A stretch of DNA of 57,977 bases, counting the filler, from Dugesia japonica (taxonomy: Eukaryota): the NCBI GenBank assembly GCA_001938525.1. It is 5 parts of 5 records of this genome, joined end to end, with 100 filler letters (N's around TTAATTAATTAA, not from the genome) between each part and the next. Parts side by side here need not be neighbours in the genome. Positions count along the whole stretch, not along the records: positions 38,742 to 49,563 come from MQRL01582905.1; 4 more parts are not named here. The stretch is one strand, 5' to 3'. Every line of letters starts with the position of its first letter. Within the stretch, counting starts at the first letter, position 1. The notes beneath the pieces are model-generated. The model ran no database searches and was not told where the DNA came from. It saw nothing but the letters and a program-made list of their open reading frames with translations. The position numbers were made by a program, and so were the translations under genes. This document shows, piece after piece, positions 1 through 57,977 of the stretch.

Positions 1-528
1 TTTTAATTAACTTTAATTAAATAAAAATATTTTTAGTTGGGTTGCAAAAATGATAGTTAATCAAAAACATACCCATTAATTAAAAAAACCGTTAATGAAA
101 TTAAACCCAAATTATTTGTATCGAATAAATAAAATAATGACAATAAACAGTGACGTATTTAGCTCAATTCCTTAAATTTCCAGAGACAACTAAGGAACAT
201 AAGTAAAAAATAAAATTAAACAAAATAATAATACCCAGTNNNNNNNNNNNNNNNNNNNNNNNNNNNNNNNNNNNNNNNNNNNNNNNNNNTTTTAATTAAC
301 TTTAATTAAATAAAAATATTTTTAGTTGGGTTGCAAAAATGATAGTTAATCAAAAACATACCCGTTAATTAAAAAAACCGTTAATGAAATTAAACCCAAA
401 TTATTTGTGTCGAATAAATAAAATAATGACATTAAACAGTGACGTATTTAGCTAAATTCCTTAAATTTCCAGAGACAACTAAGGAACATAAGTAAAAAAT
501 AAAATTAAACAAAATAATAATACCCAGT
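1..528. repeat. Near-identical ~239-bp duplication either side of an N gap (probable assembly/haplotype overlap)
   Basis: 1-239 recurs at 290-528 with a few substitutions, separated only by Ns. Confidence 0.85.
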
Positions 529-1471
529 AAAAACAAATAGTAAGCCTACAAAATAGTCTTACAAAAAAGTAGACCTGGCGCAAATGCATCATAGTTAATT
601 TGGCACTGCTTGTTTGAAAATGTTCGAATTAATAATAATAAATTAGTATATTTACATTAAATTTAGTAATTTATTGTTTGTTAATTAATAATAATAAATT
701 AGTATATTTACATTANNNNNNNNNNNNNNNNNNNNNNNNNNNNNNNNNNNNNNNNNNNNNNNNNNNNNNNNNNNNNNNNNNNNNNNNNNNNNNNNNNNNN
801 NNNNNNNNNNNNNNNNNNNNNNNNNNNNAATTTAGTAATTTATTGTTTGTTAAAACTAAAAACTTGAAAGATAATCTAATAAGCATAATATAATAAACAT
901 GTGTGTATAATAGCATTTATCGTGTTATAGAAAGGAAATTTTTAAATTTAATTGTATTAAGTGTAAACATTAGTCTTTAAAATTTTTAAGAATAATATTA
1001 AACTACAAAATTTGTAATTTTTTAAATTTGACTATTACTGAACTTTCAAATGTTTAAGTAAAATAGTTTTTATCAATAAATATTTGTTTAAATATTCATT
1101 TAAAAGAAGAATATAGTTGCGGGAAAATCTGAAAAAATAAATTTTTAAAAATAAATTGTTATGTAAAGGTNNNNNNNNNNNNNNNNNNNNNNNNNNNNNN
1201 NNNNNNNNNNNNNNNNNNNNNNNNNNNNNNNNNNNNNNNNNNNNNNNNNNNNNNNNNNNNNNNNNNNNNNNNNNNNNNNNNNNNNNNNNNNNNNNNNNNN
1301 NNNNNNNNNNNNNNNNNNNNNNNNNNNNNNNNNNNNNNNNNNNNNNNNNNNNNNNNNNNNNNNNNNNNNNNNNNNNNNNNNNNNNNNNNNNNNNNNNNNN
1401 NNNNNNNNNNNNNNNNNNNNNNNNNNNNNNNNNNNNNNNNNNNNNNNNNNNNNNNNNNNNNNNNNNNNNNN

Positions 1472-1519
<48 letters not shown>

Positions 1520-1570
1520 CATTATTAATATTATTATTATTATTTATTATTATTATTTATTATTATTTAT
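1472..1570. repeat. (TAT)n microsatellite
   Basis: Direct reading; abuts a gap and produces spurious poly-I/poly-L ORFs. Confidence 0.95.
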
Positions 1571-4142
1571 AATTATTTCATAATTTACATTAAATTTAGT
1601 AATTTATTGGTTAAAACTAAAAGTTAAAAAGATAATCTAATGAACGAAAATATAAGTAAAAATCATTATTAATTTATTATTAAATTATTACAATTTTATC
1701 ATTATTAATTATTTTAATATTAAAAATAAAATAATTTATCATCGTTCAGTTTTAATGTAAAATACATACAATTTAAGGAAATAATTAATAATTAAATATG
1801 ACAAAAAGAGCAAAATAAGAACGAGAAAAAAGGAAAATGAAATTCCTAATGAAATATTGAAATATGATATTTGCGTATTACACAAAATTAATTGGCAAAA
1901 TTTTCTATTTTTTTAAAAATATTTTTATTGGAAAATTTAAATGAATATTCAAAGAAAGGATTTTCGTTAAAATAACTTGTTTGATTTTGTTTTTCTAAAA
2001 GGAAACGGTCTAGCAATGTTTATAATAATGACCTTTATTTTATTTAACAATTACCTTTATTGTAATATTCAAATTTGCTGATAAAAAATTATCGTTCTTC
2101 AAGAGGACTCTGACGAAATATTGAACAAATTAGTAAATGAGAATTTTCATATTTGTATTGTAAAATTTATATTTTATAAATCGATAAACAAAAGAAACTC
2201 GATGTACGAAAGCCCTTTCGATTCTGTCAGAAATATTAAAAATATCAGAAATACGTAAAATAATAATCAAATACGTACCTATTAATCTACTCACGGACTC
2301 CTTTGAGAAACACTGGTCTAGACCAAGAAATTTGTTATGATAAACTTTGTTTTAAATAGATTTTGTTTATTGGGTTATAAATACGTTTTAATTATTAATA
2401 ATGATTTCTATCTTATTTGGAGTTTGGCGGTAGTGGTATATTTTTATAAAAAAGCAGACATCTCTGAACACAATTGGTGTTCTTTATTAATTACGAAAGT
2501 ATTCTCAAAGTATATGAAGAGGTGCTAAGAACTATTGAATGTATCATTTAAAGCTATGTAGTCAGTCACATGGTAATCCATATTATCAGCCTTGTTTTCA
2601 TTTAAATAATTAACTACATTACTTTATCAATCTGTTTCTTACATAAAAATATGCCAATGGACACAGATTGCAATTGATTCAAGAAAAGAGGAACCCAAAT
2701 ACAATAGATTTGAAATAAAAAACATTTTTCTGTATTTGTAAATGTTTAATCCCTTCATTTTCTTGTCATTTATCTCAAAAGTACTAAACTTAAAAACTTG
2801 ACTCAGAAGCTTATCAATTTCAATATAAAAAATATGAAGAAAAAATGCTTCAAAAGCTGATAGAAATCGAAGAATGGCTTATCTCTTGTTATAAGAGGAA
2901 GTGGAATAATAAAAAAAGATGCAGAAAAAGTGCTTTGTTGATACTTTCAACATAAACAAATCTATCTCAAAAATGATCATGAAGCTTGGAACAGTTAGAC
3001 AAGAATCAAAAAAGAGATTTGCTACGTTCAAGTTACAGGTAAGGAATTTAGTTAACTTTATACTCAATTAAGTAATGACAAAGTCGTAAATGATTTGCTG
3101 ACAAAGAAGATCAGGAATAAAAATTAATGATAATAAAGCGTGGACTGAGAATCTCCAAGGTTAACGAGTGGGTGTTAGTTCCTGTAGATTGATACAAATG
3201 AAAGAAGAATGACTTCCAATATGAAGAGCCGCAATCAAATAATGAAGTTTAAATCGGATCGGCAAGTAGAAATCAATTTTCCTTACAGTTCAAAGTACAG
3301 AAAAATAGAATGGATAAAGAATTGAAAAGCATTTTGAAGAAGAAGAGTTACAGTAATTAATATTTTTTTAAATATTATCATAAAGCGTTATTTTAATTTT
3401 AAAATATTGGAATTTAATGAAGTCACATTGTGAAATTAACGTAACTTTATCTACTAATAAATGTCAGTAAAATATTCTATAGATTTTGTGAAATTATATC
3501 AATATAAATAATAGAAATCTGAAAAATAGAGTATGCTAATAAATTGTATTATTACACAAAAACCATTGGTTCAATTTATATAAATTTCTATATGAACATT
3601 CAAATAAATTACATAATTTCCACTCCAAAAAACGTAATTCTGGAACATCACTGGTTAGATTTCTGCGAATTCAATTGAATTAAATGTTTACCGGACAATT
3701 GCAGCACAAATNNNNNNNNNNNNNNNNNNNNNNNNNNNNNNNNNNNNNNNNNNNNNNNNNNNNNNTATTGTATTTTATTGATTTATGAAATTTGTAGAAT
3801 AACTATATTAATCGTCTTAATTTGATTGTTATACGATGCAAATGATCTACAAAAAAATTATTTGAAGTAATTACTTTGTAGAAAATAAATCTATTTTTAC
3901 TTTTTTCATAAATAAATTTAATAAGAATTTTTTTGCTGTTATTTTCTGTTGATTTTCAAATTTAATTTTCCTTATAANAAATATCTTGATAATATAGTTT
4001 TCATAGACTCAGTTTTCATACTAATTTTTACGGGAGTTTTTTCTTATTTGTTGTTTATTAATTTGTAATTTTATTTTATGATTTTAATATTTTATTTGTT
4101 TTATAATAATTTCTAATATGCAATTTGTAATTATTGATTTTA

Positions 4143-4421
4143 TTAAATTTGTACATTAATTCTTGTATTATAAAATCTAATCATTAACGCCTCTTACAAC
4201 TCTCTTTCCCAATAAATTTTAAATTGTTTAGACAAAATTTTAAAATTTGAAATTTCATCATTCACATTACAATTACTTTTATTTTTATGCTCGGCAATAT
4301 TACTACCACCACCAAAACGATTGTACTCTCGAATCCTTGTACAGAGATGACGGGTAGTTTCTCCTATGTATGTGACATCCCACCCATTACATTTAAATTG
4401 ATTAACAAGATTAGAACACAA
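4143..4421 (-). mobile_element. Penelope-like retroelement GIY-YIG endonuclease fragment (decayed)
   Basis: SNLVNQFKCNGWDVTYIGETTRHLCTRIREY...SNIAEH...NFKILS...REL*EALMIRFYNTRINVQ matches the PLE GIY-YIG pattern (C..C..YIGET.R.L..R..EH...E.L.I....P.LN); contains an internal stop. Confidence 0.85.
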
Positions 4422-5260
4422 ACCAATTCAATAAAGGAAGATCATTAGAAGCTTTCAGAATCGAATTCATAAACTTTTTAAAACATACAGAATTTGGAAT
4501 CGATAGAACAAATAGCCCAACACAGTTTGACAAAGTGTTATCAGGTTCAGAATTATTCAATACAGTTTCAATTTTTTTATCGAAATCAATATTATTAAAA
4601 ACCAATATTTTGTCAATTGTCAGCAAAGTCAATGAATTTAATTTAATTTCTTATTTTTCATAGGTTTTTAAAAGTTTTGTATTTTATATTTTCAAAATAA
4701 TTTTTCAATTTTTTTATTTTTTTTATAGGTTTTTATAGGTTTTAAAATAGTAATTATAAAAATCAATATTATGATAGAAAAATTTTATTGAAAGATAAAT
4801 TCATTTTTTATTGGAAAAATTTTTAAAATTGAAAAAAATTAAGAATTATGATTATAGTTGTCTTATATTCAGTAAAATTGGTTGAATCTTTATTTTTAAT
4901 ATAGACTGAATAATCTCATTTTTTCATTTTTGTATGATGATGACGGTTGATCCGTNNNNNNNNNNNNNNNNNNNNNNNNNNNNNNNNNNNNNNNNNNNNN
5001 NNNNNTTTTGTATTTTATATTTTCAAAATAATTTTTCAATTTTTTTATTTTTTTTATAGGTTTTTATAGGTTTTAAAATCGTAATTATAAAAATCAATAT
5101 TATTATAGATAAATTTTATTGAAAGATAAATTCATTTTTTATTGGAAAAATTTTTAAAATTGATAAAAATTAAGAATTATGATTATAGTTATCTTATATT
5201 CAGTAAAATTGTTTGAATCTTTATTTTTAATATAGACTGAATAATCTCATTTTTTCATTT

Positions 5261-5301
5261 TTGTATGATGATGACGGTTGATCCGTCGAAATATATAACA
5301 A
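5261..5301 (+). ncRNA. Degenerate minimal hammerhead ribozyme motif (PLE-type)
   Basis: TTGT-ATGATGA-T-GACGG-TTGAT-CCGTC-GAA-ATAT-A-TAACAA: 5-bp helix II, palindromic ATAT helix III, C3 of the core lost; a partial second copy at ~4931-4955 is cut by a gap. Confidence 0.5.
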
Positions 5302-6046
5302 TAAAATTGTATTTTAAATGGCGTTACTTATTCTTATCAAACAATCGAAAATAAGTTATTATAATTTTACTCACCAAATTATTTTTTATGTTTTCTAACT
5401 TTAACATTACGACTAAGCTTAAATTCGTACAGTAACCTTTCAATGACTGTAAAGAATGGAAACAGTCAATATTTTTACAATAAACTTGATAGTTGAATTC
5501 CGGCCCTTAATTGGTTAAATTTATCGTCTGTCATAAACTAATTCGAGCACTCTGTATGGTTCTTTATATTTGTTTTGAAAATTGTTTCTTGTTTCTTTTT
5601 TTGAAAAAACACGTCTTCTATCCTCTTTGAATTTCCTCATTGTTTATTCTTTCGATTTGTTTTTTTAGCTGTATGTCATCTTTTCTCGCAAATCCTTTTT
5701 CCAAAAATTACCTCTGTTGGACTACTCTTTGTTGACTTCAAAAAGTTGGTATGCGACCAATAGAATTTCGGTAGTTTAAAATGTGTGAAAACAATTTTGA
5801 TAATTTATTTGTTCTTAAAATTTTTATGTATCTCTGTAATCGTGTGGTACATATCCACAAATTAGTTTTTAAGTAAGCTCATAAAGTCATTGTAAAATTT
5901 TGAAAAAACCTGTCAAAGAAAAAATTGTAACTTATTATATTATTAAAGTTAAGAAAGGAAACTGCTTATAAATTTTTGAAAATTCAAGTAAATATTAAAA
6001 TTCATTGAGAAAATTTGAGTTCTTTTTGCAACATGAGCCAATAGAT

Positions 6047-7304
6047 CAGGGGTAGGCAAATTTTTATGAGAAGGGCCAAAATTTAGGTTGAGAATGTGAA
6101 ATTGGCGGCAGTAACTGATGAAAAAATTATATTAAAAAAACTTCAAACTAATAGTTTGTTAATGTGATTTATGAAAATGATTGCATGATTTTTTCAAATA
6201 ATTATAATCAGGTACTAGATTGCTAGTTGAAATGCGTAAAATTGATTTTAAATTAGAATCGGTTATGAGTGACTTATTTTTTGAATTATTAATATTCATG
6301 CTTGANAATGTTTTTCCACAAATGTAAGTTGACCCAAAAAATCAAAATATACTTGATACAAAATTACGCAAATTTGGAAACTTTACCGAATCTAGTTAAG
6401 AATAGAATTCAATTAGACTGGCTTCTTTAAAACTCTCTCTAATCGAATTGTCACTTTGAAGATCAATAATTTCTATTTGAAGACATTCATCAACGGTTTC
6501 AACAGCAACTGAAAAAGGTCCCCAGCGATAACTTCAACTCAGCGCACTACTGTTCTTCTCGAAAATGAAATATTTTTAAATTTATTTTTTTTATCTGGTC
6601 AAATAATATCAACAGTCTCAATCATACATTCTTTTATAAATTCACCGTTAGAAAATGCCTTGTTATGTTTTGCTATTTTATGTGAAATTAAAAAACTAGC
6701 CTTAGTTACTAAATTTTGAATAGACATCAAACCATTAAATGTATTTTGTTCTTGTTGAAAATTTTTATAGAGTCTCTTAGACTGTTCTTTTGCATCATTT
6801 TCTGTTATATTAGAATACTTTTCCGAATGGATTGTTTGAAAATGCCTTTTTATATTATATTCTTTAAAAACTGCCACTGACTAACGGCATATTAAATAAA
6901 CAGCTTTATTTCAAGTTGAGGTATAAAAATACTTCTGTGTCCATTCGGGATTAAAACTACGACATTCGTTTTCGATTTTTCTTTTTTTAAAATCCATGCG
7001 TTTAAAATAAAAAGTTATTATTAAAACAAACGATATTAGAAAAATTAATTTAATATACTTTATTATTTGTGACATCAAAATTTATTCTTATTTATTTGAT
7101 TTGAAATTGGAAAAATAAGTATATTATTTGAAATAAAAAAGAAATTAAATGAGAAATTTGCAGTGATATGAGATAAAAGTGTTGTATCATGTAATTATTT
7201 TTTTTAAAAAAAAGCTATTAAATAAAAAATAATTTATTTTAGAATGTGAAAGTCATAACAGGCCGCATAAATGGTTTTGGCGGGCAGTTGTTTGCCCACC
7301 TCTG
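6047..7304 (-). mobile_element. Internally deleted hAT DNA transposon (SPIN/Buster/GTF2IRD2-like transposase N-terminus)
   Basis: TIRs CAGGGGTAGGCAAA (6047) and TTTGCCCACCTCTG (ends 7304); 8-bp flanks CAATAGAT/CTAAAGAT (6/8 match); decayed ORF from ATG 6997: MDFKKRKIENECRSFNPEWTQKYF...LICR*SVAVFKEYNIKRHFQTIH...KASFLISHKIAKHNKAFSNGEFIKECM. Confidence 0.9.
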
Positions 7305-7522
7305 CTAAAGATTATCATCAGAATTATCTCAACTCCAAAAATTACAGTTAATATTTATTATTACGAAGTTTTGTATGATAACAATAATAATTATTATAAT
7401 AATCAGAAAGAGAAATTTTCTAATTTTTTTAATCTGATTTTCTCCCACATCTCGAAACATCATCTATGTTTAATATCAAACCTTTGATCAAAATTTAGGT
7501 TTTAATTATTGATATTGGATAA

Positions 7523-7559
7523 CAATTCGAATTTTCGACTTAGTCTTCGTTAGGAATTG
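7523..7559 (-). ncRNA. Minimal hammerhead ribozyme motif with a G5->A core mutation
   Basis: Minus strand CAATTC-CTAACGA-A-GAC-TAA-GTC-GAA-AATT-C-GAATTG; shares its flank (AGGTTTTAATTATTGATATTGGATAACAA) with the 26795 copy. Confidence 0.7.
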
Positions 7560-7750
7560 ACTCAATTCTTAACGAAACGCTAAGTCAAATACTCGAANNN
7601 NNNNNNNNNNNNNNNNNNNNNNNNNNNNNNNNNNNNNNNNNNNNNNNNNNNNNNNNNNNNNNNNNNNNNNNNNNNNNNNNNNNNNNNNNNNNNNNNNNNN
7701 NNNNNNNNNNNNNNNNNNNNNNNNNNNNNNNNNNNNNNNNNNNNNNNNNN

Positions 7751-7790
<40 letters not shown>

Positions 7791-7974
7791 TTAATAATAA
7801 TAATAAAAATAATAAAAATAATAAATAAAAAGCACCGATCAAAATAAAATGTATTTGTAAAAAAGTTCAAATACATTTTATTTTGATAGAAGCTTTTTCT
7901 TTATTTAAATGAAATCTCAAAAACGATCAATGGTTAAGTCGAACAATTATTCTCACAAGAATTGTAATTATAAA

Positions 7975-8033
<59 letters not shown>

Positions 8034-8083
8034 NNNNNNNNNNNNNNNNNNNNNNNNNNNNNNNNNNNNNNNNNNNNNNNNNN

Positions 8084-8138
<55 letters not shown>

Positions 8139-8150
8139 GTAATAATAGTA
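7751..8150. repeat. (AAT)n microsatellites surrounding a PLE-associated repeat and a 20-bp perfect hairpin (7838-7887)
   Basis: Direct reading; arms ATCAAAATAAAATGTATTTG and CAAATACATTTTATTTTGAT with a 10-nt loop. Confidence 0.85.
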
Positions 8151-9199
8151 AAAATAATAATAAATAATATTTATAATAATAAAAATTTTTAATTATTTAT
8201 TTATAATAATATTTTACCAGCTTGATATCAAATTATATTTTTATGCTAGATTTTAGACATGTCGCCAATCGAGATACATAATCCTTTAAATTGACGTCAA
8301 TAAATCAAAAATGATGCTTTGAAATTTATCCTAATGTACCAGTTTTTCAAAAAGAATTATAGAAAAAACAATTAACTCTAACAATTCTTTCAATTCAATT
8401 GATTAACATAGAAATTAGTCTTAAAAATGGATTTAGTATTTTCTCTTTATATTTTTTAATCATTTAAATAATTTGTACTGAGAATAATTAGAAACCTCAC
8501 AAGCCCCTAATCAAAATATTCATCTAATTTTATGAAGGTTTTTAATTTATTGGTTAATTATGTCATATTATTACTGCTAAATAGTGTTTCCAATCCAAAG
8601 AATCCCGGACTTTTCCAGAATAGTAATACCGGTGCTGAGAATAGTCGGAATACCAGAATTATCGGTACTTTTAAATCATTTCATTAAAAATTAAATTAAC
8701 ATGAAAGTTTTTGGCCATTTAATGGGCTGTTTAAATTACATTAAAAAGTCAATCTAAAATTAAATTGTAAAAAACTCAAGACAAATTCAGAAAAACGTAG
8801 ATTTTTTGCCAAATAATTTTTCTTTTTTATTTCAATTTTCATTTCATTATAGAAACTCTGCTCGGCTTGTGTATTTAGTCAATTATTTTATTATTAAATT
8901 CATAAATATGACCCAGAGTGATTTATAAACTAAAATCAATAAATTTCTATATTACGGTGTTCGCCAGTCTAAATTACCTTATTACTAGCCCTATATAAAC
9001 AAATAATTTGTACAATTGGTGATGCTCTTTTATAAAATCTTTTTGCGAATACATTATTATTCTACCAACAAAATCAAAAATAAAAATGAATCTGTCAGAT
9101 TTCCCCGGATTCCATGATGGCATTTCATTTTAAAATTCGGAATCCTTTTATTAATTTGAATAATGTAAGAAAGACTAACAAGTTTATTTGATGAAACAT

Positions 9200-10370
9200 A
9201 CGATTCCAGTATAATACTAATTAATTTTGGTTAACATAATTTTTGCTTAACATCCAATGACAAGGTATTGCAACGGTTCATGCACAATAGCTTATTTTAT
9301 CATATAATCTTATACAATGAGAAAAAATGTAGTTAACATTATTGGCGGTGGTGACAATGCTCTTGAATGTGCATTTTCTGTTGTGAAGTATACACCATTT
9401 TTAAGGTGCACGACCAGATGAACAACCATATAAAAATGTGTGCATATGGCAAATCTCTTTTTCCATTTAATAGAATACATTTAACAGCCTGTCTTTCTAA
9501 AAATATGATGCTTGACAATAAAATCTATTAAAACCCTCAATTTTGTTTGAAATCTGGCGCGGAATTATCATGAAAATTTGATGATGATTGTCTAATTAAT
9601 AAAAGTTCTTGTATTTAATCCCCCCTAAAATTGCATGTGAGGCAATAAAACAGTCTTAGCGAACATATGGCATTGTATCTTGTGTGTATTCATGCATATG
9701 CCGTGGACTCTCTGTCAATGTGGCCGGTAGTATGACCATTTTTACCAATTCATTGAGATTTAAATTCCCATCATTAACAACTGCATNNNNNNNNNNNNNN
9801 NNNNNNNNNNNNNNNNNNNNNNNNNNNNNNNNNNNNNNNNNNNNNNNNNNNNNNNNNNNNNNNNNNNNNNNNNNNNNNNNNNNNNNNNNNNNNNNNNNNN
9901 NNNNNNNNNNACATAATTTTCAGCGTTTCTACGAATCATCAATCTTTATGAATAGTAATTCATGTCACTGACTTTATTTTACGTTTCTTCATTTCTTTAT
10001 AGATTTATCATTAAATTTATAATGTTGAAATGATATTTATTTTCTCCTTGCCAAAATAGAATCGGATATTACAATCCGTCATGTTAACCATGTGTTTCTG
10101 AGACTCGCTGAACAAAACCATTTTTGCTAAAAATAATTATATCATGCGAGTTAAATTATTTGCTAATTATAACGATTGCCACTTCTTCAATTGTCGTTGC
10201 ATTGTATTGTCTTTCTTGTTGATGACATTTGTTTTGTCTTCTCTAAGTACAACTTTGTAGTCATCAGTTGGCATTTGTTCAAGGGTAGTTCTGAAAAATC
10301 AAATTAATTATTTGTGTTGATCAAATAAAGTTTGTAATGCAACGACAATTTCTTGTATAGTGCATATTAG
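9200..10370 (-). mobile_element. Helitron Rep/helicase gene fragments (decayed, internally deleted)
   Basis: Minus-strand peptides TTLEQMPTDDYKVVLREDKT...QYNATTIEEVAIVI; AVVNDGNLNLNELVKMVILPATLTESPRHMHEYTQDTMPYVR; VVHLVVHL...VYFTTENAHSRALSPPP, typical of animal Helitron RepHel. Confidence 0.88.
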
Positions 10371-10595
10371 GTATTTTTAAAAAGTGTAAAATTTTTAATG
10401 GTTTTTAAATGTAAAATTGCAAATTATAAAATTGAAATTTTAAATATTAATTTNGAAATTAGTAGTCTAAATTTTTAAAATTTATTATATGAATTTTAGA
10501 TATAAATACGTAATGTAAAACTTTTATTCAAATTTATAATTGGAAGTTTCTATAATTCAGATATAAAATTTAATTGAAAATTTGGAAAATTATTA

Positions 10596-10695
10596 NNNNN
10601 NNNNNNNNNNNNNNNNNNNNNNNNNNNNNNNNNNNNNNNTTAATTAATTAANNNNNNNNNNNNNNNNNNNNNNNNNNNNNNNNNNNNNNNNNNNN
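10596..10695. other. Artificial scaffold linker N44-TTAATTAATTAA-N44
   Basis: Exactly 100 bp with stops in all six frames; the same linker occurs four times. Confidence 0.95.
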
Positions 10696-10994
10696 CCATC
10701 GTTATTCTCCAGATATAGCCCCGCCAGATTTTCATTTATTTCGTTCCATGCAGCACAGTCTTTCGGATACACGATTCGGAAATATTGAAGAGGCACGAAA
10801 ATTCATCGACAACTTCATTCAATTCAAGAACAAAGACTTTTTTCCATAAGGGTATTCATATTTTACCTGGCAGATGGGGAAAAGTAGTGAATAACGATGG
10901 TAAATATTTTGATTGAATGTACTGTGTTATTTGTAATAATATTAATAGAAATTATTCCTCTTAAAACTATGTGAACTTATGCATAATCCTAATA
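10696..10994 (+). mobile_element. Mariner transposon 3' end (transposase C-terminus plus right TIR)
   Basis: YSPDIAPPDFHLFRSMQHSL...(frameshift)KGIHILPGRWGKVVNNDGKYFD* (stop 10914-10916), then TIR-like AAACTATGTGAACTTATGCATAATCCTAATA. Confidence 0.92.
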
Positions 10995-10999
10995 GAATA

Positions 11000-11760
11000 A
11001 TTATCAAAAACAATAAATCAGTTCTATCTGTCGAAGTATTCCTTGTAGGTGACACTATTATTGATCTTAATCTAGAGATACTTTCTTCGGTTGTTGTTGG
11101 GAAGGAGGAAATTTCCGTGGATAAATCTCCCTCACTCATTGCGGCATTCCGCTGTTCTTGTGATTGGTCGGCTTCCACTGATGCGTACAATATTGCTCAG
11201 AACCCTGTTTTGGAATCTTCCAAATTTGCAGCTTAATCGACTCTCAACTCATTATCGGGAACCACTAATTCCGTGCATAAGCTTAGCCAAACAAATTCAT
11301 CTGTGAACCCTACTGCTTCAAACAATGTTATCACTAGCACTGAGGTTCTAGAAGAATTAAGGCAGCCACAAAACCGATTGGAAATACTGCTGCTCATATC
11401 GCTACTCTCACCAATGCTATCAAAGTTTCGAGCGGCATCGACTTCTCTGATGCAATTAAGAATCAAAAGGAAGATTTGTCTCCTGCGAAATGACAGTTAC
11501 CCCCATAATGGCCTAATCTCATGCATATGTGGATAAAACATTCTTTCTTGGTTAATTCAGAGATGAACAGCGTCAGGAGATGTCACAAGAGGATATTTTG
11601 TTTGCCATTATCGCATTTTCTGCACCATTTAAGAATGTCTGATCNCATTCTTGGTCAAATATATTTCTCAGAAACCAGCGTTCTTCTTGTTGTTTTTATT
11701 GATTTTACTCCAGCTCGCGAGCCATCATGAATTCACGTTGAAAATTGGTTCTTTCTTTTC
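11000..11760. mobile_element. Scrambled Gypsy-like LTR retrotransposon remnants
   Basis: Minus strand ~11590-11740 reads HDGSRAGVK...SEKYI*PRMxSDILKWCRKCD (integrase H2C2-like); plus strand has GC-richer decayed gag/pol-like peptides. Confidence 0.5.
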
Positions 11761-11789
11761 TTTCATTTATTTTTCTTTAAAGGAATAAC

Positions 11790-12300
11790 TGAGTTCGGGG
11801 GCAAACTGTGCAGCGAAGAATTGGGCATGAACAAAATCACAACAATTGTAACCATAATTACATGCGAGAAATCTTAGAAACGCGAAATATCAAAACAGAA
11901 AATCGAAGATAAAAGAAGAAAGTTTGATCGTCGAAATTGATGAAAGCCTGTTCAAAAATCGCAAGAATCAAGCCGATTGAGTATTTCCTCTGCAGTGAAC
12001 TAAGCAGGGAGACGAGCAAGTGTTTTTTGTAGTCAAAATGCTGACATATTGAAATCGGTTCGGTTAGAAACTGTGATAATTCGAGTTCATACAAGACCAG
12101 GGTTTCGACATTTTAAAGTGAATCACTAATATAGAATTTCGTCGATCCAAACACAAACTGGTGTTCCCACTTTCAAAAAATCAAGAGAATTTGGGGATAA
12201 TCAGCTAATTTGCACAAAAAACGATACAACAGAACAACATTTGCCGAATTTATTTGGAGACAGTAACATGTGTCGAAACATGACGCATTCAAAATAATTA
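11790..12300 (+). mobile_element. Merlin (ISXO2/IS1595-like DDE) transposase fragment
   Basis: LIVEIDESLFKNRKNQA; GFRHFKVNH...EFVDPNT...; AEFIWRQ motifs, with frameshifts. Confidence 0.82.
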
Positions 12301-12520
12301 TTATAGCGTCCCTCGTGCTATTTATAATTATATCCATTTTACTGTGAATGGTTATAATTAATTTATATAATAATAATTTCTGCCTGAAGTATAGAAATCA
12401 AAACAACTATTGATAATTTTTGATTTTATATTTTTCTAAATAAATCAAAGTTAAATTAAGAAATTTTACAAATAATTTATGTAGAATTAAAAGAAAAACT
12501 AATAAATTAAAATGATTTAC

Positions 12521-12852
12521 TTGTTTTCACCATTAGTAGTCTCAGTCTTAAACAATGGACAATAGCCTTGAGAATAAAGTCGTTGTTGTCGATTTAAATT
12601 TTTTATTGTTATTTTAATAGTCCGATTTGGTGAATATCCTTTGACAGAAAAGTAAAACCAAGTTCGATTACCATTTTCAAATTCAGTACCATAACAATCA
12701 GGTTTTGTCCAAACATTAAATTCATAATCAGGTTTATTTGAATCTGACTGATTAAATGAATGGTCTTCATTAGAAATAATACGTTCAACGTTTAATAAAT
12801 TTCCAGAATCAAAATTTGATGAAAAAACCAAATTTCCATACTTAAATTCCAT
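12521..12852 (-). CDS. AGBL5: Cytosolic carboxypeptidase 5 (tubulin deglutamylase), first coding exon
   Basis: MEFKYGNLVFSSNFDSGNL...PDYEFNVWTKPDC...EFENGNRTWFYFSV...LYSQG closely follows the AGBL5 N-terminus (FSSRFDSGNL, PDYEFNVWTRPDC, ENGNRSWFYF); ends at a GTAAAT donor (phase 2); later exons not found in this scaffold. Confidence 0.92.
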
Positions 12853-15285
12853 TGTTATAGTTAAAATTAAAATTGATTAAAAACAAGTCATAAAATCGCT
12901 ATAAATTAAATAAAGTAATGAAATAATGTTTTACAATTCTCAGAAATTGTGACTTTACAAAATTTTCACATTGAATTATTAAATGCAGCTGATTTTGCTT
13001 CAGCGCACACCTAATAAATTAACAAGGTCATAGTAACCCAGTAAATCAACGGTTAAAACAAGTCTAAAAAGTAAATATAAATTAATTTTAATTTATTCAT
13101 TTTTAAAGAATTTATTATTAAAAATATTTCAGAATATAATATATTAAAAGTATATTTTTTGTAAATATTTAGTTTTCGAGTTTTCAATTGGTTTAAGGTA
13201 TTATATTATAATAGTATTAGTAATATTAAAGTAAAGCTAATTTTATTAAAATCCAAAATATTTACGGTAGGTTTATTTAATAAATTTTATTTTTAAACAA
13301 AATTGTATTTTTTCACAATAAGTTTACATGATACCGATGCTTCAGTCAGTGGTCTATGATTAAGGCGTTAGTTGACATGTAGAAATAGTAGGTCAACAGA
13401 GACCGATAGTTCAGAAAAAGTAATAAAAAAATATCAAACTGCTTTATCTCCTCAGCCAATCTTTTGTGTTTTAAAGTAGTTTTGTGAATGATTGAATATG
13501 AAAAATTATCAGATATTTATATTTAAATGGTGGCTAATAATCATAATACCTTTAAATCTTATTACATTTATATAATTGTTTTGGCTTCGAGGTTTTTGAT
13601 GTTATTGTTTTATCGTGGACACTTTCTCTTGGTTCACTCGTTTCCTATGGTTTTTTAAATGGTTACTCTTCATGATAATATCTTCTAGTGGTGGAGACTT
13701 CGAAGTCGACATAAATTTGACATTGCCTTGTGCATTGCGACTTCTACCCCGAGTCTACCCCGGTATCTCGTCTTTCGATTTCAGTTTCTTTGTGTCTGCA
13801 GCTATTCTTCTCCAGACTTTATTGATTGGTTTTATTATTAGATTAAAATTACGGAATACAAACGCAAATATTTAAAGAAAATTTTATTTGCTCTTACACA
13901 ATCCATAGCTATTGGATGTCAGTTATTATTTCTGGATTGCTATTCTTGGCTTCCTTGGATGATGCATGGCTTAATATATGAACCATTAAAATCAAAACGT
14001 CTTTTTGATCGAAATCTGTCCCCTCAAGCTCCAGCAAATTCCATAAGTTAAGCATCTGATTAGGCAGGCTCGTAGTGAATTTCCATTTTTTTTCTTTAAG
14101 AGATTGTTCTGACTCCTGCACATAATTTTTCTGGTCACCTGCATATAACAAATTAATTTCATTTACCGAAACAAGTTATCGTAAGATTAGACATAGATGT
14201 TAACTTACTTTAATTATTGATATCCTCACATCAATTCACGTTGATACAACCAACTGCTTATTTATATTTCAATTCAACATGCAAGTTTCTGTGAGCGATT
14301 AAATTGATATAAGCTAGATGTTTACTCACTCGTCACAATCACAATCGTGGAGGGTTCTTCGATCATATAAAAATAATGAGAATATAAAAGAATTGTTGAA
14401 ATGGCTTTGGGATTCTTTCGAAGGCAAATCAACGATTGTATGAGTTTATTCAATATTTTCAGAATCTAATAATATATATTATCAGTCTACTATACCTAAA
14501 TATGTTTACTATAGATAAAAACCATATTTTTATAAATATGCTGTATAGTGACCTCATAGGTAGGTCAAAAATTTAGTTTTAAAAATTTATTTTCTATTCA
14601 AATATTACAGCAATTAGTTACAATAGCGTTTTTTAAATTTAATCTTCAATATGCAACTTTAGAAGATTTAGATATTATGATTGTAAAAAGATTTACAAAA
14701 TCTGAAGAGTATTTATATTCTTTTCAAGCCATGAGCTACATACACACAAATATATAATAATAATAATAATAAAATTTCGTACAATATAATAAAATTTTGT
14801 ATTTTACAAATAAAAAGCTACGCATTTTTTGTTCATAATAAAAATTCTTTTTCAAAATTTAGCAATCACGCATCAGAATTTCAAAAAATTGATTATAATA
14901 ATTTTACAGAAGTAATTATTTACAAAAAGCAAAATGTAAATAAATTACAAATTGTCAGTAAGTAATAAAAATAAATTGTCAGAATAAATATATTAATAAT
15001 CAGGATAATAAATAAATTATCCAGGTCTGGCTCTGATTGATCTGTTTATTTGAAAATTATTTTTTTATTGATTGAGATTGAGTTACTTTTACTCGTGTAT
15101 GTCTGTATCGTCGGTGTGTTATGTATCGCTTGTCTAAATAATTGGATATTTAGGGTTTGAATGTTTGTATGATTACACTTTGTATGTTGTGTGTGCTTTT
15201 GATTACTGCTTTCCCTAACATAATTATAATAAAAATTCAACTGATAATATATCAACTTATTAAAATGAATTTTAAATATATTAAT

Positions 15286-18200
15286 AGTAGGTAGATATTG
15301 GCGCACTGGATTCGACCACTCAGTAAACGTCAAATTTTTTCAATATCAGTGATCTAGTATACTCGATTCTGATTGCTGAAAACTTTCAAGGTTGAATGTT
15401 CAAGGTCAAAGTGATTTAGTATACTCGATTCAAATTGGTTGAAATAATTCAAGTTCGAATTTTCAAGGTCAGATTGATTAAGTATACTCAGTTCTGATTA
15501 GGGGAATATTTGAAGGCCGAATGAATGTAGGCCAAGGTCATTTCCATGACAATCTTTATTAGGTTAATGTTAACTATCATCCGAACAGTATAAATATTAA
15601 AATTCTCCGGGCAGACTAAATATTAAAATGTTCTAGACAGGTTTAATATTTTTTGTTTTATTGTAATTTTTTAAAAAAAATTTTTTTCCAAGGTCATTAA
15701 AAGTCGTTCAAATCAAGAGTAACACTATCGGATATAAAATTAAAAAGTAACATAGGAATGTGTAATGAACTTGCCTAAATGGCTCCTACGTAAAATGGTT
15801 ACTTCCTGTCGAAAAATGTAAACAAAGGAATTTTTTTTTGAACATGATATTGCACCGAATTTTACATCTTTCGACGCAAAATTACACGACAAACAAATTG
15901 GTGTATGACAAAATGTCCAGCAATGTAATCATAAAAAGTTATAAAATAAGAACTTATTGATTCAGTGTTTTGAAATTGTATAGATGTCTATGTAATGTTT
16001 CAAAAAACTGCATGTATATCCATGTAATATTTTCAAACTTAACATTAATCTCTATGTAATATTTTCAAAAATAACATATATGTCACTAAACGCTTAAAAA
16101 ATCCTATGTAAAATATAGGGGAAATAACGCAAATATTGCATAGAAGTCAATAAAAGTTTACATAAATTGCATAAATGTCTATGTAATATTTTCAAACATA
16201 ACATAGATGTCTATGTTATATTCTCAAAAATAGTATATATTTCTATGTAATATTTTTAAACATAACATAGATGTATCGGTAACTTTCACAAAAATAATAT
16301 AGATGCCAATAGAGTCTAACAAAAACTCAATAGAGCTTCGTACACAGTAAACTAATAGATATTATATACGCAATAAACCATATAAAGTCACTGGATTCAT
16401 ACATTAAACCCAATATGGTTTTATACTTAACACATTAAGATCTACAAAGTCATATAATACACACAATTAACACAATAAAATGATATAATACACACAATAC
16501 ACCCTATTATACAAACAATACACTAAATAATGTCATAAATTACATCTAATAATGACATATAATACATATAACTAACCCATTAAAATCACATAAATACATA
16601 CAATACTTCCAATAATGTCATATAATATACACAATAAACTTTATAAAATTATATAATGCATACACAATATACTTTATATATTCACATAATACATACAATA
16701 TACACTATAATACCCACAATATATGAAATAATGTCATATAATACGCATAATACACGAAATAATATCAATTGAATCCAATAATGTCATATAATACATAGAT
16801 TTAACCAAATAAAATCATTTAAATGCACACAATATACTCTATAGTCATATAATACATACAAAAAACCTAATAATTTCATATAATACACTTATACATATTA
16901 ATCCATGTGTGCAACATAAATACATGTTAAGCAATGAAAATGTAAGATAAACAAAGGACTGATATAAACTTAACAACGTATTAGTAATGGATTTATATAA
17001 TATTATATACGATATGGTTGAACATATATTTTCATCGGTTCAAGGTAATAATAATAACTATTATTAATCTAAAAAGATTTTTTAATAGTTGATGATTTTC
17101 AAGGAAATGATGTAGAAATAATTGAAATAGATGCATCAACAGAGNNNNNNNNNNNNNNNNNNNNNNNNNNNNNNNNNNNNNNNNNNNNNNNNNNNNNNNN
17201 NNNNNNNNNNNNNNNNNNNNNNNNNNNNNNNNNNNNNNNNNNNNNNNNNNNNNNNNNNNNNNNNNNNNGATGATATTTCTGATGAAGTAATGCCTGATAG
17301 AAGTAAAAATAAGGATATGATTGGTGAGGAAATGACTGATTCACGGACCGATGAGGAAATAAATGATAAAGAAATTACTGATATTGATTGAATTTTCAAG
17401 TGTCTAATAAAGAACAAGTGTATTTTAAATAAACTTTTCATATAATGGTTTTTTATATGTTATCTTACATAGATATTTCAATTGTATTATAATAGATGAC
17501 GTTAAAATATTTCAAAAATTACATAAAATTTTTGATAAATTACATAGAGGTTTTTAAACCATTGATTTTACATAGAGGTTGGTGAAATATTTTATAAATT
17601 ACATAGAAGTCATTACAATTTTCAAAAATTACATGAAAGTCGGTGAAATTTTATAAAAATTACTTAGTCTATGAAAATATAACAAAGTATTTGTATATGT
17701 GTTCATTTTTATTAAATATGATATTAAATATGACGAATGCAATATATTAACATTTTTAAAATTTTCCATAATCTTTTTTAAAAAAAATTATCTATTTACA
17801 ATTTGTCAGTAATTAATTTATTCATTAAAGTTAGCTTTTAATTCTTTACCAAATTGTACGAGAAAATATTTAAAAAAATTCAAAATGGTGGCTTTTATCT
17901 ACTTTTAAATGTTTCTTTGTTAAATAACTTTTTATGATTACATTGCTAGACCTTTTGTCATACACCAATTTGTTCGTCGTGTAATTTTGCATCGAAAGAT
18001 GTAAAGTTCGGCGCAATATCATGTTTTTACTTGACTTTGTTCACAAAAAACAAAATTCCTTTGTTTACATTTTTCGACAGGAAGGAACCATTTTACGATG
18101 CACGTTCATTACATATTCCTATGTTACTTTTTAATTCTCTATCCGATAGTGTTACTCTTGATTTGAACGACCTTTAATAACCTTGGAAAAAAAACTTTAA

Positions 18201-18554
18201 AAAAAAAATAAAACAAAAAATATTAAACCTGTCTAGAACGTTTAACATTTAGTCTGCTGGGAGAATTTTTATACTAAGTCTGCTCGGAGAATTTTAATAT
18301 TTGTTCTGCATGGATGATAGTTAACATTGACCTAATAAAGATTGAAAATTCGACCTTGAATTATTTCAGCCAATCAGAATCGAGTATGCAATATCCCTGA
18401 CCTTGAAAATTTGATCTTGAATTATTTTAACCAATCAGAATCGAGTATTCTAGTTCACGGACCAACCAAAATGCAGAATATTAGATAGCTGACCTTGAAA
18501 AAATTTGACCTTGACGAGTGGGGGTTAGATCCAGTGCGCCAGTATCTACCTACT
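15286..18554. mobile_element. Non-autonomous long-TIR DNA element (Polinton/Maverick-like termini)
   Basis: Ends AGTAGGTAGATATTGGCGCACTGGAT...ATCCAGTGCGCCAGTATCTACCTACT; ~15286-15945 is the inverted counterpart of ~17920-18554; ATTAAT on both sides; interior of AC-rich and ACATAGA-type subrepeats. Confidence 0.85.
16987..17391 (+). CDS. Putative two-exon small acidic protein inside the long-TIR element (partly in gap)
   Basis: Exon 16987-17044 MDLYNIIYDMVEHIFSSVQ, 44-nt GT..AG intron 17045-17088, then VDDFQGNDVEIIEIDASTE-[gap]-DDISDEVMPD...EITDID*; AATAAA just downstream. Confidence 0.5.
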
Positions 18555-21187
18555 ATTAATATTATGATTTTATTAAAACAATTTATAAAAATAAGGACAT
18601 CATGATGAATTAATAGTAATATTTTCAAAAAAAATAATAACATTATAGCAAAGGTTATAATAGATAAAAGAATTAATAAGTATCAACCCTTGTAAATTAT
18701 CATAACATTATGCCATATTATTAATATCATTCATGAAGAGAATTAAGAAGACCTCAACAAACCACCTACATTCTATTATTCCACTCTTTTATTAAATAAC
18801 TTTTAATTACTCGACACACAAAGTTTATCGTGAAGAATCACATCGTTGTAGACTTTATAGCATAATCAACTAATTTCTTGTTGTGTTTTGTTTTACTTTT
18901 ATCACCGTTCACTTTCATCTCTCAGTTATTTGGTATTATCTTCATGTTCATTCGATACTCATGCGATGTTCATACTCAATTCATATTATTTTTATTCGTC
19001 CAACACTCGTTTAATGATCAATCAGTGGATGACCCCGCAGGATACCAGCAAACCCGGGTAATTTTCATTGCCAGTATAACTAACAATCCACTACCATCAC
19101 TTTTCGCGTATCTCAATCATTATTTTAAATATATAAAAATAAATAATCATTGATAAGTTTTTTTTCTTTCTAATTTTTTTGGACTTTTACTTATATATTT
19201 ATACTGATATACTTATACACACGAAAAAAATGTGCAAATATTTCAAAAATAATTGAATTTTCACTAGAAAAATGGTAATTTNNNNNNNNNNNNNNNNNNN
19301 NNNNNNNNNNNNNNNNNNNNNNNNNNNNNNNNNNNNNNNNNNNNNNNNNNNNNNNNNNNNNNNNNNNNNNNNNNNNNNNNNNNNNNNNNNNNNNNNNNNN
19401 NNNNNNNNNNNNNNNNNNNNNNNNNNNNNNNNNNNNNNNNNNNNNNNNNNNNNNNNNNNNNNNNNNNGTCCTTCCTTATATACCCTATTGTATTGTCAAA
19501 TTTTGTCTGATTATCAGTAGGAACCACTTTAGTTTTGTTTTTTTGTCTATTTTATGAATCTTATGATTGACCGTGTATCATTCATTCGCAGGTTTTAATT
19601 CCATTTTTACAGATTATTTTATTGTCAATGCACGGTGCTTATCCGATACATAAGTTGTCTATTTTGTTGTAGAATTTTGTCTACAATTTTATATATTAAA
19701 TTATATAAATGAAAGCAAATTTTTTAAACTTTTCTAATAAGATTTAATAAAATTTAAAATTATATATTTTCAGGTCAAAGTTAATAAAGATAGTTCTGAA
19801 AAATGTGATAAAAAAATTTCAAAATAAAATTAAAGAAAAATGGGTTTATTTATAAATAGAAAATATCGAAATAATTCTACTTAATTTCACATTTTTCTTT
19901 AAATACGAAAAATTAAATTTTAATTAAAAAATAATAAAGTGAAAATGTAATTCAAATGTAAATCAACATATTTACAAAAGAAACAACTTTAAGAAATAAA
20001 TCGATAAAAAGTATATATTACTTAATGTTTACATTTGCAAATCAATTGATACATTTTTTATAACGAAAATGCATTTGTAAACAAAAGGTTTTCTAAATAC
20101 TATTTTCATTGTTACTTTTCAAAAACTAAAATGTTTCATAAGAGACTGACGATGAAGATACAGAACTGATTAATATGAAAATTATTTTTAAATTACACAT
20201 TGTAACTAAATTTAAATTTGTTAGCATTTTGAGTAGTAAAACAAAAATGAAATTTATTAATTAAAATATTATATTTTATCTTTTTTAGTAATTAATTAAT
20301 AATAAATTTTGATACTTTGAAATTACAAGAATTATTGTGAGAATAATTTTTGGATTTAAACATTGATCGCATTAAATTGAGAGCTGCGTTCAAAATGTTG
20401 ATTTTCGTTCTTTGTTAGTTATTCAAATTTTTTGACAATTTTCTTCTTAAATGAAATCTGCCTGAAGACAATATTCGAAAATTTGTAGAATTATTAATGA
20501 ACTAACATATGATTATGAAAAAGTAAATCTTTTGGAAAATTATGAAATTTTTAGAATTACAAAAGAATTTCCATATGATGATGATTTTACTGAAATGAAG
20601 AATTTGATATTAAAAGTTAGATTCCATCATTTGGAATTCATATTAAATAAGTATTTTTAAAACCTTTCTGAGATTAAAATTAAGAATTGGAATAAAATGT
20701 TTAGATAGGAAACGTAATATCGAGAAATATCAGCCGAAATTTGTATAAATACTCAATTAAGAATTAGAATAGAATCTAAATTTTAGATAACATAATGAGA
20801 GAAACAGAAGGTCATGAATCTGAAAGAATTTTATTAAATGTGCTTTAACTATAAGATTTTTTATCTAAATAGATGTCTACTATCGGCGGTTCACATATTA
20901 AATTATCATTTAATAATATAACAATAATTAATTCAGAAAACACAGATAACATTTGTTTCGTTTAGTGTCCTTTAAAATCAAGTCAAGTAGCAAACAACTT
21001 AGAATTAAAATTATACATAGAAAAATTATTAAAAGATGAAACAATTAATTGTTTTTTTTCATTAAATTATATTAAAAATTTAACAAAATATTTCCAAGAA
21101 AATTGCTTGAAAGTGAATGTTTTTTTCAATATATAAATATAAAACCATAATTTCTATTGTCAGAGAACATTTATACTGGACAATTCT

Positions 21188-23920
21188 AGTAAACAGATAG
21201 TGACGCATGGCACCATTACCCTTCTCTTCCGTCTCCCTAATGCCCAAAATACTGGTGCCGAAATATACTGATATAAACTTTGATCTGATGCTGAAATTTG
21301 TATATAGAAATTCATGCGCGGGAGTTTAAACTTTAATACTGACTTTCCTCGGTAAGCGGTATTGTACAGGTATCATAGTATCGTTGGATGCATAATCTTG
21401 CAGCGGATCTCATGGTTCAATCCTGAGTTCGGAATTCCCACTAAAAATGGCGCTAAAAGTACATTTTGATTTTATGAATCAAAGTCTATTTAAATTAATA
21501 TTTTCTGTTCCAACTTAATATTTATGGATGCGCAATTAGATGACAAACACAATGACGTTGTTTTATGTTTAGTCCAATGTAAGGGTAAAAAGTCAAAAAA
21601 GATTTAAAATTTAAAATGTTTTTGAAATCAGTCTCTATCAAAATCTTTCCATAACACTCATCAAGGTTTTGAGACCATTTGATAAAGAAATAAAAGTAAA
21701 ATATTTCTCACTTAAAAACTTTTAAATACAAATATTTTCCTAATGGTGTTATCGTTAAAACCAAAATTTTGGCTCCGTGGTGAGCGGTTTCAATCATTTG
21801 ACTTGAAACCACAATCAATAAAATGAAAATAGAAAACAATCTATACAATGTCTAAAGGACTTATGGTTACAAATGTTTCCTTCAAAGCGAAAACTTATGG
21901 ACAGGAGAATAAATAAATACTGGCGCATTGTCTCTTCTGAAATACATCACTTTTAAAATTACTCTTAAAACCTTTGGATATGTGCTATGATCACAAACTT
22001 GGTATCGTTAAACATGTCAAAGCTTGAGAAACATAACTGCATACAAACAAATTAATAAAATCATATAATGTACACAATAAACATAATAAAGCCATTAAAA
22101 ACATATAATAAACCAAAAACATACAGTTAAATACACATAATAAACCTAATAAGTCAGTTAAATACACTTACAATGAACCATACACACACTAAACCAAATA
22201 GATACATATAATGCATACAGTAAACTTAATAAGCACACCAAGTACACACAAATATCCCCTATAGAGCCATTAAAATACATACACAATAATACACACACAA
22301 TAACTCAATAAAGTTATTAGATACACAAAATAAACCTTATAGAGTCTTATACACAGTAAACCAATTGGTTTTATCCACACACTATAAAGCTCATAGAGTT
22401 ATATAATACACAAAGTAAGCCCAATAAGGTCTTATAATATACAGAATAAATTGTAAAGTGTCATTAAATACACACTTATGTTAAACCCTTTAGAGTATAA
22501 ATGCATAGATGTTGGTAAAATATTTCAAAAATTACATAGAAGTCAATACAATTCTTTATAAATTACATTGAAGTCACCGAAAAATTTCAAAAATTGCATA
22601 GAAGTCCCCAAACATTTTCAAATTCATATGTAAACCATTGGGATAAAATTACAAAAGTTACTTAGAAGTCACCCAAAATTAAAACAAATTACACAGAAGT
22701 CTATGAAAATTTAACAAAATAATCTAGCATGTTTGTGTCTTCATTTTTATAAATTATGATTAAATATTACATGTGTTACATAAATACAACATAAATGCAT
22801 TTAAATTTTTCATAATCCTTTTAAAATAAAATTTATCTATTTACAATTTGTAAGTAGATAATTTATTAATTTTTATTCAAATTTACAATTTAAATGGCAA
22901 ATATTTAGCTACCTATTCGTCAAACTGTTTTGAATACATAACAAATTTATTTGTCATTTCATTACAATTCTAATGATATTACGTTTAATGCATTTTCATA
23001 AAGAAATGGTACCAAAAATTCATTTAAAAAATATTTTTAAAAAGACCTTTGTTCTTTCTTGTATGGTTTTCCCGTAAGACATACATTTTCGATACCATTT
23101 TTTTAAACAATGTATAGGTAGTTTTTAATTGCTTACCAGATAGTATAAAATTCAAGTCTTGATGATAAAAGTTTAAGGCAGTTTTTAAACTTTAAAACTT
23201 TATATATTTAATTACTCAACAAAAGAACGTCTGATTAAAATTCTGAGATAAAAGTTATGGTCCTCAAGCTTTTACAAAATTGACACCATAGCATGCATAT
23301 AATAATTTTAATTGTACTTTTAAAAGCGCTGAATTTAAGTAGTGACATACTGACAAGTCTCACTACTTTCATGTTCATAATTTTTTGATATGATGGAAGC
23401 ATTTTTCATCATAAGTCCTTTAAGTAATGTATTAAATAGATGATTTTCGATTTTGATTCCGATGATAAAGGTTTCAACTCAAAAATTAGAACCGCGCACC
23501 GTAGAGCCAAACATTTTGTTTTATCAATATCTCCGTTAACGAAAACATTTTTATTTAAAAATCTCTAAGTGAGATATATTCTTCTTTTCTCTATCAAATG
23601 TTGTCAAAATGTTGATGGGTGTTATGGCAAAGATTTCATCTATATTGATTTTTAAAATCTTTTAAAGTTTTAAATCTTTAACAACATTTTACCCTTACAT
23701 CCGACTAAAATTACAACAACTCCATTATATTCATCATTTTATTAAGCATCCGACAATATCAAGTCTAAACGAAAAATATGAATTTAAGTGGACTTTGACC
23801 CATAAAATCGATAAGTACCTTTAGCCGCCATTTTGAAAGAAAAGATCAATTTACATAAATTTTGTATGGATGTGTTCTTATTGTACGTTTTAACTTCATT
23901 GGTGACGGGGGTATGGTACA
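21188..23920. mobile_element. Second, more diverged long-TIR element of the same group
   Basis: Starts AGTAAACAGATAGTGACGCA; ~21440-21800 is inverted relative to ~23480-23835; interior 22500-22870 is homologous to 17500-17830; right terminus lost. Confidence 0.7.
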
Positions 23921-24742
23921 TAAAGAAACACATTTTCGATGAAACAATGTATATAATCACAATTTTTGCGAGAATAACCTTTGGACTTAAACATTGATCG
24001 CGTGTGAGATTTCATTAAAATAAAGATAAGACTTCGATCAAAAATAAAATTTACTTGTATAGAAATTCAAATTTTCGACAGTAGTTTTCTTCAGGAAAAT
24101 TATGACTTCTAAATAAATTAAACGCAATAGATCTTTGTCACACAATTCTTTAGATTTTATCGAAATTTTATTGGTTTATTTTAATTATATATTTTAACTT
24201 TAAATTAGCTCTCAAAATTTTTTAATTAAATGGGAAAGTCTTTTAGACTTTATAATTACAATTATTGTGAGAATAATTGTTGGACTTAACCATTGATTGC
24301 ATTTGAGTAGCAAAAAGTCTTTTAGATATTTAATTATTAGTTTTGTTTTGATTTTTTTCACATATTAGAGATTTTTTAAAGTTTTTTTTGCATTATAAAT
24401 TTTTATATATTAGTGATTTCTAAAATTTTATTCGATTAAAATTTTTATATATTAGAAATTTTGAAATTTTTTACAATTATTTTATGATAATCAAAATTTT
24501 TATATTTTTGATGTTTTTTGTGATTACTGTTTTTATTTATGTTATATTCAAAAGACAATACTTTAAAAATTTTAAATTATTTTTTTAAAAAATAAAATTT
24601 AAAAGTTTCTTTCAAATTCGTATTAAAATTATTTTGTTANTAATATTATATCGTTTTTTAAAAGATAGAATATCTAAAATATTTTCTTAAGGATATTTAG
24701 TATTTCTTTCTTTGCTACCGATTCTCCTTTAGAAAATATTTT

Positions 24743-24995
24743 GAATTAGCCAATAGTATTAATGATAACATCAAATTCATTTTAGAGAAGTCAATCGACT
24801 TTCAGATTCCTTTTCTGGACACCTTAACCCAAAAGACACTTGGTGAAGTATTAACTACCCAGTTTTATATGAAACTATTTCATAGTAAACATATATTACC
24901 CTTAAATAGTAATAATACCATCAGACAGAAAATTGGAATAATCAAGGGTGAAAAAATAAGAGCTGAAAGACTATCTTCAAATGAAGAAATGAGAT
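24743..24995 (+). mobile_element. Penelope-like reverse transcriptase C-terminal fragment
   Basis: ELANSINDNIKFILEKSIDFQIPFLDTL...TTQFYMKLFHSKHILPLNS...KIGIIKGEKIRAERLSS matches the PLE RT IKFT.E...LPFLD...Y.KPTHS...RA.R.SS pattern; part is duplicated at 25463-25528. Confidence 0.85.
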
Positions 24996-24997
24996 TG

Positions 24998-25312
24998 ACC
25001 AAGGTTCTTTAGTCAATGTATAGAGCTAATCTGATCAAAATTGTAGGCGACGCAAGTTTTTAATGTTTAATCTTTAATAACTTTCCATCGCACGCCTGAT
25101 TGACTCGAGTATTGCGCTATGAAACCCATGACATCTTTACGTATCAAATGATACCATGGCAATACCTGTACAATACCGTTTGACAGAGGAAAGTTCGAAT
25201 TTTAATTTTTCGGTTACATATTTACAAACCAGATCCAAAGGTCAAACCAACAAATACTAAAACACTTTGCCGATGGAGGGGAGGTGTTCCAGTGCGCCAG
25301 TATTTGCCTACT
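24998..25312. mobile_element. Isolated terminal fragment of the AGTAG long-TIR family
   Basis: Ends CCAGTGCGCCAGTATTTGCCTACT; its reverse complement resembles 21188-21430 (shared ACTTTCCTC..CGGTATTGTACAGGTAT). Confidence 0.65.
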
Positions 25313-26794
25313 AACGTCTGATTATTATGGAAGGCATAGGATCCGAAGAAGGCCATGTCAAAATCAGCTTGTGTGATAACACATAAAGATGTATTTAGCT
25401 GATAAGTGTTTTCTGTTTATAAATCCAATTAAATGTATATTGTAATATAGTCAGTTATTCTTTGACTTTCAGATTCCTTTTCTAGACACCTCAATCCAAA
25501 AGACACTTGGTGAAGTATTAACTACCCACTTATAATAACAAAATCTGAGCATTAATATCACGACTATTTTCTAAAGACGGGTTACCACAAAGACCCGCAT
25601 TGACAGGGGGTAGATTGAGACAGTGAATGAGCACTGTAAAATTTCTGCCGGCTTCGAAGTATCTATCCCTAGAACAACAAACAATGGAGAAAGAAAAAAT
25701 AAATAAAGAAGAGAATGAAAGAGTTAAGTAAAACCTCGAAGCCCAACAACTTAATATAATTAAAAACCCAACTTTAAAGTTAAATTTAATTCTAACGATG
25801 AAACGTAAAATCAATAAACTTTACACTAAGAAATTAAATTAAAAAATTTCAAAACGCTAACAAATTTAATGATATCCATAGAATTAAACAATCCAAAAAA
25901 ATTGGATAATATTTGATGCACTAATAAATCGTTTGAATTTTCTTATTTATTAATTCTTTTTAATTAATTATAAATAATTTAATTGAAATGGAAAAGATTT
26001 ACTTCAATATCAGCGATTGTCCTGGTGGAATTGAATTATAGGAAAAAGCCTTTTTTCAACAGTTTTAAAACGACGAGTGGAAAATATTCTATCAAGATAT
26101 AGAAATTAATTCCTCAGAAATTATATACTGTAATATTCTTTCGTTTATTATCTGATTGATAATTTTATTGAATATAATTTTTGGAATAGAAAATTTATGA
26201 AAATTTACTAATTGAATAAATTCGATTACAATTATAAATGATTGTGTATTCACGTTTTGTTTAAATTGAATGATAAGTAAACATAAATGATCGAGACATT
26301 TTAATTATGTATTCTATTGAATAGATTTAATAATAATCTAATTTTATTTGCATATTTCATATCGATCTTATTAATTTACAATTAGATTTTTGTACATCAT
26401 CTAATAAGTTTTCCTCCAATTTATGCTTGGATTCGGTTCGAATAATAATAAAATCAATGATTTCTTTCTACATCAGTGATCGTGAACCCTGTAAACATGG
26501 GTAACATACCAACTTTAATATTTTATTTTTTCACATGATTAGAAAAAACAATCACAAAATTTTAGCCGGAAAACATTATACATATCAGATATGTACTGTG
26601 TAAATGTAAACTAATTTTTATTTAAACTATTAATATTGTTGCATAATGTGTGTACTGAAGTTATTTTAATTATTATTTAATATAAAAGCTTAGATCAAAA
26701 TTTAATTGAATTAATTAATTGAATTTAATTTGAATTTTAATTTAATTGAATTAATTTAAATTCAAAAAGGTTTTAATTATTGATATTGGATAAC

Positions 26795-26829
26795 AAATCG
26801 ATATTTCGACCTTGTCTTCGTCAGGATTT
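26795..26829 (-). ncRNA. Intact minimal (PLE-type) hammerhead ribozyme motif
   Basis: Minus strand AAATC-CTGACGA-A-GAC-AAG-GTC-GAA-ATAT-C^GATTT: CUGANGA and GAAA cores, 5-bp helix I, 3-bp helix II, palindromic ATAT helix III, AUC cleavage triplet. Confidence 0.78.
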
Positions 26830-27573
26830 TCATTATTAATATTATTTTCATTATTAATATTTTTCTTATTTTATTAATTGATTTCTTTAATTGTATTTTT
26901 TTTGATAAATTTTCTTTTGATTGATTTNNNNNNNNNNNNNNNNNNNNNNNNNNNNNNNNNNNNNNNNNNNNNNNNNNNNNNNNNNNNNNNNNNNNNNNNN
27001 NNNNNNNNNNNNNNNNNNNNNNNNNNNNNNNNNNNNNNNTTTAAAAATATTTTTTTATTTATTATTTATTTTTTCATAATTTGAAAACCATTATAATGTT
27101 TATATTTATTTTACTTATTTTTTAAAAATTCTTTTTCGTTTTTATTTATTCATTTTATTTTTCAATATTTTTTTAATTTGAAACAAATTATATTGTGCAT
27201 ACTGTAATTTTAAATCAATATATTGTTGTGTAATGTGTGACTTCAATAACATTTAAGTATTTAGTACTGAATTCTATGTAATTTTCAATAACTTTTTTGT
27301 AATTTATTTTGATTTATAAATAGATTTTTTTGAATTCTNNNNNNNNNNNNNNNNNNNNNNNNNNNNNNNNNNNNNNNNNNNNNNNNNNNTTTTTTTCCAT
27401 TAATTTTAATTTTATTTAATTATTTTCTTTTTTAGTATTTTTCTTAATTTTTAACTTTTTATTAATTAATTTAATTTATTAATTAATTTTTATAATCGCT
27501 TTTTCTTTTATTAACTGTTCATTTCATGACTTTATTTTAAAAAAAAGAAAAATATCGGAATACCACTGCATTT

Positions 27574-27673
27574 NNNNNNNNNNNNNNNNNNNNNNNNNNN
27601 NNNNNNNNNNNNNNNNNTTAATTAATTAANNNNNNNNNNNNNNNNNNNNNNNNNNNNNNNNNNNNNNNNNNNN
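27574..27673. other. Artificial scaffold linker
   Basis: N44-TTAATTAATTAA-N44. Confidence 0.95.
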
Positions 27674-28917
27674 CAATATTCGCAAATTTAATGATAATAG
27701 TAATAATCGTAAAACTTTGAAAACTGTTTTCTCATTGAATTGTTGCGCGATCCNNNNNNNNNNNNNNNNNNNNNNNNNNNNNNNNNNNNNNNNNNNNNNN
27801 NNNNNNNNNNNNNNNNNNNNNNNNNNNNNNNTTAATGTGTCCTGACTATACTTCAGTGCAAGAGTGTGTGTGGCAGGTTTTCTTATCATAACGATTCTTG
27901 ACAGATTTATATAATACTGCGATGACTGGATCTACAGTGAGACACACACGGTTTCATCGAGTGATTTTTAGTTAGTAGTAATCTATTAACTGCAACTCTG
28001 TCGTTTGGTAATTCCGGAATTTATCTATTATGTAATTAATTGGAGATTTCCCAACTTAACTTNCTCGCGAGTGGAATTTCTTAGTGGAATCCAAAGTTTG
28101 TTACATATACCCATGGTCTCTCGATCAAAAGGTAATTACAGAATTAATCATCATTTAATTGAACGCAGAAACTTATTAGATTCAGCCATTCCACTATTGC
28201 GAACACCGTGAAATTTAAATCGAATATTGCAGCTGTGTGGTCGGCCGGATTGCTGGTTCATTTATAATTTAAAAACTGATCGCTGGTTAAACTGTTTCCA
28301 CTCTGACTCCTAAATTTCACGGGTTAGGTTTCTATATCAAATAAAATTTAGTCGGTTCATTTTGTTTATTATTAATTATTATAAAAATTTTTTAAGCTGA
28401 AGTTATTCTTATTTTTTCTCAATATCTTTTTATAAATTGACGACACCAGAACAAATATTAAGTACTGACAGTATTCCTGCCCAAAATTTTATGTATTAAA
28501 TATTAATTGTTATGAATTTATAATCTAACAAATTAAGAGGTTGAGCACAAATACATTTATTAACTTAAGTAATATCCGGTTTTTTCATATAATAAAACAT
28601 TGATACAAATAAAATAATACATTACTTTGTGCTATCGAACCAAAGTTTCCTGCAACGGGTTTCTGGTGGTTAGTGAATATCGAGTTGACGAGTTCGGATT
28701 ATGGTCCTGGTATCCTGTTCTTTTCNTTCTTCTTGAAACAAGAAATATTACCCACACGTAAATAGAAATTTTAATTTACTCTTAGTTTCTGATATCGAAT
28801 GATATAATTGATGCGCGATAACCTCGTAATATAGCTAATTCCTTGTTAATTCGTGGATTTAGATAAGTTACAGTTCATTTTTTTTCGGAGTTCTTTGCGT
28901 ATGTAAATATGCAAAAA

Positions 28918-29150
28918 TTTATTATTTTTCTGCTAAAACCAGGGGTCCTTTTATAGGATTTTCTGGTGCAACTCGGCATCATTCTTATTGGAGAGTATTT
29001 TTGTTTTCAAATACCAGTGTTTCATTGGTGCCAGAGTTGTAATTTTGGAAATTTTGTAGAGTTTTAGAACTCTGATTGGTAGGAATTTTTAGAGGGCTAT
29101 GTGATGGTTCCTTCTTTGTTTTATATTTATTTTTAGGTATCCGATTGGTC
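28918..29150 (-). promoter_or_regulatory. LTR-like promoter: four CCAAT boxes, TATAAAA, then AATAAA
   Basis: On the plus strand, ATTGG at ~29144, 29075, 29025 and 28987; TTTTATA at 28949-28955; TTTATT at 28918-28923. Confidence 0.35.
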
Positions 29151-30584
29151 TAATCTTGAGGACCCTACAGCAACCCTTTGGAAAGTGGTAGGTNNNNNNN
29201 NNNNNNNNNNNNNNNNNNNNNNNNNNNNNNNNNNNNNNNNNNNNNNNNNNNNNNNNNNNNNNNNNNNNNNNNNNNNNNNNNNNNNNNNNNNNNNNNNNNN
29301 NNNNNNNNNNNNNNNNNNNNNNNNNNNNNNNNNNNNNNNNNNNNNNNNNNNNNNNNNNNNTTTTCTTTATTGCTTTTCTTCGTTGATTAATATTAGATTA
29401 ATAATTCTCTTAATTAAATATTATGATGGCTGGTTATATTATTCACATTTATCAACTTTCTTCATTTAGTCTTTGATTTAATAGTTGTCCTTGTTTTNNN
29501 NNNNNNNNNNNNNNNNNNNNNNNNNNNNNNNNNNGTAACACACTTTCCTTATTTCGCGTTTGATGACCCCGTGGGTTTGATTCGCTTTATCTGGGTGTTT
29601 CACCCCAACACTGCCAATAATCCCTTTTAATTTTAAATTAATTTTATTATACACAGAATTACTGAAAGAAGACCGAATTGAATAAACAGTTAAGCATTGT
29701 ACAGGCTTTATTAAATTGAAGATTTAAATAAAGAGACATTAATTGCATTAAAAAAGAGCATATGAAGATATTCAAGTGTTGCTAGCCAAGAATTGTACAT
29801 GATTTGCCGCCGTAATGTTCGTGTAAAAGGATTTTTTTTTAATCGAGGTTTTTGTTAAAGCGGGGGTTTCTTTATATATGAAAGGCCTTATCGTTGCCGG
29901 GACGACGAAATACATTCTCTAAAGGGTGTTTTGTGAAAACGGGGTTCAACTGAATATAAAATTATTTTTATTCGTTTTGCAATATTCCATTGTTGAATAC
30001 TGTCAGTATATTTGTGTAGTTAATGACGAGTAAAANTAAAAATGGTAACTCTTACATTATTTTGAGATAAGATAAAGGAATAATTATAGTTCAGTCAATT
30101 AAGTCAAAATCGATTACAAAAAATTATCATTATCTCATGTACAACATTGATTATTTTAAACACAGTTTTGCTAGAGTATAATTTATTTTATCGCTATCAC
30201 TGAAAACAGATGTCATTTTATTGAAGAATTATTATTGCTTCTTTAAGATATTTTAACCCGGGTTTTATTAAATTGTTAGCCTTTATTTAACTTTTATTAC
30301 ATAATTAAATGCAATAAAGCAAACACAAAGATAAAGTAAATATTACATAATAAGAATCATTAATAAAATGGGTTGTAATGAAAAAAAATAAACATTTTAA
30401 ATAAATATTTAGAATATCAAAATAAAACAATACACTAATTTTATTGGAACAATAATAATAAAAATTTCCTTTTATGACAAATCGGAATCTTGCATCTGCA
30501 AACAAATTGAAAATTGTTTTCATGTTTCCTCTCAACCTTTCTTGTTTTGGCAGTTACCATTTTATTCCAAAAATTCTAACATTT

Positions 30585-31356
30585 TCATTTGAGATTCTTC
30601 CGCAATCGAGGATCATTAGGATATTGACTAATCAAAAATTCTATATCTGAATATTTAGTGTCAATTAACTCCAACTTCGGTGGTGGACGATATAAAGAGC
30701 AATCAATGTCCATCAAAGATTCCATATCTTGTTTCTGAGAATCAGTAACTTCATTATTATCCACGTTTGTCTAATTAAAATTAATTTTTATCATTAATCA
30801 ATTACCAATTTTACTTTAAAAGAGTTTGAATATAATAAATACGAATCAGATACAAAGTAGCCACGTTCAGCTTTCTCAGCAGGTAAAACAAGCATTTCCT
30901 TTAACCCAAGGTAAGCTTTAAAATCAAATTGTTTATTAAACAAATTTATTTTAACATCACCTTTACGGTCGAGCTTATCTCTAAGCAGATCATTACTATC
31001 TTTGTCACAGACCTCGTGGAAAACTTCATTCCTGACATATGACTCGCAATTCAATTTACTGACACACTTTTTAGATTTCACTAAATTCAACTTAGCGTCT
31101 CTTAGAGCATTGCTTTGATTCGAGCAGTTGACACTAATTAACGCTAAATTTTTAGTGGATTTCTTAATATTATAATTTGTTACCTCTCTAAGAACACATC
31201 GTTTCTTAGGTGAAGATTGTTTACATGGATTTAATTCTCTGCTCGACCTTTTTAACTAAACCGAATGTAAATTTAAACACTTGTAGCATAACTTACTTTT
31301 ACTAAAAGAGGCTTCATTCTACTTGGCACTGCAAATTTAACAAGAGACTTCTGCAT
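30585..31356 (-). CDS. Intact three-exon orphan gene (228 aa) with a D-box and a CDK-type site
   Basis: Exons 31356-31297, 31255-30815, 30770-30585; introns of 41 nt (GTAAGT..TTAG) and 44 nt (GTAAAA..TTAG), both phase 0, give one stop-free frame MQKSLVKF...SSPKKRCVLREVTN...DIDCSLYRPPPKL...NLK*; in-frame stop upstream of the ATG. Confidence 0.75.
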
Positions 31357-33670
31357 TATAATAGTAGTGATTGATTTCTATCTATTTTTAAAAATGGCGA
31401 CTTCCTCTAAAAATATGCTATTTATATACTACAATGATGTATTTAAACAATCAAAGAATTTTGAAAATAATTAAATTTTTTAAAAATTGATAATGACAAG
31501 GGTTTAAATGACCTTAAATAATTTGTGTTATATGAATTTAACAATTTTTGAACTTGTTTAAATTTAATTTCATTAATATTATTTAGATGGTTATAAAATT
31601 CATATGCTTAACAGAAGAATATCAAGTATATTGTGTTATTCCATTTCAATAGGAATAGTTTCAATTATTGTGTATATAATAGATATTAAGTTATGACGGC
31701 CATTTAAAAATATTTAGATATGATATCAAGCGGCAAAAATGTTCGTGGGAAAAATAGTAGAAAGTTAGAATCATTTTTTTAATAAATAAAAAATTTAGTC
31801 TAATATATTGTTAAATTTCGTGTGTAAGAAATAACAATATTAAATGCTGGTAATATTTAAATATTTAAATAAATAACATAATATGATAATAATAATAATA
31901 AATAAATTAGAGAACGAGTTTGTACTAATTAAACTTTATTAAATAAAATCGATAAATTTACAACACGATTTGATAAAAATTACAATTAAAATAAGGCTCA
32001 CTAGATATTTTGCAAAAGCAAAAATCGCTGTATATAAATTTTCGTTGAAAGATAAATACCGGTATTACAATACCGTTCTAATAAGAATGAATGTTAGGAC
32101 TAAGTATTTCTTCACCNNNNNNNNNNNNNNNNNNNNNNNNNNNNNNNNNNNNNNNNNNNNNNNNNNNNNNNNNNNNAATAAATCAGTATATAAAAACTAT
32201 TTATTATCTAATCCCTTTTATGATAAAATAATAAATGGTAGGAGTAACCAGAACTGATTCTCGTTACCACAAAATATTAAAATTTAAAAGACTTATGAAA
32301 TCAAAAATAATATTACCTGACAAACTGCTATTTTTCAGCAAATAATTTAAAATTAATTTAAATATTAATTGCTAGATTATTTTTTTGTGATTTTGAAATC
32401 AGTATTTATACTGATTGAACATAATCTCCAGGTGCTTTTATCCTCCTTCTCTACTGCTAATCTTAACAATTACCGAAAACAATTTCAATACAACATCTGC
32501 ACAAATATTAAGTGCACTCATTCCCATTCCCATTGCTAATCCTAGAAATTTATATTTTAAAACTGAATAAATTATAAAAACTATCAATGTAAGCCTACCT
32601 TACAACACCAACATATTATCCCCCAATAAATATGTTTTCATTTTGAAAACTAATATATTTAAATTATTTAGTATTAAATTATTTATTACACATTCGTATT
32701 TGGATTGCAATAATAAAATGTTATAAGGATAGTGCGGAACGGTAGTAGCTGAATATAGCTAGAGTTCCCATTTTGAATTGATATATTGAATTGATGCCAT
32801 TGTTGAGCTGAATTGGCAACAGTGATGAACGGGAATAGCTGGTAACACTATGGCTCTCACTATCCAGTTATTTACTGTTTACTTGTACTAGGACTAGGTT
32901 GAGAAGATTTATTCTTCTTTGGTTTGGTTGGAGGAACTTGGGCGAGTTTCTTAGGATTTGGGATCAATCGTGACAGTTTGATATTCATTTGCCTTGCTGC
33001 AAAGTTTTATGTGACAACTAGTGAGTCTCTAGTTTTTTTATCTACTAGCACCACAGAAGATACATTGTATTTTCGATCGTTAATTTCTAATGGTCTTTTA
33101 CTACGACTGCTGTCTAGTATAGCAGTATGATTAACTTTCCTTCCATCATAAACCTCAAGGCGGTTTTCCCAACTAGCACCTGATCTCTGGAAATAAATAG
33201 GGTCTGATTCGTTTAGATCTAAACAATTGCTGTACTTGGAAAAAATTTCTTCTTAAGGTGGTTGTAAACCTCTTGCCTTACGCATGGTTTCCTCATCAGC
33301 TGGTTCTTTTTTAATTATGGGTGCAGGCTCGTTTCCCTGATTTTCATCTTCTAGTAGCAGAGCTTCCACTATTTTGACGATTTCGATGCCTCTATATTAT
33401 TTGCTTGAATCTTCTTTTGAAGCTTCTGGTGATGTTGGTTGCATTGGATTTTCATTCTGCTTTTCGTGATCCTTGCCTGTATTCATATCTTCCGTTTTCT
33501 GTAACGAGATGCTTGGAATTGGACCGAGTTCATCGTCTTGGTTATTTATTGGGGACAATGATATTAATCTGTACACTGATTCTTTACGCATTTGTCCTAG
33601 GTTGCTATTGCTGGTGGACAATTTAGGTATCTAATTTCTGGTATAACTAGTGATGTGATCTTCCCATTGA

Positions 33671-34213
33671 TCACGCATTTTCACAAAGTTTTCTAATCAA
33701 TCGGGCATCTGTTTCTGATTTTAGGTCGATGGTTGTGTCATATTTTCGTTGGTAATATTTACTTTTGCAAATATGCGATTCTATAGGCCTCTTTCCATTT
33801 TTGAAATCTAAGTTTTTCAAAGCATTTGCTTCTCCTAGATGTCTGATTTCTAAATCTCTTGAGTAAGGAAATCTGACTGCTTCTAAAAATTCATAGACTA
33901 TTATGCCTACTAAGATTCTTTCGTCGAGGAGTTTTCTAATTTTCCCCTTTGCGTCTTACCCATCCCAGCCCCCATGGACTTGTTACTCTTGTAGTCCATG
34001 TGTGTGTGATTGATAATATTTGACTGGTTCCTTGTGAGTAACTATCAAGTTGATGAGTAATTCTCCATCAAAATCCATTACTGTTACCAAGGTTGGAGTA
34101 AGTTTTTCTCGAATTTTACAATAATATGCAGCGACAAAGCAAGTTAGCTTGTCTTCTTGAAGCTGCGTCAAAGGTAATCGCACGAAGGACTTCATTGTTT
34201 TCATATTGTTCAT
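33671..34213 (-). pseudogene. DEDDh (REX4/ISG20-like) exonuclease-like domain in a decayed intronless ORF region (~32750-34680)
   Basis: VTVMDFDGELLINLIVTHKEPVKYYQSHTHGL...KIRKLLDERILVG...IRHL...ETDARLIRKL parallels VSIV..G....D..V.P..PV.DY.T..SGI...LL..RILVGH...IRDT...EDAR; two in-frame stops. Confidence 0.55.
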
Positions 34214-35778
34214 GTTTACATTGTAAGTCTACAAAAAAACGTGACTTGTGGCTTGACTATGCTTAGTATTTCGATTACTATCATAGTATCATCTTTTTCA
34301 CTTTGAAACAATAGGCGTTTCTCCCTTCATTTATATTACTCATATTACTTATTTCTTCCTAGATAATTGCATTTGTCCAAATGTATTCGACCTTCAGCAC
34401 CTGGGCTTATTGATGTATTGAATCAGAATGTTAGAAGTTTTGTTCTCTTGTTTAATCTCCGGAAACATATCAAACAGACATGCTGTTTTTCTGGCGGACA
34501 TGACAGATATGCACATGATCCGTTTCAATGTACTGTGAAATTTAAAATTGTTTGGAATATCTTCGGTTTTGTAAATATCATAGTTCTGATATTCATGCTT
34601 TTCCTTAAAGAAATTGCTTTCTATTTTCCGTGAGTAGGAAGATAGTAGCGCTCTAGCACAGTAACAATTATCGCGCACCCCCTTAGCAAAAAATCATAAC
34701 ACTGTGCTAGAATTTTGGTATGAGTTGTCCTGGATTTCTTTTAAAGATTTATGGGATGATCAGATTTTTGATCAGATCATTTTTTTATTGGGACCGGGAA
34801 AAGTTGATCCTGGGGGGATTTGATTTTTTAAATTAGTGTGTGTTTAGAAATTGGTTGTGGGCAATTTGAAGTTGGTTAGGTGGAGATAGTGTGTCTGTTG
34901 GTGTGTGTAAGAGTAAAAGAGGACTTGAGAAGGGTGTGGGGGTATTGATTTTCATTTTTTACGGGTTTTATGCTATAGGCGTGTTGGAATCAAAATGCTG
35001 TATATAAAGTCTAAAGAACTTATGGGGTAAGATACATGGTTCAGTATACAAGGGGTGGTAGCGCACTAGCACATCGTATGAGTTATCACGCGTTCATTTT
35101 TGAAAGGGTGTATATTTGTGGGTAATTTGATGGTTTGTTGGAAGGGTAATGTGATGGGAAGTATGGTGGTTGTAAGGTGGAGGGTTATTGAGAAATTTTT
35201 AATCGATAATTTGATTTGTTAATTTTTATAAGTAATATAAAGGTTTCATTAAAATAAAGAAAATGTTTCGATCAAAATAAAATGTATTTGTAAAGAAATT
35301 TAATTTTTTGACACTTGTCTTCTTCCGGAATGATGGCTTTCTGATGTATTCAACATGATTTCTACAAAATTTTTAATATTTTATCAAGATTTTATTGGTC
35401 TATTTAAATTATAACTTTTTTGTAAAATTAAATCTCAAAAATTCTTTTTAATTAAATTTAATTGAAAATCTCTTAAATTTTTTTAAAATAATTTTTAAAA
35501 AAAATAAATTAATCCATTAAAGTATTAAAATATTAATATAATATAATATTTAGATGTGTATTTTATTAATATTAAAATTTTACAATATTGAAATATATTT
35601 AATAATTTTTTTTATTAAAATTTTTTTAGTTATTTTAATTATTAAGAATCTTTGAAAAGGTTTATTTATTGAAAACTTTTAATTATTGTAATTATTTAAA
35701 ATCTTTGAAAATGTTAATTATTGAAAAAAATATTNNNNNNNNNNNNNNNNNNNNNNNNNNNNNNNNNNNNNNNNNNNN

Positions 35779-36440
35779 TGAGGCTGAATTACGATGACTT
35801 CAACCAGGGGAATGTTATTGTTGTGGTGAGTCCGGTTATGTCAAGAACAACTGTCGATTAAATAAGTGTTGTTTGATATGTGGTAATTGTAGCTTATTGC
35901 AAAATAACACAAGAAAGGTTCAGTGTATTCATGAAGAAAATAATTCAGACGATCTAGCATTAAGTTATGACGATATGAAACATGATGAAAGCAGAGATTT
36001 CGAAGAGAAAAAGATTGGAGCTATTATACATGATCAAAACACAAATAGAGAAGATCATAATTTAAACGACAGACGCTCCATGGCATACATTTTGTCTGTG
36101 TAGTCGTTGAATTCAATGCTGGAAATGCAGGAAATCGAAATGTTATGATGTTCAAGAAAGCAGATGGTAGATGGTGGAGTTTGGTTGAATGTTGTGGAAC
36201 GATTATAGATATGTTATAGGATACGGGCTCAGCAGTAACGGTGAAGTCACAAGATACGTGTAGAATGTGTGGAAATTCTATCTTACGGCAATCAGACATA
36301 TCTCTGAGAGAAGCATTCGGTGCTAAAGCAATAAGATGTTTAAGAGAGTTTAAAGCTTTGGTTAGTTGGAATGGAATGATTAAGAATATCCAGATTATGG
36401 TAGTTAAAGATATAAATCCGAGTTTTGTTGGTGGTATTAT
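35779..36440 (+). mobile_element. LTR retrotransposon gag zinc knuckle and aspartic protease remnant
   Basis: CYCCGESGYVKNNC and ML*DTGSAVTV; many stops. Confidence 0.7.
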
Positions 36441-36449
36441 GTTGGTAGA

Positions 36450-37286
36450 AACCATTGGTCTTTGTGACTTATTGTATTCGTTTGACCTCTCCACAAGTTG
36501 TCTTTTCTCTGAAACCTGCAGTCCTCTATTTGAGTTGTAATACTGTCTCCAATGATTATTTACCAATGGTTGATTATTTGTGGTATATTGTGTCTAATTA
36601 GCTTTTTAATACCTGTTACTGTTGCGTATGTTGGCCTATGTTCTCTTTTGCCATCTTCAATTGAAATAACGTCTGACGTTTTTTCAATACTCATTGAATT
36701 TTCGAAATTTATTGTCAATTTTTCAATTTTTTCCAAGTACATATCTGGGTTCATTGCAACTGACTCCTTTACTTTCCGGGAGCACATTCATTTGGAAATT
36801 ATATCCTTCACAATCATGTCTTCTGTTTGCTTCCCCGTCAAAACTTCTCTTACCAACTTCCTCACTCTAATAGCAAAATTCTCATACCTTTCATTTGATT
36901 GTTTTATTAACTTGGCTCAAATCGTCGATCTTTTGCAAAAAGGTTTTCGACTTGATGTACTTTGAACTATACCAATTTCTTGTATCTTCANNNNNNNNNN
37001 NNNNNNNNNNNNNNNNNNNNNNNNNNNNNNNNNNNNNNNNNNNNNNNNNNNGCAATAAATCGAATGTTGCAGATAAATTTAAAGAATTTATGGTAACAAA
37101 ATCTTCAATTGATTGTAGCCACTCTTTTGCATCTTCTTCATTGTAGCCAAAAAACGTTTTGGTTATTGGAAAAATTATTTTTTGAACATTCTTTGGCAAT
37201 AATTCCACAATTTTTATCCGCTGCTGACTATTTGTGAGAACTGTGATTTCGGCGTGTTCACCAGTTACAATACCATCTTGACACAT
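36450..37286 (-). mobile_element. LTR retrotransposon gag remnant (opposite orientation)
   Basis: FFGYNEEDAKEWLQSIEDFVTIN (gag F.G...ED...WL..IE motif), followed by decayed gag-like frames. Confidence 0.6.
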
Positions 37287-38641
37287 TAAATAATAATACG
37301 CTTTNNNNNNNNNNNNNNNNNNNNNNNNNNNNNNNNNNNNNNNNNNNNNNNNNNNNNNNNNNNNNNNNNNNNNNNNNNNNNNNNNNNNNNNNNNNNNNNN
37401 NNNNNNNNNNNNNNNNNNNNNNNNNNNNNNNNNNNNNNNNNNNNNNNNNNNNNNNNNNNNNNNNNNNNATTCTCACAATAATTGTAATTATAGTATAAAA
37501 ATGTTTAAAAAAGTTTTCCATTGAGGGAAACGTGTATGGGCAATTAATTATTGGTGATTATAAGATTTAAATGAATTTTCTCTGTGGGCTGGGGTTAGAA
37601 TAATGATTTTTTGAAAAATGGTGATTTTTAATAAAAAATGATGAATTTATTTAAAATGTTGTTTTATGAAAAATATATGTATTTTTCGAGGAGTCTGGAC
37701 ATTTATGTAAAACATGGAACTGCTTTTATATTTATTTATGAGATTGTAGCAGTATTGATTTTTTTGCAAGAGATTGGGCAGTCTTAATATGTTCCGGGCA
37801 GTCTAAAATTTAAATAAATAACTTTAAATTAATTAATTTAAATTAAATTTAATTAACATGATACAATATTCAAGGAGGAGAGTCTTTCATTTACAAATAT
37901 ATCTATTAAAAATAATCAAAGTGGGGAGTCTTTGAGATATTTCTATTATAAAATATATTTATTACAAATAACCATAGAAGGAAGTCTATGGATAAATACA
38001 TGATACAATATTCAGAGTGAAACGTTTCTTTAAAAAATACATAAAAGTTTGGACCTTTTCTTCATAAAATCATAAAAACATAGAACCTTTACTTGAAATA
38101 TAAAAGCTTATAACTTTTCTTTAAAAATCATAAAAACATGAAACTTTTTTAAAAAAAATCATAAAAGAGTAGAANNNNNNNNNNNNNNNNNNNNNNNNNN
38201 NNNNNNNNNNNNNNNNNNNNNNNNATATATATATATAAACTTACAAGTAAATATTTTCATGACTGCATTATTTATATAGTAACCGTGTAATATGAGGTAG
38301 TCATGTAAATGCATGCTCGCGACATGTTTATGTCATGTTCATAAATATATAGGAATTTATTAAAAATAAACATATTCTATTTATAATTCAGATAACAAAT
38401 CATATCATTTAAAACAAATTACACCCAATCATAAATTAAAATGAATAAGAACCATTCATTTCCTTTAAAATAGTTAACGACTAATAGAAACTAACAAATA
38501 ATAAGTATGTATGTATGTATCGTTACGAGTATATAAGCAGTAGTTTTTGTTGTATAAATCCCTTTTACAGTTCAAATTTATTCTCAATAAGTAGGGGGAT
38601 AGCGGCACACTGCCCGCACTTGCATGGCACTGGTCCCCCCC

Positions 38642-38741
38642 NNNNNNNNNNNNNNNNNNNNNNNNNNNNNNNNNNNNNNNNNNNNTTAATTAATTAANNN
38701 NNNNNNNNNNNNNNNNNNNNNNNNNNNNNNNNNNNNNNNNN
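38642..38741. other. Artificial scaffold linker
   Basis: N44-TTAATTAATTAA-N44. Confidence 0.95.
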
Positions 38742-39171
38742 CAGACATTTTATTAAAAGTTAATATGAAATAATAATATTATAAATATAAATGTTTGCTG
38801 GAAAAATCAAAGTAACTCTTTCTATCCTTCGATTGGACCCTCCGGGTTAATATTAATAGTAAGACGAAATAACTCTTTTTTAGTAAACGTGAATTGATGT
38901 TCTTCTGGAGCATTATTAATCATTATATAAATTGGAAAAAGATATAAATCAGTATATCCATTAAATAATAAATGTATTTGTTCTAATGGTTTTTTGAAAT
39001 AAAAAAAAAGTTCTAATGGTTCTTTAAGAAAATAATATTTATATGCTTTTCCTAAAGTAGTAAAAGATTTAAATATTCCTTTGCTTTTTATTATAAATGG
39101 AGTTAATCCGGAATGACATGGTAATGGGAAGCCGTTGGGATCATTCTTTCTAAATAAAGTGGTTAATTTAA

Positions 39172-39683
39172 TTGGAAATCCTAAATGATAATGAAGGTGG
39201 AAATAAAAATATTTATCCAGACTTGGAAAAATATATTTACAAAGATCAAAAATATACAATTCAAGATTTAANNNNNNNNNNNNNNNNNNNNNNNNNNNNN
39301 NNNNNNNNNNNNNNNNNNNNNNNNNNNNNNNNNNNNNNNNNNNNNNNNNNNNNNNNNNNNNNNNNNNNNNNNNNNNNNNNNNNNNNNNNNNNNNNNNNNN
39401 NNNNNNNNNNNNNNNNNNNNNNNNNNNNNNNNNNNNNNNNNNNNNNNNNNNNNNNNNNNNNNNNNNNGGAACTTTAGGTGTAGGAGGATTAATTCCAATT
39501 ATTTTAACTAGTGTAGTTTCTTGTATTCCAGTAATTGGTACCTTGAATTCATATTTAATAAAAGCAAAAAAGAAAAAGTATAAAGATTTAATTCATGAGT
39601 TAAAAACAGTTAAAAATAAATTATTTTTATTTCAACAAAAAGCTTTATCTGACGATCTTTTAACAGATGAGAAATATCAATAA
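39172..39683 (+). pseudogene. Hypothetical membrane protein resembling a Polinton-associated accessory ORF (interrupted by gap)
   Basis: NIYPDL...[gap]...TLGVGGLIPIILTSVVSCIPVIGTL (hydrophobic), KAKKKKYKDLI, KALSDDLLTDEKY; resemblance from memory only. Confidence 0.35.
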
Positions 39684-40211
39684 GCAAAAATATGGTAAAA
39701 CAAGTTAAAGATTTAATTTCACATGAAAAAATTAAAGAAGTTAAAATTGAAANNNNNNNNNNNNNNNNNNNNNNNNNNNNNNNNNNNNNNNNNNNNNNNN
39801 NNNNNNNNNNNNNNNNNNNNNNNNNNNNNNNNNNNNNNNNNNNNNNNNNNNNNNNNNNNNNNNNNAAATTACAATTTAATTTTAATTTAGAAATTGACTC
39901 ACGTGTTAACCGCTTTATTAATTTAGATTTAATAAATCGGTAACCGCGGTCACTACTTTATATTAAATTACAATTTAATTTTTGTTTTAAAGCTTACTAG
40001 ATATATTAATTAATGAGGAAGAAAGACGTGAAGAGAATGTGTGATTCATACCTTCTTCAACGTCCCCAGAATAAATTACAAAAATCAAAATAAATGTAAA
40101 TAAATGTAAAGGCCAGACAAATTAATAAACATTAATACTATTATATTTACTTACCCTTTGATAATTAGAAATTGTAATTATAAAGAAATTAACAAATTTT
40201 AAATATTCAGG

Positions 40212-40574
40212 ATGCAACAAACAAATCCAATCAATATACCTCGGTCGGATGCAACACCAATCGCCAAGAAAGTAGCAAATGTATTAAAATTAATACAAAC
40301 CCTAGAGTCAGTAGAAGAAATAGAAACGCGTTTTAAATGTACCAAGTGCAGCTTATTAATGATAGAACCAATGCAGAGTAGCTGTGGATGCAGATATTGT
40401 TATCAATGCATCAGTAAACACCTTAAAGAAAACCCGAATAAATGTTTTAATATTGAATGTCAAGAAATTACTCAAGTACTACCCGACCGAGCAATGACCA
40501 GAAAGATAGCAGGTCTGTAAAGAGCTTGCCTATATCCAGAATATGGGAGTTGGAAGCCGAAGTGGAATGGCTGA
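40212..40574 (+). pseudogene. TRAF-type RING finger N-terminal fragment
   Basis: RFKCTKC...EPMQSSCGCRYCYQCI...C....C...PDRAMTRKIAGL*RAC...GSWK follows the TRAF RING-zinc finger layout (C..C...P.Q..CGHRFC..C...PD.A..REI..L...C...GC.W); nonsense codon at 40518-40520. Confidence 0.7.
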
Positions 40575-41367
40575 GAACAAACAATTGAGCAAACGGATGC
40601 ACCACCAACCATCAACGTCCTCATCAGTTTCTCCTCCAAGAAAGAAACGGAAGATTTTTGTAGATCTTTCCGAGGACAATTAACTGACAAAACAACAAAA
40701 CTATTGTGCATTTTATGTCATCTAATAACTTTTTGAAATAATTACATGACATAACCTTTTATTGGAATATATGTAATTTTAAAACAATTGTTAAATAAGC
40801 TCATATAAAAGCATATATTTACTCTTAAAAACCTATGATTATCTTATAAAACATTTAATTACTATATTAAACTCTATAAAAGTATAATGAGAATATATAA
40901 AACCCTATATTTACTCTATAAAAATCTTATAATTCCTAAAAAAAACCATATAAAAAGCGATCTAATAACAAATAAAACCACATAAATACCATATAGAAAC
41001 ATAAAACCCATCAATCATATAAAACTATATTAAGACCTTAAAAAACCATATAATAACCATATATTTACCTTATAAAAACATATAATGACTCTATAATTAC
41101 TTTAGTAAACCATATAATAATCATATAGAAAAATATAAATACCTTTTAAAAATACCTTATATAATTACCTTATGAAACCCTATTAAATCATACAAAAACC
41201 ATATTAAAACATATCAACCATATAAAACTCTATTAAATTTATATAATTACCATATAATTACCACATGAAACCTTAATATTACCTTGTGAATACAATTAGA
41301 CTATATAAAAATCTATAAAAGTATATAAAAACCCGTATATTTACTTAGTAAGTGAGCTTTTTTATAC

Positions 41368-41522
41368 TTACATTCCTATTTGCAAACCTATAATGTCTTT
41401 GTTAACTTGCTCTTTGTTCTAGTTGAACTCATGTTCTGTTTATTTTTTTTACATTCCTATTTGCAAACCTATAATGTCTTTGTTAACTTGCTCTTTGTTC
41501 TAGTTGAACTCATGTTCTGTTT
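41368..41522. repeat. Perfect 74-bp tandem duplication (period 81)
   Basis: TTACATTCC...GTTCTGTTT at 41368-41441 and 41449-41522. Confidence 0.9.
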
Positions 41523-42015
41523 GACTTGCATTTTGGTTGCATAGGTATGATTCATACTCTTTTTAAACATATATTTGTGTGTATGTATTGATTCATTGCA
41601 TGCGTATTAATTTATTATATGATAAAAAACTTAATATAAGTTCGATAATATTTTATAAGACTTTAAAACCCTATAGAACACTCATACAGCTATATAAAAA
41701 AGATTCATATAAAACCCAAATAGATAATATTTAACCCTATAATAACTATATATAACTATATAAAAACCCTATAATAACCATATAAACCTATATAAAAACT
41801 ATATAATAACCCATATAAAACTATGCAAAAGCAAATCTTATTTCAACACTCAATTTTGCTTAGTAATCAACCATTTACATTGTATTATGGTATGAGCATT
41901 TTAAGTATACGAGTTAAATTGTGTATGAATTTAGTTTATTATGTGTGTATGTTGGTATTTTGTACATGTATTGTTCATTACGCATCATTATTGTTTTGTA
42001 AAAAATAATTTGTGT

Positions 42016-42227
42016 AGTAGGTAGATGTAAGCTCTCTGGCACTTTTTTACCTATCCCCCCTAGAAAAAAATTCTTCAAATTTGGTGCTTCAAAATTGGTA
42101 AGTCCTCTGGCTTTTTTTTATTAAATTAACTTCGGAAAATTTCCCCATTAAAATAACTTGGAAAAAAATTTCTATTAAATAACTGGGTTTATCCAAGTAA
42201 TAAATAGAGGCCTTACATCTACCTACT
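42016..42227. mobile_element. 212-bp MITE-like element with AGTAGGTAGATGTAAG termini
   Basis: AGTAGGTAGATGTAAG...CTTACATCTACCTACT; first 11 nt are identical to the 15286 element terminus. Confidence 0.75.
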
Positions 42228-45200
42228 ATTCATTAAAAAGTTTATGATGACAATGTTAATTCCCAATAAATAAACTTAGGAAAAATATTCCCATTAAAAA
42301 AGATGAGGTTAAAGTTTTTTAAAATCTTAGTTATAAAAATAAACAATCTTTTTCTCTTAATCATAATAGTAATAAAGAAACAAAATTGATAATTAATAAT
42401 AGCTTATATTTTAAGAAATCTTTTAACAGAAAAAATAAATTTAATTTTAATTAAATTAAAAAAATTTAAATAAAAAGAAGTGTTAATTAATTTTAATAAA
42501 AAATGATTGAGACTTATTTTTTACATACCTTACGGTATGACTGATTTCACTTTCAATAATGATCCACTATAAATTAAATAAATTTTTTAAAAATAAAAAA
42601 GCTGTAAAACCTGTAATTAATAAATTCTCATCTTTTAATAAAAAAAATTTTTACTAATAATTCATAAAGAAAATTTTAAAAAATAAAAGTCAATAAAATA
42701 TCAAAATAACACTTTAAATTATTTTAATAAAAAATAATTCAATTTTTTTGTTGGTTCAGATGAATATGGTCCAATTTTTCCTCGGGATTGGTAATTTTTG
42801 GGTGGTTTAGGTGAAAAATTGTTGAAATTTCTCGGTGTAGTCAGATCTGGACAAACTTGATCGGTTTTAGAAGAATTCGGTCAAATTTTTCTCTGGTATA
42901 GTTCATTTGGGTAATTTTTTAGTGAGTTGGTCGACGGTTTCCTCGGGAAAGGGAAATTTGGGTCAGTTTTGGAAATTTCGGTCAATTATTTACTCACAAG
43001 GGTCAGTTTTAGGTGAATTTGAAATATAATTTTCTCGGGTTGACCAGTTTGGGTTGAATTTTAAGGAAATTTATGTGAAAAGTTTAATTTGTTTAAATGT
43101 TTAAGTTTTTTAAAAACTTTTTATGGGAATTTTTTATAGTAATACGGGCAAACTGTTCATGTTGTTTAAATAATATGAAAATTTAAAATTTTTTAAATAA
43201 ATTTTTATGGAAATCTGGGTTTAAACTTTTGAAAAACTATGTTCTATATATCAGATTTCAAAGATTTTTATACCACACTGCTGAGCATTTCATGGCAATC
43301 ATTTCTCACAAATAAAAATATTTCGAAAATATTTTCCGTCTCAAATAAATTAAGAAAGTATCTATTAGATAGAGAAATTTTTGCTGATTCCAAATATGTT
43401 AACCTAAAATCGCCAAAGTTAATACTCGATGAAATAAATGGGGTTTTATTGTGAAAAAATCTCAAATTTATAACTTTTGTACTCAATTTTCTCTGCGTAC
43501 ATAACTCGTATGATTTCAAAATTGGTATTATTTTACTAAGGAGGATAAAGTGATTGTGTAAAGTTAAAAAATGTTCTCAGCAAAAATGGTTCCTAACGAA
43601 TATGTACAGCCTTCCTCCCGGATTTTGGTAACATTTTTCGAAAATATCAAATGTACCTCAAACTTTATCGAAATTGATACTATTTGATTGGAAATTTTAC
43701 GGTAAATACAAATAAAATGGTTAAAAATCACCAAACTTTATAGATCAAAAGTTTTATTGAAAAACCAGTACTTAAATTGGGAGTCCCCGAGGAACATAAA
43801 AATATGATAATTATTTTTCAGTAAGGTCAATTTTGGGTAGTTGTTTAGATAAATTTCGATGAAATTTCACTCTTTACTAGTCTTCAGTTATCAAAATTCT
43901 GTGAACTGTAAACTAGTGCTCAAACATTTAAGCTCTACAATCTTTACATTGGTCCTCAGACATAAAACTCTGCTAGCTGTTCACTAGTACTCAGATATAA
44001 AAACTCTGTTAGCATTAATTAATCAATTAGCATTAATTAATTATCAATAGTTTTCTCACTATTTACAGATCTTTACTCTTCACTAGTGGTAAATTTACTG
44101 TTTAGTTACTATTTAATTATTTAATCTGTTCTATATTTTTACTTGTAATTTGAAATAATTAATAATTTGGTTTTAGCTTTCTAGATTATTTTAATTCAAT
44201 TATTTTAATTAGTGTTCTATTTTTATCGTTAAAATTTAATGAAAGTTTAATTTATATAATGAATTTTAATTTAGATTGATTCATTGAAATAATTTATAAT
44301 CATTTATTGAAAAAAATTCATATAATTGATTGAATAAATTAATTATGATGAACTGATTAATTTTCCATGTGTAATTTGAATAAAAATTTACCTTTGTAAA
44401 TAAATGTTTAATTGTGTTTTGAAAATAAATTAGATTTCAATTATATATTTTTATGATTTAATTTAAAATTTTTTACNNNNNNNNNNNNNNNNNNNNNNNN
44501 NNNNNNNNNNNNNNNNNNNNNNNNNNNNNNNNNNNNNNNNNNNNNNNNNNNNNNNNNNNNNNNNNNNNNNNNNNNNNNNNNNNNNNNNNNNNNNNNNNNN
44601 NNNNNNNNNNNNNNNNNNNNNNNNNNNNNNNNNNNNNNNNNNNNNNNNNNNNATATAATTGAAAAAATAGAATAAGTATGATGGATTTAATAATTTTCAA
44701 ATAATTATCAGTAAAAGTACCTAAAACTTGAATTTATGTGAAAACACATTTATTTCAGAAAATCTATCAAATAAATAGTAAAAATTATGCTTTTTAAATT
44801 AGAATCGAGTATTAATGAAAATAAAAATTTAACTTAAATTTAAGCATCAAAGTAACTATTAGATAGAAAATTTTATGCTAAGTAAGAATAACATGGTTAA
44901 AAAATCGTCAGTCTTTAACCTTAATGAAAATAGTTAATTTCAAACTTTAATTATAATAATTGAAATTTTTATTAAGCATTATATAATTGGAAGTAATTCT
45001 AAATAATTATTGAAAGTGACTAAAATAATTGATTGAATAAATAATTTTCAAATAATTATGAGAAAAATATCTAAAACATTAATTTTTAGTGTAAAATACA
45101 GCCACTATAGAATTTTTAAAATAATAAGTGAAATTTAAGCTTTTACAATTATAAAGATGAAAAACATTTACAATTTTTTATTTTCAATTATGATATTACA

Positions 45201-45577
45201 ATAAATAAGAATAATTTTAAAATTAAATTCAATGAATCAAATGCGTTACTCAAATAGTTATTGATTTGATTATAATTTTACTTTGAATAAAATTTCTTTG
45301 AAGGTTTAACTAATTAACTTTAAAAAATTTTAAATGAATAAATTAATTGATTTTAAAGGCAAATAATAGGTTTAATTGGATAGATGTTTAATGATTGATT
45401 AAATTTATGTTCCAAGTAGGTGATTAATTGATTAATAAACACATTGGAAATATATTGTTTAACAGATATTACTATATTAAGGTAATAATTAATCGGTTTA
45501 TTCCGGTTATGAAATTTTACAGTTCCTTTAAAAATCAACCATTTAATAAAAAAATTAAACATTAAAACAAAAATCTA

Positions 45578-45800
45578 ACTATAACAAGGAAAATGCAGCT
45601 ATATTAAAGAAAAAGCAACACGAAATTAACTATAATAAGGAAAATGCAAATTGAATTCATCTATAACAAAAAAAATGCAGCTACATTAAAGAAAAAGCAA
45701 CACAAAATTAACTATAATGAGGAAAATGCAAATTGAATTCATCTATAACAAGGAAAATGCAACACTAATGAAACTAGAACAAGGAAAATACAACATGAAT
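45578..45800. repeat. ~30-bp minisatellite (CTATAACAAGGAAAATGCA core)
   Basis: About six degenerate units visible directly. Confidence 0.8.
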
Positions 45801-46799
45801 TCCATTAAACAAAGAACATGTGTCATTTGTGCGACATTAATGCAATGGAAACAATGAAAATGCATGATAAATCAAAGTTTCAAAAAGATTTCTTTAGAAT
45901 TTTATGGGATTTTATAGGTTATCTATATAGTTTTATAACATTTTATTGGTTTGAAAATGTTTTTAAAGTTCATAAGATTTTAATTAATAAATTTTAGCTT
46001 AATATTAAATAAATTTTTGTTTAAGTATGTTAAATTAAAAATAACTGATAATTATTTATTATTATTATATGGAAATTCTTAAATATTTGTTTTTGTTTAA
46101 CTGAGTTAAATAAATTAAATAGTAGATTACCTTGAAAATCTATTATAAAATAAGAGAATATTTATTTGTTAATTTATTTTAATGAATTTTTTTATTTTAG
46201 ATAAAAACAAAATGAATTCAAAGAAAATATTTCAACAAACATGACGAGAAGCTTTAACATGGTAAACTTTATTAATTAATTTATTGTTATTGATTTATAT
46301 TTTTGACTGAAAGAAAAAATAAATGATGTGTCTAAAGAATTTTATCACAAATGACAAATGAATTTTTGAAAGAGGTTAGATTTATTAAGATTAAATTTTA
46401 GGTTAATGACTTTCTTTAATAATTATAAGTTAATGATTTTATTTTAATAATTTTAAGTTAATGATTATATTTTAATTGGATTATAACTTCATTTCAATTT
46501 TTAATGTAATGATTTAAACTTTACATAATATTATCAAATTTTAACTTAATAATTTTTATTTGATTTAATAATTTTAATTGAACTTAATGATATAACTTAA
46601 TTATTATGAAAAGAAGCCCATTTACAGGTAATTNNNNNNNNNNNNNNNNNNNNNNNNNNNNNNNNNNNNNNNNNNNNNNNNNNNCTAAATTTAAACAACT
46701 GTACATAATGACTGTGATTATCCATGTTTTATCAACAATAAATTTTATGTTTTGATTATTTTTTTTATTTGTTTTTTATATATTATTTTTAGCATTGCA

Positions 46800-46980
46800 T
46801 GAGAAGCATCTAATCTTAATATTGCTCGAGGAAAATTCACTTCAAAATTGAAAAATTTAATATCTCTATAGATATCTCTATAGTAAATACCATCAATATC
46901 TGGTATAGTATTTTTGGCACGTCTAAGTTCATGTAAGATTTCGTCAGAAGAAAATAATTCAAGATTTAATCGAAGATTTG
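46800..46980 (-). mobile_element. Non-LTR retrotransposon pre-RT fragment
   Basis: FSSDEILHELRRAKNTIPDIDGIYYRDI resembles the F...EI...L....NT.PG.DGI.Y motif upstream of LINE RT domains. Confidence 0.55.
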
Positions 46981-48180
46981 GTCGATAAATTTTTAGCAAA
47001 TGGAGAGCGGACGAAAGAAAAACTCATATCAAAAATGCTAATAACTTGTGCAAAGAGTGAAAAACCAGAGGAGATTATCATGCAAAAATTGGAGAAAGTA
47101 GAAGATATAAAAGAAACGTTATCATTAGTTGAAAAAATAGAAAGAAGAGAACCTGTTAATATAGTAAAGAGTTACGCTGGTGTAACACGCGGAGAAGGTT
47201 TTGGAGAAAGGAGACAAAATATTTAGAGAGTAACAAAAGAACAGAACCACATTATGGGCATACAAAAAGAGAGTGTCCAAAAAAGTATCATGTGGAAAAG
47301 GGCATTTAAGTAGAAATTGTCCAGACAAGAAACCACCAAAATGTTTTGGGTGTGGTAAGATTTGTTATATCAGAAAGATTTTGACAGAAATTGTATGTGG
47401 GAGATGTAGAAAAACGGGTCGCAGAGCAGAAGAAAGCTTTTCGAGCATTAATAAACCTAGACTAGAAGAGTGAAGATACAATTTTAAAAGCAGACAAAAA
47501 ACGAAACATTAGAGTCAGACAAAACCAATTCATGCCTTTTGAGAAGAATTTGATGATGAGAATGAAAAGAGGTTCTCTGAGAGCATAATATAAAATGAAG
47601 ATCCAAGAAGAGAACACCCAAAAGGCAGGGCTCCATCAGTAGAGCAGTTGGTTGGAGACATTCATTACACGAGATACCGTTTGAATATACTCAAGAGGCC
47701 GAGAAATGGAATGAGACGAGTAAAGTGGGAGAAAAGGTTTACAGATTCCTAAAAAGAGAAAGTTTCAATGATGCGGAAGTTAACAAAGCAGAAGTGATAG
47801 GAATAATTGAAGAGAAACAGAATGCAGAAATTTCGTATGATAAAAGGCAAGGGAGACCTAGAATTTCAGTGATGATCAAGGGTGAACAGTTTGATTGTTT
47901 GTTAGATACAGGAGCAAGAATNNNNNNNNNNNNNNNNNNNNNNNNNNNNNNNNNNNNNNNNNNNNNNNNNNAGTTTGATTGTTTGTTAGATACAGGAGCA
48001 AGAATAAATGTGATGAGCATGAAAGGATTTAATAGACTCGGAGAAGAAATGCTAGAGAAAAGCGAGAAACTATTGTATTGCGCAAATAACAGCTCATTGG
48101 AGACAATTGGAAAGATACGTATTGAAGTTGTAGTCTCAAAGGTGTGCAAGGAAGTAACATTCATAATTTGTAATGAATGA
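46978..48180 (+). mobile_element. Gypsy-like LTR retrotransposon gag-protease remnant
   Basis: Three decayed zinc knuckles (CGKGHLSRNC, CFGCGK, CGRCRKTG) and retropepsin CLLDTGARINVM...CANNSSLETIG. Confidence 0.88.
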
Positions 48181-48481
48181 TAATCAGAATAATAATCACA
48201 ATAGTCATATTATATTCATTGGATTGTTGCTGGCTGATTTGATTCTTTGGGTTTGAATTGATTACTCGAATATTGGTTTGAATGTTTGATCATTGCATAT
48301 ATTTTTATGTGTATGTTGTGAATGGGTGCTTGTTTATTAAGGTTCGTTCGTATCATTTGTATTTTCCCCAACATAAAAAACCACAACGTAATATATTAAT
48401 CATTTGAAAATTAAATCTAAATATAAATTGATATTTTTTGTACTTGAATTGTGCTTGTTTTGAAACCGTGTTTCGAATTTT

Positions 48482-48959
48482 CTAAATTGTTTCAATCAAA
48501 CTGAATAAATCTGAAGTAATTTTATTCAGATATCCTTGAAAATTCAGATTTTTAAGCGCTAGTATTACTAGTTTTCCTGTTGATAACATATTTACACATA
48601 AAGGGTCATATTTTAGAAGTCTTAGAGCAGGAAATAACTCTGGCTCGAACCAAAAGTTGACTATTCTTGCTACTTCATACAAATTTATTGAAACTCCAAT
48701 ATTTACGACAATTTTTAGTGATTGTAATTGTAAAGTTTTTATATCACAGGGGTTCAAATCATGCGGTTTCAATGGTTTCTTTCAAACCCATTATTCTGGA
48801 TTTTCCAGATCGGAAGAAAATAATTGTATATTGGTCACTTTTGACTTTAAATTGGCATGGCTTGCCTATAGGAAATCTCATTTTCTTTGTTACTTCTTGT
48901 GACACTTCACCTCTGTAATTAATATTGGTAATCATAATTAATGAATTAAAGAGAAACAT
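48482..48959 (-). pseudogene. Intronless TATA-binding-protein-like gene with a single frameshift
   Basis: Two overlapping ORFs join into ~150 aa with both TBP repeats: MITNINYRG...TIIFFRSGKSRIMG / LQSL...INLYEVA...FEPELFPALRL...PLCVNMLSTGKLVILA (cf. TBP IFSSGKMVCTG and YEPELFPGL...IFVSGKVVLTG). Confidence 0.8.
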
Positions 48960-49030
48960 TGGGGTTTAGATGGAGTTAATTTAATTGATTCATTTAAACA
49001 AATATAAACAATGTATTAAACTATGAATAA

Positions 49031-49470
49031 ATTAAAGAAAAAAAATTAAGAAATGATGCAGTCTATCAAATTTTTGGATCTATTCGTAGTAAGAAAACTT
49101 TGTTTGTATGTCAATTATTGAAATCAAATTTATCCAAGTCGAAACTAAAAAACATATACTGGAATAGGGGTGCATATGAGGAGTTTGGTTTGTCTAAATC
49201 TGAATTTTGTAATATTAAAATGAAAATTATAAATGGTTTTCAATCTAATTGGAGCAAAAGATTAGGACCAGATGATGTTATTGTTATTGATGATATGTAT
49301 CATGAGGCAAATAAAGAAAATGATTTCAATAATTTATTCATAAAGATATCAGGGCATCGTAATGTGACTGTGATAGTCATAAAACTCGAAATTTAAACGT
49401 ACATTATTTGGTTCTATTCAAAAATCCTAGAGATCAGACTGTTGTTGATTTTCTCGCAAGAAAATTGTAG
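49031..49470 (+). mobile_element. Polinton/Maverick A32-like genome-packaging ATPase (decayed)
   Basis: Degenerate Walker A GSIRSKKTLFV; Walker B VIVIDDM; LFIKISGHRNVTVI; after a deletion/frameshift, NLNVHYLVLFKNPRDQTVVDFLAR, the Polinton ATPase HHRN...N.HY.VLFKNPRD signature. Confidence 0.85.
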
Positions 49471-49563
49471 TTGGTTCAGTTACTGATAATGTTAAAAAAC
49501 GGAAAACACCGGTTATGAAGAAAAAGACGAAAATGTCGTATAAGAAAAATCTCATAAGAAGCA

Positions 49564-49663
49564 NNNNNNNNNNNNNNNNNNNNNNNNNNNNNNNNNNNNN
49601 NNNNNNNTTAATTAATTAANNNNNNNNNNNNNNNNNNNNNNNNNNNNNNNNNNNNNNNNNNNN
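49564..49663. other. Artificial scaffold linker
   Basis: N44-TTAATTAATTAA-N44. Confidence 0.95.
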
Positions 49664-51991
49664 TATAACCCCTCGATCAACAGTATCGAGTTAGGAATTA
49701 AAATCATTTGAACGACCTAAAATCAAAAGCAAACGAAGATTGTTACAACCTGGATGTTTTTCTTCTAAGTAATTTAAATCTTCCCATTTATCCATTTTTT
49801 GATAAAACGTTGATCCAAAAACGGTGAAGGACAACGTCTGTTTATTTTTGGCAATTGTATCTTGTGCTACTCTTATCTTAATAGGAAAACGCTGAGTAAA
49901 ACGTTTAACAATTTTTACATATAAAATTGTCATTTTTATAATACGAAGTGGTGTTAAACATTGGTCATTGAAAAAGAATTACTGAGAGTTATTTTATTCG
50001 TTTTTAAGTTTTTATACTACTTTATAATAATAGCTAAAATCTTACAGTTCTATTTAGAACTTATCAAGCACAGATTGAAATAAACTAAAATCGCTTCCTT
50101 CCAAACTCATTTAATTTACCGCAACCGGATATTAACTGATTTTAGACTCAAATAAGAGCACTTATTGTGAGGAATAATAAAATCACATCTACATGTTTTT
50201 TAAAATACAAAAACGCAACCGAACACATTTGTTGAACTTCACAGAGATAATTAACTTACTACTGGCAAGACATTGGTTAACATCAATGATTTTGTGGGTA
50301 GTTTAAAAAAATGAATGACTTCGTATTTACATGGATGAAGGTGCTTATATATAAGACAGTGCATTTCTAATTTCTTTGAGCGTATATTCATGCCATCAAT
50401 TTAAATTCCATACTTCTGCTGATTCCATTTAAAAGTTAGTTTCACTTTGACTCCGTTTGAGTCAAAATATTTTTCGTTTAAATAGATTTCAACTGAGAAA
50501 ACAGTAAAACTAATAAACTAATGATAGATCTGTGTTCCAATGTATGGCAAGATGTATGCTTTAAACAAAATATGATTAAAAATACGATATGATGAGATCA
50601 ATTAAGATGATGACAGTGATAACAGCGCTATGGTCGAAGAATAAATTTGACAAATAATGAATAAAATGTGTTAAACAGATACAATGAAGGAGAGAATGGA
50701 GTACTAACACGCACTCAAACTAAGTTAACAATAATTCTTCACGGGGTTCTATTATGCGATACTTTTTTAAAGCCTAATTTAAAATTGAGTTGCCTAAATG
50801 GAATTCCAGCAGAATAGTCATTATTTTGTATGTAAAGATGAATTTATATTTTGAAAAAATACTGTTTTTAATAGATCTTACCATTTTAAATTCTTTAATA
50901 CTCACTTAGAACTTTAAATTCGTTAGAAAAGCACGATAACTTATATTTTAAAGGAAATAAGCCTTCTGAAAATACTTTTCCTTATAAAATTTGTATATAG
51001 TTTGATAAGTTTCGTTGAGACTTTTTATATTCTCACCATTAAGAATCATGGGTAGATATTCAAATTTGTAATGCTCATATTGTTCAAGATCTTGTAAAAT
51101 GTTTATCCAAGAATTGATGAGATCATCCAAGAACTGGAACGTTAAGTTATTTAACTTAATATAGACATTAACATTTATACAATATGTTGTGAACTTCAGA
51201 ATTAACAGTGCTTTTTACTCATACATCCTATAAAAGTACGAAATCGATTTATAATACAATTTAATTAACATTTACTTGAACAATTGAACACTTGATTGAT
51301 TTGCTAACAATTTTCGTGCTATTTATAAGATATTTTTATTATAATATACTACCTAAATTATTATTTAGAAGTCGTCCATTAATTATGTTAACAAAATTGG
51401 GGAATAATGTTTGACTAAATATGACAATAGTTGGCAAGGTGAAGGGGGGGGGGGTAAAAAATTGACTGAAATTTTTTTACATAATTCAAGGAAAGCTCCT
51501 CAGGAATTATAAGATGACAAATCAAAATATTTTTCTAATGAACACTAATTTAAGAAATTGAATAATAAAAAATAAAGTTTTGGTTTTTAAATTTTGAAAA
51601 TAATATTGATAAATAGCATAAAACTAGAAATGTGCTCTATATAAAATCTTTGGGAAACAATATTCTAACTTATTTTATTAAGTTTACTAAAAAGATGATT
51701 CAGGCTTAAAATAAGTAATAAAACAAGTAAAAAAAGTTTATTAAACCAATTATATTTGAAGTTTAAATAAAATTATATTCTTCAATTTTAATTTATTTAA
51801 TTAATAATAAAGTAAATTTTCAAATAATTCAATCGTTGTTTATTTGTGTAATTTTAATTTACTCCAAAATAATTTTTTTGAGAATATATTTAAATATTTT
51901 TTTTCTTTAAAGGCGAAGTAAATTAATATATTTATAAGCTTTTCGAATAACAAAAACAAACATATTGGCAGAATCTTTTAGCAAATATTCA

Positions 51992-52527
51992 ATGAATAAA
52001 ATTATCAATTATGATGAATTAGTTGACTCAGATATATGGATGAGCGATCCTGTTACTGAAAAATCAGAGTTACTTGTAAAACATTTTTTACTGAATTATT
52101 ATATTTTAAAACTTATTGTAGAAAAGTTCTAGTTATCGTGCAAAAATGGAAAAACTTTGTTTACAAGTTCAAGTAATTAGTGAACTAATTATAAAACAAG
52201 GTAAAATGATTTAGGGTGAATTATGTCGAAGTATGGAAAGAATTGACGGAAAAGCTAAGTTTTTAGTAGATAAATGGAATCGAAAAGCTGTAAAAAAGAA
52301 ATTTACTTGATTTATAATTAAGTAAAATTTGTTTAAAGGGCGGAGGTGGTGTAACATGCGTCATGTCTGATGGGGATGTTTTTGAGAAGGCTGGAGTAAA
52401 TATTTCCTCTATTCACGGTTCTTTAACAAAACAAGCAGTAATCCAGATGAAGGCCAGACTTACTGACCTGAATGAACAATTGGATTACAAATTTTTTGCT
52501 TGTGGAATCAGTTCCGTTATTCATCCG
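51992..52527 (+). CDS. CPOX: Oxygen-dependent coproporphyrinogen III oxidase, four 5' exons (partial)
   Basis: Exons 51992-52075, 52122-52172, 52215-52289, 52339-52527; introns of 46, 42 and 49 nt; peptide WMSDPVT...AKMEKLCLQVQGELC...[39 protein letters not shown]...FFACGISSVIHP; donor at 52528; true start may be further upstream; 3' exons not found. Confidence 0.93.
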
Positions 52528-53209
52528 GTAAATTTTTTTCTAATCGTAATCATCAATCTTCATCTTTTAATTACGTAATTTTCTGTTATATATACTGTGA
52601 ATAACTAATAATTACAGTGGCGACAGCCGCCTGTGCTTAATTAATCATCANNNNNNNNNNNNNNNNNNNNNNNNNNNNNNNNNNNNNNNNNNNNNNNNNN
52701 NNNNNNNNNNNNNNNNNNNNNNNNNNNNNNNNNNNNNNNNNNNNNNNNATGATTACAGTGGTGACATCCGTCTGTGCTTAATATCAATATCATTAAATTG
52801 TTAATTTTTAATTAATTACTTTAATTAATTAATTTATTAATTAAATTATTTTACTATTATAAAGCATTATTCTGTTATATATACTGTGAATAACTAATAA
52901 TTACAGTGGCGACAGCCGCCTGTGCTTAATTAATCATCAANATCANTAAATTGTNAANTTTTAATTAATTACTTTAATTAATTAATTAATTAATTAAATT
53001 ATTTTACTATTATAAAGCATTATTCAAAGGAACTGGTTAATATTATCAAATGGTTGCCTGGAATGAGCAACGAGTCTGTTTTAACTCATAAATGTACAGG
53101 AAACCTAAGAGACCCGCGGGTCACCGAGTGACCCATTTGTGTTCCGAACTTGTAAATGTGACCAAATATTTTCACAAATGAAAATTTGATTTAAAGTAAA
53201 AACACGAGC

Positions 53210-55960
53210 GACTTAACTAGAGAGAATTCAGATGGTTTTCTATTCGTCTTGACGGGATTGGCGTGCAAGTTCTGCATCAAGGAGGGAGAGAACCAATAGA
53301 TCCGCTGCTGCCAACCTTTGGGAGTTCGCTAATTTTCTGTCCGACCGATCGATTATATAATAATATTTGTACCTCTCAAAAAGCTGTGGAGCAATTAATA
53401 GGGTAACAAATCAACGAATAAGTACACCGGACATCCGAACGGTTTCGCCTATACTGAATTTGTGATGCCGCATTCGGTTCTGCTTCTCGACGAAAGTGAG
53501 TTTAGAAGTCGTCAGATAAAAGTGATGCCTAAGCGGACAAATTTGTCAGGTTATTCGACAAGTAATTGAAGGAATTGACGTGATAAGTTCTGCATCAGGT
53601 AGTGGATAGCTAATAGATCCGCTGTTGCCAACCTTTGGGAGTTCACCGACCAGTAAAACACTAGTTTTCAATCAGACAGACCGATGATATAATAATATTT
53701 GTTACTATCGTCGAACCTCTCAAAAGTGATCGTTTTATAGGAGTTTGGTCACTTGTTTGATGTTACGCTAAACTCACTAAAAACAGGAGCAACTTAACTA
53801 GAGAAAATTTGTATTCGTCTTCATTAAATTGACATAACAAGTTCTGCTTTAGTGGGGAGGAAGAGCCATTGATATCGAATATTTCAGCTGCTGCCAACCT
53901 TTGGGACTTCACTAACCTGTAAAATACTAATTTTCAATCCGACTGACCAATGATATTTGTCGATAATTATTTGTCACTACAGTGGAACCTCTCAAAAAGG
54001 CTGTGGAGCAATTAATAGAATAACAATTTTAACGAATAAATACATCTGAAAGGTTTCGCCTATATTGAATTTGCGTTGCCGGATTCTGTTAATACTGCAA
54101 TGCTTCTCGATGAAAGTGTGTTTAGAAGTCCTCAGATAAACGTGATGCGTAAGCGGACAAATTTGTCAGGTTATTCGACAACTAATTGATGGAATTGACG
54201 TGACAAGTTCTACTTCAGANNNNNNNNNNNNNNNNNNNCACTGTTGCAAACCTTTCAGGCCTTCACAGACCAGTAAAATACTAATTTTCAATCCGACCGA
54301 CTAATAATATAATAATATTTCTCGATAATTTGTCGCTACAGCCGAACCTCTCCAAAATGCTGTTGAGCAATTAATATGATAACAATTTTAACGAATAAGT
54401 ACGCCGGACATCTGAAAGGTTTCGCCTATATTGAATTTGTGTTGCCGGATTCTGTTAATACTGCTATGCTTCTCGACGAAAGTGAGTTTAGAAGTCGTCA
54501 GATAAAAGTGTCAGGTTATTCGACAACTAATTGATGGAATTGACGTGACAAGTTCTACTTCAGATTGGGAGGAGCGATAGACCCACTGTTGCAAACCTTT
54601 CAGGCCTTCACAGACCAGTAAAATCATAATTTTCAATCCGACAGACCAATGATATAATAATATTTGTCGATAATTTGTCACTACGATTTAATATCTCAAA
54701 AGTAACAATTTTTATCGGAGGTCACTTTTTTGATGTTACGCTAAACTCACTAAAAACAGGAGCAACTTAACTAGAGNNNNNNNNNNNNNNNNNNNNNNNN
54801 NNNNNNNNNNNNNNNNNNNNNNNNNNAAATTTGTATTCGTCTTGATTAAATTGACATAACCAGTTCTGCATCAAAGGGGAGAAAGAGCGATTGATATCGA
54901 ATATTTCAGCCGCTGACACCTTTGGGACTTCACTAACCAGTAAAATAATAATTTTCAACCCGACCGACCAATGATATAATAATATTTCTCGATAATTTGT
55001 CGCTACAGTCGAACCTCTCAAAAATGCTGTGGAGCAATTAATAGGATAACAATTTTAACGAATAAGTACACCGGACATCTGAAAGGTTTCGCCTATATTG
55101 AATTTGCGTTGCCGGATTCTGTTAATACTGCAATGTTTCTCGATGAAAGTGTGTTTAGAAGTCCTCAGATAAACGTGATACCTAAGCGGACAAATTTGTC
55201 AGGTTATTCGACAACTAATTGATGGAATTGACGTGACAAGTTCTACTTCAGAGTGGGAGGGGCGATAGACCCACTGTTGCAAACCTTTCAGGCCTTCACA
55301 GACCAGTAAAATACTAATTTTCAATCCNACTGACCAATTATATAATAATTTTTGTCGATAATTATTTGTCACTACAGTGGAACCTCTAAAAAGTGACCGT
55401 TTTTATTGGAGGTGATCACTTTTTTGATGTTACGCTAAAATCATTAAAACAAGAGCAACGTAACTAGAGAAAATTTGTATTCGTCTTGACTGAATTGACA
55501 TAACAAGTTCTGGATCAGGGGGAGCCAATAGACTCGGTGTTTGGGACTTCAAATTAACAGGGCTATTCCAACAAAATCACGAAATCGATTTTTAATACAA
55601 TTTAATATACACAGCACTGGTAATAGCACTTCATCTTTGGGACTTCACTGACCAGTAAAATTATAATTTTCTATCCAACAGACCAATGATAAAATAATAT
55701 TTGATAATTATCGTTTTTATCGGAGGTCACTTGTTTGATGTTATGCTAAAATCACTAAAAACAGAAGAACTTAACTAGAGAAAATTTGTATTAGTCTTGA
55801 CTAAATTAACATGACAAATTCTGCATCAAGGGGGAGGTGATGCCATTGATATCGAATATTCCAGCTGCCGCCAACCTTTGGGAATTCACCGACCATTAAA
55901 ATACTAATTTTCAATCCGACAGACCAATGATATAATAATATTTGTCGATAATTTGTCAGT
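53210..55960 (+). pseudogene. PABPN1: Degenerate tandem array carrying four copies of the nuclear poly(A)-binding protein RRM
   Basis: Copies at ~53382-53569, 53999-54189, 54358-54534 and 55025-55222; best copy [64 protein letters not shown] vs PABPN1 [26 protein letters not shown]...[26 protein letters not shown]. Confidence 0.9.
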
Positions 55961-56968
55961 TATTCATTTATTTAAAGAACCCGAAATTCTGGAATCTTTC
56001 CAGAATTATCCAATGAAAAGTACAGCCGAGCGCCAGTTTTTGTAGAGAATATAACGGATTTTTCAACAAATAAATCGATTGGGTCAAAAGGATTCAAATA
56101 TGCCATTTTTTACCGAAAGTTTCTTGCGGTCCATCAGATTGGAATAGAACGCTCATTCAACATTATCTTTACCGTATTTACATGCATAGATCGTGCAAGA
56201 TTTATTTTGTTGATGGCTTTNTTTTTTCTGTGGTGAATAATTTAAATTATTCTTATTCTGGAAGTTTTCACTAAAATAATTAAAAACAGCATCAACTTTT
56301 GGAACAAAAATTGAAATTAAAACCACTAAAAAGCTTAAGAATGAGACTGGTCGAAAAGAATTTCTAGGGACAAAAAACCATTGCGTTCATAAGAGTTCAT
56401 GTTGTATAATCTGTTTTGTACTTATTTTCTATTTCCAAAAAATAGTTGCACTTTTCGAGTTTTCTAAATAATAAGAGTATAGAGAGGGTATCACTTCATT
56501 TCACGCTAAACGGTCTAGGCGAAGCTTTCGAAAGAATTGATAATTCTAACTTAAACACTTAAATAATTTTTAAAAGAAGTAAACATGTGATAAATTACTA
56601 ATTATAGTAACATAATTTGATTGGATTATTAGATTTCATCCGATATCTAGACTATTTTTTCTCCTTTATTGTAAAATTATTCAGTTCTATTTGTTTTTAG
56701 CAAGAGTACATATTATTTGGATTTAATTTCGAATGATCGAAGTCTATGAATTATGAAATTGTAATACTAGGAAAGAAAATTAAAAGCCTATGGTGTTACC
56801 TTGGTGTTTTTTTCTAAATTATTATAACTAATAGACTTATTTGTTTAAAATAAGATTTTTTTGGTACTTTATTTTAAGCAATCGCAATAAGAATCTACAA
56901 AATCTTTTCTCTCCGTCATTTACTGTTTATCGCTTTGGTTTTATAAATTAAATTTGTTTATGTAAAAT

Positions 56969-57003
56969 TTATTGGTTGTGCAAATAGGTTCATGTAAATT
57001 TTC
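56969..57003 (+). mobile_element. Mariner-like left TIR
   Basis: TATTGGTTGTGCAAATAGGTTCATG resembles the reverse complement of the TIR at 10964-10994. Confidence 0.4.
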
Positions 57004-57488
57004 TGGCAACCGTTCAACACACATCTGATTTATGGTGTAATGGCAACTGTGAGTAATTAATTATTCTTTATGCAATTTGTACACATCAACTTTGTTATGT
57101 GTGCGTGTGTGCNNNNNNNNNNNNNNNNNNNNNNNNNNNNNNNNNNNNNNNNNNNNNNNNNNTAAACAAAATTATTAATTTAATTAATAATTATTAATTT
57201 AGAAGTTTGGAATAAAGATAAAATTAATTTCACTATTTCTTTTTGTGATTTAATTTTTTTATAATTTCAATTATAAATTTTAGAAAATACCTAGTTTTAA
57301 ATAATTGTTTTTGGTTGGTCTAGGACAAAAAGTNNNNNNNNNNNNNNNNNNNNNATATTTTTATGACTTGGGTAAAATATAATGTTTAGAGAGAATTTAT
57401 ATTTTCATTAAATTACAGAGTAAAACTTCATTTGTTGGATATTTATTAAATCATTAACTGCACCTAAATTATGAACTAATGCCTTAAA

Positions 57489-57791
57489 TAGACTCTCACT
57501 TGCTAAATAGTGTAATTATTTTAACTCGTAAATAATCACTTCTTAAAAGAGTAAAAAAACGTCTAGCTAAATGAAAAAGAGTAATAACAGGTCTGTGTTG
57601 CCCTTAGACGCTCGGGCCCGCACACGTGCTACAATGGCAGTTCCAACGAGTATACCTTACTAGAAATAGTTGGACAAACTTGTGAAATACTGTAGTAACA
57701 GGGATCGTGAATTGTAATTATTTCACATGAATGGGGAATTCCTAGTAAGTGCAAGTCACCAGCTTGCGCTGATTACGTCCCTGCCTTTTGT
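57489..57791 (+). rRNA. 18S: Truncated eukaryotic 18S rRNA fragment (pseudogene; 3' major domain region)
   Basis: TAATAACAGGTCTGTGTTGCCCTTAGA...GCTACAATG...GGAATTCCTAGTAAGTGCAAGTCACCAGCTTGCGCTGATTACGTCCCTGCCTTTTGT; stops just before the universal ACACACCGCCCGTC; has substitutions in conserved motifs. Confidence 0.92.
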
Positions 57792-57977
57792 CAGTAGACC
57801 AGATTCTTTAATATATTGTTGAGGTGAATAACAATAAAATTTATTTATAAAATATAAATAATATATTTAAAACAAATAATTATTCAATATATAACTGGTA
57901 GGGTAATAGTAATTACCTCAACAAATATTAATTCTATGTGATTTTATTACTGCACTATTTAGGACCACCCTCAACTT

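Follow-up and report, generated by a model that had tools for sequence, protein, structure and literature searches.

We find that a lineage of Polinton/Maverick elements carries a gene for a compact TBP-like protein of about 150 residues and, judging from the protein and from the promoters around it, this protein is likely a one-protein early-to-late switch that would operate on host Pol II; binding, recruitment and timing are what we infer here, and the labels 'early' and 'late' are taken from gene function. The starting point is a dead copy in what we refer to as the window, that is, the whole stretch of Dugesia japonica DNA that was analyzed (57,977 nucleotides, filler included), an AT-rich eukaryotic sequence that is rich in simple repeats and gaps. 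Together the TBP-like gene and the adjacent ATPase gene of the window form a dead 1.1-kb leftover of a high-copy Polinton; the copy itself is non-functional and serves as a pointer to a family that is very abundant in the organism. The features of the remnant, in coordinates of the window, are

48346..49465, no strand assigned: very high-copy Polinton/Maverick remnant (TBP gene, spacer and 5' three quarters of the ATPase), delimited by contig depth
48482..48781, minus strand: C-terminal lobe of the TBP-like pseudogene, including the EPELF stirrup (Pfam TBP E 4.6e-4, below the curated cut-off; 56.6% identity to P0001 residues 52-149)
48768..48935, minus strand: TBP-like pseudogene, N-terminal lobe (Pfam TBP E 0.051, likewise below the curated cut-off; 62.5% identity to P0001 residues 1-56)
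48780..48786, minus strand: frameshift breaking the TBP-like gene, placed by the frame change in tblastn
48936..49042, no strand assigned: divergent spacer of 107 nt from the TBP-like gene to the ATPase, from sequence
48940..48944, minus strand: Initiator-like TCATT directly upstream of the TBP start, from sequence
49003..49010, plus strand: TATAAACA box, ∼40 nt ahead of where the ATPase alignment begins and a candidate late promoter for that gene
49043..49381, plus strand: A32-type packaging ATPase pseudogene, first piece (Atlas Pox_A32 clusters; 57% identity to residues 2-115 of the L001 ATPase)
49375..49464, plus strand: ATPase second piece, with VLFKNPRD, in another frame (83% identity to residues 126-154 of the L001 ATPase)

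The N-terminal half of the TBP-like gene lies in a minus-strand ORF of 68 aa (48759-48965, ATG at 48935) that contains FFRSGKSRIMG, and the C-terminal half in an ORF of 99 aa (48482-48781) that contains both FEPELFPAL and STGKLVIL and that matches solved TBPs in the PDB with a best E of 3.8e-9. A first-pass annotation of this DNA had proposed that the two ORFs fuse into one compact TBP-like protein, and this is borne out by P0001, an intact natural relative of 149 aa, whose residues 1-56 and 52-149 align to the two ORFs in two frames with E 1e-48 (tblastn), so that there is a single TBP gene, frameshifted near 48780-48786. In the window copy Phe and Gly positions that are invariant in the family have decayed as well, and inspection of the sequence ahead of its TBP start revealed no canonical TATA box. 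The ATPase is likewise dead: the start codon is missing, the Walker A motif, intact in natural relatives, is degenerate, a frameshift occurs near 49380 with ∼10 codons gone, and the sequence extends only to residue ∼155 of ∼210. The ESM Atlas assigns it to Pox_A32 clusters with a score of 0.97, the family being present in 35% of members. Its first aligned codon, at 49043 on the plus strand, is 107 nt from the TBP start, in keeping with the earlier description of an oppositely oriented ATPase within ∼100 bp that carries the VLFKNPRD motif, and the spacer is bridged from gene to gene by the record 7 contig of run X1 (48866-49077). A tblastn search of the window for further Polinton genes, beyond the two of the remnant, came up empty.

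The abundance of the remnant is evident from sequencing runs. At ≥80% likeness the stretch 47975-49560, which also takes in a separate retrotransposon remnant, is matched by about 10,300-10,900 contigs per run in three DNA runs of organism A and by 539 contigs in one run of organism B. Summed contig depth, which is not the same as copy number, amounts to 1e4-4e5 over 48346 to about 49460 in three runs and falls to about 80-270 at 48187-48345 and to <120 beyond 49512; a drop of at least 100-fold on either side indicates that the 1.1-kb remnant is an internal piece of a repeat family present in very high copy. The neighboring repeat, at 47000-48167, is a decayed gag-protease remnant of an LTR retrotransposon (aspartyl protease matches, E 0.002-0.007) and is high-copy in its own right. 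RNA reads matching the stretch number 37, 1050, 100 and 135 in four RNA runs from three studies, and since none is 99% alike to the window copy the low-level RNA over both genes appears to come from sibling copies; among such reads crossing the 48780-48786 frameshift in run X14, 11 of 20 are free of it. We place little weight on this RNA, which may be read-through or DNA carry-over, given the many copies.

That intact siblings might exist had been anticipated, and they do. With the C-terminal window piece as query six intact proteins of 144-155 aa were obtained, and a profile built from these gave 2263 matches, the best 120 of which are all family-like (E ≤1.1e-44); on a library clustered at 50% the profile gave 285 matches at 1e-10 and 47 at 1e-30, with canonical TBPs included in the lower ranks. 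Intact relatives of 145-160 aa are thus common. Their TBP genes are under purifying selection, with a median dN/dS of 0.17 (56 pairs, 43 genes) compared with 0.08 for the ATPase, many of the gene pairs being near saturation.

The fold of the family was established by modeling of P0001. The AF2 model has a pLDDT of 96, a Foldseek search with it returned a best E of 6.5e-9, with all listed rows to E 1e-3 being TBP entries, and comparison with TBP (VIA) aligned 148 of 149 residues with a Z of 13.1 and an rmsd of 2.8, so the predicted two-lobed TBP saddle, and with it the TBP fold that had been ascribed to the protein, is confirmed at the level of a model of this natural relative. The further claim that both halves of the saddle are present holds in that there are two lobes, but the first of them is incomplete in intact relatives too: the P0001 model lacks helix H2, and the corresponding segment has 19 aa as against 33 aa. 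According to the accessible text of PMC7221094 H2 bears a basic patch bound by TFIIA, TAF1, Mot1 and Brf1.

Saddle positions were compared over 115 sequences in yeast numbering, using the DNA-contact list in Table 1 of PMC12529657 mapped via plant TBP. N69, F116, F190 and F207 are kept at 98-100% and P191 at 90%. In the N-lobe V71 has become N (97%), the F99 column P (99%), V122 R (99%) and T124 M (100%), and in the C-lobe N159 has become S (98%), V161 T (89%) and L205 N (100%). Three of the four intercalating Phe are therefore kept (98-100%) and F99 is lost; the register of the F99 column is possibly off by one, and the flanking columns are without Phe. The two glutamates that contact TFIIB, a role described for these C-lobe residues in the part of PMC7221094 on TBP interactions, are retained in 96% and 100% of the 115 sequences. 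The fixation of new residues on the DNA face speaks for DNA binding under selection, with an altered preference, and retention of the TFIIB-contact glutamates points to a role in transcription. Cellular TBP (PF00352; yeast 1ytb, human 1cdw, archaeal 1mp9) shares with the family the saddle, F116/F190/F207, N69, P191 and the EPELF stirrup, whereas identity is only about 20% and the family has a reduced H1, no H2 and no F99, is fixed for other residues at seven saddle positions and forms its own clade. The strong divergence remarked on at first pass is thus real, but it reflects remodeling of the whole family and not decay alone; the compact protein adopts the TBP fold yet lacks several of the features by which canonical TBP is defined.

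A quick ML tree of 98 rows, hand-subsampled (36 compact, 30 full-grade, animal TBP/TRF rows absent) and with long branches that limit the trust to be placed in it, puts the family and the window piece on one side of a branch (67 rows) with SH-aLRT 99 and a stem of 0.9. A near-canonical TBP clade of 10 eukaryotic and 8 viral rows (support 95) stands apart from the family, and none of the TBP rows of plant, algal or other protist type group with it, again with a long stem; the expectation that the protein would not group within the host TBP clade is upheld for the eukaryotic rows sampled. The compact clade (support 99) is nested within a grade of fuller length. Rows P0334-P0423 (about 30) form a divergent grade of 150-190 aa in which H1 and most of H2 are kept while the saddle changes to R, M, N and P are already present, and it is inside this grade that the compact clade nests. 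The series from a near-canonical TBP (carried by the Polinton contig L098, see below) through full-fold divergent forms to the compact one shows how a highly conserved protein can be re-specified. These data also bear on the simplest account of the window, in which the gene is a one-off decayed retrocopy of host TBP lying beside an unrelated ATPase fragment. The window copy is indeed intronless and broken, as a retrocopy would be, yet at least 120 intact relatives at E <1.2e-44, a family clade apart from the eukaryotic TBP rows, purifying selection, a Polinton context and about 10,000 contigs per run on the stretch all speak against such an origin, which is largely refuted and to which we attach hardly any probability.

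The Polinton context derives from a metagenome scan that gave 59 loci of the TBP-like family. Three of these (L057-L059) were dropped as chance, each with a 36-aa match at E 5e-4, GC 0.52 and no Polinton gene, and the remaining 56 were kept for all counts. A Polinton core gene is found at 22 of the 56 loci and at 9 of the 11 that exceed 4 kb, and an A32 ATPase at 15 of the 56. Relatives contain an rve integrase with chromodomain (E 1e-12, 8 loci), a Peptidase_C5 protease (E 1.1e-7) and a double jelly-roll capsid protein whose model matches mavirus, Sputnik and iridovirus capsids (E 3e-13), none of which is present in the window. The loci L012 and L097 contain ORFs of 1073-1089 aa for which Pfam DNA_pol_B_2 and PDB searches gave no match and which, from exonuclease and polymerase motifs recognized by eye, we take to be polymerase-like. 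An independent element, L097, is near-complete and has the same Polinton gene set. The proposal of a Polinton lineage carrying its own TBP is supported. The head-to-head arrangement of TBP and ATPase, by contrast, is real in the window but not general: of the 15 loci that hold both genes 13 have them on the same strand and 2 have them divergent with genes in between, and direct head-to-head order occurs in 0 of these 15 distant loci, which makes it local to the lineage of the window. Long terminal inverted repeats were found in none of the four longest contigs tested, all apparently incomplete, and the window has an internal fragment only.

Scans of IMG/VR by TBP alignment, ATPase and capsid yielded no relatives, and a phage match from the motif scan (L096) was set aside as chance. 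ATPase, capsid and motif scans did not turn up a TBP-less element of the same Polinton lineage; no member of the TFIIB family was found among 57 neighboring ORFs scanned; and 28 long matches include no family member extended by fusion, which is weak evidence. Alongside TBP the elements carry accessory genes, among them those for a ubiquitin-conjugating enzyme, a RING finger, an LRR protein and C2H2 zinc fingers (coordinates L006:225-719, L043:1710-2168, L024:1918-3327 and L052:1513-1908).

In order to compare promoters, module genes (virion, packaging and integrase) were grouped by function, dereplicated at 85% identity and searched from -110 to -8. This function-defined grouping replaced a post-hoc one (26/31 vs 8/78), and the motif had already been seen in the same loci. 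Of 51 module genes 45 have a [TCG]ATAAAC box in this interval, as against 2 of 33 TBP genes; because the loci share ancestry Fisher values for the box overstate its significance, and the counts are not independent events. By gene, the box is found for ATPase in 11/11 cases, capsid in 7/7, pX-like in 6/6, integrase in 6/7, PZ-like in 6/7, PX-like in 6/8 and protease in 3/5, where the labels PX, PZ and pX are presumptive. ATAAACA occurs ahead of module genes 40 times in the sense and 0 times in the antisense orientation, with 2.1 expected, and in 10 of 11 ATPase genes of relatives the ATAAAC core lies 31-36 nt before the ATG. The C of the box is present in 45/45 aligned sites, by construction of the search, and two protease genes have T instead. 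The upstream regions of the 33 TBP genes are of a different kind, with a canonical TATA in 15, an Initiator-like TCATT in 18 (shuffle mean 3.5) and CCAAT in 12; shuffle means for the three are 3.5-3.8 and all three counts lie above every one of 1000 shuffles, whereas module genes show only background levels of these motifs.

Two trivial readings of the box were rejected. As a poly(A) signal it would be expected to carry A before ATAAAC, which is so in 1 of 48 sites; AATAAA itself is at background (11 vs 12.1 expected), and in the window there is no sense gene upstream of the box. A codon effect is at odds with the finding that 11/11 ATPase and 7/7 integrase sites are non-coding and that the coding sites use more than one frame. 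In several loci (L005:2536, L012:4740, L043:3468 and L049) the interval from the TATAAAC box to the start of the integrase contains a short ORF that begins with Met-Gly.

The pairing of box and protein can be followed across whole contigs. Over 7 kb of L097, TATAAAC occurs 9 times in the sense and 0 times in the antisense orientation, with 1.4 expected. L098 is a Polinton of another lineage (DNA_pol_B_2 match, rve-type integrase, protease and capsid) that encodes, at L098:11568-12122 on the minus strand, a full-length near-canonical TBP in which all four Phe, both Asn, V122 and T124 are kept, and here TATAAAC occurs once in the sense and once in the antisense orientation, with 1.2 expected. 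L100, an incomplete Polinton fragment with a Pfam DNA_pol_B_2 match, has 0 sense and 1 antisense TATAAAC; no TBP gene was seen in L100:3400-7921. These two contigs of another lineage, L100 being incomplete, are the only controls, so the link between box and protein is confounded with ancestry. In L100:3400-7921 the canonical TATAAAAG occurs 5 times in the sense and 0 times in the antisense orientation (0.6 expected), some occurrences being perhaps codon-driven. L097, L098 and L100 had all been placed inside bacterial MAGs and are most likely mis-binned eukaryotic DNA.

To our knowledge Polintons encode no RNA polymerase. In the early-to-late switch that we favor host TFIID would transcribe the TBP gene of the element from its promoter of TATA/Inr/CCAAT type. 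The protein so made would bind the TATAAAC(A/G) box that lies about 31-37 nt upstream of the virion, packaging and integrase genes. The non-canonical 3' half of this box would probably be read by the altered first lobe of the protein, whose retained EPEL stirrup would then recruit host TFIIB and Pol II, while the loss of H2 would let the compact protein escape regulators that grip this helix. We lean, by a little, toward describing the Polinton TBP as a sigma-factor-like specificity switch for Pol II that combines a private TATAAAC box, direct contact with TFIIB and a shed H2 in a virion-producing cycle controlled by a single gene. Of the two functions offered at first pass, driving the element's own promoters thus gains correlative support from the matched TATAAAC box, and competition with TFIID becomes the weaker rival. 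Several observations count against the switch: DNA bending could be weaker with one of the four intercalating Phe gone, and the box is missing from 6 of 51 module genes and present before some accessory genes (3/4 of one family, 3/18 of another and 6/8 exonuclease-like genes). Against the host-type early promoter step stands the fact that 18 of 33 TBP genes are without a canonical TATA.

It is also conceivable, if rather improbable, that host factors (TBP/TRF or forkhead) read TATAAAC while the TBP of the element acts as a decoy, sequestering TFIIB or blocking host promoters. ATAAACA matches the forkhead consensus RYAAAYA, and the most conserved surface of the protein, the TFIIB stirrup, would suit a TFIIB sponge equally. 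The AdMLP C(-25) variant in PDB entry 1qn3 is, we assume, a box with C at position 7. Wild-type TBP was crystallized on this variant, according to the title of 1qn3, showing a tolerance of TATA variants by which host TBP may suffice for the TATAAAC box; a literature search for a structure with a C-variant TATA found nothing. However, other forkhead variants are not enriched (GTAAACA 0/51, ATAAATA 5 vs 4 expected) and ATAAACG occurs 7 times; a strict orientation (40 vs 0) and spacing fixed at the TATA position likewise count against this reading, and a pure decoy needs no invariant new residues across the DNA-facing saddle.

A different use of DNA binding, in which the element's TBP contacts its own DNA (terminal repeats, origins or its own promoter) for replication, packaging or self-repression and does not activate virion genes, seems to us quite unlikely. 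It draws on a gene family that adjoins TBP in many loci, with clusters of 21, 7 and 7 loci (L012:1788-2135, L024:1296-1865 and L041:273-1013), two alignments of which are homologous (hhalign probability 94.7), and which we presume might be a single-strand DNA-binding protein. That family has no Pfam or PDB match on which such an assignment could rest, and neither retention of the TFIIB-contact glutamates nor a non-canonical box at the promoter position of virion genes is in keeping with a role confined to replication or repression. Very doubtful, finally, is the idea that the protein stands in for TBP in general and boosts every AT-rich promoter of the element with no new specificity: N69 and three of the four Phe are kept, L098 illustrates that a near-canonical TBP can be carried too, and loss of H2 removes the patch that, in the accessible text of PMC7221094, binds Mot1/BTAF1, TAF1 and TFIIA, but the fixed polar substitutions and the invariant C of the box are left unexplained.

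Virus-encoded TBP folds that work with host Pol II have a precedent in the herpesvirus TBP mimics KSHV ORF24, EBV BcRF1 and HCMV UL87, described in the accessible text of PMC12529657, and these too have a matched non-canonical box, TATTWAA, before structural genes; the likeness of the Polinton box is a correlation only. As in the compact Polinton TBP, V122, T124, V161 and L205 are turned polar in KSHV ORF24. ORF24, however, has 752 aa, includes domains for Pol II binding and for additional DNA binding and needs five partner proteins, in contrast to a single domain of ∼150 aa; it keeps four Phe and lacks the TFIIB glutamates, whereas the Polinton protein loses one Phe and H2 and keeps the glutamates (ORF24 from PMC12529657). 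By analogy the compact Polinton TBP appears to resemble the herpesvirus mimics in working mode but is not one of them. Giant-virus TBP-like proteins serve the viral RNA polymerase, whereas no viral RNA polymerase was seen with the Polinton TBP. In giant viruses the eukaryotic regulator patch of the N-lobe is likewise not conserved (PMC7221094, in the portion accessible, and BFVD matches), but their TBPs diverge at the TFIIB contacts and are often paired with a viral TFIIB, according to the same portion, unlike the Polinton TBP, which keeps the contacts. If correct, the proposal would describe a very small viral transcription switch that seemingly keeps a host TFIIB contact lost by other viral TBPs.

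In the literature searched, with figures and most supplements outside its reach, the only earlier trace of the family or its promoter is a 'TBP' label in the legend to Fig. 5 of Starrett et al. 2021 (PMC8502044), on the map of a MELD virus with an adintovirus-like polymerase; this is a legend label only, in a section on non-animal datasets whose text leaves the gene undiscussed and gives no promoter analysis, and the legend does not allow one to decide whether the same family is meant. The pPolB2 Polintons (10.1101/2023.08.22.554363), from the accessible text, share the rve integrase, A32 ATPase, C5 protease and jelly-roll capsid; the words TATA, TFIID, transcription and promoter do not occur in that text. 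The ∼1080-aa pPolB-like ORF has an endonuclease VII/HNH-type match, as in the HNH-containing pPolB2 Polintons of that text, a likeness drawn without a tree. Whether Polintons are true viruses with a regulated lytic program is debated, and a TBP with a matching box offers a concrete, testable mechanism, with TATAAAC a possible sequence marker for late genes.

Elsewhere in the window, a degenerate fragment of eukaryotic SSU rRNA lies at 57460-57784 on the plus strand (96 bits), and 53300-56000 is an array of about 8 diverged units spaced by 240-370 nt. Long imperfect inverted arms at 15550-18344 and 21443-23834 surround minisatellites of 31-32 nt and are perhaps non-autonomous DNA transposons.
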